Source: Euprymna scolopes
Lineage: Eukaryota
Assembly: GCA_053919585.1 (NCBI GenBank)
Contig: CM132788.1
Reading direction: 5' to 3' (one strand)
DNA length: 64,000 nt
A program made the translations under genes and the position numbers. The notes beneath the pieces were generated by a model, which searched no databases, was not told where the DNA came from, and saw only the letters and a list, made by a program, of their open reading frames with translations. Shown here piece after piece: positions 1 through 64,000 of this stretch. Within the stretch, counting starts at the first letter, position 1; each line of letters begins with the position of its first letter.

Positions 1-490
1 GATGAAAATAGTGTGAACAAATATAGAAACCAGATAATTATTGTAAGTGTTCAAACTCTTGGCTACTGTGCTTCATCAACAGCTGAAGACGCTAAGTGAT
101 TGAATGAAAGACGTTCCTAATCAGTTTAATTGGTATGTTGACACATCTTCTATCAGTGGTTGCTTTCAACTCATTCATTGTGGTTTGTTTTTTTTTGGTG
201 GGAACCCTGTGTTTTATATGCCTGCCACCCCCGTTCGAAAAAAGAGAAAAGTCAAGGGCAGCGGGTCAAATCTAGTGGGCGTGGACAGTACTCGATACTT
301 CCTCTTCGTGCTATCTATTACGCAGGTGACTATCAAGATATGCTCTTACATCATGATGATAGTGGCGAAGTGCTCCATATTGCTTGAAGTTTCATTCGTT
401 ATTCGTAAACATCTCTTGGTAACGTGGTATAGCGTATTCATGTAGCAAGTTGAAATAATTTAAAGAGCGTAGACATTTTATTGAGAAACC

Positions 491-560
<70 letters not shown>
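491..560. repeat. (CT)n-(TA)n compound microsatellite
   Basis: Direct reading: a ctctct run followed by a tatata run. Confidence 0.95.
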
Positions 561-568
<8 letters not shown>

Positions 569-713
569 AAACGGTTAGAAAAGGCAGACTAATGTAAAGT
601 TGTTTTAATAAATATTACTATACATTAAAAATAACATTGTTTTTTTTTTTGCAGTTTTTCTAATAATAAAACATTCCGTTACAGAAAATTGGACCATTTG
701 TTCTTTTTGATCT

Positions 714-744
<31 letters not shown>

Positions 745-1403
745 CTTGTCCTTCCGTTTATATGTATTGTGGTCGTAAGTACTGGCCTGACTTAAGATGT
801 TTGCAGTAAAGTAAAAAAATGATTTAATATGTTCGATTACAACATTTTGGCGTCGGTTGACTGCGTGTGTAATAAAAAGAAATTCACAGCACTCAATGAA
901 AATTTAACGTTTAACGGTAAAATAACCCAGAAGAATGTGCAATTATTTTTAATAAACCTTGGTATTTTTTTTTAATATAATTATTTTTGTTTCAAATTTT
1001 CTAAATGTATAATTTTATCTGAAGGAAATTAAACAGTTCCTTCTTTAAGTTTTTTTTTCTTTTTATCATTCTCTTTTATGCTATGGTATTGGTAATCCTT
1101 GGCATTAGTTGAGGTGTTTGTAGTTAAGACAAACTCAGTGTTTCTATGACCGATTATAGGATTTTGGCGTCTGAAAACGCGTGGGTAAGATATATTAAAC
1201 ACAACTGCACACTCGTCTGGTATTTCTAACCGATTAATCTTCAATTGCTATCGAGTGTTTCAAACAGTGAATACCTTTTTACTATACACGCGTTCGGCAA
1301 ACGGTTGTTAAACATTCAATATATGCCGATGAATATATATGTGTTCAATTCTTTTGTGCATAATAGAATTAAATGACACATCTCTAATACTGACACAAGT
1401 AAT

Positions 1404-1469
1404 CTTCATACCGTCAATTTCTACAACTTCATACCGTCAATTTCTACTTCATACCGTCAATTTCTACAA
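1404..1469. repeat. Three tandem copies of a 20-23 bp unit (cttcataccgtcaatttcta[caa])
   Basis: Three near-identical adjacent units are visible. Confidence 0.9.
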
Positions 1470-1594
1470 CAAAAACATGAAAGCTTCCGCTGATTCATGC
1501 ATAAGTTCAGTTACAATATCAATGCAACTTGCAATCCTCTCTGATAATTTCAGAAAGAATCGAAATGGGAGGCATTACATTTGAAAAAGTCTTC

Positions 1595-1651
<57 letters not shown>

Positions 1652-2869
1652 CCCTTAAATATTAAGATATATAGAAAATAAGATATAGATATTACACGCT
1701 CTGTTGCCTATAAATATTTGAAAAGTNNNNNNNNNNNNNNNNNNNNNNNNNNNNNNNNNNNNNNNNNNNNNNNNNNNNNNNNNNNNNNNNNNNNNNNNNN
1801 NNNNNNNNNNNNNNNNNNNNNNNNNNNNNNNNNNNNNNNNNNNNNNNNNNNNNNNNNNNNNNNNNNNNTGTGTGTATGTTTGAGTATATAAAAGAGTAAG
1901 CTATATAATCTGTGTGAGAAAACCGTTATAGGTATCTATATAGTTTTATTATATGGCACAATAAAAGAACAGATTGATTCAGATAATATATTACATACCA
2001 TTAAATAGGGCGAAACTCTGAGAGTCTTAGCGTGCGATAGACGTACTAAAATGATAATGGAGGAGTGTATATGGGCCAACAGTAAAACGTACGTCATCAA
2101 AATTCTAGCCAATGAAATCGACCCATTATCGTCGGCATTAAACCTGAGGCAAAGTTCGTTGTCGAGCAATACATCGCCCATCCTTCACCAAAGTAACCCA
2201 CACCCCGGGTAAACGATACACAATCAACACAAAACAACTAACGCAATCAACACAAACAAGTACATCTGAATAATCATTATTCTCAGTAGCAGAACGCAAT
2301 GCAATCCCAGGTTTAAAACGATACAGCCTTAAAGAAACCTACATCATNNNNNNNNNNNNNNNNNNNNNNNNNNNNNNNNNNNNNNNNNNNNNNNNNNNNN
2401 NNNNNNNNNNNNNNNNNNNNNNNNNNNNNNNNNNNNNNNNNNNNNNNNNNNNNNNNNNNNNNNNNNNNNNNNNNNNNNNNNNNNNNNNNNNNNNNNNNNN
2501 NNNNNNNNNNNNNNNNNNNNNNNNNNNNNNNNNNNNNNNNNNNNNNNNNNNNNNNNNNNNNNNNNNNNNNNNNNNNNNNNNNNNNNNNNNNNNNNNNNNN
2601 NNNNNNNNNNNNNNNNNNNNNNNNTTTCCTAGATTTAAATCCAGTCACATCCGCGTGATTATGAGAGATTGCTCACTGCAGGGCATATATACTATGTTTA
2701 CTTAGTAAACATTATTGGTTACATATATGCATACATGTTTCAGGACAGTGCCAGTTCAGGGAAAATATTAATGGGGGTGCTCATTACATACTTATATTGA
2801 AACATCCGACAAAGTGCAACTAAAATAGTCTATTGTCGCGCACGGCATTAGTTGGAATGTTGACATGTA

Positions 2870-3877
2870 CTAGGTGTGTCAGAAATTTCGTGAGAACTCA
2901 TGAATAATTCGATCCCCGTCTTTTCCAAGCTTATAACTACTCGAAGAATGTAATTCAAACCCTATATTTTCAATCAAATGCGCATCGAAGAAGGTTTAAC
3001 TTTAAAAAGAACAAAAAAAGACAAACAACGTGGTTTTAAAAAAAAGTTTTAAACTTCGGACTTTACAGGTAAATTTAAAAAAAAACTGTTAATTGTTTTG
3101 TTTTAAATAAGAATATATCATTTATTGATCTTTTATCTTAAATTTATGATATATACTTTTTAATACACATTTCAAAATGGGGAGCGTGAATCAATTCGAC
3201 CCCCTGTCTTTTCAAGCTTATAACTACTCGAAAAATGTAATTCAAACACTATTTTTTTCATTTAAAGGAGCACGGGCCAAGGTTTAATTTAAAATAAATT
3301 ACAAAACGGGTGTTTTTTTTTGTTTTGTTTTTTAAATAGTTTTAGACTTCGGACTTTGCAGGAAATTTCCAAAAAACTGTTCTTTTTTCTGATTTAAATG
3401 TGAATATATTATTTATTGATCTTTTATCTTCAATTTGTGATATATAAAACGTTGGCACATAAATAGATTATTTACTTTTTAGTAGACATTTCAAAATATG
3501 CGGGGCGTGAATTAAAAAAAGTTCGTCTAAATTATTATATTCGGTTTATTTGAAAGAGCATTACATTTCATATTGACCCTGAAAATATCGTAAAAATAGA
3601 ATCAATAGAAAAAATGTGATAGATTTTTAAAGTTTAAATATTGAAAAATTCTGAACTCGTAAAATTCAAATAATTTCATTACTGTTTTTTTTTTTTAATA
3701 AAAAAAAAACATTTCTGTTACTATTTATCCAACTGTAATAGTTTATTTTGGAAGTATAATCAATAAAGAAAATAAACAACCCACTTTTAAAAGAGACATT
3801 ACGAGTTTTCTTATATTTTATTCGCAGTTTCGTGTTAGGCGTGTCAAAAATTCCTACAAAAATTGTGATACACCTAG
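2870..3877. mobile_element. Non-autonomous TIR DNA transposon (~1 kb) with target-site duplication and an internal ~290 bp tandem duplication
   Basis: The left end ctaggtgtgtcagaaattt matches the reverse complement of the right end (ctaggtgtatcacaatttt). acatgta is duplicated at 2863-2869 and 3878-3884. Internal units ~2905-3192 and ~3193-3512 are similar. A diverged copy lies at ~37269-38570. Confidence 0.75.
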
Positions 3878-6800
3878 ACATGTACTTACATGAAGTATTA
3901 TCGTAGAACAATTAGGAAACAAACCCCAAATTAACCAAAAATTCTAACTTTACGCCTAAACAAAAGAACTGTATGAACTAAATACTCGATACATAAGATT
4001 AAATATGTGCTCTTTATGCACCCATGTCTTAATAGTATAAAGACCCAAACCCTGAAACTAAACATATAAATATAGCAAATGTATACATAGTATAGTATTT
4101 ATTTTTAGTATTAAGGAAGTAATAACTACCCGAACGAAAATAAAAAATGACAACAATCGAAAAAAGTTTATATATACATATGGATACATTTGTCACGATT
4201 ATTACCGCAAACATCACTGTATAGAAAAAACATAACTACCAATATACCATATTTATTTAAATCTCATTTATAAGCCTATATAACCATGTTTCAGAGCTAC
4301 TAACCTGACTATGATTACATATGGCTTATTTGTAAACAAAAAATAAGTAAATAAAGAAGGAACCGGAAGAACGAAAAAAAAAAAACTAAAGAAAGAATAG
4401 CGAGGAATAAATAAGTAAATTAATATATAAAAAAATAAAAAAAATAAATTAAAATAAAAAAATAAATTAAAATAAAAAATAAAAAGCCTCGACAATAGGA
4501 AGTCGCCAGTAGAAAAGAAAAGACAACTATAAACAATCTAGCACATAGGGGGTAGCGATGAAAATAATATAAAAATTACTTAAGATAAGAGAAATATAAA
4601 AAATAGTCGCCAGACTAATAAAAACCTAATAAGCTCCTGACTGTTAATAACTTTGCCGTATGAAACTATACTTCCCTCCCTATAACCCACACTCTAAAAA
4701 CTGGAAAACTAAACACAAATGACTGAATAAAAAGCGGTAAATAAATAAACAAATAAATAAGAAGTACATATAAAGAAATAAAAATAAACGTGTCAAAACA
4801 AAGTAAAGTCGACACAGATAAAAGATACACACCCATAAAATAACATAAGATATGGAAAAGTTTTAATAAAGGTAAATAAATAACCGCCAAGCTAAAAAAG
4901 TCAACAAACACATTACACCTAATGACAGTTTAAACACGCGAAACCGTACTCTATACCCTTAACCCCTTTCTCTATCCCCCCAATTCTACTTCTAACATTT
5001 ACAAATATACACCCAAATTATCCCGGAAATGTTGACCGCACTAAAATATCTTATAAACACCAATGTAATCTTGACATCTGATTCTAAACTAACCCTCTCC
5101 CCTCATCTGATTAAATGCTGTCCCAGTTTACAGGACTGATGCTGATTATCCGTATTTGTAACGTTTACCAATCATTGTTTGCAATACTAAGTTTTGTTCT
5201 TTAATTAAGCAACTATAGTTATTGGAAAAGAAGGGCTAATGCAATTTTCGGTTGGATTGTGAACGGATTACAACGTGTGAATAATTAAAAGCATTACTAG
5301 TGCTATATGTATTACTAAAATATAGCAAGCTTTTCCCCGATAAAGGAATAAAGGCACGTCGTCGAAGTAGATTCAAATTTGACAAAAATAATATAATTTT
5401 ACTTAATGTCAATTAATTCGGTAAACTTAATTCACTCGCCAAAAGAAAAACATCTCATAGTAAGTGTCTCCCTTATTTTTACGAAAACCTGATTAATTGT
5501 TTTAAATTCCTTCTTTTTTTTAATTTTTATCCTAAATCATCTGAAAATCTCAAATTGACTTTCCTGTTGAACGTTTGTAAAATGAACTCTCCTCTAGAAA
5601 AATTAAGAACATCTATTTCATAAATGTGTAGAAGTCTGTTCCATCTTTTCCTATCTTGATTTTCATTAATATATTCATTGGCATCGACATCTTCCCCCCT
5701 ATTTATATATTATGTTATCTATAAAATTCCCATGCCGGGTTCATCGTGCACTTTTTTGTCAGGCAAATATAATAGCAAAATCCTGTACGCTCACGCGGTT
5801 CTTTCCATGATTAAATCGCCGGAAAATACTATGTTTCTATGGACTTCTTCTTTTTCATATTCCATGCTAGCCGTGTCGTACTCTCTGCCACGTGTAACTG
5901 CGTGGGAAACGCACTGGTCTAAAAATATTAAAACCTAAACAGCGCAAGAGAAAACACAGACTACAGCACAAAATTCCCTACATACTCCGACACATTTCGT
6001 AGATGTAATTTAGGCCCTGGGTGTTTGTGCTGCATTATCTCGAAAAAAGATGTAGACACATAGGTCTACATATATGTATTCTGCCGAAACCCCTTTTTTG
6101 TAGATTTACAATCTCCTCCGTGTCACGACCTGCACGTCAGCTCTTAAACACTCGTCAGCAGCCAACGTTCACAAACTGTCTCTAACTGTTGTAAACTGTC
6201 GGTAAATTCACTGTCATCCTTAAAAATGTCAGCACACTAACCGCAAATACATGACTAGTATGTCCGATAATCTATCTTGCACTTTCGCACCTTTATTAAC
6301 AATCCCACTTCAGCTGCTGTTGTGTGTTGTCAATTGTCTTTGTGCTAAACTAATTTTCTTTTACTTTTTTTCTGCTGATCAATGTTCCCCCTTTTCTAAA
6401 CTGCTTTTTTATGTTTGCTCTCACTTTAGAGGTGTTGATATTTAACAACCTAACGTAAATACGAATAAGAACGACTTCTCAATAGTAAAGCATCTTATTT
6501 ATAATTTACCTAGAGGATATGTAGATGTACTATTTATAGTAGTACAGTAATGCAGGTTCTGTAAATATCCTGAGGAAATAGAATCTTTCACCGATATTAC
6601 GTAATATATTTTTATATTTTAGTACAACATGATGGAGGATTGAACATTTGTCTGGAAAACTATATAAAAAATCATTATACCTAAATAAAAATAAATAAAA
6701 CCTAATGAAAATGTGTAGTCATTGTCATCAATTGATCACTCAGACAATTTTACTGTAAACTTTTTTTTTCTATCTTGGCATAGATCTTTGTTTTCAGTTG

Positions 6801-7704
6801 CATTCCCTGATGGGAAGATAGCTCGATATCACTCATACACTACATACGTGTATATGTTTTGTTTTTTCTTTTAAATTCAAATATTGTGAAATAGGAAAGA
6901 ATTTCTAGTCTCGCAATCAACCTGGCCTGGTTTCCATTACTTATCAATATATCGGTATCAACACTGGTAAAAAAAGTGATGCTCTGAAAGTCTTTCATTC
7001 ACTATACTGTTTATCGATAACAAATTTTGGCAAGAAATCAACTTCCATAATGTTTACGTTGAGATAATAGAATGGCAGTGTGTAGTTGGTTGATACAGGG
7101 AAACATATCCGTACACAGAAAAAACCGACGTCTCTTTCTTTTGTAGCAAACAAAAACATATTTGTCGCAATGCTATTCTTAATTTGTAAAGCGATATCAA
7201 GCTGATGCAGCTTTCAGAATGCGCACACATCATGGCTACTTATTTAAGTAGTCTTTCAAAATATGAATCAATAGAATGTGTTTCTGTCATAGAGTTATAC
7301 ACCGTGTTAAAAAATCGATAGCATAATCGATGAAGTCATTATTTCTATTCATATAAAGTTAATCATCTTTGAACTGTTCACATATTTCTATGTATTAACT
7401 TCGCTACTGACCTAATTAATGTGTTATTATTAAGTTAAAACTCGATGTATGAGATCGAATGTGAGTAATCCGGACTATATTTAGTTTACTATAATTTAGT
7501 CAGAGAGTGTACCTACATGATTAGATACTGCTGATGAAATTGTATCAGATATTAAAAAGCAATGTAGCAGAATTTGGTTACATTTATCTTATAGCCTAGA
7601 TTATTATAATGTGTACCCACTTTTTATGTGCTAAATGTTTTCATCGGGCACTTAGGTAAAATACTGGCGTGTTTTTCTAAAATATCAGGTAATACCATAA
7701 AACT

Positions 7705-8530
7705 GTAACTGCAAAGCAAAAAGAACCACACCTTAACTTTAAAACACTTATTGAAAAAAATCAATTCAATTCAAGTAACATTATTATGTAGTAGAGCTGA
7801 CACTTTTAAAATGCAGTCGCCTTCAGCCTCACTCACCACCTCCATAAAAGTTCGAAACTGGGTGCACGCTTTCCTCACAAACACCGGCGAGAACTCGACG
7901 GATGGCTGATAGATAGCGGCGATCAGACAAGCCTTGCTGTTATGGGAGGTCATATGTGTGATATTCTTGACGTATGAGCAAACAACGTAGTTTAGTTGCG
8001 TTTAGGTCGGGGAGGATGGGGCCAGCGAGAGAAAGGTAAACTTTGTAGTATTCTTTGGGATTGTGGGCCGGCGTCGAGTCCTACTGCCACACCAAGGACC
8101 TGGCACGCGATTGCACCAGTGGACCACCACATTCTTCAGCACAACGAGGTACACTTTCGTAATGATTTCAAGCCGACTTGGAAGATGTGAGGTGGTATGA
8201 TGTGACCCTCACTTGAAACCACACCAAAGGTCATAAATATGGGTCGTCTAATGCGTTTAACCATCTAGATTCGGATTGCGAGTGAGCTGGCAATGGTTCC
8301 TATGTCATGACTGTGATCGGTAGAGAGCATGGGTTTTACTGTCGCGCATCTCCGATTTTGCTCGTTGAGCATTGAGTCAGTTTCACACATGATAGAACAC
8401 TCAGATTGCTCAACTGCCTTACTAGTGGATTGTCTGTAAATCGGTTTTCGTCAAATGGAAATAGAAGAATGACATCTATTCGTAATACTCTGCATTCGTT
8501 CTTTTTTCTGATCACGTTTTATATCAAGAT
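7705..8530 (-). mobile_element. Decayed Tc1/mariner (maT-like, DD37D) element, copy 1
   Basis: Minus-strand peptide MTSHNSKACLIAAI...KACTQFRTFMEVVSEAEG resembles a transposase C-terminus. It is homologous to the copies at 15.5, 27.2 and 48.8 kb. Ends are eroded. Confidence 0.8.
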
Positions 8531-9518
8531 TTTTGGGAAAGCTGTAACAGAACGCGGACGTGCGTATGAAAATACTGAGCTGTGTGCAAAAACACATGTT
8601 ATAAAAATGTTGTATAGGGAGGTGGATTTGCACCAAAACAGTCATATTATACAGTGTGTGGGATTTATTGTTCTTATTACAACAATCGGTATAAGTGTAT
8701 AAAGTGCAGATATTGTTGATTAGCCAGAGGATATTATACTGAAGTATGAACTGAGTCATGCTGTATCAGATAGTTATCACACAGGTATCTATTACAGTTA
8801 ATATCCACATAAGGTATCATTTTATAAGGAGAATAATATATGTTTTATACCGTTATTTCTTCAAGAGTTCTGCTATTTTTTTGCTGAGCTCCGTGATGAA
8901 TAATGAAATGGCACGACACTATAACCAATTGAGACCTTTGTTCTTCCTTTTGTGAAACCACAGGAGAATGCGTTATATTTTTTTAAAATATGAATTTATT
9001 TCAGTTGTCTCAAATATTCTTCACAAAGAGTCTACACTTCCTGTCTACATGCTTATACTTTACAGCTTCGCTTCCTTGCTTGAAGTACGTCTGTTAACTC
9101 TCCTGATCAAACTCAAACTCCTCGACTTATTAAACTTCCGGCCTCTTGACAACACTTCCGTTACATCATCATTCAAAAAACACACGTTCCTCAATGTACG
9201 ACATTTCCACTTATGCCTGACCAAGGTTATTTGTTTATTTAACCTATCTAATTTATGTAAATATATTCCGCTAAAACCCATTGCTACACTTTATTCTATA
9301 AACAGTAACTATCCCAAAATATAAACGTTTTTAAGAATTATCATTGAACAGATAGATAAATAGATAGATAGGCAGATAGATTGTTAAAATTAATTCGTTA
9401 TTATCAATGTTATTATCTAACAAAAAGAACCTGTGCAAAGAGCGGCGATAATGTTCAGCACGTTCAACAGCACTTTCGACAGCACCTTCGAAAAAGCGTT
9501 CTATATGAGAGATGTCGT

Positions 9519-10252
9519 CTGGGTGAGGCCCCGTGTTTTGACAAGCTTCTGGGTTTGACCTTTACTCCTGATCTGAAATGGAACACGTACATCAAGTATG
9601 TTGCCAAGGTCGCAGGAAAGATGGTGGGATCCTTCTACCGCTCCAGAAGATATCTCACTACTGATGCAATTCTCTATCTATATAAAAGCCAAGTACGGCC
9701 AAGGATGGAATACTGTTGCCATATCTGGGCAGGAGCTGCCAAAAACAGCCTATCATGCCTTGACAGAGTACAAAATAGACTTCGTGGTTTAGTGGGGGAT
9801 GCCCTTTTCTCTACCCTGCAACCCCTCTCCCACAGAAGAGACGTTGCGAGCCTATCCTTGTTTTATCGTTATTTTCATGGCAGGTGCTCGTCTGAACTCC
9901 AATCCCTGGTCCCCTCTCGCCAAACTTTCACGAAAAACACCCGTCTAGCTGAATCCACTGTGAAAAATTTCCCCCACTCTATATCTGTGCCTAAATCAAA
10001 ACGCGGATTTCATGAGCAAAGCTTCTTTCTTAGAACTGCACACCTGTGGAACACTGTTCCGTCTGCCTGCTTTCCTCCGGACTACAACTTGGATGTCTTC
10101 AAGTCTAATGTTAACAAATTCCTAATGAACCGCCTTCCTAATTAAACACTTCATAAAATATCCTCACTAACGTGATGTACTTGCAATAACCCTTATCCCT
10201 GAGTGGCTTCCGGGCATTGATAAGTGGTGATCACTGTGTAAAAAAAAAAAAA
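9519..10252 (+). mobile_element. 5'-truncated CR1/L2-group LINE, family A (RT C-terminal frame open to stop at 10145, 3' UTR, poly-A)
   Basis: ORF 9381-10145 contains LLGLTFTPDLKWNTYI, LYKSQVRPRMEYCCHIWAGA, LSHRRDVASLSLFYRYFHG and SFFLRTAHLWN, which are typical of the RT thumb/C-terminus of CR1-group LINEs. A13 tail at 10240-10252. Possible short TSD gtcgt at 9514-9518 and 10254-10258. Confidence 0.92.
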
Positions 10253-12276
10253 GGTCGTTATCACGGTTTAATCGGGAAAGTATCCATAAATAAATTTCGT
10301 TGTTGCGAAAAAAATAAGAGTTGAGTTATTACTTGTCCTATATGCCTTGCGACGTAGTCTGATACAATGTGTTGGTCTACGATGACCGTTACTAAGCAAC
10401 TTTTTAGGACCTAACAATTCCCATAGGCGGTGAAAAATCATTTGACTCTAACGCTAGCAGATACGCTCAAAAGTTGCCAGGGGCTTTTGTTAATGCAAGT
10501 ATCGTTTTAGCAAAATAAATTTTGAGTTTTATTTGTTAAACGTTTATTTGTCTCTATAATTAACTACCTATTTTAAACATGAATAAGGAAAGCACCCTCG
10601 ATATATACTTTTTTACTCAGGCGGTTTGATTGTCTATTCTATATATTTCATTTACATAGCCCAGCCACAAAATAAATAGAGGTCGTCTATGATAAACACG
10701 GAAAACAACGCAGACAACAAACTAACACAATACTAAAATTATTTACTTATTTACACTTAGCCTTTTCTAATATGAAGGGGGTTCCAAGAGCAGTACTCCC
10801 TTTTTTATTCCGATGAATGGATCAGAAGGAATTGCAAATTGTATTTTATGACTGAACTTGTCTTTTCATGATCTGAATACGTTCATCTCACTGTTTAAGA
10901 TATTGACGGTGTTAGACAGTAAGAAAGCAACCCCTGGCATGCCCATGCGTCATAAAAAGATGAGTATCGTTGAATACACTGAGTATTCTACAATATCAAC
11001 GGTCACTAGTTGCAAAGGTAACATGCTTGTCTCTGTAGCTCTTTAACTTTTTTAGTTAAAAAGAAGAACATTTACTTTTAGAGCAGCCCTTATAATACCA
11101 CTTAAGTGAAAACCAAGTCAAATAATTCCATTAGAAGATTAACACTGTTACCTTAATTATTTAAACGAAAATGGTAGAATCTAACATGGTGGAATAACGA
11201 ATCCTAACGTTCCAGCTAATTTAACGTAAAACCAAATATTGTTAATTATTATTCTTTGTGTTAATTAATTTGACGTATTTCGTGAATACAAAATATCTAG
11301 AATATCTCAGATGAGAGTAAGATCCACAGGAAACATAAATTAAAACTGGGCCGCCTTGTAAATGTTACAATAATGGTTTATTTCTGGAAAAAAATATTGA
11401 AAGGGTTCATACATAATCGCGTAAAAAAGAACACATTTGAATCTCATTTGTTTTTACGGTGGGCGTTATTTTGATAAGACAACTTTGGATTAATATATAT
11501 TCTTTTGGAAAATGGCAAACTCAACCACTCAACATAAAATAGATAAGAAAAATACAAATTTTGTACACTGTTCTTATATGATTTCTCTCTCAACCATATG
11601 CTAGGGGAGAATTTCAAAACAAATATTTTTGTTGCCATTTTAGAGTCACGTTTAAAAAGAAGTCATTTTTGCTTCTTGTGTAAAATGGAGGAGTATAAGT
11701 AATAGTAATAGTAGTAGTATGGTCGTTTGTAGCGATAGTTTTCGGGTCGTTCATTGGATGTCGAGCATTTTCGAGAACGATAGGGACGTAAGACTTAACC
11801 CAATTAATTTCTTGTGTAGATCACTTATATAAGGAACGACTTAATCACGGGTAAGATTATTCATTTATGAAAATTTCCCACATTTCATGGTCCTTTTACT
11901 AATTAAATATATTTCTTAAGAAGCACTATTTAAAGATAATCTTTTGTTGATAATTTAAATATTTTACATTTCTATTACATATTTTCCATAAGCAAGTCGG
12001 TTTAAACTCATTTTAAAAAATCTAACACTCAAGCCTCAACTTTATACATTTCGAGTCCTCCATAATTGATATTCTATCGACCATTAATGGGATTAGGTAT
12101 TTATGTAATCGATTTTTATGTAAATTTAAATTACTCCTGAAATATGAGTTATTTAATATTCACGAAATTCTTCAACCAAACTTTGTTCGTATTCAAAGCA
12201 TAAATTAAACTAAATCAATCTCAATCGACCTACACTCACGCGTAGCCGTGTTAAAAATGCTTAATTATCGGTTAAT

Positions 12277-12309
<33 letters not shown>

Positions 12310-14559
12310 GGAGAGGGAGAAGGAGAGAGAGAAGAGAGATATATAAAGATACTGAACTTTATATAACATAGATGTTTGCTATAATACTTATACTAAACAT
12401 AGTCAAATAAATAGAGATATAATTTCAAGAGCATTTAGAGTATTTGAGACATTTAAGACGTATATCTTATTCCACAACATGAAGTCTTACCACCATTCCT
12501 ATCACGATGTAATAATTTTAAATGTGTAACATAGATCAAAACCTGGCAAAGGGGAGAAGGTCATACTGTTCAAGAATATCAACTTAAATATCAGGTGTCT
12601 TGGATTTAGAACTTTCACGAACTAGTGTCATTATGTGTCCACAGAGTTACAGACCTTGCATGTAATCTCCTGGCAAGTCGTTGAGTTCTCTGTCAAGAAA
12701 GGTGAGGCAGTAAATTGGGATAGGTCAAGCAGAACGTCGGATTTTTCTGGAACTAAAGTATGTTTTTATGGGTTTGCCATTCGTTAAAACCGGAGGTCGA
12801 TTGTGAGTCCCTTATTCAATAGTCACTACTACACTTGACATACGTAAAATAACTAACCAACTTCCTAATTGGCGATTGACAAATGTTTCTACTAATACGA
12901 AACAAATTAATTCATAGAACAGAAAATTTGCACCAATTCTATGTCACTTAATGAAGATTTAAATAATAAGTAAATACATCTTATGTCAAGAATCATTGAA
13001 AATCTATTACATGATTAAATTCTAGAAAATGTCTAATATTTAAGATTTTAACTGATTCCTTTTGAAAGAAATGTAATTTCAGAAAGTCTTGCTTTATTTG
13101 TATCTAGTGGCTATAAGAATATACTCGAGGCAAATCTGAATAATTTTATTATAACAGTTAGAGTTGCCGTTATATACCTTAAAACATAAAACTGTCATAT
13201 CAAGAAAATTAATTAACTAGCATGAGCCATGCCAATGCGTTAATTACGGAAATATAAAATATTAATGTAATGCAAAAATATAAGAGAAAATGATACAAAA
13301 TAAAACAAGAAAGAAACTATTTTTCTAGATGTAATTTAGTCGATGCTAATTAGAATTTTCAACGTTTGATTTGATGCTGCCCGGCATGCTATTTGTTTTA
13401 AAGATAAGATTGGTCGTTTAGATATAAGAAACAAAAGAAATAAAAAAATGGACAGATATATCTGCAAGAAATTTAACTGATTAGAACGTGATGTAGACAT
13501 GTTCTAGAGAATGAAAATAATGAATAAAAAATATTAAACAGAAAATATTAAAGTGTAGCGATTCTGAATAAAATCGAACATCTGAAACTAAGCCCTTTAC
13601 TGTAAATTATTTAGGTTTTTAAATATGATTTAGCACTGCATTGCCATGTGATAATAGTCATCTAGATGAATTTAAATACTTTTAGAGTATCAATCTACAA
13701 AATAGAAAATAAAACCACTGTAGGGAAGTAAGGATTTACTCATCTTCGTAATATGACGATGAAACAATTTTTTACATAATTGAAATTAACATGGTCCTTA
13801 AATGCACTTTCCTAAGTTTAAATAATAATTATTTAAACACAAATGTTCAGAAACGAGAATCGTTTTCATTTTATAATTATTATCATATTTATTAACGTAT
13901 ATTTATTAACGATGAATGGTTAATGCAGAACTATTTTGGAAAAAAATCCCAAGAATGTTTCTTTACAAAATTCGGTTTCATTTTATTTTAGAATATGAAT
14001 ACCATATAATTGAGAATATAATCCAACCTCCAAGAAAGAAAAATAAAGAAATTACTCCATGACATTACGTTTCCATGGTAAAATGATTAGTGTCTGGTTN
14101 NNNNNNNNNNNNNNNNNNNNNNNNNNNNNNNNNNNNNNNNNNNNNNNNNNNNNNNNNNNNNNNNNNNNNNNNNNNNNNNNNNNNNNNNNNNNNNNNNNNN
14201 NNNNNNNNNNNNNNNNNNNNNNNNNNNNNNNNNNNNNNNNNNNNNNNNAAAATATCTTGTGCGTTTCCCCATAACAGACCGAATAAGTGATGAGGGTCAA
14301 GGAAGATGAAAAGATCAAGGACGGAAAGTACTTGCCAGACATGGGTTCAATGAGTGCAAAGAGAATTTGGACATGAGAAAGGCTTACTGCCACCAACATT
14401 CCAGTGAAACCAAACGTCGCTGCCAAAGAGAAATCAATGGTAAGCGGAAGTTGGGATAACGCAGTCATTTGTAAAGGTTATCATAAATGGTGGAAAGTAC
14501 TGGGATCTGTACTGCTGTCACTCAGACTCCATATAACACCACAAATTGTTCTCAAAGAG

Positions 14560-15095
14560 AAATTTTGATGATGACTACTCCTTGTGAGGAAACTGATGTG
14601 ACTAAACTTTGTGAGTAAAATAATAGTCCATAAATCCCATCATGATTCAATGTGACCCTGAGATTACTCACAGGAAACCGGATATTGTAGTCGAGAACAG
14701 ACCATTCAAATAATGTACAAATTATTGATGTAGCTTGCCCAAGCGTCATCAGTTTAGAGACAACAAAGAATGGGAAACACGAAATCCTCAGGAACTGAGG
14801 GTAGAGATTGCTAAATTGTTGAATAAAAATCTTCTATTGTGCTAATCATCATAAGTGCGCTTGGCTCAATTCCAGATGATCTTAAGGAACGACTGACCTT
14901 CTTTGTAATCAAGTACAACATTACCGTACTTAAGAATCAGTTCTGCTTCGTACAGTAAACACCTACGCCAGCTGCTTTCCATCCAGTTCACACTTTGACT
15001 ATGCTCAGTAGTTTTAGTATAAAGCCTGCTCTAGAGTAATAAAAACGGTGTAACGCATCACAACACTGTGAAGTTAACAAATATAGTAATAATGA
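14560..15095 (+). mobile_element. Decayed 3' end of an RLE-type non-LTR retrotransposon (R4/Dong/NeSL-like restriction-like endonuclease)
   Basis: From 14645 it translates IQCDPEITHRKPDIVVENRPFK*CT, then (frameshift) IIDVACP, later LRVEIAKL and IIISALGSIP. This is the RxPD..(D/E) restriction-like endonuclease signature. It ends in a degenerate taa-type tail. Confidence 0.7.
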
Positions 15096-15521
15096 TGTCC
15101 GGTCATGCAAATCACGAGAACAGGGTGAACTAAGGCCTTAATTAAACTTATTTTCTGATTCCATTATTTAGAGAAACTTACATCCTCAGCTGTAACCTCA
15201 TGAGTCTAGATAGAATGATAATTTCCTCTATATGAAATCATGGTTACCTGAACTCGCACCTATGTTCGGTAATTTTCATATAAACTTTCAAGATTATCCA
15301 TGAAAGAAGATTCATCATTCAAACTTTTAAGATGAATAAGGATATTTACATAACTAGGCCGGATAAGATAAATGTTCTTGTATCGTTATTCTTAACATGA
15401 GTGATTAGACTGGGAAATTTTGTAATATTTTGAACGATGAAGCTAAATTAAAAATGCTTGGTGACATAATTAACAACACGCTGAACACTGAAGCAAAACT
15501 TCATAAACGTTCTCTGGACTA

Positions 15522-16380
15522 CACAGTGAAGCAATAAAGAACACAACATTACAGCTTTATTTTGAAACTTTATTGAAAAAAATGAATTCATGCTACTATG
15601 TAGTAAAGTTGACATGTATACAACATAACTTCCTTCTGTTTCAATCACTGCGTTGATACGGCTCGGAACTAGAGGCATATTTTTTCAGGAAAACCGGCGG
15701 GAGCTAATCGAATACTCGGCAGATGGTGGTGATCAGGCTGGCTTAGATTTGTGGAAGGTGATGTTCGTGATATTCACAAGGTATGGTTAAAGGATGTAGT
15801 CCAGCGGGTTCAAGTCGAGCGAGGAGAAGGGCTAATGAGAAAAGAGTACAATCATAGCACTCCTTCAAAAGCCAGGCTCGGATTTCTTTAAACTCGTGGA
15901 CCGGCGTCGAGTATTCCTACCACAGCCAGGGCGTGCCAGCGGCTACCTGATTACATCAGAGGATCACTATACTCTTCAGCATTTCCAGGTATACTTTGGT
16001 GTGGATAATATGCCGACTTCGTAGATGTATGGTGATATGGTGTGGCCTTCATTTGAAACCACACAAAAGAACCGGTACCGAAACTTGCTCTGAAGCGTTT
16101 AATTGTCCGGATTTGCATTTTGCGGCTGCTAGCAATGGTCGTGTTGTTATAACTGTGATCGGTAGAGAGCATGAGTTGTAGAAAAAACGAATCTCTACTC
16201 TCATTCATTGAACATTGTGTCGCTTTCAGACATTATAGAAAGCTTATATCGCTCTTGGGGACTTATACACAACTGGCCAACTCGTAATTGGTTTGGAACA
16301 AAAAGAGAACTGGTTATCATCAAACCGAAATTAAATTCTGCCGTTTTTTTCTAAGGCGGCACTTCTATCGTATTAGGTTG
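15522..16380 (-). mobile_element. Decayed Tc1/mariner (maT-like, DD37D) element, copy 2
   Basis: Minus strand reads ...KEIRAWLLKECYD..FSH*PFSSLDLNPLDY and ...SRINAVIETEG. It is homologous end-to-end to the 27191 and 48783 copies. Confidence 0.85.
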
Positions 16381-17524
16381 TCCGTGAAAAGAAATTTATT
16401 AGTAATGATGGGAAATGTTAAAGTTGGTTAACAACGACCAAGAATGTACTGCTACGTAAGATCCACAATGACAGGGTCACCATAAGGCCAATTCTATCCC
16501 TGATTGTCCACCTTTACATTAGCTGGTCAAGTGGTTAGCCGAAATACTTTATTCTGTATTAATAACATTTTCGTATAATTGTAGTGCAGATTCTTTCAGT
16601 TTCGCAGCATCCATGCAAGCGTTATTCGTCAGTGGACTTCATTGTTCATTTGATTTCACATACTAATTTACCAGCATTCGCTTTAATGAAAAAAAAATTA
16701 GGTATGTACTGATATGCTTTATCGCAGCACTATATCGTCTTTTTTTTCCAGAGAATAACTTTCTGAAACATATAGAACTGGACACTAAGTAGGTCAGCTT
16801 TCGCTTGAATAATGTAATATTCCTGCAGGTTAGTGAGATGTTGATGGATAAAAACATATAAATTCGTAACTTTATATAAAATCTTAATTTTCACAAATGA
16901 AATACTGGTAATCATATTGAAAAACAGTTTTCTACTCGTCTTAATGAATCCATATTAAATTGTTCTTTCATAGCTATGAATCCGTAAATCTTAATACACG
17001 TTCATTCCGTTCTTTCTATGCATGTGCACAATTAATAATGAGCTTATTTTATTTGAAAAATGAGGTTTTAATTCGATTTAAATGAACTGTGGATGACAAT
17101 TAATGCATCTTAATTAAAATGCGCGCATCGAAAATGAAAACAATAAATAGGAGATGTTCTTTAGATGCGGCTACTCAATGTGATTATTAAAAAAAAAAGT
17201 GTGACAGATCAGCGAAAATGCGATTTTGCAGAAGATACACAGCCTGATAAGAATATTAAATACTTAAGCTTGAAAGATCAAACAAAAATAATTCAAATTT
17301 AAGCTTGATATAATAATGAAAGTAAAAGTGTGAACGAAACTGTGACAGAGGAATTAAATACAATGTCACGTTTACTGTAATATTTCAAAGCCAGCCAGTC
17401 CACACACCTTCTAACATTTGAACACAATTAATAATGGGACATGTAGAGTCCATTTGTGTAATGAAGTCTATACTATTAATACAATTCTAAATGTTTATTT
17501 ATTTGTTTATTCATGTGTTCGTAT

Positions 17525-17970
17525 ATATACCTGATGGGTCCTGAACTGTAACCCAAGCTTCAGCCTCTGCCCCATCGACGTGATGTGGCATCCCTCTGCC
17601 TGTTCTACAAGTACTTTGATGGTGAATGTTCCGACGAACTGCCTGGACTTGTATCCCCTTTACGTAAATATCCCCCGATAAACCCGACAAACAGTAAAAT
17701 CCAATCCCTTCACAGTAGAGATCCCTAGATGTAAGAGAACCTTCTACTCCAGTAGTTTCTTCCTCAGAACCGCTAGACTTTGGAATTCTCTTCCAGCTTC
17801 CTGCTTCCCCAACTGTACTGATATGCAGAAGTTCAAGTGTAACGTGAACCAACATCTTGCTGCCTATCTCCCCACCTAGTACGCCTGTAGCTTGTGTCCC
17901 TAATAGTAGCCCCCTACATCAAAGTGGCAATGTGCCTTGTTTGGGGTGAAAATGTAAAAAAAAAAAAAAA
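17525..17970 (+). mobile_element. 5'-truncated CR1/L2-group LINE, family B, with poly-A tail
   Basis: Encodes LQPL.HRRDVASLCLFYKYFDGECSDEL and FFLRTARLWNSL-like remnants. A15 tail at 17956-17970. The 3' UTR matches the 26.7 kb copy. Confidence 0.85.
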
Positions 17971-18202
17971 TACCAATAAAACTTTTGGACGGATGTAGCG
18001 AATTTTCCCGCTCAAAGATATGAGCCCCTAGATTGTCCTTATCTATATATGGTTCGAAACGAACAACGCCGAGTCACACAAACAGCTCCAAATAAGGATT
18101 TTTGTGCCCTTTCGTGCAATTGTCGAAAATGTTGTCTTTCCATATCAAGGAATTTAGCACTGTCTATGTATACTCGCGGTAACATCTTCTAACATGCGGA
18201 GA

Positions 18203-18265
18203 GGACTTGTAGCGCAATTGATAACGCGTCTGAATGCTGATCAAAAGATTGAATGTTCGAATCCT
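18203..18265 (+). pseudogene. tRNA-Arg(ACG)-derived pseudogene or SINE head (3' acceptor strand lost)
   Basis: ggacttgtagcgcaattgataacgcgtctgaatgctgatcaaaagattgaatgttcgaatcct is roughly 80% identical by eye to the invertebrate tRNA-Arg(ACG) sequence as I recall it. A- and B-box-like motifs are retained; the anticodon is mutated. Confidence 0.7.
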
Positions 18266-18367
18266 TAATTAATTATTTTAACCATCATTTTATCCAATGT
18301 TTACTAATTATCCTTACCTTTAGTTAGGATATGTTCGTTTTTTCAGTGATTTTGTTTTGTGCATATG

Positions 18368-18945
18368 TTTTTTTTTTACATGAACGTCACCACTAATCAA
18401 GGCCCATATACCATTCGGGGATAAGGGTCATTGTGTGTACAGTAATCAATGGGATAGTATCGTTGTAATAGTTAGTATTGGAGATTTCATAAAGTGCCAT
18501 TACTTAAGCATACGGTTCATCAGGATTTTTTTTTTGTTGGACTTTAAGACATCCAAGTTGAAGTCGGGAGGGAAACAGGCAAGCGGCAAAGAGTTCAGTT
18601 CTAAGAAAGAAGCCTTCTCATGGAATCTACGTTTTGATTTAGGCACGGATAAAGAGTGGGGAAAATTATTGACATTGGTTTCAGCTAGTCGGGTGTTTTT
18701 CTTGAGAGATGTGCGAGAGGGGACCAGAGAATGGAGCTCAGACGAGCACTTGCCATGGAAATAACGATAAAACAGGGACAGACTCGCAATGTCTCTTCTG
18801 TGGGAGAGAGGTGACAGGGAAAGGAAAAGAGCATCCCACAATAAGCCACGAAGTCTATTTTATACTCTGTCAAGGCAGGATAGGTATTTTTACCAGCTCC
18901 TGCCCTGATGTGGCAGCAGTACTCCATCCTTAGACTTACTTGGCA
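18368..18945 (-). mobile_element. Decayed CR1/L2-group LINE, family A, copy 2
   Basis: Minus-strand ORFs show MEYCCHIRAGA and LSHRRDIASLSLFYRYFHGKCSSEL with frameshifts. Poly-T (the tail) at 18368-18377 is next to the same 3' UTR motif as the 9.5 kb copy. Confidence 0.9.
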
Positions 18946-21110
18946 ATTTACCAGACTCCGAGTAAACAAGGTAAGCGTTGATGGTAATACAATAGTGAGT
19001 GAACTTGGTGTTGAGTGTACTCGATTTTGTGTTTGAGTCGGTGTTATGTGTGCCGACGCGGCGCAGCCGCTAGTTGAATATAAAACGTACACGTGAAACA
19101 CTTACAGACACATTTCTCTTACAAATGTGATCTTGCTTTTAAGAAAAGAAAACAATTACCAAAACATTCTTAAAGGCTGAAACCCAGCAAGAATTTTCGT
19201 TTGATATCTTATGATTCCTTGATATTCTCTTTAGATCTGTTGTGGACTGTTCGTATCAAGCGATTCTTTTTTTTTAAGAAGGACGATTGTCGAGCACGTT
19301 TTGCCAACATATTTTATTAGTATTTGGATTCTTATAAAACTGCCCGATAAAACATTGGGTGAACAAAATATAATATGATAACCCGTATCAAATATTTTAG
19401 TTTGCATTATATTTTTTGGTAATTACTTGCTTTCATTTAAAACCATTCGGTTGACTCCCTACTAGTTCGTCGTATTTCGTTTATATTCGGCTACTGATTT
19501 CCTGCTTTCTGTCGAGCTATCAACTGAGCCTTCCCNNNNNNNNNNNNNNNNNNNNNNNNNNNNNNNNNNNNNNNNNNNNNNNNNNNNNNNNNNNNNNNNN
19601 NNNNNNNNNNNNNNNNNNNNNNNNNNNNNNNNNNNNNNNNNNNNNNNNNNNNNNNNNNNNNNNNNNNNNNNNNNNNNNNNNNNNNNNNNNNNNNNNNNNN
19701 NNNNNNNNNNNNNNNNNNNNNNNNNNNNNNNNNNNNNNNNNNNNNNNNNNNNNCTTAAAATTGCTGGTCTAATGATCTTTCCTTTCTTGGCTCTACAAGT
19801 ACAGAATTTTCTCATAGAATCCGGTCCGTTGAGCCCAGTTTTTATTATGCAATAAATCTGCATATGTTTTTGTACTAGGATTTCTTACGTAGTTTTACAC
19901 ACAAAATAAAAGTGTAATAATAAATAAATGTTAATGTCTGTGTGAGGTTGAGTATATGAGTTATTGGATTCAGCGTTTGGCAATGGCACAAATTATCGCT
20001 TCACCTTCCTATACGCCACAAGGGTTTAAGATAATTATTTTGGTAAGCGCATGCGAGTGTTTAAGGAATACACCGGCCATTTCAAAAGCACATCCGGTAA
20101 CTCAACTATTCAGGAGTCAGCAATTGGGCAGTGTTTACTAAACAATTAATGCTGTGGTGAATCCTATTCGGAGATTCTTTTACGTATCGTACATTAGAAC
20201 CATTTAACACAAAAACTTAATATTCTGAAGACTTTGTGTGTCATAATGCGGTGAGCTTCGCTCTGTAGGAAAATATGCTTTCTCATTAATTAAAATTATT
20301 AAAAGAGCTCTAAAAATGAACACAATATATATATATATATATATATGAATATTTTTTTAAGAAAAATCTGATTTCATTTTATATATTTTTCAATTAAATT
20401 ATTCTTTAAAAATCTGGTTTCATTTCATATATTTATAATATTTTTATATATTTTATATATTTTTCAATTAAAGTATTCTTTAATGCTAACATTAATACAT
20501 GAGAACATCACAAGAAACAATAACATCCAACCAGCGATGAAATTAAGCGCTATTTATATCGTCAATTCAAAAATATATTCCCTTTTCGATCACGTACTCA
20601 TCCAGGAAATGTGAATAAAACTAAAATGTCATTTAAACCAGTTCAAGGATAGAATATTTTTTCATTTACATATTTAGAATTACTACAATATGCGAACATT
20701 TTAGAAGCATAAAATATTTTGATATATAGTGAAAATCGCAAGTCTATGCTTGTAATAAATGTATATTATTATAAAAAAACGATTCAAACGAAACCATAGA
20801 ACAGAATTGTTAGACCAAAGAAAATAAGGGCGAGGCACATAGGCCGATGTAAANNNNNNNNNNNNNNNNNNNNNNNNNNNNNNNNNNNNNNNNNNNNNNN
20901 NNNNNNNNNNNNNNNNNNNNNNNNNNNNNNNNNNNNNNNNNNNNNNNNNNNNNNNNNNNNNNNNNNNNNNNNNNNNNNNNNNNNNNNNNNNNNNNNNNNN
21001 NNNNNNNNNNNNNNNNNNNNNNNNNNNNNNNNNNNNNNNNNNNNNNNNNNNNNNNNNNNNNNNNNNNNNNNNNNNNNNNNNNNNNNNNNNNNNNNNNNNN
21101 NNNNNNNNNN

Positions 21111-21207
21111 TGACACACCGGTTCTCGAAAAATCACCGAAGTTAAGCAACGTTGAGCCTGTTTACTTCCTTACGGGTGACCATTTGGGAATTTTAGGTGA
21201 TGTATGT
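21111..21207 (+). pseudogene. 5S rRNA-derived sequence (5' end hidden in N-run)
   Basis: acaccggttctcg..atcaccgaagttaagcaacgttgagcctg..gggtgacc..tgggaat..ggtgatgta follows the invertebrate 5S rRNA consensus including box A. Box C is degenerate and several substitutions are present. Confidence 0.8.
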
Positions 21208-21396
21208 GCTCTCCACTAATATCGGTACTTGTGTCCAGTCGTCCTGTACATACACTTCACTTGCCAATGGTGTTTAATAATGTCGAGCAAGGAGAGGCAT
21301 AGTTGGAGATTGCGCAACTCCTTCAATAGCATTTCACACGCAGGCACCCGTACGTCGTATCCATAGTCTCTAAAAGATCGAAGGAGCCTGTTATGT

Positions 21397-21398
<2 letters not shown>

Positions 21399-21471
<73 letters not shown>

Positions 21472-21488
21472 GTGTATATATATATATT
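21399..21488. repeat. (TA)n microsatellite (tail of the 5S-headed element)
   Basis: Direct reading. Confidence 0.95.
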
Positions 21489-21765
21489 GAGTAAGATCAT
21501 TGAGCATTTGTAATTAAAATTAAAAATTAAAAAATCGGTTTCACAAGGAAGAACAAACACAATCTATAAATTGTACAATCATTTCGAGTTCGCATTTTTT
21601 ATTTGAAGAGGCAATTAGTCTTGGACAATAATTTTATCAGGTAGTTTTTTTTTAACAAAATCTCCCCATCACCAAAAATATATGTGGTGGAGGTTTTCAG
21701 AAACGACATTTGACATCCCAATGGATCCGTTGACGATCACAATTACGAACTTTAAAGACGAACCA

Positions 21766-21824
<59 letters not shown>

Positions 21825-22223
21825 GTATATATATATTAAAAACTTTAAAATATCCCATTTTAACCTAACCTTTGCACCCGATTTTATATTATTTTCAATT
21901 TATCTTTGTTTACCAACATAAAAAAGTAACTATTTTCCTTCATATTTTTAATATTTTCCAGATACATAGGTCTTATTAAACATATGCTATTTTTATTTTT
22001 TCGTGTTTTTAAAAAAAAATATCCAATATTTTTGCTGATGAGGAGACTTTGTTTCAAAAAACTAAATGAAAAAAAATATTTCCAAGACTTATTGTATATT
22101 TCAATAAAAAAAACCATCGTACAATTTATTGAATTTGTTAGTTCTTCCTTGTGAAACCGATTTTTATTTTTTAATTTAAATTTCAAATCATCACTCACCG
22201 CACGCAATATTAAAATAGCTCTA

Positions 22224-22224
<1 letters not shown>

Positions 22225-22291
<67 letters not shown>
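22225..22291. repeat. (TA)n microsatellite
   Basis: Direct reading. Confidence 0.95.
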
Positions 22292-22294
<3 letters not shown>

Positions 22295-23170
22295 TATCGA
22301 GCTTATTATATATCTACATTACAACGGGCAGTGTTTTCTTTTCTTTTATATCAATTATATTAATGAATTTACTAATAGATTAAAGTATATTCTCATTTTT
22401 AAATTGTTGTTCTANNNNNNNNNNNNNNNNNNNNNNNNNNNNNNNNNNNNNNNNNNNNNNNNNNNNNNNNNNNNNNNNNNNNNNNNNNNNNNNNNNNNNN
22501 NNNNNNNNNNNNNNNNNNNNNNNNNNNNNNNNNNNNNNNNNNNNNNNNNNNNNNNNNNNNNNNNNNNNNNNNNNNNNNNNNNNNNNNCAGTTAATCAGTA
22601 AGAATTACACATTCAACCGAGCCTTACTAATTCAATTGTTTATTCACTGCTTGTAAGAAAAGTTAAGCAGTAAATTACTTTCACACGTGTGATACCTTTT
22701 ACGGTGTTAGAAATATGTAGTTTTAAGCCTTATAAGCATAGTGCGAAAGCATAATACCAGACTAAATGATTGGCAGTTCGTTGACATATTGTAAATTCTT
22801 GCTTGGCGTAGGTTCGCTTCTGCTAGTGTTTTTCTCTGCTGTGTTTACTATCTTGCATATTTTATTAGTAATTGCATTAATGAAATATTTGTGCTTGTCG
22901 ACGTTTGTGCTGCCAGCAAAACGAATGAAGTGTCTTAAATTTTAGTACCTTTAGTCTACATCTAACATGACACTGCTTTCCCTCCGCTTCGTAACCTTCA
23001 TAATCTTATGGCGCACGTCTGATCTGTGCTTAAGTTTTATGGATAAATACTTAACTCATTTTATCACTCCCTAAATGGATGTAACTTAATGCAATGTTCT
23101 TACTATGAATAAGTTAGACACGTCTTTAGATGCATTACTACGGCATTACCCGAGGAGGTTACAGATTACA

Positions 23171-23230
23171 GTTGTTCAATGGTAAACAACATTGGCTACT
23201 TGGCTGTCGCTAGTTCGAATCCAGTTCCTT
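23171..23230 (+). other. Possible tRNA-derived SINE head (A/B box-like)
   Basis: tgttcaatggt (A-box-like) and gttcgaatcc (B-box) occur at tRNA-like spacing. No cloverleaf could be drawn. Confidence 0.3.
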
Positions 23231-24759
23231 CCACGTATATCATTGTTACGTTGGAAGATTACAACGTTCGCGTGGTCCCTCCCATAAATACCTGATGTCT
23301 TTATTGATATACTTTGGACTAGAAAATATCAGGGAAAGAAATACCAAACAATAGAATCTTTGAATTCATACGGTATCATGATGCTGATATCTGAGGTGGC
23401 GTCGCTTTTAATATTGTTTTATGTGTTCACACAATAAACATTACGAAGCGAAAACAATAAATCACGGCGTGTTCAATCTGATGAACAAATTCTATGTTGG
23501 CATTAAATTATATTTTCCGTTTAATATTATTATGTAAGGAATTTGTTGGAGATATAATTTATTTAGAAGTACACATTTTGTTGAGAGAAGTATAGACTTA
23601 TAATATGTAAATATTACGTAGAGAATAACAAGTTCTCAAAGTAACCATCTATTTGATGCATGGTGGATAGAAATACGTAATGCTTATAAATTTAAAATAT
23701 GTATTTCACAATACAAAATATGTATTTGGCAATACAAAATACGAATTTCCCGATGAATGCTACTTCAAAAATATTCATACATACGAAAACAAAAACACGT
23801 ATGAGCATAAAATATATCAGCTTTCTGTATTTTGCATAATTACGTCTACATCATGCTTTATTGTCATCTAAATCGGTGAAATTGCCATTTTTTCAATCAA
23901 ACCGGTTCATTGTCTGTCCTAGTTTAGTGACTTGCCGCTGTTCAAAGGGGGGACACTTCATATGCCTTTCTGCAATGGTGCATTGTATACAATAGTGTTT
24001 ACATGACCATGTAGAAAATAAACTGTTGATTTTATAAAAACATTTTATATAATGACGTGAATTAATTAACAAAATTCAAATGTCAAATATAATTGTTTAG
24101 TTGCCGTTTAAGCAAAACATTAATTTCGAACAGTATCTGTCTCATACACTAATCTTCTTTTGATTGTGTGATGAATAAACTTCTCAAACGCACGCATGAT
24201 ATTAGGTTTTATAAAGTGTTAACTTTGTTAAAAATCGGAGTGTTCCTCCCTTAATCGGATTTTTCCATAATCATTTAACTATTCGATTTTTGATATTGTT
24301 CAGAGATCTTCCAAGATAAAACATACTTAAGCGCACTTACAGACATAAAGTTCAATTGTATCAAAGTTCATAAACATCGGCCCCACCGTTTCTGAGCCTA
24401 TAGGGGAGGAGCTCTCTCACAATATACAGGCAACATGCCTTTTATCTATAACTACACGTGTATATCTCCGTCTGTAATAATTATATTCAATGCTACTGCT
24501 CACGGACAGTGAAATTTCCCGCATTTAAATATGATTTATGTTGTTACTGAATATATTATAACTTTATTATTTTCGCTGAAATGAATATTTTAAAATTCAT
24601 GTATAAATGCATAAACACTAGTAATCATACACTCGAAAATACATTGAACTCTGAAGAAAATTATTTACAAACCACTGCCTTCTGATATTTAATACTAGTG
24701 ATATCAGTAGACATTGCACTACAAATACCAACTCGTAAGTGAGAAGAAACTGGCCAAAA

Positions 24760-26797
24760 AGACAAGGCTGACGTAGAACTGATCAGAAAACATTTCGGCG
24801 ATTTCTGTCTGTTAAATGAGACAACTGAATAGGGCAAAGAATTAGATGCACATGTCCCCGCACGGAAGTATTAGAGCAAGCCTCACCCACCCCTACGGTT
24901 CACTACAGATTGAGCAGCTGCTATTGCATACTGACAGCTTTCGCCCCGCCGGCTCCTATATCATAAGTAAAGTGTAAATAGGCAGACATTTATAAATGCT
25001 AGAAATCATTGTACGAGATTAATAACCACAGCCAAAAGAAGACATGCCGAAATAACCAGGGAACGCATAGAATCGCAGAAGATAGGAACTAGCGATTTCT
25101 GGAATATTTTTAATAATATAGAGAATAATGGATAATTAATAATCCCCCACTGTCAAACAAACAAGTTGCATGCACGTAAACCAAAAAGTTGGAACTGCTT
25201 GCTCGGCGATTCACCTTAAACTCACACCTAGAGCCAATAAACACTTTCCTCACAGATTTCCATGTACGAAAGGAAACCAAAATTGATGATCAGAAAATCA
25301 CACCTTCACACGCCCACGATGTCATAATAAAATGTAGACACATACAAGGCATGTGGGCCTTATCTCATCACTGCTATACAAATTAAGAAAGGTTCAGTTG
25401 AGCTAGTACCTTGTACTTTCCAAACTCTACAACAGATGCTTTGCTGACTCCTGCTTCCCTAATAGCGGAGCGTTGGTCTCTGTACTAGCAGTGTACAAGG
25501 ATGCTGGCGAAAGAACCGCCACTCTCAATTATCATACTATAAGTCTTGTCCCCCTCTTCACTAAAATCTCCGAGACACTTTCAATCAAGCACTAGTCAAC
25601 CGCCTTGACTTTCTGATAAACAATACGGATTTAGGAAATGTCGTTCTACTGCAGATAGTTTAAGTTATGTCTGAACGCATATACCTAAGGTGTGCGAAGC
25701 AAGGGCTGTAGTCTTCGATATATCCAATGCCGTTGACAAAATCTGTCATGAAAGGCTGACCGTGAAAATCCAACCGTATGGTAGAACTGGACGAATATTA
25801 AATATACTTAGATCCTTCTTACAGAATAGGACCATCTCAGTTTTCATTGACGGACGCTTATGCAAGCAACATAATATTAATTCAGAAGCGACCCAGAGAT
25901 CAATTCTAGGGCGACTATTTTTCCTGATATTTATCAATGACCTGCTAATTCTGAGTCCGAGATGGGTATATTTTCTAATGATGCAACACTATAACATGCA
26001 TGAGGGATAAACGAATGTACACACATGCAAAACAATTGCTGCATCATTAGAAAATCACCTCCATATCGTAGTTGAATGGAAACGTGCATAGATGGTGACA
26101 TTTAATACTAGTAAGACAAAGCTGCTCTGCTATAACAATTTCAAGAAACCTAACAACCGATATCCATGACAACAACACCCTGCCTGAGAATTATTCCTGC
26201 AAACGCATCGGCTTAACATTCACAGAAAATATGATCTGGAATAAATAACTTGAAGACAATGAGAAGGCTGCTGAAAGGAAGGTGGCCTCCCTCTATCGTG
26301 CTAAATACTATTTACACCTAAGAGTATCCTGTACCTCAACAAGGCCACAATTCGCACATGTATGGCGTATTGTTGCCTCATCTGGGCTGGGCATCTACCA
26401 CTATTATCTTTCTCTTGGATATTGGATATGTCCCATCGCTGCAATGTTGCATAGTTGCGCCTGTTTTACAAGTATTTTAATGAAATGTGCTCTGATGAAC
26501 ACATTGCACTTGTGTACATATCCCAGACGAACCCTCCTAGCTACAAAATAAAACTCCTTCATTGTTGAGTTTCCTAAATATCAGAAAGTTTTCTACTCAC
26601 ATAGCTTCTTACATAGAGCAGCTGGACTTTGGAATTCTCTCTATGTTGCCTGCTTCCCAAACTGTACTGATATCTAGTAGTTGAAACGCAACATAAAGCA
26701 ACATCTTAACCTTTTTAAGCATTGTCCACATTAGTAGCCACTTACGTCCAAGTGGCAATATGGCTTGTTTGGTGTAAAGGTAAGTAAAAAACAAAAT
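24760..26797 (+). mobile_element. Decayed CR1/L2-group LINE, family B, long copy with RT core
   Basis: RT motif remnants occur in order: NYHTISL (NYRPISL), QYGFR, DISNAVDK (DISKAFDK), QRSILGRLFFLIFIND (PQGSILGP..) and FSND (FADD). Many stops and frameshifts. The 3' end matches the 17.9 kb copy and has an A-rich tail. Confidence 0.88.
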
Positions 26798-27190
26798 ACT
26801 TGTTCATACCTATTTGGCAACTTGTTTTTTTTTATTGAATCGTATGTGTTCAACTATTTATATGAACATGTAGTGTTATTTTATTCCAAGCTCGCGAAAA
26901 ATGTTTACTGACAATGGTATTATATTCCATGAACATAAACATAATGAAAATAACTGCGGGTGTGAGTTTTGTAGAATAAATTATAACTCCTTGTGTGTTC
27001 ATGAAATAAAACTTCTACTAGGGAAATATAAAGCATAAATCAAAGCTCATAAAAGACAATTGTAAACTATGGCATATCAAACACACCAGAATTGGGCTTT
27101 TTCCGTGTTGTGTTAGTAACTACATTCATAATAATTACTTGACTGGTGAATTAAGATTAGTAATAAAATGTATTTAAAGAAAACAAATTA

Positions 27191-28081
27191 CAGAGTGACA
27201 AAATAAAGATGTCACAACACTACAACTTTATTTAAAAACTTTTATTGAAAATATCAATTCAGGTAACTTGTATATATTGTAGAGATAGTACACATTTAAT
27301 GTCTTCAGCCTCAGTCACCGCCTCGATACGAGTCCGAAACTGTGTATGTCTTTTAAACAAACATTGGCGGGAGCTCGGCGAATACTTGACGGATGACGGC
27401 GATCATGCTGCCTTTGTTGTTGTTGAGAGGCCATGTTGGTGATATTCTCGACGTATGACTAAACGAAACATCCCAACAGGTTAAGGACAAATGAGGAGGA
27501 GGACCAGTGAGAGAAGGGTACGAAGGCGTAGCGCTATTTCAGAAGCAAAGTTTAGGTCTATTTTAACTTGTAAATCAGCGCCGAGTTCTGCTGCAAAACG
27601 TAGGGTCTTCCAGTGGCCACGTTATTGCACCAGGGGTCATGCCACACTTCAGCACATCAAGGTACACTTTGGAGTTGACTTTCAGGCTGACTTCGAGGAT
27701 GCGAGGTGACATGATGTGGCCCTCATTTGAAACTACACCAAAGGTCATAACCATGGACGGAATATGTATTTTCATTAGTCCTGGCACGTTTCTATTATTC
27801 CTGGCAGTCCAGTGATGCGTATTGAGGGTGTTGGTAATGATCGTGTTGTCATAATTAAAAACGGTAGAGAACATCGGATGTAAAGCGGCGCATCTCTAAT
27901 CTCGCTTGTTTAACATTGTATAAGTTTCAGACATGATAGCAGGTTGCTATCGCTATTAGAATTTGTAGACAACAAGCAAACTTTAAGATGGTTTGCAATA
28001 AAATAAGGAAAACGGTTTTTATCATATGGGAATTAAATAATATCGTCTTTTCTAAGGCGACAATTTTATCGTTTCTCCCTG
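27191..28081 (-). mobile_element. Decayed Tc1/mariner (maT-like, DD37D) element, copy 3
   Basis: Ends ta|cagagtg...ccctg; the right end matches the left TIR of the 48783 copy. Peptide VMTFGVVSNEGHIMSPRILEVSLKVNSKVYLDVLK. There are 37 codons between the positions of the 2nd and 3rd catalytic Asp. Confidence 0.88.
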
Positions 28082-30659
28082 AAATTACGATTTTAGCAAT
28101 GACATTTTTACAGAAATGTCAAATATTAGGTGCAGGTTTATTTATAGTAATTATAAGTAAGTTGCATGATATTATTTTTGTATTTGTTCTTTTTAGTCGT
28201 TCGATTTTTATGTTAATCTCGAAACGTTGTATAAAATAGATACTCAACATTAACTTTTATAAGTATATATAAATGTTATCATTTTTTTTTAATCGTGCAG
28301 ATAATTTCCCATTAATATTGCAAAAAAATATATGATCAAAGTGTATTTCCTAGACATAACCGTCTGTGCAACGCAATAGCCCGGAAGTGCTACACATCTG
28401 ACTATGTTTTTTTTGTTATTTTTCTTTTTGCTTTTTATGTGAGCAAGTTATTGTTTATTCGCTTTATAAAATAATTACAATTTATCAAAATGCTTACATT
28501 AGCAACCAACACGGTGTTGACATACAGGCTTCCTAATATTCATGAACTCGTGTCATTAAGTTGTTTTTAAGACTTGATGGGCGATGCCCCATAGTAAAGA
28601 ATGTAGAAAAGTGTATTATTAATCTTATTTAAATGGTTCATGTTTCTCTGTAACACAAATTGTATAACGCAAGGCTTTTTCTTAGTAAATATATGTCCTA
28701 ATGTACATGATTACGATGGTTGGCTATTCCCGGTCACTGTCGAAGTTTTATTTCATTATTTTTATGGGACGAAGATAATCTTACAAAGAACGTATAATAA
28801 GAGTTTAATTACAGAAGACTATCAATTATTGTTCTTGTGTATATAAATTTATTTTACTTGCGTTTTTTTTACCAAGTTATCAACATCATTAGTTAAACAT
28901 ACGCTGTATATAATGTGCTGTGAACATTGCGTATAGTATTCTGACATTATATGACCTGCAATGTGGTTTTACATCAGTAAAACACTTACATTGGAAAAGG
29001 ACAATCTATAATGATATTTCACACCTAAATGTGCACATCTGCACAACTTCTAAAACACAATATACAATCAAATACAACTAGATTGGTCTTAGAATGTTAG
29101 TTTAACTATTAGCGCCTCCATTTTATTGGGAACCTATAATATGTTCATATCAATGTTTCGTTTGCGTATATTTTGTGATCAGAGAATGCGTCATTTTACA
29201 CGGAGATGCTACACTGACATATACTAAAATTCGGGCTAAACTAATAAATTGGCAGGTAGAAACAGTGCTTCTTAAAACAGACGATTTTGGTCTCATCACT
29301 AAAACAAATTACATGTTGTTCTCAGGTCGTGTATTGAATATGTTGCGTGTTTTACAACGTTGAGTTATACAATACGCTGAATCAGAAAGTCTCTCGCATA
29401 TTTCGTGCTGATAGAATAGTATATATATTTCATAAAATGTGTCGTATGCAATTTAATCCCGGTGAAAATTCCATTTAATTTGTATATATTCTGTTCAGGA
29501 TTCAGGGTGTGTATGGAACTGTTGCTTAATACGCGGTGCATGCACACTTTGCAAAGCTCTTAATTCCAGGTCCTCGCAGTGTACCAATATTAAGCTTTTA
29601 TGAAAGATGAAAGTGAAAGGTGTTTCAAAAGGATTTATTTGGTTAACCATAATATTTCCGTATTTTTACATATATTTTTTGAGTAAAAATTCTTTACTAA
29701 AATACAATAATTGATCAATCTACAATATATTCTCTCCTGTTGTTTAACACTTCTTTCTAATGTTTAATTCGATGTGGTAAATATTATAATGCTAAACGAA
29801 AAAAAAAGATTAAATTAAAATAAATGAGGAAATAAAACAATATTGTAAGAATATTCATGTTTTTTTTTACCGTTGCACGAATACAAAATGAAGTTCAACG
29901 GAAAAAGTTGAATTCCGTAAAAACGTTTCCAAATATTAAAATTGTATTAAATAAAATAATTATAAAACAAACTCAAAGCCCCAACAACAAGTATAATATA
30001 TTCTAGTCTTTAAATAACCGACTGGCTAGGAATACATAACAAGAAGCCATTAAAGTAAGAACATGCGCCAACTCTACGGTGAAGAACACACGACCAGTTA
30101 TGTCTAATTCATACTAGTATGTTATTCTTTCTTCTTTCTGTCTTTCTTATCAAGAGCGTGCTTTAACAATTGATTCTTCAATCGCTGCGACAACTTGGAG
30201 TGCGCAAGAGAACCACCTGTTTGTTTGTGGCTTGTCACTTTCATCTCCTCAATAGAGTTTCGGTGTCTGCTCGTAATTGCACGAGTGACCACACCGCCAC
30301 ACTTCCAATACTAATAAAATGAACATACATCTTTCCTTCCTGTCTTTTTAAAATATAATCTTTTAATTAGACAATGGTAAATCNNNNNNNNNNNNNNNNN
30401 NNNNNNNNNNNNNNNNNNNNNNNNNNNNNNNNNNNNNNNNNNNNNNNNNNNNNNNNNNNNNNNNNNNNNNNNNNNNNNNNNNNNNNNNNNNNNNNNNNNN
30501 NNNNNNNNNNNNNNNNNNNNNNNNNNNNNNNNNNNNNNNNNNNNNNNNNNNNNNNNNNNNNNNNNNNNNNNNNNNNNNNNNNNNNNNNNNNNNNNNNNNN
30601 NNNNNNNGTTTTTCTCTTGTGTGGATTCACAATCATATTCAAAAGCCTCTTTTGTATTT

Positions 30660-31133
30660 ATTTGTGTTTATTTGCTTTCAAACCAAAGCAAAATGTGACA
30701 CGGGGTCGTTTTTAATGTGAGGTTAAACCAGCTCCGCGAAAAAATGAAAGAGAGGCACTCTGGTTGTGACCCCAAAATTATAATTGTCCTAGTATAGAGG
30801 GTTTCCCCTCCATTGACCAGGACACCTTGCCTTAAGTGCAGTATCTGCAGAACAGATAACACACTTTGATCCCGACCCAAAGGTCAAGCACAACAGGGTA
30901 TTTATTTGCTCCCCCACCGAGCAAATTAGGCACACGGCCGATTTTTAAAGTGAGGAGCGAAGATGGAACGGGGACCAACTCCCTGGGGAGTAGGGGAGCT
31001 TGATAGAGGCAATTAGTATGAAGGGTTGCCTCTACATTGACCAAGGTCTTATATGTGGGGCTGCTCCCACATATGGTCTTTGCTTTCAGTATCTGCCGAA
31101 ACAGATACTACATTTTGATCCCGGCCCGAAGCC
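30660..31133. repeat. Two diverged tandem copies (~240 bp) of a hairpin-rich SINE-like element
   Basis: Units ~30660-30897 and ~30898-31133 share blocks: tatttgct..gcaaa..cacgg..tttt(t)aa.gtgagg; tagtat.aggg tt.cc..cattgacca.g; cagtatctgc..aacagata; tttgatcccg.ccc.aag. Confidence 0.75.
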
Positions 31134-31159
31134 TTTTTTCTATTTATTTAATGTAATGT

Positions 31160-31900
31160 AGTTTTTACTGGATACTGTTAAAACAACTATCAATAAGAAT
31201 GTTTCCAATTTTGATAAACCCAAAGAGATTATAGTTAATAGATGTCCTGTGTACCTACGTCTACCTTGGCTAGGTAACATCAGTGACCGATTGGCTAAGC
31301 AAATTCCTTTGTCTGTGCAACGGTGTTATTTTGCATCGAACCAACGTATTGTTTTTTTTTTAAACTAGGCCTATGTTACCATCTATTTGCAAAGATCTTC
31401 AGCCCCACAACCATAATAATTCAATTATTTATTTATTTAAATGTAGTTGCAGTGCGCACTATGTTGTGCGAAATTCGCAAAGATTAGGTTTTCGTTTGAA
31501 ACAGCATGTACTTTCAAAGATTCGTTATGCAAATTTTTCACCCTCTGATATTCTGAGTAATACGTATGGTTCTGCGATTTGGGACCATCTGATAAATAAC
31601 CATGCGTGTGCTACGAATTTAAGTGATTACATGTTTACGATCCTTAGAAAGTCGCACTCTCCCTCTCATTTGAACATTTTAGAGACTCTTTTTATTAAGT
31701 CGTTGAGACCTTCTCTTTTCAAGCAAAAGAAAATCTTCTTTAACTTAATTTAGTCTCTATATCATTTTTGTCTCACTTATTTCATTTTGTTTCCTACCCC
31801 CGCCATATTCATGACTTGTTTTTGTTTGTTTTAATCGTATTTTCCCAGATTTAGCTTTGATAAGTAAGGAACAAAACCTGGTTAACTAACCTTTATTTTC
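31160..31900 (+). mobile_element. Penelope-like element 3' fragment (linker + GIY-YIG endonuclease + pLTR tail)
   Basis: RCPVYLRLPWLGNIS, then (frameshift) ORF 31373-31753 IIYLFKCSCSAHYV.R.SQRL..RLKQH...SAIWDHL...LNILETLFIKSLRPSL, a PLE GIY-YIG domain. A hammerhead-like motif follows at 31851-31889. Confidence 0.85.
31851..31889 (+). ncRNA. Degenerate minimal hammerhead ribozyme motif (U3:A8 core; G12 lost)
   Basis: ttagct-TTGATAA-gt-aagga-ac-AAAA-cctgg-TT-aactaa. Stem I is 5/6 bp. It lies in the PLE 3' tail. Confidence 0.5.
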
Positions 31901-32652
31901 ATTTTTTACTTTTTAAATTCATTATGTTTTTNNNNNNNNNNNNNNNNNNNNNNNNNNNNNNNNNNNNNNNNNNNNNNNNNNNNNNNNNNNNNNNNNNNNN
32001 NNNNNNNNNNNNNNNNNNNNNNNNNNNNNNNNNNNNNNNNNNNNNNNNNNNNNNNNNNNNNNNNNNNNNNNNNNNNNNNNNNNNNNNNNNNNNNNNNNNN
32101 NNNNNNNNNNNNNNNNNNNNNNNNNNNNNNNNNNNNNNNNNNNNNNNNNNNNNNNNNNNNNNNNNNNNNNNNNNNNNNNNNNNNNNNNNNNNNNNNNNNN
32201 NNNNNNNNNNNNNNNNNNNNNNNNNNNNNNGTATATGTTAAACAAATTTTGCCTACCAAACCCCTTCTATGGTTTTTGGTCTACAGACACGGAACTTCAT
32301 ATATAAGGTATTTTAAGCAATACAAATATATATTTGGGTTTTAGCTAAGAAAACTCGGTGCAAAAGTGTGAAAATTAGATAAAAATGAAATTTGGCAGGT
32401 AAAGGTCTAACGCAGGCATTACGAATGCATAACGCAGAAACTATTGGTTCATGTTTTAATTTTTAGTCGTGCAGTAAACATGTTTTCATAGCCCAGTCAT
32501 TGCTGGCAGAGGCAAAATAAATCGTTAACTGAACGTGTTGCTTTCGATTCTCGGTGGTGACGCATGAATCTTTTTAAAAATACTTTTTAAATCATTACTC
32601 TGTATTGCATCCAATCTATCTATCTATCTATCTATCTATATATATATATATA

Positions 32653-32798
32653 TCTATAAAAGTGAAAATGTATATCTGTCTTTTCTCTATGGTAGTAAAG
32701 GAAGGATATTATACAGGAAGGCATTACTTTGCATATTCACACTTTTTAATATATACATAATCACGTAACCTTACGAACAGTAAGCTGTGCGGATCTGG
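32653..32798 (+). mobile_element. Short non-autonomous Helitron-like element
   Basis: Starts A|TC (tctataaaagtgaaaatgt). Subterminal imperfect hairpin cgaacagt-aa-gctgtgcg. Ends CTGG|T (CTRR). No TSD. Confidence 0.5.
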
Positions 32799-32801
32799 TA
32801 A

Positions 32802-32866
<65 letters not shown>

Positions 32867-33012
32867 TTCATAATAAAATTATCTAACAATCAACTGGTAT
32901 GAAACCCTGTGATTATAGGTCTTACAAAATATTATTAGCAGTAACATTCTATAAGTACTAGCACATCTAGATAAAAATTGCTCGATATACAAGATAGAGC
33001 AAATAAATCAAC

Positions 33013-33270
33013 TTTTAGTCATTCAATAAATTTAAAAATTTATGACGTAAAATGATTAAATTTCAAATGAAAGATTTTTATTATTCTATTCGCTAATATT
33101 ATTTGCTAATATTTTCTACTCTGAAGAGATGGTAGGCATCGAAATACTATAGGATAAGGAGCTATAATATTTCAAATGTATTTTTTGTCTTACATAGGAT
33201 AATAAAATCTTTTGATTTGAAATTTAACCATTTCACCTGATGATTTTTTAAATTTATTGAATGACTAAAA
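33013..33270. mobile_element. Foldback PLE-tail remnant: ~77 bp inverted arms (33013-33089 / 33194-33270) enclosing a hammerhead
   Basis: ttttagtcattcaataaatttaaaaa...ttaaatttcaaat.aaagatttt.att.ctat is present as a reverse complement on the other side, about 80% identical by eye. Confidence 0.75.
33116..33161 (+). ncRNA. Minimal type-I hammerhead ribozyme, core intact
   Basis: ctact-CTGAAGA-gatg-gtagg-catc-GAAA-tactatagga-TA-aggag. Intact CUGANGA/GAAA/UH core, perfect 4 bp stem II, near-palindromic stem III, stem I 4/5 bp. Predicted cut after A33156. Confidence 0.75.
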
Positions 33271-33272
33271 TG

Positions 33273-33343
<71 letters not shown>

Positions 33344-33349
<6 letters not shown>

Positions 33350-33768
33350 GGTCAAAAAGTCAGGTAACATGTTAAATGTAGAAAAAACAATATGATCCAT
33401 TATAATCTCTATTCGTTTAATATTATTTGTTTAAATATTTGAGTGTAATATTAAACTACCCCTCCTGATTTCTGGTTTTGGGGCTATGTAAAGGATAGCG
33501 TTTATGGCAAGAAGCCTGATACAATAGCGTCTTTAAAGTTATTTATTGAAGAGGAGATTGCGCGGATATCAGCTGACATGATTACACGTGTTACACAATC
33601 AGTGGTTAATCGCTTCCAGCGATTGATAGAGAGAAATGGACGACAATTAACAAAATAAACATATTTCATGTTTGTTTCATTTTATATTTCAATGTATGGT
33701 ACTTTAATATACGTGTGTTGTTAATATCGTTTTTCTTTAAAATGTTACCTGACTTTTGGACCACCCTG
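33344..33768 (+). mobile_element. Tc1/mariner deletion derivative (rosa/DD41D-like) with ~27 bp TIRs inside (TA)n
   Basis: TIR agggtggtc(a/c)aaaagtcaggtaacat at both ends with TA flanks. 33461-33658 reads PPDFWFWGYVKDSVYGKKPDTIASLK...VVNRFQRLIERNGRQLTK* with no internal stop. Confidence 0.88.
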
Positions 33769-33774
33769 TATATA

Positions 33775-33815
<41 letters not shown>

Positions 33816-33929
33816 GGAGGATAAATAAATTGTTTTTAACTTTATATAAATTATCAATACATTAAGAAAATGACAATATAAAAATCTATACAGATGAATA
33901 CAGATTTATTCATTTATTCAATAACGATT

Positions 33930-35967
33930 ACTCCTCAATTGGAGCCGTATAGTGTGTAAACCTCTTTATTTCATGGTATTTTGAAGCTTAATCCTCATCA
34001 TCAGGATAGGAGAGAAGATACTAATTAGTAAGTAAACTAATTAAAGATAATGGGGATGCAATCCTTGCGATAGCTACATTATGTGCTTAGAAATTGTACA
34101 GTGAAAGATAACATTTCGAGGTAGTTTGATGATGAGGATATCGGAATTATCAATGTGTATTTACATTAAGTATACATTATTTGGAATAATTTATTTTATA
34201 AAATAATACCGGTGGAAGGATAAATTATAAAGTAAAAAAAATAATAATTTTCAGCGAAAAAAGACAAAGGATAAACAGGTGGTAGAGTAAGGGAATAAAA
34301 ATACAAAAGAATATAATATAAAAGATATATTTTAAAAAGTATGAAAAGCTACAACAATTATTGCATAATAATAAATGATAAGGGTATGAAAATACAAAGT
34401 TATTGAATATAACAGACTAAAAGTAGATATAAAATTGTATAAATAAAAAATATAAACAAGCAAGTAAATAGCGAAAGAAAAGAAAATGAAAATGCGACAG
34501 TAAGGAAAAAAATTTTTTAAATGGCTCAATTACCGAACAACTACTCTTTTACCCAGCAGGAATAGGTATTACTAAACCATACCATAGCCAATCCTTGGCG
34601 CACTGAACTCAACTACTCCCCCATATATATTAATCCTCCGAATATCTGTCAAACCATCCCACAACGCATATACATCGAACTTTCCTTCTTTGTCATAAAA
34701 CTAGAACCTCAAACCGCCTGCGAGATGCTTAAACTATCCATTTTTACCAAGAATCCTAAAGGAAGCAAAAAAAAAAAAAAAACTGGAAAATACTAAGAAA
34801 GTCTTGATCCAGATTCACAATTTTTCCTCCTCTTCAACGTAGCTACAAGAAAAATCAACGTTCTGAACTCTAAATCAGAAATAATATCAAGATGCATACA
34901 CAAACCGAAAAAATGATAAATATGGAAAAACTCTAAATTCTGCGATAAACTTCCTCCAACCTAGGACAAATATATGTGGCCTCTAAAATAAACCGTTCTA
35001 AATAAACCCTACCTGTCCCCCATTGCAATTCCTCTCAATTGCTATAAACGGTTGACCAACCTCTGTCACATGTCCCAAAATAGCACCCAATATCTGACAC
35101 TAGATATATAACACCTCCTCTTTTAAGAGAATCAACCTGGAAACTCTTGCCCATCAATACAACCTCTACTTTACCTTATTTCTCACTAAACCTCAGTTAT
35201 AAAGAATGTTCCCCATCGCACTCTCCGTCAGTGACTTTATTGTTAATAATAAAATAAAAAATATCACAAGAACATACTCAGAACACCCCTGAATGCACCT
35301 TCCCCTCTACTTGACCGATCTAATTATCTTGCAACCATCTCATCCATACCAATGTTGATATACAATAGTAACGAAATATTCTTCTTTTTTTTAAATATAT
35401 TTATCATCACTTATAAATTTTTCCCCAATACGCTCTCAGACATCTTTTTCTCATAGCCCTTTATTTTCTTCACTTCAGGCAATAATTACCATGTATCTGT
35501 ACCGCCGCCTCATCCCTTAATGAATCATTATATCTGTCAACACCATATTTGCTCCACTTTCTAGAATTTAACTCTCCCCTACAAAAAAAACTCTATAATA
35601 CTCCACATCTTTATACAAATTTTATATTAAATCTTAATAAATTTGGCCTGTTATAACTTGATATATTCTTAATTACAGCAGAGAATCTCACAGTTACTTC
35701 CTAAGATTTATAACCCTAATATAAACTTTCAAAAACTAACCACTTCCCACTGTTAACGTGCCAAACGTCTAAGATCCATCGCCTCTCTTTCCCATGGCTT
35801 TTAGCATATATATTTTCCCCTACTTCTCCCTCATCACTTTGTACCTAATCGTTACTCAGCAACTGATATTTTACATTCCTGTTTCTTTTGAACACTGGTC
35901 TACAATTACAGTAGTGCCCTGTATACAGCATTAAACATTTGCAACAAAATACAGTATAGTGGATAAT

Positions 35968-36004
<37 letters not shown>

Positions 36005-37260
36005 CAAATAACATTATAAATAACATCGTAAGGTAAGGCGAATACCGTAACCAGGGTCCGGAAAAACATTGTACATAAAACTGTACCTAACTCTTTTTTT
36101 ATTTCAGTCTGGAACTATGCTACAATTATATTTCCAACATTTTAACATTCATTTATATAAACAACAATTATTCCTCGAAGTAATCATATCATCTGTTGTG
36201 TGGGTCTTTAATACACACCTAACACAAGTAAACTCAGAAGTACTTATATCATCCACCACAGACCAACGTAGTTTAATTCCGGACGAGAGACATTTGGAAT
36301 CACAAACTACACCTTGTATAAAAATGCCGATTCAAACCATTTCCTCACGAAAATGTTGAGGTGGTATCCATCATTTTATTCTCATTCCACCTTTAACATT
36401 TTAAAAATTTAAAAATTCCCTTATCACCAACCACAACACATTACATTAACAACGCTGGATACCATCTCAAACCCTTTGTTTTTAAGAATTTTCTCCTACT
36501 ATATATCTGTCCTTAATGTCGTATATTTATTTTTATTTTAGTACGATTTTTTTACTTCAGTTTTTATATTTTTATACATATATTTTTTGCATAAACTATT
36601 TATTATTAATTATAAAATAACATGGTATTTCGTACATCTTTATTATTCATTATTATTTTAAAATTTATATATATATCTGTATACTTTTCCTATATTCCTT
36701 TGTATTGTTATCCCTTATTCTATCGTGTATTTATCCTCTAAATTATTCATTGAAAAAATGTTTGTATTACATCCTTTATAATTTATCCTCTCACTTTTAT
36801 TAATAATTGTATTAAATACATTATTATTAATTTATTGAATACGTCATTTAAATACAAAGTTATAATTTCGCTATCCCCATTAAAATATAGGGATCTAGCA
36901 TAAATCACCTATTTCAAGTAAGCCTCTTCCAAAATTATAACCCATTAATACATACGCTTCAATAAGCGTCCTATTTCAATCCTTGACTATGTATTCATCT
37001 CGAAAGCTTGGTTACGCATATAGCACACATATATCTGTAGCTCACCATGCCAGATATGTTTTACACCTAATTTCATTATATAATCAAGCTATATTCCTTT
37101 CGTTGTCCTATTCCCTATCCACATTGTCTCAATATTTTATCTATCACCGCACACTTATTTCGTTTCTACTGTAACTGTCACTATACATTACACCCCTTTT
37201 ATATTAAATAGCATCCTCTCAACTTTTCTTATGAAAAACCTAAGTATAAAGAGTTTTATT
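33930..37260 (-). mobile_element. Heavily decayed Penelope-like element region with inverted pLTR-like arms
   Basis: ~33930-34330 and ~36660-37260 are diverged inverted copies. The minus strand of ~34930-35940 keeps weak RT motif echoes (GTTVIVD, Y.RPKFIK, LLYINI, SAMGN). The plus strand near 34863 reads LNSKSEIISRCIHK, a GIY-YIG C-terminus. Confidence 0.5.
33961..34010 (-). ncRNA. Degenerate minimal hammerhead motif (G12 lost)
   Basis: Minus strand: cctatc-CTGATGA-t-gagg-attaag-cttc-AAAA-taccatgaaa-TA-aagagg. Stem II pairs; stem III is an eroded palindrome. Confidence 0.55.
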
Positions 37261-37268
37261 TATGGTAC

Positions 37269-37517
37269 ACTAGGTGTATTAGAATCAGTCATTAAAATTG
37301 CGTGATAAGAACTTTAATAATTCAACTAACTATATTTCGAAGCTTATAACTACTTGAAAAATGTAATTCAAACGAAAATTCATTTTCAATTAAAGGAGCA
37401 AAGACCAAATTAAAAAAATAACAGAAATAGCAAATTATGCGATATTTGTTTTTTAAATCAGTGTTCTATAAAAACGATTTAAAGAAAATCAACGAAATTT
37501 TACTTACTTCGATTGTA

Positions 37518-37565
<48 letters not shown>

Positions 37566-38570
37566 AACATCACTTACCCATAAAAACACTATTCAATGAG
37601 TACTTTTATTCTTCATTATTAAGAATTTATCCATATTTATATTTTATATTCTATGTGATTTTTAAATAAAATACTGTTTTAAGCAAGTATTTAAAAAACG
37701 CGCGATCGGATGTTTTTCACAGTTGAAATAAAGGAAGCCCAATATCTGCTTATATCGCGTTGAATCTTCGGCGACACTAAGCGTCACAATTAATGTATTT
37801 TTCTAGTGCCTGTACTAAACCAAAATAAGTATTTTGGGTCCACCGTAGATGAAAATGAACATATTCACTTAATATGTTTTGCCGTTGAAAAACAAACCTA
37901 CTCTTCCCGATTTTAAAAATTCTCTTAATGCAATACACGAGTTTTAATATGCTATATATTTTCTACTTTATCCAGTGATTTTTTAATACCTAAAAAAAGA
38001 AAACATTGAATGAAATAGGAAAATTGTCGTCAGCATCCGATATTTACTTGAGTATGTAAGCATTACATGAGCGTTTACTTTTAAAATCAACGTGGTGTAA
38101 AAAATGTTTTACACTTTGAGCTTTATAAGGAAATTTCCAAGACTATTTTATTTATTGATATTTTATCTTCAAATTGTGATATATAAAACTTTGGTGCGTA
38201 AATTAATTATTCACTTTTTAATATACATTTCAAAATGGGTTGCGAATTTAAAAAAAATGTTTGTTTAAAATATTATATTCGGTTTATTGGAAAGAGCATA
38301 AAATGGCACATTGACACTGAAAATATCGTAATTTTTACTAATAGTAAAATTTTGATAGATTTTTTAATTTTAAAAATTGAAAAACAATTAACTCCATTAC
38401 GTAAAAAAACATGGATGCACTGTTTTTTGTAAATAAAAAATAATATTTCTATTATTTTTAAACAACTTTAATAGTTTATTTTGGAAGTATATTCCATAAA
38501 GAAAATTAACAACCCACTTTTAAAAGAGAAATTACGAGTTTTAAAAAAAATATTTTATTCGCAGTTTCAG
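37269..38570. mobile_element. Diverged copy of the 2870-3877 TIR element, interrupted by ~650 bp of unrelated sequence
   Basis: Begins ctaggtgt. Shares aagcttataactac..gaaaaatgtaattcaaac (37340) and 38085-38570 blocks (ttatattcggtttatt.gaaagagcat, aacaacccacttttaaaagaga.attacgagtttt) with 3200-3830. Confidence 0.8.
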
Positions 38571-41202
38571 GTTACATATATATATTATATATTCATTTNN
38601 NNNNNNNNNNNNNNNNNNNNNNNNNNNNNNNNNNNNNNNNNNNNNNNNNNNNNNNNNNNNNNNNNNNNNNNNNNNNNNNNNNNNNNNNNNNNNNNNNNNN
38701 NNNNNNNNNNNNNNNNNNNNNNNNNNNNTTAAGATAAATACAACTGCGGATATTTAAAGATGACTACCTTTCCTCAGCAGGGGAAGGAGCGTTCTAAAAA
38801 CACCCGTTTTTGCCATAAAGATTAACAATGGTACATAGACAAGACGAGCAAAATCTTTTTATAAAAAAGAGAAAAGAAAAGACGAGGGAATCAAATAACA
38901 ATGTTTAATTTGTGTATTTTGCTTTTTTCCCGTCTGCCTGGCTATCATAATCTCTCCTTTTCCCTTTTTCTCTCTCGGTTTCTCTCCGTATTTCTCTCTT
39001 TTTCTCTATCTTTCTCCCCCCCCCACACACACTCATATATAACTTAGATCAGCTCGATATGCTTGGCCTTTTAACCGTCTATCCGGTTTTTGACTTCCGG
39101 TTTCAAAAAATCTACCTGCGTATGTATTTCATAGCTGCGCGGTCTTAATTCGATATAAAACCACTGGTGCTATTCAAAGTATATACAAGGTCAACAACAT
39201 CGTTTTTGTTTTAACGGATTTAAACGTGTTTTCTTGGCAAATAAATGGAATTTACCCCCGTTGAGTTAAAAAAAAAAACTGAACTGAATATAAACATAAC
39301 TGTGGTCATATTTAAAACCGCATTTACTGCTTTTAGTATAGATCCTGTTGATTCTGACAATTTAATTTTTAGGCTTTACTTAAAAATATTTTCTCTTCGA
39401 GGAGGTGGAGCTAGAAACTTGGTTTTAGTAGTGCTTTTAGCACTTTATATTAATTAGTGGTTGCAGTAGTTACCTTGAGGCTTCCTGGTTGTTATTATTT
39501 CACTCATCCCTTTTAATCTTACCGTTTTAAGGACCAACGCGTAGACTAGTACATATATATATATGTATGTATATATATATGTGTGTGAGTGTGTGTGTGT
39601 GTGTGTGTTAGTACTTTTCTCTTAAAACAATAAAGCAGTTACTGTACGAGTTTTCGGCCATGTTTTTTTATTTTTAAATTACTAGTATTTTCGAAACGGC
39701 GTTATTTCTGAACTTGAAATTCTCTCGTTACATTAAATGGTATAATACCTGCTCTCTCTGTCCTCATATTAAATGATGGTTAAATGACTCATTTTGAAAA
39801 TTCACTTTAAAATTGCATTATACCAACGAAGATATAATGTTCCAAAGTTTTATCTTCACTTATAAATCATTGCTTGTTTACTATAAAATGATGAATTTAT
39901 GACGCTGGGTTTTGCTCTGCCCATAGTGCATCATTAACGATCGATTACATGTCAATACAAAAATTCTAATTCGATAGTAATATTTGTGTATATTGTTATC
40001 TTATGGCCATTTTTTGTTATAGAGACTAAGACGCATAGAGACCCTTCTGGTCAGATCGCAGACAAAAATTATAAATACTTCCTTTAGGAGTGTAGGTGGC
40101 ATGAAAAAGGTTTACACATGAGAAACCGGTAGTTGAGTAATCAGACTGTAACTGTAAGGCAAAATAGGGATCTAGCCTGGATAGATTATTTAAAAAAAGT
40201 CTATAATAATACGTCATACACGTAACTACTGCGATAATTGTAATGATATAAGTACTACGAGATAATCAAGAAAACAATAGCTTGCGAAATAAATGTGACA
40301 CGCAACCATGTTATAAAGCCAGAAAAATAGAGCAAAAGCACTCACTGAACAAAATATCCGAAATGAAATCTTCCCTGAACATAGTTTATAATAGTTTTTC
40401 TTTTGCCTTGCGAGAAATCTGTTAAGTAAACTACTGAATAAATATCGAAGTTAGTACAATTTTGTCAAGGACTCTAACAAGACTGCAACAAATGAACCAA
40501 CTACCTGCTCTTCATGAATAAACTTGAGCTTTAAGCAGCTAATACATGAGCTGAAATCGAAGTTTACAGGTGTTACATAAGATAAACAAAACATTGGAGT
40601 ACATTTAAACCGTGATAAATATCCCTATTACTCTATCTAAGCAGAGTAAAAAGACCAAAATTTATTTCATTTTATTAAGCTTAATAAAGACTGACAGCAT
40701 ATACTTAAAAGAGCACGAATCAAATAACGGTACCAGTGCATAATTTGGACAAGTAACTCAGCATCCGATAGGCTTTGCTCGGAAGAGAGCGCCCTGAGCT
40801 CGGGTTTGATTGTAATGTGATGTAAGATGTCGATTAGCTAATCAATGCACTGCAAAGTAGCCAACGAACTTTTCGAAACAAAATTGGAAGGAAATTAAAA
40901 TCATTAAATTCTTTAAGCAGCACCCATTTGTAACAACCATTTTCTGAAAACGGTGTAAACAAAAAAAAAAAAAAATTGGAAATATTTAGAAAAATATTTG
41001 ATGACGCCAGAACAAGCGGTCTCATATTGTCAACAAAAAAAAATTATCTGCTGAATCCCCCTTCTCCCCTCCAAAAAACAAACGAAAATAAACAAAAAAA
41101 AATGCGTTTTCGGTGGCGAGAAATGCATCATCGCCAAAATAATATCTGACAAGAATAGATGTGAGTGGAGATGCCTACGCACGCAATGCACCACTAACCT
41201 TC

Positions 41203-41320
41203 CCATGTTAAGAACGGCTTTCGAAAAACACCCCGATCCACCATGTTAGAACAGCTTTCGGAATAAACACCCACACCTACCTATGTTAAGAACTGCTTTC
41301 GGAATAGACACCCCTTCCCA
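41203..41320. repeat. Three tandem ~38-40 bp units (c[c/t]atgtta[a]gaacNgctttcg.aa.a.acaccc)
   Basis: Direct comparison of units starting at 41203, 41241 and 41281. Confidence 0.85.
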
Positions 41321-43013
41321 ACTTCTTTATTTAAAAAAAAAAATATTTTACTGCAAAAAAAACATAACTTATTAATCTTATTCTTGAAAAAAAGTCATTT
41401 ATTGTTAGACAAACAATTAAAACACTTTGCTTATCTGTTTTCTCTTGAACTTTTCGTTTGACCAAAAAACAAAACGAACTGCAGCAAAAAAAAAAATTAT
41501 TATATTGCAAAAAAAAAAAAAAATAAAACAGAAAACTTGTTACTGTAGGTCGTTGTTTCTTGGTTTATTTTTTGCTTTGTTTGTCTCTTTTGCTATATTT
41601 ATTATGTTTCTCTCCTTTTTATATCAGCATCTCTTACGCTTTCATTATCAACGGAGTTCGGCGGTTAACGTCATATTCCAAGGAACGCCGATCGGACGCT
41701 GTGTTCCGCCTGGTTAATTTATGCACAAGTACCTAAAATAACTCATTTGTAATAGAAGAAGTCACTTTATTTAAACATGCCAATATGATAGAAAGATTGG
41801 TAGAAAATGATTTCATCGTGTAAGAAAAAAGTTGTAACACACAGCCCATAAACAAAAAAGTAACATTCATCTACAGACTTACTGTGTCAGTGATAACATA
41901 GAGATGTTATATTAATTAATTACACAGACAGATATTATTATGCTTAACAGAAACATCAGAAAAAGTGTCAACACATCAGAAAATCAATGTTTAATAAGTG
42001 TTGCTCTGCCCCGAGGAACATAACATTCAGGAATTTAAAGCTAAAACCTATTATGTCTGTGATCCTAAATATTGCGATTGGATCTTAAAATTAAGACAGA
42101 AAAAACAGTAGAACAATCGCTTATACAATTTTGATACAACATTTCAGATAACAATATCTTACAAAGAGATTGACTAAACGAGTCTTTCACGGAAACACCT
42201 AAATGAGGCGTTAGAAATTCAGCATGAAGTCACTTTGCAGATAACTAATAGGGTGAGTCGACTAACAAAGTGCTAGATATTTTTCAGTAATCCATTTATA
42301 AAAACATAGATAAAAAACACCCGGTGAAAAAAAGCTGGTTTTACTATGATCATGCGTTGATAATAATTAATGTCTAGGATTAAGACTTTATTACCTGGGA
42401 TTTTATGAAAAAAGATGTGTTCAGCAACAGGAACAAGTGTGTGGTCTGTCAGAGAGAAGTAGAGAGTGTGAGCTACAATATATCAAATAATAACGTTTAT
42501 CTATGGACGGACTAATATACAATGCAACGAAATAAAGTAGAAATAGCTTTTCAGTACCATCTGTACAAAATTAATTTCAAATATAGCAGCATGTCCTGAG
42601 AACATATATCAGACATAATATTGGTTATATACAATAATATAACTATCCAATTTGTTGTTATAGCCGATATACTTACAGGGAACTGCACTGACTACGTAAT
42701 ACACATAGTTTAGTTCATTTTCGTTAATGGTGCAGACTAAACAGAATTGAGGCAGAGATGATTACGAAATACAATTGCCTTATGCACGACAAAAAAAAAA
42801 CAATAATGCAAGTAATTATAGAATCAAGCGATCCCATGTAAAACATTTTAAATAAATATCTGAATATTACACCTGGTGAATCAGGTACATTAGTGTTTAA
42901 AACGATTACGCATTGTAAGAAACGTAAAACCGATCACTCAGCCTGAAATAGCGAGATATTGTCAGTGAGTAGGATACGCAGTGGCTAGAGAAATAAAATG
43001 ATAATTGTAAACA

Positions 43014-43030
43014 ACACACACACACATACC

Positions 43031-43100
<70 letters not shown>
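43014..43100. repeat. (CA)n-(TA)n compound microsatellite
   Basis: Direct reading. Confidence 0.95.
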
Positions 43101-43103
<3 letters not shown>

Positions 43104-43552
43104 TCCCTGCAACCTCCTACCCACAGAAGAGAAGTTGCGAATATGTCTCTGTTTTATCGCTATTTTCATGGCAAGTGTTCATCTGAACTTCAACCAATGG
43201 TCACCTCTCGCCAGACTTTCAGGAAAAACACTCGTCTAGCGCAAACCACTATCAACAATTTCCCACACTATTTATCAGTGCCGTAACCTAAACGTAGACT
43301 ACATGAACAAAACTTATTTATTAGAACTGCACACCTGTGGAATTCTCTTCCGTTTGCCTGTTTTCTAGTTGATTACAATCTGTTTTCATGTCCAATGTAG
43401 AAAAGTTCTTGATGAAACGTCATCCTAAGAAACCCAATTCACAAAATTTCCATTACTTATGTTTACTACGCTATAATCGCAACGAATAATGTATACCCAT
43501 TAACCCTTATCCGCGAGTGGCCTCCGGACCTTGATAAGTGGTTACCTCTATG

Positions 43553-43553
<1 letters not shown>
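43101..43553 (+). mobile_element. Decayed CR1/L2-group LINE, family A, copy 3, flanked by microsatellites
   Basis: Homologous to 9810-10240 (cacagaagaga.gttgcga..ttttatcg.tattttcatggca.gtg; aacccttatcc..gagtggc.tccgg.c.ttgataagtggt). The tail runs into (TA)n. Confidence 0.88.
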
Positions 43554-43621
<68 letters not shown>

Positions 43622-43865
43622 CGCAAATTTTACAAAAATCCAACTTCTTACGTTTACTACGCTATTATTAATTATAACAGCCGTGTTACGGATCAGATTA
43701 AACGTTGTTTTACTTCAGTGGACATTTGTTTGTAAATAACCATACATATTCAGGGCTTTAACATCGGTGATCAAATTATTATACATAAGGAAGTTTGATG
43801 ATAGCGTTTCTAGGCAGTAATCTAATATTTTATAGGGCCTGATTCAGAATGTGCCCTACTCTAGC

Positions 43866-43906
43866 TGCACGGAAGAGCTGTAATATAGTGAAACGATCTG
43901 TCTGTG
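43866..43906 (+). ncRNA. Degenerate minimal hammerhead motif (U4>G)
   Basis: tgca-CGGAAGA-gctg-taata-tagt-GAAA-cgatctg-TC-tgtg. Stems I and II pair with G-U wobbles, stem III is near-palindromic, and the triplet is GUC. Confidence 0.55.
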
Positions 43907-43909
43907 AAT

Positions 43910-43966
<57 letters not shown>

Positions 43967-44246
43967 GATCATTATGTACCATCTTCTTCCAATTACGGGA
44001 TTTCCTTGGATTTTACTTGTGCAAATAGAAATGCTTTTAACTTTTTTGAAGTTATACATTTCGATTTTACTGTCACTGGATTATTTATCTTCCACCAGAC
44101 TATCCATTCATTTGTAATCACTTTTCTCTTCACCATATTCCCTCTGCTTCACTTTTTTTGTTTTCAAGTAAGGTCTTTGACTTACTTGTTGTTTCATCAA
44201 ATACTTCTGCATGCAAAATTCGATCCCGCATTTTGCTAATTCCTAC

Positions 44247-44293
44247 CCTCTGATGAGCAGGAAAGTATTTCTTCGAAACTCCGCGGATTAAGG
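44247..44293 (+). ncRNA. Minimal type-I hammerhead motif in a PLE-like T-rich tail
   Basis: cct-CTGATGA-gcaggaa-agta-tttcttc-GAAA-ctccgcggat-TA-agg. Intact core, 6/7 bp stem II, palindrome tccgcgga in stem III, 3 bp stem I. Confidence 0.65.
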
Positions 44294-44532
44294 ACTATCC
44301 ACTTATCTAGTGTTTCTTTTTCAGATTAAATATGTTTTTAACTCATTTAAAAATGTGTTTTAACATGTTTTATTAACTGTTTGCTCGTATTATAAGCTCT
44401 ATTTCCTATTTGGTTTTATCGAGCCTTTTCATCTGGCTGAGATAATTCATAAATATTAATTCTTTAATATTTATAATATACTTTAATTTTACCATCTTGG
44501 ATCATTTTGGTAAATTTAATTTTAATTTTTAA

Positions 44533-44573
<41 letters not shown>

Positions 44574-47500
44574 TTTCACATTCATATATGACTATATATA
44601 TATACATATATAAAGTAAAATGTAAAGGGCATAAATAAAAACTGTTCAATTATTTGACCTTTCATTTCCTTTTGTTTTTTCTTTTATTTCTAAAAACAGA
44701 AATATTTTAAAACAGTCTTTTTATATTCTTTCATGTATATGACTCATTTATCTCAAAGGTTTAGGTGTAGAGAAAATAGTTAAATTAGATATCCCCGTGT
44801 AACATCGTTCAAAGGCAAACACTCTCATGTATATAAGTACATCAATTCGACACGATTTTATGTATAAAAGGTTTCGAAATTTAAAAAAAAACATCTTGTG
44901 TAAATACGGAAAGGCGGTTTGAAATAGATTTAATTATCGCAGAGAATTGAAATTTGTGAATAACATAAAATATCGTTTTGATTTAATTAATCTATTCTGA
45001 CAAAAGTAAGATTAGTGAATACCAATTAAAAGCATACAAAAGGCTTCATTAACAAAGAGCAGTTCTCAATCAGAATAAAATGATAATCGGAATACGCCGA
45101 CCAAATATCACAAGAATAATGGCATAGAGTATATGTAGATAAACACTGAAATGTGAATCTTTATTCTAAACGGAATGGTGATCTTTAGGCACATTTAGTT
45201 AATAAACGTGATGTACATGCTTTTATAATATCGTAGCAGTTCCGGTTGTCATTGCAGTATAAACACAATGATACAGCCGTGTCTTCTTCGGAAATCAAAG
45301 TTCTTTGATAACTGATATAACAAGGATGCATTTGTGATCCTAGAGGAATAGACCACATAGTAACATTCCTTTAGCTACTATTGTATTATTTGTATTCAAT
45401 ATTTAGTTGGATTTATAATAGTTATTTCATAGTTTAAGATTTTTAATATCTATTTTTTTACTTTAACTTTTTCATACAAAACAATGCATATGGTCACTTA
45501 AAGCGTAATTGATTACTGTGATAGGTACCATGATGTAAGAAAGACATTTTAGTGTGGATTTTGGAATCAAGATATTTGTCTACATCACTTGTAAACATTG
45601 GCACGGTTTGCACGATCCGAAAAAAAGAAGTGCTCAGAGTAAAATATCTACAAGCTCTAAGGAACCTTTACAATAAAGCTATGAAGGTTTGCTTTAGTTG
45701 AGTGGATCAAATGTATTGAATCAGGCATTTATAAAATCTCATATTTTCTTAATATTTCTCTCTTAACAGTGTCTGGTTCTTTCTCTGGAATTGGAGCAAT
45801 AATAACACCGGTTATATAAAAGTATTTTGTTTAATTACGCGATTACATTAATCACTAATCTAATGCTTTCTTTTTGTATTTCAGGTTCGTTTTCGTAAAA
45901 AGGGTTTTAATTCATTATTATTTTAGTTTGTTTTTCTTTTTAAATAAAAGATATAATCGTCCTAGCAGTGAGCATTGAAAGATATGACAGTAAAAAATTA
46001 ATAGAATAGTATAGCTATATCAATCTGTATAATTAAGACCCTGGATATTTTCAGTATACTTTTTTCCCCTATGCAATATGCAACATTTTTCAGGTGAGAC
46101 TTCTCAAACAGTAATTATTAAATAGAATTGTTCGTATTTCGACGCACTCTCAAGCTAAAGTTTTTTTTTTTAGATTTATTCCTCGTTATATACTGCTTCG
46201 TTTACCATGACAGGAAAGAATTTATAAACAAATCAATTATATTTGTCGTATCGCATTTGATAAATATTGAAGAGTCAAGCCCCTTCGAAAAGAATACCAC
46301 TTAGATTTTTTATCTGTTTAGCGACATTGGCATACAAATACACATACAATCTTAATCTAAAAAATAGTAATTATCAATTATAATCTAAAAATTATTCCCA
46401 AATTATATAGTTTCGTTTTCACTCACACTAATAACAAATGTCTATTTGTAAGCATGTATGTCCCTCTTGCGGTGGGAAGATATTAAAAAGTGGACAGTCA
46501 GCTCGAGAAGGTAACGCCCTAGAGGAGTGTAAATCAGGATTGGCAAAATATCTGAGCATCTGTATCGGTATTCCTCGGTACTCTCGCCTTAGGCGATAAG
46601 TTATAAACGTGCAATTTTCGCAAAGCGAGATGGCAAAGTCTATAAGGGTTGACTTCCTAGAACTGCACTAGATGTGTTACATACGCGAATTAACAGAGAA
46701 CAAGACAATTCAACAACAAACTATAATTTGTTGTATTTGATTCTGAAGATAAACTGCTGACTGACGACTGACATGCATTACATAATAGTAAGAATCGTTA
46801 TTAGAAGAAAATATTGGTATATTTAACATCATGTTTTGCTTGATATATGTCTAGTTCTTCGTATATTAACTTCGATGACTGTCATAAGATCATGGTAATC
46901 GAAAACTATCTAGTTATTTTATCGATTCCTAGAATATAGCTATGCATTTTCTGTTTTTCTTACTGTTTCTTAGTTTTTGTTCAATCAGAAACAATCGCTT
47001 CTCACATATTTCATAGTTTCATTTTTATTTATTTTTCAGGAAGAAATCGGCTTTATTTTGTTTGCGTTTGAAATTCTATTTATATTGCTGTTTAAAAATG
47101 TAGAATATAAGTAATTCCCATCAACTGTTTGGTTTCGAAACAAAAGAAACCAACAAATATTAATATTCCCTCTAATTCAAAAGGAAATATGGTTGTTGTG
47201 TGTTTAATACTCTGAGTGCAACATGAAAGCTTTAATTTTATACGAAATGATAAATCCTGTTGGGAATATCTATTTCTATGAATGTACCTTTTCTTCTTTA
47301 TTTGTTAAGAAAGAAGGAGTCACACTTTATTGCTTTCCGTTAAAGAATCATTATTAATTCTGAAACACGCTCGAAACAAAAGGAGATTGAAAATAAGCAA
47401 GTGGCTGCATATGTCATGTGTGACTGACGTATCATGTAAGTATGCGGCTATTTCAGGAAATTACACGGTGATTCTGTTTGTAACATATTTAATGCTTAAT

Positions 47501-47735
47501 ATAACAAATAGTTGTAAATCATATGTGCCTAGAGTGGTGTGACATATGCGATATTATTGCTCAAATTCACAAAGAAACAAAGATGATACATGGTTGTGAT
47601 AAGTTGGTCATTGCTTAGTTGAATATGCGATTTCAGATTGAAAGTCAGAATCGAAGGATATTTGTAGATGCAACATAACTACAGTGTGGGAAATTGTAGT
47701 TTAAGAGGATCAATAAGGATACAGTTGCAGCAACA

Positions 47736-47736
<1 letters not shown>

Positions 47737-47822
<86 letters not shown>
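47737..47822. repeat. (TAA)n microsatellite
   Basis: Direct reading; it is the source of the spurious poly-I and poly-L ORFs. Confidence 0.97.
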
Positions 47823-47823
<1 letters not shown>

Positions 47824-47984
47824 TTTCACGTTCCAAATTTTCTCTTTCTTAGATTTATAGAATTCAAATTCATTGTACTCGGTTGAGTACCAAAGGTTTT
47901 ACTTGGTTAAAAAGTATTAAAATGAAATATTTTTCTGTTATTGATTTGATTTTACGACACATCCTTTGTCATTAAGACACTACC

Positions 47985-48040
47985 TTTTTATCTTTTTTTT
48001 TTATTTACTTGGGAGCCACCACTTATCAAGGTCCGAACAT
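47985..48040 (-). mobile_element. Extreme 3' end of LINE family A (severely truncated)
   Basis: Minus strand cggaccttgataagtggtgg...gtaaataaaaaaaa matches the 3' terminal motif of the 10.2 and 43.5 kb copies plus an A-rich tail. Confidence 0.6.
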
Positions 48041-48782
48041 AATGGTTTATAAATGTAAGGTAGAGGAAAATATTTAATGAATCTAGGGTAGCAGTGAAGA
48101 AATCGTTAATAGTGTAAATTGGATATAAGAATTTGAAATATATAAATAAAACATAACTATTTGAAACTGAGGAACACTTTTTTTCTCTATGCAGTGAACA
48201 ACCATGAGAATTTGTATACCCAATAGAGTGGATTGATTTAAGGCTTATCAATTTGAATAATTTTCAGATGTAACCATTACTTCAATTAGGCACTGAAATG
48301 CTTAATAAATGTAATTTTAGTTTGTTAGCTCTGCATGATTAAGTTACAATTATCGCAAATATGCAAAAAAATTGTGGATATAAACTCTACATATCTAATC
48401 CGACGATCATTTATCTTATAACACATTTACACGGCGAGATTATGCACACCAGCATAATGACCTTTTGAGCTTTCCTCATATAAGCGAGACGTCTATGTGT
48501 TAATTATAGTATCACAAGCATAGAGTAACGCCTTGTTTCATCCGATTCGTTGTTACAAAATGTGAAATAGTAGTTTTGTGTATAGAGAGTTGTTCTTTAT
48601 TTAGTACTAAACTTAACACTTCTACTTATCTTTCCGTGTTTTTTTCTGTATCTGCCTGCAACAAGGATAACATATTATTGCAATTATAATTTTAAAAAAA
48701 TCGTTTATGGGTTAAATATTTTTAGTTATGTTCCGTTAATATGCCTTTGGTATAATAGACTGTTTATGTTTTTATAAATTTA

Positions 48783-49624
48783 CAGGGTGTAACGATAAAA
48801 TTGTTCCCCTCGAAAAGACGACAGGATTCCATTTCCGTTCGATGAAAACCAGTTTTATTTTTTGTTGCAGAGAATCTACTAGTTTACTAGTTGCGTATAA
48901 ATCCCAGGAGCTTTCTGTCATGTGTGAAAGTGACACACTGTTCAACAAGCAAGATCAAAGATGTGTCACTGCACAACTTATGCTCTTTACTGATTCAAGT
49001 TATGACAACACGACCATTGCCAGCAAACTTAAAATGCAGATCTGGGCGGCTCAACGCCTGAGTCTTGCGAAGGTTTGAGCCACGGTTATGGTCTTTAGTA
49101 TGGTTTTAAATGATGATCAGATCATGCTTATCTACATCTTTGAAGACGGCTTGAAAGTGTTCCAAGATGTGCTTAAGAGTGTGGTGTCTCTTGGTGCAAT
49201 CAGGTGACCTCTGCCAGCCTCTAGGTGTGACAGCAGGCCCCGACATCGGCTCGAAAACCAAAGAGATGCAGACTTGGCTTTAGAAGGAGAGCTACGACGT
49301 TGTGCCCTTTTTTCACTGAACCCGCTGGATTTCGTTTGATAATACGTCGAGAACATCACCAACATGACTTCATACAACAACGAAGCTAGGCTGATCGCCG
49401 CCATCCACCCAGTATTCGCCAAGCTCCTTCCAGTGCTTGTGGAAAAGGCACGCTCACAGTTTCGGAACCGTATCGATGCAGTGATTGAGGATGCAGGCGG
49501 CTACATTAAATAGAGGTCAGCTCTATTACGTAATCACGTAACCTTAACAAATTTTTCAATAAATGTTTTACAATAAAGGTTAGTTTAATTTTATTTAGGG
49601 CGACGCATATATTGTTCCACCTTG
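48783..49624 (+). mobile_element. Tc1/mariner (maT-like, DD37D) non-autonomous element, copy 4, with TIRs and TA TSD
   Basis: ta|cagggtgtaacgataaaattg...attgttccaccttg|ta. Internal remnants LNPLD, YVENITNMTS and KARSQFRNRIDAVIEDAGGYIK*. Confidence 0.9.
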
Positions 49625-50476
49625 TAGCCAACAATATAAAATATTAGCATTGTTTCTGAACTCAGTATCAATATATAGAACTGAGTCTTCCTTACTTGCT
49701 CTCATGTTCTTATATTAAACAATGCTTTGTTATCCGGAATTGTGAAACATTATTTCCTAAATTGTTAACTTAAACTTTATCGGAAAAAGGCATTTTATAA
49801 TAATATGGAAATATGGAAGTTTCATTTCTCAGCCAAGTACCTGACGTATGACTTCACTACATTTTTTTACATTCTGAAGTAAGTTATCGTTATGCGGTAA
49901 TTTATTAAATATAATTCCGTATTCAAGTATTACTTACTTCATCCTTGTATTTTTTATTTATGTGGAAATTTATGCATTAAGAGTAAATGTGTTTTTCTAT
50001 TAAAGGTACATATAAATTACAACAAGCGTAAAGAATACATTGTAAGTTCTATATGTTGAAAAAATTTTAATCTAGTGTTCAATCAATATATTTCCGCCGT
50101 GTATCCATTTTTTAAATCTTTAAACGAAATACATAAAAGTTTAAATGTGATATTTATCATACAAGAAGTTGTCATTATAAATGCAGTCTAATTCCGCCAT
50201 TTTGATACGCGCCTTTCGCGTCTGAAAATATTAAGCGTTTTGCGTATATATTCAAACTCAGTGTGTTAATTAGGTTTATAACATCGTAGGTTATTTTAAT
50301 ATCATAACATGTTCTGTTAAACATCTATTTTTCATTACATAGCAAATTAGGTAAATTCCGTTAAAGATACGACGTAATACTTTTATAGATATTAATATTC
50401 AGTGTTAATCTAAAATGGCAGGAGGAAAATTAAAAGTGTGAAAGCTCAGTGCAAGCTATATCATACACCAAGCTTA

Positions 50477-50545
50477 AGTATATCATAGCATAGTATATCA
50501 TAGCAAAGTATATCATAGTAAAACATAGCAAAGTATGTCATACAT
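50477..50545. repeat. Short tandem repeat of ~15 bp (agtatatcatagca[a/t])
   Basis: Direct reading; 3-4 degenerate units. Confidence 0.75.
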
Positions 50546-51859
50546 AAAGCTTAAAAGTAAACTAACTTAGTCCAATCTTATTAAGAATTAATCTCATCTC
50601 TGTCAATGCAACTCTAGCTTTTAAAAATGTATAATGAAATAAGAGTAAGTTTATGATAATTTTTAACGCTTATATTTAAATATTCATAGATAACTTTTTT
50701 ATGCATTTTTTAAATAAGTGTATACAAATTACAGAGTCGATTTTATCAATAGATAAGTCGATGTGACATAGTAATATTTTATACAGATAAAATGATCTTA
50801 GAATAAAAGTACCGTCAACTCGCCAGAATTGAATTATATGGAGGATTGTGAGTACTATGGCCGACTATTAGATGTATTAACAAAAATGAATATAACCTGC
50901 AAACGTTTGGCTTGCTTTTCTTTTTTACGGCGTATGACGTGTTATCAAACATCATTAATTCGTTCGTTTTATTAACCTTTTCATGGTTTAAGATTTTATA
51001 TCTTCGAATATTTATTGGTTGGGTTTTTGTAAAGAAACATGTTGTTTTGGTTTTTGGTTTTGCAGAACATGATTTTATTTCCGAAAGAAAAACAAAAATA
51101 TTACATCAATTGCAAACAGCAGATAATAATCCATTGTGTGGATGTGTCGTGAGAAAGTTGTTATCTTCAGAACACATCGGCTGCATGCATCAGGGAATCA
51201 ACAACTTTGACCGTATACAATCCTATACATAAAATGACCCGAGGATATAATTTAAGTTGGTACTTAGAATAATGGTTAGATATGAAAACCACGTGTTCGT
51301 TAAAAGATTGTGCAATTGGGCTAGAAAATAAAAATAAAATATTGCACTTAAAATACTGAATTTCAAATGTGAATAAAATAATGTGATGGATGGTGACCAT
51401 CTTATATAGCGGTATGTATTGCCAAGGCTGAATGATGGTTAAAAAGTCGTAAGTCGATATCAACTTAGAGGAGCTATTACTATTAGATGGCATACTAAAC
51501 CACGAATAAAATTGGACAGTTTTAATATATAATAACGAATAACGATTGTATAAATGTAAACAAAGAAAAGAAAAACACAGAGAAATGGCATATCAGTTTC
51601 AAGTTGAACACTCAAATCGGCGTTGACCTCCTAGAAATTTTCAGCCGACAGATTATCCTCTCTTTCAATTTTCCGAAACCTAAAGTAAACCTTCTCAAGT
51701 CTAAATTATATGATCAAGATTTCCGATCACGAATGTACCACTATTTTTAGGATGACCCGACTGACAACAAATAAGAAGAGTAAATGTGCTTACAACCGAT
51801 TTAAGTTCGGCTTCACAGACAATATAAAAACGGAAACAAAACCTGAGTTGAATAAATAA

Positions 51860-51907
<48 letters not shown>

Positions 51908-53671
51908 ATGTGTGTATGTATGTGTATATATGTGCATATATATATAAGTAAAAAAAATCTAATAAAAACGTAAGTATAAAATGAAATTACAAAAGAAAAT
52001 GTTGCTATTTATTCCAAAGTTGGTTAAAGAATTAAAATAGTGTTTCGATACCTGTTTCTAAATACCAAGATAACGTTCGCTAGAAAGAATGCATTTATAT
52101 GAAAACTTTTGCGGATTCGTGTACATGGATTATTCTAAATGAGGTGCATACATAAACTATTGCACTTGGAATTATATAACTGAGTCCAAGTGCAAACTTA
52201 ATATTATTTTAATTAGACTAATTTTCTTTAACGATATTTTGTAATGTTTGATATTATTTATTTTACGTGTGGTCTCATGTTTTTATATATGTAAGAAATA
52301 ATTCCGTATACATTTTCATTCATGAATAAAAGATATTTAATGAAAAACATCAGATAAATGATCAACAGATTGTCTTAATTTTAATTACCAGTAATAGATT
52401 CGAGTCATAGACGATAAGAAAAACATGACAGGGTGAAAAGGTAAATGACCGACTTGCTATATCGCCGATTTCTCTCTCGCCTAATTTTTATAGCTTGTAT
52501 ATTTATTCCTGATTAAATTGCATTGTACATTTCCATTAGCTAAATAATTATGTTGCTTGCTGACGCTTAATAATTAATACATTTCAAAATGAATTATTAT
52601 TCTCGGTGACATATGAAAGCAGCAGTTCAGTAGCACTGATTTGTCTGTTCAAAGTCGAAAAACAAAATAGATTTTTAGCATATTTTTTGATTCACATTAT
52701 CTGAAAATGACCCATCTCTTAGAGAAAAAAATATATTTTATATTTTAGGCGATTATTGTCAGGTCAGTATTGGGTTTTAGGACAGTAAACTTGATTTCTC
52801 TGCTGCAATTGTTGAGCTTTTTAATTTTAATTACTTGTATTTATTGACCGTGTTTATTTTTAACTACTTTTTACGACATTACATGAAATTTTCTTATCTT
52901 TCTTGCGAAGACTTTGGGTTTGTGGTAAAAACAAAATCTGAGTAAAATTTCCCTTAAATCTTTTGCCGCTGAATGTTTTCTTTTATTAAATTTATATAAG
53001 TGCATTAAACCCAACTAAATATAAATAATTTTATACATATTACCGCAATCTAAACTTACATTAAAGTGAAAGATGTTAAAAGAGCAGCGCATTGCGTATC
53101 CTGAGTCAATGTCATTACTTAGTTTCTGTAAATATGCACATTTCCTAATTGCTTCTGAGTTATAAATGAAGGACAGGGACAACATAACAGAACCGTTCCC
53201 GACTGTTTATACGCGACCATCATCTTGTTTATATAAAACAAAACTTGCATTACTTCATGCGTAGATATATTTCTAAGAGCTAGGCAAGCACGAATAGAAA
53301 AGGAAAATATTATGGAGTTTATCTAAAAGATAAACATAACGATAAATAGTGTGTCAGATAGCTGTCAATCGGAGTCAGTAGTAAAATAAAAGTTGCACGT
53401 GCTAAAGCATTGCTACATCGGTTAGAAAGTCAGTTAGTTATCTAACACTGCATAGGTAGTAGGTAGGACAAAAATACGTCCAATTAAAAAAAGGTGGATA
53501 GATACGTCCAATAGATTAAAGATAAGAACTTTGTATAAATGAACGCGGTAATGATAATAGATGTATAGTTAGTAAATAATTAGAAAATCTGATAGGGTAG
53601 ATAATTAATGTATTTAATATAATTACTGATGGGAAAATATTATTATAAAATATCAATGTTTATGCAATAAA

Positions 53672-53732
<61 letters not shown>

Positions 53733-54451
53733 CAGTATTATAGCTGGTGAAGCAAAATATAAATATCCTATCTAATTNNNNNNNNNNNNNNNNNNNNNNN
53801 NNNNNNNNNNNNNNNNNNNNNNNNNNNNNNNNNNNNNNNNNNNNNNNNNNNNNNNNNNNNNNNNNNNNNNNNNNNNNNNNNNNNNNNNNNNNNNNNNNNN
53901 NNNNNNNNNNNNNNNNNNNNNNNNNNNNNNNNNNNNNNNNNNNNNNNNNNNNNNNNTATTATTCTTATTACTGGTGGTATACAGGAGACATAACTATCAT
54001 TTTATTTTTATTAGTAATGGGATAAAGGATTAAAACTAGTATCAGTATTATTATTAGTGGGATAAATGAAAAAAACCTTTACGACTAATAGAATAAAGGG
54101 TGATTAACTATGATTATTGCTGATTGAGTATGAGATAACACAAAAGTAGGATTACATGCATTTTACTAATGGCAGAAGGGATAAGTAACCAATATTATCG
54201 TTGATACTAAATGTTACTAGTAGAAAATATATATGCATATTTTAATAACAATCATTACTGATGGAGTAAAAGAAAATAACTATTATTAATATTATTATTA
54301 CTAATTAAGTAAAGGTAAATAATTAATATTTCATATCATAATTAATAATGGGGTAAATGGTAAATATAGTGTTGTTATTTTTATTAGCAATAATGCAGTA
54401 AAGTCATAGTGAATTGCTACAGTAAGAGCGTTTTTAATGACACGTGCTTCA

Positions 54452-54521
<70 letters not shown>

Positions 54522-54544
54522 TTTCTCTTTGAGGGGTAAAAAAA

Positions 54545-57478
54545 TTATATAATGGAATCATTAATGAAAGACTATAATTCCTAATTAAAAATGAGTAAAA
54601 TAAAGTCAATGTTAGAAATAAAGATAACAGGGTGCAGACAAGAAAATAAAAAAAAAGAATGGAGTACTCAACTGACCTGTTTTACCCTCGCTTTTTTTTC
54701 AAAGCTGTATTGAGGGATTTGTTTTTGAGAAAAAAACACGAATGGAAATCGAAAATATGTACAAATAAAATCATGTTCCGTTACGTTATGTATGGGAGGG
54801 AAATGGAGGAAAACGATTGAAATACAGAAACTTTATATTACTCGAAGATCATAGAGATTAATAACGCTCAAACACAAGAGGCATTGTTTCTGCTTAAAAG
54901 GGAAAGATCCTTTCAACTGAACGTGTACAGAATCCAAGATCTTTAAATGAAATAATGAGTGGGCTCGACGTAGGATTGAAAAACATTCGTTTTAAGATCG
55001 CTGCACAAGACGGGGTTTTATATGGTGGTCAGTAATTGAAGACCCGCATGTATTTGGCAATTACGTCTGTTGTTTGCTGTCACATTTTTTACTTTGTTAG
55101 GTACGCGTTTTATACACTTTCATCCGGTCATAATGTTGTTCGACACACGTAGTTGGCACTGCAACTACATTCAAAATTGTAAATTACATTATTATTATGA
55201 TGGGAGGGTAGAACACCTTTTCAAGAGGAGGTTATTTCCGTTATCGTAGAGAAAACGACACGTACATTTGAAGAAAATAACAATTTTGCACTGTAAAGCG
55301 GATTTGCTTTGCAAATTTCTCACTTACTGCCCCCAGTTAAGGCAAACGTCGATATACTGGTCATTTATTAACCATTTGAGTGTTAGTTATAGAAGACTCT
55401 GCTATTTTCATTTGTGTAACTGACCTAATCACATCCAAAGAGTACCCATTTTTGAGAGGATATCAGTAATTATTTTTAATTCCTAATCAATTTTAAATTT
55501 GAGTAGATCATAAGAGTGTTTTATGGTCCAAATTTTAGTTATCTTACGTTTCGGGAGCAAAATGAATCCCTGCGTGTATACAGACCCGTAAATGTAAGTA
55601 TATTGTATGCTGGGGTAATGTAACTGGATGGTGATGTCGTTACTAATACACTGAGGAAAGCTATGGATAATTTAGACTCTCGTGCATAACTATAGTGTAA
55701 CATAGAATATTTTTTTTATTAAGTAAGGAGAAAAAAGTATTTGCATCTATTCGGTTATTGAAGAGGCAAAATGTGTCGTCCACACAGAGAAAAGAGACTA
55801 AATGTTTCATATGGCCAGAGAGTAATTGCTCTTCATCGAAACCCACGAAAATATTTACCATTATCGCGCCCAAAACTGAGTGCATCGACACACCTTCTAT
55901 TTGCCGATAGATTATATCGTTGAAACTGAATTCAACATATGTAGCGGCACATTTCATCAGCTCAACGAATATACTTTCAGAATAGGAGGAGGCTATATCT
56001 GACTACGCTAGAGAAAATCTGTACAGATATCTATCGTCTCTGAAATCAGTAAGTAAACAGGTTGCTAATGCCATAAGAACACACATTTATTAACAAACTT
56101 AGACCTTTCAATAAAGTCTGCAAATTGAAATCAATCTTTCAAGCAGTATTTAATGAAATATTTTGATACCGATTACAAAATACTTAATATCCATTTTGCA
56201 AATTTATGCTGTGATGACCCTGACATAGATAAATGGGCCTTAAGGGAATACCTACTTTTTAGTTTTCGGTAAACCATATAATCTGTGGTGGACCGAATCT
56301 GAGGGTCTAATCTCATTAGCTGTGCTCGATGGAAGTACACCACTCTTAAACCACCTGACTAATTTCTTTTGAAATGTAGTTTCTAAAGAGGTTTTACGAT
56401 CATGAGTTGCGACAGGGCCCATTTTTATATATTTTTCCGTGTCGTTCAATTTGGTAGACGTTTTGTTGAAATAATCATGATACTCTAGTATTAAAAACCC
56501 TGGACCTTTATCTCCTCTAGTAATAACTAACGATTTATTTTTCTATAGAATTTAAATAACTGCATAATGCTCTTTGCGCTATTTCAACTCTGAATAGGAA
56601 ATTAGTGTACTTGCATAGCAATGGGGCAGGTCGTATAATCTTGCTTTTACAACCCTATACTGAAATTTCAGGGCCTGGTGAAAGTTTCTCTGCTTTGACA
56701 TTGAGGATTTCACATTTGAAAATACCCCTTCCCGTTTAACACCATCTAATTGAATACAAAATCTAAATTAGGATCAAGTAGTATTAGTGCAGAGGGAGAT
56801 GAATGATGGGAAGATAGATTTAAGACGCTCTTGCAAATATTGGGTGTGGTTGGATATCCACATTTTTGTATATTAAATGTTGCAATTTACTGTTAAAATT
56901 TAATAACTAGTTTGTTATGACCACTTTCTTTTAAAATTGTAATATACTTTGCGAACCAAATTTTATCAAAGCACGATAAAATTATCACCGTGTCACTCCA
57001 TATTTGTACATATTTCTCTTTATATCTTTCTAAATTTGCCGTTAATTTATCCGTATAATTTTGAATAAAAGTATTTTCAGTTTTGTGTCTTGGGTTTTAC
57101 CTCGCCGTTTTTATTTCAAACAAAATAAACGGAGAACATACATTATTATTTACACAAGAATATAGGAATGTTATATATTCTTGTGTTGATCTTATTTAGC
57201 TTTAAATATGTAGAATAGAGTGTTTTCGCCTATAGATAACATAACGCAACGTGATTTCATTTGTACATATTTCTGATTCCCATTCGTGTTTTTTTTCGCT
57301 CCAAAACCAATCCCTTGATACAGTTTTGATAAAGCGAGGGCGAAACCGGTCAGCTGACTTCCCTATCTTTTTTAATTTTCTTCTCTTCACCCCGTAAACT
57401 TTATTTTAACAGTTGACTTAACTTTAAACATTTTTAATCATGAATTGAAATCTTTCTGTCATGATTGCGTTAAATCTA
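54545..57478 (-). mobile_element. Near full-length decayed Penelope-like element with inverted pseudo-LTRs
   Basis: Minus strand: RLYGLPK (ORF 56252-56449), FSFNDIIYRQIEGVSMHSVLGAIMVNIFVG..CVDDTF (RT, ORF 55661-55957) and NNVIYNFECSCSANYVCRT (GIY-YIG, ~55130-55215). ~54545-54890 and ~57180-57478 are inverted copies of each other. The element is bounded by microsatellites. Confidence 0.88.
57321..57356 (+). ncRNA. Minimal type-I hammerhead ribozyme with U3:A8 core variant, in the inverted pLTR
   Basis: cagtt-TTGATAA-a-gc-gagg-gc-GAAA-ccgg-TC-agctg. 5 bp stem I (one G-U), 2 bp stem II, palindromic ccgg stem III, GUC triplet. A decayed mirror copy is at 54669-54707 (-). Confidence 0.7.
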
Positions 57479-59353
57479 TATACATATACACACATATATA
57501 CACACACACATATACCACTATGTATATATATATAATTAAAAAAACTGCAACATCACTTCAAATTATCGGATATGTAGTCATGTCTAAATGCATTTCATTT
57601 TCTTTTAAACGATTGATAGTTGCTATTTCTTCTGGGTAGTTAAAAGCAGAATAGATTCATTGATATTTATCGGAAGTAGATGCTCGATTTTGTGCTACGA
57701 AACATTTGCTGTCCAAAATTGTGAATGCCAGCATAATTACAGGAAAACATAGTACGATTGTGAACATCATAACATTTGGATTATAAACTTTTGTCGTCAT
57801 GTATTTGTTATACGTTCTGTAATTAAATTGAACTTAGTAAAGTGAACTTAGTGTGTATATAGTGTCTGTTGAATAGGGTATTAAGATGCACTTGATTATT
57901 CAATCGTTAAAACAATATAACTGTTTGAGTTAAATACTGTGTAATAATTAAATGCACGTTAAGGTTATTATGAAAAAAGATAATGTCATATATAGTATTC
58001 ACATGTGAACAGTAAACATAATGTTAATATCCCATATTCAACAAATAAATATAAAACTTAAGGAGGGAATGAAAAACATATTCCTAGTTTAATAGAACAG
58101 GAACGTCGTAGTAACGAAGCTAGATCCGACTGACACCCCAGAATAGCTATGTAGTTGGAAAGAAAGCAACTCATTCTCTTTGGGATTTGGATCAGTGTAG
58201 TTCGTGATATTTCTCATGTTATCTTCACGGAGGCAGTAACAGACACAAATATGCAACATTACAATGCTGCACTACAATAACATATCGGAGTGCATGAATT
58301 ATGCAGGAACACGTGCTTTCTATGATAGTATAAACAATCTATTTCCTGTCACATCATCACTGAAGCTAAAAGACGACGACCACTACCTTGTTTAGTCAAA
58401 ACATTGAACTACTAACTAACCGTGTAGAGCGAAGTAAACTTTAGTAGAAGTAGTTGATTATATGTTGCAAATAGCTTATTTGGTGTTTCAGATGCAAACA
58501 CACCAGTTCCATTATAATATGATATAATGTACTTGTCGAATAAATCTTATTATTTTTCAGATACGAGCTACAATGCTTTACTTTTTATAATACATGACCG
58601 ATCTGACGCCTTTCTTTGTATCAACCGATTTGATGTAATTACGAATCATTTAGAAGGTATAATTCAATAAATCTTCTAAATATGAATAACAATGAGGAAT
58701 TATTAACAATGAAACGATATGTAAATAGATATGTTTAGTGCACATATTTCTAAAGGAGAGCCATATACTTACCAGTTGTCTGTTTGCAAAAATAGCGCTT
58801 ACACTAATTATATTGTAGATCTATGCATGAGGCCGCGAATTCAATAAAGGTAGATTTGTCGAATTCCTTCCAATACTTATTCTATTAACGGTCGCGTAAT
58901 TGCGATGCCACTTTTTGCGAAAATGAACGTTGTCAGCAGTTCAAGTAGTATAACTTTTAGATAAATACATTTGCAACTTCAACCTTCTAACTTATAGATT
59001 GATCTGGAATTTAATTTGTTATGGGAGCATAATCTATGGGAATTTTTTAAAGCCCATGCTGACGACCGGCTCTGGCTTATTCAATTGCTAAGACGATTAT
59101 ATACAGTAAAAGTCGGTGTCGCTTTTTTCGTGCGTCATGGGCAATTACAGTAGCAGATAGACACTTGCGAGTCTGCAATTATACGCTATAATTGCCTGCT
59201 TATTTTTAATACTTCCAAGAGGAGTAATAAACTTAGCGCAGTAATCTATGTAAATTAATCATAACCTAATCGGTAAATGGACACGAGTTGTCATGGTGCA
59301 TCATATACTAGGCACGTAGACATTATATGACAAAATCCAACTAGAAAATTAGG

Positions 59354-59584
59354 ACTGTCGGCAAATTGCATTGCATTGATCAGACTGACTACGTCAAACA
59401 TGCCTGCTGTCAGTCCATATATTTGTGATTGTTAGTTTGTTGAATATAAAAATCACACACACACTATTTAGGTACAAGGAAACGGAGGAAAGGGTTTCCT
59501 TCTCAATATTACCGTCACTTGTAAAACTTTGTCGTATATAATCTATTATTTGTGGGCATCGATAGAATTGCAATCGCCGACAGT
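59354..59584. mobile_element. Small MITE-like element (~230 bp) with imperfect ~27 bp TIRs
   Basis: actgtcggcaaattgcattgcattgat versus the reverse complement of the right end, actgtcggcgattgcaattctatcgat. TSD is unclear. Confidence 0.55.
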
Positions 59585-59736
59585 TTAAATGCGAATTTTT
59601 TTTCTGAAAAGTTTAAAATAGAATTTTACCAGAAGAGCAGAAACGAATAAACGTCTAGATTTTTAAGTTTATTTTTTCGAAATGCTTTCACTCTCTTTCT
59701 ATATCTATGCCTCCTCTCCTCCTGCCTCCTCTGTTA

Positions 59737-59737
<1 letters not shown>

Positions 59738-59809
<72 letters not shown>
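59738..59809. repeat. (TA)n microsatellite
   Basis: Direct reading. Further (TA)n tracts occur near 1598, 12277, 21769, 32805, 33274, 33769, 37521, 43554, 43913, 44536, 51863, 53675, 54455 and 60514. Confidence 0.95.
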
Positions 59810-59810
<1 letters not shown>

Positions 59811-60510
59811 TCTTGGGAAAACGTATAAGAAATGAAATATCATATGTCCACATTGCTGTCTAAACAACTATACGCAAGTTGCTATTAGGTTCGTGCAAAA
59901 ATAATATATATGGTAAAATATCTATCCATGCATATACCTATGTATTAACCTAATTAATAAGTTGCACTATGTTTATTAATTTAATAAAAATTTTCATCAT
60001 ATGTAAGCAACAATGCTCACTGGCGTTTCCTGATAATTCTATTGTCTTTATATTTTGTCTAAACTTACTTCCAATCTGATCCAAAAATAAGAAACATAAA
60101 GTGCAGAGTTTGCATCCCTTTTTTCGGTCAATTATGTGAGGAATTTCTCACCTTAAGATAGAATGTTACATCCGCCGAAGCGTTGTGTAGATTGCAATTA
60201 AGATGAGAACATCTAATAAAACTATATGATTTTTGCGTTAATTTTTCTTCTCGTATTTCTTGTTTCTCTCATAATTCACGCTTATTCTATACATGTTTTA
60301 TTGTTTAATTCTCATATTTACAATTGATTATGCCGTACCCTAGCATAACTCAGTATATTTTCCTAAACATGTCTACCTCCTGCTTATTTAAGAATTATTG
60401 ACTTTTAGTGAATTTAATATTATTTAGAATTAAATGTTAAAGCATTATATTAGACTTACTCAATTTTAACTGACCTTTTCGCTGTATTGATACGAAGCGA
60501 TTTTGCCAAT

Positions 60511-60566
<56 letters not shown>

Positions 60567-61039
60567 TATATACCCACATATATATATATATATATATGCA
60601 TATAATTAAGTAAATCTTTCATTTAGTAATACACAAACACAGAAGGGCTATGTGCATTCAATAGTTTTACATCTCGTGCTAATCTTGGTTTTCTCTAAGA
60701 TTTTAAATGATTTCCTTCAACATCGGAAATACATATACTTTCGAGAGCAGTAACTTTCTCAAACTGTTAATATTTACATGTGGGAATGATATTATTAATA
60801 TTTTATACTCTTACTAATCCAGTAAACACCTTGAACCTTGATAAATCTGACACATTGTTCACAATTGTGCTGCCCATATTTACTTTCTTTTCCTGTTCAT
60901 TAAACATTGGCCTGGTAAGGCTTCTTCACCTAAACACTCTTTCAGAAAACATTATTTAGTTGAATGTGATTCATTATTAACCTAGGGTTTTCGTATTTAA
61001 CATATGCTGAATGATTACAAAAAACATAGTATATATATA

Positions 61040-61532
61040 TGATGATTGCAACGTCTTGTCAGACGAGTGCCACTCCCTCAGACATTTAAAATCCATGAGC
61101 CCAAAATGCCTGAGGGAGTATCTATACAAATATGATCTTACAGAGTCTTAGCTTTTTACGACAGCTAAGTCTCTCTCTCAGTTCAAAATGTTGAGATCCA
61201 GCAACAAGCAAGAGCAAGATAGCCAGCAACAAATTCTTCTGCTTTGTGGTTTTTTAGATCAAAGATTTGCTTCTCCTAGAAAGGTTGCCTTCACTACGGC
61301 TTACGGGAGCCCTCTCCACCCCAATACACATACGCACACACAAATATACACGGTGCTAGTTGGCCGTTGACCCAGAAAAAGAGTTCATTCGCCCTTTGGA
61401 AGGTCTTGTTTTTAATCCTTCAGGGAGATTAGCCACTCTCCTCACCAAACCAGTCTGATGGAGAAACCAGTTTAGTCGCCGGTGACCCGACCATGAGGCA
61501 GGTAGTACTGGGTTACATGGTGCCAGTAGCAC
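61040..61532 (-). mobile_element. RTE-like retrotransposon 5' UTR or RTE-related non-autonomous element (5' end in N-run)
   Basis: The minus strand has ggcaacctttctaggagaagcaaatctttgatctaaaaaacc, resembling a motif I recall from RTE-clade 5' UTRs. It is GC-richer than background, carries a 16 bp hairpin at 61072-61119 and has an HDV-like motif at its 5' end. Confidence 0.5.
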
Positions 61533-62142
61533 NNNNNNNNNNNNNNNNNNNNNNNNNNNNNNNNNNNNNNNNNNNNNNNNNNNNNNNNNNNNNNNNNNNN
61601 NNNNNNNNNNNNNNNNNNNNNNNNNNNNNNNNNNNNNNNNNNNNNNNNNNNNNNNNNNNNNGGTAGACGGTATAAATAAATTATACAGCGTATGTTATAT
61701 CAGAAAATTTAAGCCAAAGCGTTTGCCTTAAATTTTCCAATGGCATTGTCTTGATACCTTATTTGTCCCGTCTGTAGAAACAGTCTTGTAATGATTTAAG
61801 CAAATACTTCCGAGATTGGAATCAGAACAACATATTTAGCTCTACCAACGTATGTAAAACTTTTCCCTGNNNNNNNNNNNNNNNNNNNNNNNNNNNNNNN
61901 NNNNNNNNNNNNNNNNNNNNNNNNNNNNNNNNNNNNNNNNNNNNNNNNNNNNNNNNNNNNNNNNNNNNNNNNNNNNNNNNNNNNNNNNNNNNNNNNNNNN
62001 NNNNNNNNNNNNNNNNNNGGTAGGGAAACCAATGAAATATAACGAGGTAAACACAAGAGTGCTCAATGCGGAAGTAGTGCAAGCTGCATTTTCAATTTGT
62101 CTTTACATAAGCAGTTATTTGTTGATACACAGTCATGAGCAT

Positions 62143-62190
62143 GTTTTGGTATTCTAGTATTTAGTAACTAGAGACCTCTTCAGGCAAAAC
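62143..62190 (-). ncRNA. Degenerate minimal hammerhead motif (G12 lost)
   Basis: Minus strand: gttttgc-CTGAAGA-ggt-ctctagtt-ac-TAAA-tactagaa-TA-ccaaaac. Stem I is 6/7 bp and stem III is one substitution from the palindrome tactagta. Confidence 0.5.
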
Positions 62191-64000
62191 GCTTATTTCA
62201 AAAAGCCGAATTATTAATGAAAAACAAAAATAAACTTTCACAAAAGCAGGATTTGTTTTTTTGTAAAAAGGGTCAGGGGTGAATTTCAACTGTGTTGAGA
62301 ACCTGGTTGATTGGGTGATGATTTGTTAATTTTTTTATTTTCTTAATGTTTTATTTACTTATTTACCCGTGTATTTAATCATCCATTTTCATGATGGTTC
62401 TAGGGAATGGAGTTTGTAGGGTAGAGTGTTAGGGAGTTAGGGTCTAAAGTCGAGGCCTTTGCCGATGTTATCTTAAACAAGTATATGGTTCGCCTGTCTA
62501 CTGCCCGCTGCCAGTCTGAGGCGTCTAAGAGTAAGTGTATCTTAATGCATTTAATTATTTCTTTTCATTTTTTAATTCATATTCCTATCTGCGAAAAGGT
62601 TAGGATTTAACCGGATCTATTTACCATTACTTGGGCTTCTAGGGAACGGTGGATTAAAGGGGCCGGTAGTAGAGCGCGAAAGAAAGAAAAGAAAAGGAGG
62701 GAATAGGAAGAAGATGCATATGGGGGAGATAAAAAAGGCGAAGAAATGGAAGAGAAATAAATGAGTGACGGGGAAAGAGAGGCATAATTTGTTTAATAGT
62801 GGAAGTTGTGTTTACTCTCACTTAAACAGAATCAGTTCTTACTAGAACACCTCTACTATTTATTATTATTATTATTTCATTTGTTCATTTAATGTTGGTT
62901 TATTTATTGATATATTTATAATGTTTAAAACATTTCATTATGATAAGAATTGTAAACTCAGACTGTATGTCATTACTAAACTTATGAAGGTCAAATATAG
63001 TACTTTTTAACGACAGCGATAATGATTATTAAAAGGAAGGTGATTGGATTTTTTTCCAGTTATTGTCTACTAATTAGCAATGATATAAGTTTACTAAAGG
63101 TTATATTGATTATTAATAAATAGTGCACGTAGAAAACTATGTATAGGAAGTTATCAATTCACTGATATCTTACAAAACCCCCCGGAGTAGACGTATACAA
63201 GTATTATCTGGAGTTATTTTCAACATCTATGGCACATACTTTTGTGCATAATTTACCGTTTAAATTTCGGTCACACTAAGTGATTATGGTATATAAAATG
63301 TGTGAAAATTGATCTTAGCGATTTTAAAGAGTTTTATTAGAGCGTTTCACTTTAGTTAAAATATAACAATTGGTTTTAGGGAGACAAAGGGTCAATGTGT
63401 GTAGTGCATGTTTCCTTCCAGTCACAAGATAATTGTGTTCTTCCTATTTTAGGTAAAGGCTTTACCAGATTTTAACCCATTTTTGTTAGTATCTAAGTTA
63501 ACAGCTAGGCAGCGTGCACGTCCACCACTTAGCTGAATTTTAGCTCGATATTAATGTTACAGGTGAATATTGTTCACGAGATTTGTAGGAAATTGTTATC
63601 AGGGGTGTGACAAACATGCATATGACAAATATTAATTCTGTAGTTGATGGATGGATTGGGTGGGATTATTAAGTATTTTAAGTATGTAAAAATTGTTTGT
63701 AATTGTTAAATATTAAAGGGATGCTTTATTAGTGCGTTGGTTTTACCAGGAAAAGTTTGGTTTTTTATGTAGTGTGTGTTTAGCGTGAAAGATTTGGATG
63801 TGTAGGTGTTTACCTGTCAGATATTGCATGTGGGTCGTGTCGGAGTCAAATTTTATTGCAATTATGAGGGAGTAATTACAAGTGAAAAAGCAGATTTGAT
63901 TTGTAATGCCTACGATTTATTGAGATTTTCTTTTTTTTAATTAATAGTTTATCCCTATCCTTAAATTGTGTGATAAAAAGGTTTTAATTAAAGCAAAGAA

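What the first reader, a model, noticed from the sequence alone, without database searches (positions are those of the whole stretch)
57321..57356. Hammerhead ribozyme with a compensated U3:A8 core, apparently fixed in a Penelope-like lineage
Seen: the inverted pLTR carries cagtt-UUGAUAA-a-gc-gagg-gc-GAAA-ccgg-UC-agctg, a complete minimal hammerhead topology whose canonical CUGAUGA reads UUGAUAA. The mirror pLTR (54669-54707, minus) also begins UUGA followed by As, and a separate related PLE tail at 31851 again has UUGAUAA. Known: C3:G8 form a tertiary Watson-Crick pair, and U3:A8 is a rare compensated variant that can remain active; PLE pLTRs carry minimal hammerheads. Inference: the same double change in independent copies suggests an ancestral, selected core variant of this family. 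Standard CUGANGA searches would miss it.
Basis: partly seen in the sequence, partly recalled or inferred. Interest (0 to 1): 0.75.

Follow-up and report, generated by a model that had tools for sequence, protein, structure and literature searches.

The report
Penelope-element hammerhead with U3-A8 core
The motif is a real hammerhead-type ribozyme module in the tail of an old Penelope-like jumping gene. Its unusual U3-A8 core is the founding state of several large families in this cephalopod genome, but this core variant has been published since 2011/2014, and whether it still cuts RNA is untested.

Summary
Observation confirmed. Window 57312-57356 (+) holds a hammerhead-like module with core UUGAUAA, GAAA, the palindrome ACCGGU, a UC cut site and a 5-bp stem I. 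It lies in the inverted tail of a decayed RT + GIY-YIG Penelope-like element.

U3/A8 is the family's founding state, not private decay. Of 317 exact-flank copies, the first 100 read 96 U3/A8, 2+2 single changes and 0 canonical, and no canonical copy exists genome-wide.

This is not new. Natural U3-A8 hammerheads were reported in 2011, and Penelope U3-A8 variants in 2014. This scan already reported the same thing on other DNA of this genome (s1-288505).

What I add:
- **Stem II:** That segment pairs with a strand 3 nt upstream of stem I, with three compensatory pairs between families. This is a pseudoknot of a kind known in other hammerheads.
- **Families:** at least six share the about 50-nt module (3,368 anchored copies) and none has canonical CUGANGA. 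They carry UUGA[U/G]AA, CUGUUGA (A6U) or another box.
- **Phylogeny:** the two main core haplotypes are incongruent with the ORF and flank phylogeny.
- **Rival fold:** a nested non-hammerhead fold fits the covariation equally well.

The parts
57223..57500 (+). Inverted, 5'-truncated tail (pLTR fragment) of a family-F1 Penelope-like element. It carries the module.
   Evidence: It aligns at 82-87% identity to the tails of other F1 copies (L007, L010, L019, L022). A genome search gave 1,688 first-look candidates, of which the 40 scored copies are 78-90% identical.
57312..57317 (+). Upstream strand X (CCCUUG here, CCCUCG in the family). It pairs with 57335-57340.
   Evidence: X and X' are complementary over 6-7 bp in every family, with duplex energy of -6.7 to -9.4 kcal/mol. 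Three pairs show changes on both sides between families.
57318..57320 (+). 3-nt spacer (AUA) between X and stem I.
   Evidence: The spacer is AU plus 0-1 nt in all families.
57321..57325 (+). Stem I, 5' strand (CAGUU here, CAGCU in the family).
   Evidence: It pairs with 57352-57356. The outer pair covaries between families as C-G, U-A and U-G.
57326..57332 (+). Core box, positions 3-9: UUGAUAA (U3, A8).
   Evidence: Of the first 100 exact-flank copies listed, 96 read this way, and none of the 317 is canonical.
57333..57333 (+). Extra A between A9 and G10.1.
   Evidence: It is the majority state in F1. An extra nucleotide at this place is a stated hallmark of Penelope hammerheads (PMC4209133). 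It is absent in families F2-F5.
57334..57341 (+). G10.1, loop II / strand X' (CGAGGG) and C11.1.
   Evidence: G and C are invariant in all 12 aligned rows. The 6-7 nt between them pair with X.
57342..57351 (+). GAAA box, CCGG, U16.1 and C17. ACCGGU is a 6-nt palindrome (dimer-type helix III). The predicted cut is after 57351.
   Evidence: CGAAACC is invariant across families. A palindromic 15.2-16.2 is a hallmark of Penelope hammerheads (PMC4209133).
57352..57356 (+). Stem I, 3' strand (AGCUG).
54456..56284 (-). Decayed body of the F1 element: RT and GIY-YIG remnants plus its own tail.
   Evidence: It is about 80% identical in DNA to L019 and L007. tblastn with an RT piece and a GIY-YIG piece from intact-ish copies hits 56298-55307 and 55277-54854. 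Pfam gives RVT_1 (above its cut-off) and GIY-YIG (weak, just below its cut-off) on the F2 copy L065, which shares about 51% amino-acid identity with F1 over this region.
54669..54716 (-). Mirror copy of the module, dead.
   Evidence: The core box is expanded to an A-run, C11.1 is U, G12 is A, and CCGG has become CAGG.
31842..31888 (+). Module of a different family (F3), following a GIY-YIG remnant at 31340-31747. It has UUGAUAA but is decayed.
   Evidence: The F3 majority keeps GAAA and AGCUA, while this copy has G12>A and other private changes.

Best explanation
The motif is the ribozyme module of an old family (F1) of canonical, C-terminal-endonuclease Penelope-like retrotransposons. It lies about 150 nt downstream of the ORF stop, in the tail that forms pseudo-LTRs.

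Shown:
- The founder of F1, and of the related families F1b, F5 and F3, already had U3 and A8.
- The roughly 50-nt module is the only conserved island in otherwise unalignable tails.
- The stretch between A9 and G12 pairs with a strand 3 nt upstream of stem I, not with itself.

Inferred: the RNA folds as a type I hammerhead. Its stem II is reduced to G10.1-C11.1. Its loop II forms a 6-7-bp pseudoknot with the 5' tail, which holds stems I and II side by side. Its helix III forms only when two copies pair through ACCGGU. It would then cut after C57351, probably slowly and perhaps only with the element's protein, as in other Penelope hammerheads. The U3-A8 pair replaces the C3-G8 tertiary pair isosterically.
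For: - **Family state:** (96 of the first 100 listed copies are U3/A8, and no canonical copy exists among the 317).
- **Other U3/A8 families:**. Among them only position 7, the free N of CUGANGA, varies (U or G).
- **Element identity:**
- **Conservation island:**. Module identity between families is 0.71-0.93. The 35-nt upstream flanks (0.49-0.63) sit near the shuffle baseline of 0.52, and so do the downstream flanks of unrelated family pairs (0.45-0.62). Downstream flanks of related families reach 0.71-0.89.
- **Pair counts:**. 96.4% of cells are paired and 5 pairs change on both sides, 3 of them in the pseudoknot, against at most 50% paired when partners are slid.
- **Unpaired invariants:** U4, G5, A9, G12-A14, A15.1, U16.1 and H17 (never G) are invariant and are predicted only by the hammerhead reading.
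- **Literature:** U3-A8 is natural and active in vitro, pseudoknots link stems I and II in about 40% of hammerheads, and stem II can be 1-2 bp (PMC3088659). Penelope hammerheads have an extra nucleotide at 9/10.1, G10.1-C11.1 and a palindromic helix III (PMC4209133). One such hammerhead is protein-assisted (PMC11167929).
Against: - No cleavage data exist.
- Rfam hammerhead models give no hit at E<=10, even on copies with a private canonical core.
- The most abundant sister families, F2 and F4, carry U at the normally invariant A6. F6 has a box that cannot form the U-turn. Catalysis is therefore not uniformly conserved in this group.
- A nested fold scores the same on pair counts: the X:X' stem, an inner hairpin that uses the 3-8 pair, and a 3' hairpin that uses H17.
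- Folding energies are not better than shuffles, with z from +0.4 to -1.9.
- Published Penelope hammerheads cut poorly in vitro, and in one element cleavage was not needed for insertion in vitro (PMC4209133, PMC11167929).
Confidence: 0.5

Rival explanations
1. The module descends from a hammerhead but no longer cuts. It is kept as a structured RNA, for example as a binding or dimerisation site for the element's RT/endonuclease, folding as the X:X' stem with an inner hairpin plus a 3' hairpin. The core box is then free to drift within what those hairpins allow, and U3-A8 is simply a base pair of the inner hairpin.
For: - The nested fold is 95.8% paired, with 5 pairs changed on both sides, and RNAfold chooses X:X' in all five copies tested.
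- No family has canonical CUGANGA (0 of 100 sampled).
- A6U families are the most numerous, about 51 of 100 sampled.
- F6 lacks the U-turn.
- Hammerhead mutants did not affect insertion of a Penelope element in vitro (PMC11167929).
- Naiad elements thrive without canonical hammerheads (PMC8557442).
Against: - It does not explain why the unpaired positions U4, G5, A9, CGAAAC and U16.1 are invariant, or why H17 is never G, while the upstream flanks and the downstream flanks of unrelated family pairs have randomised.
- It does not explain why, among the U3/A8 families, only N7 varies.
- It does not explain why the 15.1-16.1 stretch stays palindromic.
Confidence: 0.35
2. The module is an active ribozyme, and the nested fold is its regulated 'off' conformer. 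In this view the 3-8 pair and the H17-1.5 pair are constrained in both conformers, and cleavage happens only in dimers or on protein binding.
For: Both structures are equally supported by covariation. Viroid and satellite hammerheads use alternative folds and dimers to control cleavage (PMC4209133, background section).
Against: This is purely inferential, with no structure probing or kinetics. It shares all the weaknesses of the best explanation.
Confidence: 0.1
3. UUGAUAA is the neutral decay product of a canonical CUGAUGA consensus, through independent C>T and G>A changes in individual copies.
For: Both changes are transitions, and the window copies are old, with F1 pairwise identity of about 85%.
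Against: - Of the first 100 exact-flank F1 copies listed, 96 share both changes and only 2+2 have one canonical base.
- The canonical double state occurs 0 times among the 317.
- The F3, F5 and F1b majorities also have U3/A8.
Confidence: 0.02

Closest known systems
Minimal hammerheads of Penelope-like elements, including the U3-A8 variant of Schistosoma mansoni Cercyon (Cervera & de la Pena 2014, PMC4209133)
   Same: - It sits in the pseudo-LTR of an RT + GIY-YIG element.
- It is type I with an open stem I of 4-6 bp.
- It has G10.1-C11.1, and an extra nucleotide between 9 and 10.1 in F1.
- It has a 1-bp helix III with a palindromic loop, which implies a dimer.
- It has U3-A8 in place of C3-G8, in thousands of copies.
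   Different: - Published motifs have a long hairpin helix II (6-8 bp) and no recognised stem I/II contact. Here helix II is at most 1-2 bp, and its loop pairs with an upstream strand.
- Here no family keeps the canonical box.
Pseudoknot-stabilised hammerheads with short stem II, and natural U3-A8 covariation (Perreault et al. 2011, PMC3088659)
   Same: - Watson-Crick pairing occurs between loop II and sequence beyond stem I.
- Stem II is 1-2 bp.
- U3-A8 is a tolerated natural core variant.
- A change at position 6 (A6C) gives low but detectable activity.
   Different: - Those examples are mostly bacterial or phage, or intronic, with a stable helix III that acts as a monomer.
- Here helix III is dimer-type and the context is a retrotransposon tail.
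- A6U as a family-wide state is not reported in the papers read here.
Poseidon element PAc hammerhead of Anolis (PMC11167929)
   Same: It is a Penelope-clade hammerhead. The dependence of cleavage on the C3-G8 pair was shown by single and double mutants.
   Different: - PAc has the canonical C3-G8 and overlaps the ORF start.
- It cuts only with the element's protein, and cleavage was dispensable for insertion in vitro.
- Nothing of this kind has been tested for the present module.

Membership tests
Hammerhead ribozyme (type I) | Core box C3-U4-G5-A6-N7-G8-A9, allowing the isosteric U3-A8 exchange | tested here: met
   UUGAUAA lies at 57326-57332. It is the majority state in families F1 and F3, and F1b and F5 carry UUGAGAA. 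Sister families F2 and F4 (CUGUUGA) and F6 do not meet this feature.
Hammerhead ribozyme (type I) | G12-A13-A14 plus the A15.1-U16.1 pair and a non-G nucleotide at position 17 | tested here: met
   GAAA lies at 57342-57345, U57350 is position 16.1 and C57351 is position 17. These are invariant in 12 aligned rows, with H17 = C or U.
Hammerhead ribozyme (type I) | Stem I flanking the core and the cut site | tested here: met
   There are 5 bp, one of them a G-U in this copy. The outer pair covaries (C-G, U-A, U-G). The same 3' nucleotides can also pair in a rival hairpin.
Hammerhead ribozyme (type I) | Stem II closed by G10.1-C11.1 | tested here: inconclusive
   G and C are invariant, but only 6-7 nt lie between them, and a second base pair is possible in only some families (F1 and F3). 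The segment pairs instead with an upstream strand. Stem II of 1-2 bp with a pseudoknot is documented elsewhere (PMC3088659).
Hammerhead ribozyme (type I) | Site-specific self-cleavage giving 5'-OH and 2',3'-cyclic phosphate | not testable with these tools
Hammerhead ribozyme (type I) | Match to the Rfam hammerhead covariance models | tested here: not met
   There was no hit at gathering score in the window. There was none at E<=10 around the motif, and none in seven family copies, two of them with a private canonical core. The models expect hairpin stems II and III.
Penelope-like element min-hammerhead (Cervera & de la Pena 2014) | Location in the pseudo-LTR or tail of an RT + GIY-YIG element | tested here: met
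   The module lies about 150 nt after the ORF stop in F1 and F2 copies.
Penelope-like element min-hammerhead (Cervera & de la Pena 2014) | Palindromic 15.2-16.2 / loop 3, implying an active dimer | tested here: met
   ACCGGU in F1, F2, F5 and F6. F3 and F4 have ACCUGGU, which has a central U-U.
Penelope-like element min-hammerhead (Cervera & de la Pena 2014) | [quoted passage not shown] | tested here: met
   A57333. It is present in F1 and F1b and absent in F2-F5.
Penelope-like element min-hammerhead (Cervera & de la Pena 2014) | Long hairpin helix II (6-8 bp) without a stem I/II tertiary contact | tested here: not met
   Only 8-9 nt lie between the core box and G12. An upstream strand is complementary to them, with three compensatory pairs.

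The most novel reading that the evidence does not exclude
A whole clade of cephalopod Penelope-like elements, with at least six families and thousands of copies, carries a pseudoknotted hammerhead-type module in which the canonical CUGANGA box has been replaced everywhere. Two alternative three-site core haplotypes occur: U3-A6-A8 and C3-U6-G8. They are incongruent with the ORF and tail phylogeny. Either each was fixed at least twice, or a tract of 15 nt or less moves between lineages. Either the active sequence space of pseudoknot- or protein-assisted hammerheads is wider than thought (A6U included), or a dead ribozyme has been taken over as a structural RNA for retrotransposition.
Probability: 0.3. 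Interest if true: 0.55.

Novelty: new member of a known kind. Interest (0 to 1): 0.33.

Why it matters

The wider pattern could matter more. This genome offers thousands of natural copies of a hammerhead-type module in a few discrete core states: U3-A8 with N7 = U or G, A6U, and a box without the U-turn. All share the same pseudoknot, stem I and dimer-type helix III.

That is a ready-made natural mutant series. It could test how far the hammerhead core tolerates change when a pseudoknot and an element-encoded protein assist folding. It could also test whether Penelope-like elements need cleavage at all.

Tried and rejected
- **Rfam scans** found no hammerhead hit at any threshold, even in copies with a private canonical core. 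Absence of a hit therefore says nothing about the core.
The second pair is impossible in F2, F4 and F5.
- **A canonical sister family** looked possible at first (CUGAUGA copies such as L031 and L104). These turned out to be private T>A changes inside families whose majority is CUGUUGA.
- **Thermodynamics** gave z-scores from +0.4 to -1.9, which is uninformative. The fold is pseudoknotted, so nested predictions cannot show it.
- **Cross-species comparison through proteins** gave one hit only, an 804-nt ENA metagenome contig. No other cephalopod genome was reachable.
- **A permuted ('split stem II') hammerhead reading**, in the sense of PMC10085705, was considered. I dropped it in favour of the simpler and already documented loop II pseudoknot.
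- **No full-length consensus** of the element was built. Only majority states of short tail stretches were compared.
Full report
**The observation**

The predicted scissile bond is between C57351 and A57352.

The mirror copy lies at 54716-54669 (-) and a third copy at 31842-31888 (+). Both are damaged at G12. The mirror copy also has a broken palindrome and an A-run in the core box.

Rfam finds no hammerhead in the window at gathering score, and none at E<=10 around the motif.

**Context**

- The stretch 56284-54456 (-) is a decayed Penelope-like element.
  - It is about 80% identical in DNA to other copies of the same family.
  - tblastn places reverse-transcriptase and GIY-YIG remnants at 56298-54854.
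  - Better-preserved copies of the sister family F2 (about 51% amino-acid identity to F1 here) give Pfam RVT_1 above its cut-off, followed by a weak GIY-YIG match just below its cut-off.
  - The endonuclease is C-terminal, so this is a canonical EN+ element, not a Naiad.
- The module-bearing piece at 57223-57500 (+) is only the tail of the element, inverted against the 5' side of the body. This is the usual Penelope arrangement (PMC8557442).
- (TA)n microsatellites flank the insertion.
- In intact-ish copies the module lies about 150 nt after the ORF stop.

**Is U3/A8 private decay or the family state?**

A genome search with the tail gave 1,688 first-look candidates. In 33 aligned copies the majority reads UUGAUAA.

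The pattern Y-UGAU-R-A followed by the exact 3' half has 317 genomic hits and no reversed-control hits. The first 100 listed are 96 U3/A8, 2 U3/G8, 2 C3/A8 and 0 C3/G8.

A separate pattern that would have caught the canonical double state found none among all its hits. U3/A8 was the founder's state.

The window copy differs from the family majority in the module only by two C>T changes that keep wobble pairs. F1 is old, with mean pairwise identity of about 85%.

**Other families**

An anchor pattern for the module, with the core left free, has 3,368 exact hits and no controls. The first 100 hits, together with targeted retrievals, resolve at least six families:

| Family | Core box | Share of the first 100 hits |
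|---|---|---|
| F1 | UUGAUAA + A | 10 |
| F1b | UUGAGAA + A | 4 |
| F5 | UUGAGAA | 21 |
| F3 | UUGAUAA | 9 |
| F2 | CUGUUGA | 34 |
| F4 | CUGUUGA | 17 |
| F6 / other | F6: a box of the form YAYGAAAA | 5 |

None of the 100 has CUGANGA. The few canonical copies found earlier, such as L031 and L104, are private T>A changes inside F2 and F4.

Among the four U3/A8 families the only core position that varies is N7. This is the one free position of the hammerhead consensus.

**A conserved island**

Between families, the 35-nt upstream flanks of the module (0.49-0.63) are close to shuffled sequence (baseline 0.52), as are the downstream flanks of unrelated family pairs (0.45-0.62). Downstream flanks of related families are still alignable, at 0.71-0.89. 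The module itself is 0.71-0.93 identical. The module has therefore been under purifying selection in the lineages that founded these families.

Only 8-9 nt separate the core box from G12. A second base pair inside that stretch is possible in F1 and F3 but not in F2, F4 or F5.

Instead, the 6-7 nt between G10.1 and C11.1 are complementary to a strand that ends 2-3 nt upstream of stem I:

| Families | Upstream strand X | Partner X' |
|---|---|---|
| F1, F5, F6 | CCCUCG | CGAGGG (UGAGGG in F6) |
| F2 | AAGCUCG | CGAGCUU |
| F3, F4 | UUCCUCG | YGAGGAA |

On a 12-row alignment of F5, F2, F3 and F4 I counted pairs for a structure with this pseudoknot, stem I, the 3-8 pair, G10.1-C11.1 and A15.1-U16.1.

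- 96.4% of cells are paired.
- Five pairs change on both sides: three in the pseudoknot, one in stem I, and the 3-8 pair.
- When partners are slid, no more than 50% of cells pair.

The rows are copies of four families, so the independent events are few.

Pseudoknots between loop II and sequence beyond stem I, and stems II of one or two pairs, are documented for about 40% of hammerheads and are needed for fast cleavage (PMC3088659). The feature is therefore known in the class. However, it is not part of the published description of Penelope hammerheads, which have long hairpin helices II and no stem I/II contact (PMC4209133).

**A rival fold fits equally well**

A fully nested structure scores 95.8% paired, with five pairs changed on both sides. 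It consists of:

- the X:X' stem;
- an inner hairpin made of the 3' half of stem I's 5' strand, with positions 3/8, A9, G10.1 and the first X' nucleotide;
- a 3' hairpin that pairs H17 with position 1.5.

RNAfold also chooses X:X' in all five copies folded, with unremarkable z-scores.

The C3-G8 to U3-A8 exchange therefore cannot be assigned uniquely to the hammerhead's tertiary pair. What the nested fold does not explain is the invariance of the unpaired positions U4, G5, A9, CGAAAC and U16.1, and the absence of G at position 17. These are exactly the hammerhead's catalytic positions.

**Incongruent core haplotypes**

A maximum-likelihood tree was built from the roughly 460 nt that encode the endonuclease just upstream of the tail, using 20 copies. 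It groups (F5,F1) against (F2,(F3,F4)), with support of 100/100 and 100/99.

- The tail flanks give the same grouping.
- The core haplotype needs two changes on this tree, and no bootstrap tree allows one. The haplotypes are U3-A6-A8 in F1, F5 and F3, and C3-U6-G8 in F2 and F4.
- Between F3 and F4, the only fixed differences within about 100 nt around the module are positions 3, 6 and 8 and the first X' nucleotide.

Either the same multi-site state was fixed twice, or a very short tract was exchanged between lineages. I cannot tell which. Either way the core box is not drifting freely.

**What is known**

- Natural U3-A8 covariation in hammerheads, and its activity in vitro, were reported in 2011 (PMC3088659).
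- A U3-A8 variant with about 1,300 copies in a Penelope-like element of Schistosoma mansoni was reported in 2014. So were the extra nucleotide at 9/10.1, G10.1-C11.1 and the palindromic helix III (PMC4209133).
- Penelope hammerheads cut poorly in vitro (PMC4209133).
- In the Anolis element PAc the ribozyme needs the element's protein, and cleavage is dispensable for insertion in vitro (PMC11167929).
- This scan has already reported a U3-A8 Penelope hammerhead on other DNA of this same genome, with the same conclusion (s1-288505, seen).

**Verdict**

The claims that it is selected and active remain open, and the headline is not new.

- I rate the module as a pseudoknotted, dimer-type hammerhead that may still cut weakly at 0.5.
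- I rate a dead ribozyme kept as structural RNA at 0.35.
- I rate an active ribozyme whose nested fold is a regulated 'off' conformer at 0.1.
- I rate neutral decay at 0.02.

RNA-end evidence could not be obtained.

Noticed in passing
Genome-wide; examples L058:1566-1620:- (F2) and L113:74-128:- (F4): The two most numerous sister families carry CUGUUGA, with U at the normally invariant A6. Otherwise they have the same pseudoknot, stem I, GAAA and dimer-type helix III.
   Followed up: yes
L085:40-94:- (F3) versus L113:74-128:- (F4): F3 and F4 are sister subfamilies. Their only fixed differences within about 100 nt around the module are core positions 3, 6 and 8 and the first loop II nucleotide. 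The core haplotype is also incongruent with the endonuclease tree.
   Followed up: partly
Rfam gives no hit at gathering score in the window. I did not analyse it further.
   Followed up: no
L043-L052; G000:C8:10432194-10435515: Canonical Hammerhead_1 motifs, well above the Rfam cut-off, sit next to tRNA-like sequence. One array repeats about every 410 bp, which is retrozyme or SINE-like. The first look gave some 900,000 loose candidates (a rough count), of which only 74 were scored and 73 passed.
   Followed up: partly
L153:600-680 (+), ENA metagenome contig: This 804-nt metagenome contig encodes a GIY-YIG fragment 60% identical to F2's. It is followed by a decayed CUGUUGA module with yet another compensated pseudoknot pair (AUCCUCG with CGAGGAU) and a different palindrome (ACUAGU).
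   Followed up: partly
window 16505-16846 (+): This is a further reverse-transcriptase-like stretch, 36% identical to the F2 RT piece by tblastn. It is probably another retroelement remnant.
   Followed up: no
window 53658-53737, 54455-54524, 57462-57540, 59736-59813: (TA)n and (TA/CA)n microsatellites bracket the Penelope insertion. This fits the reported insertion bias of these elements for such repeats.
   Followed up: no
window 31933 onward; within 53747-54025: Runs of N (assembly gaps or masking) cut the F3 tail at 31933 and interrupt the region left of the F1 element. They were left untouched.
   Followed up: no
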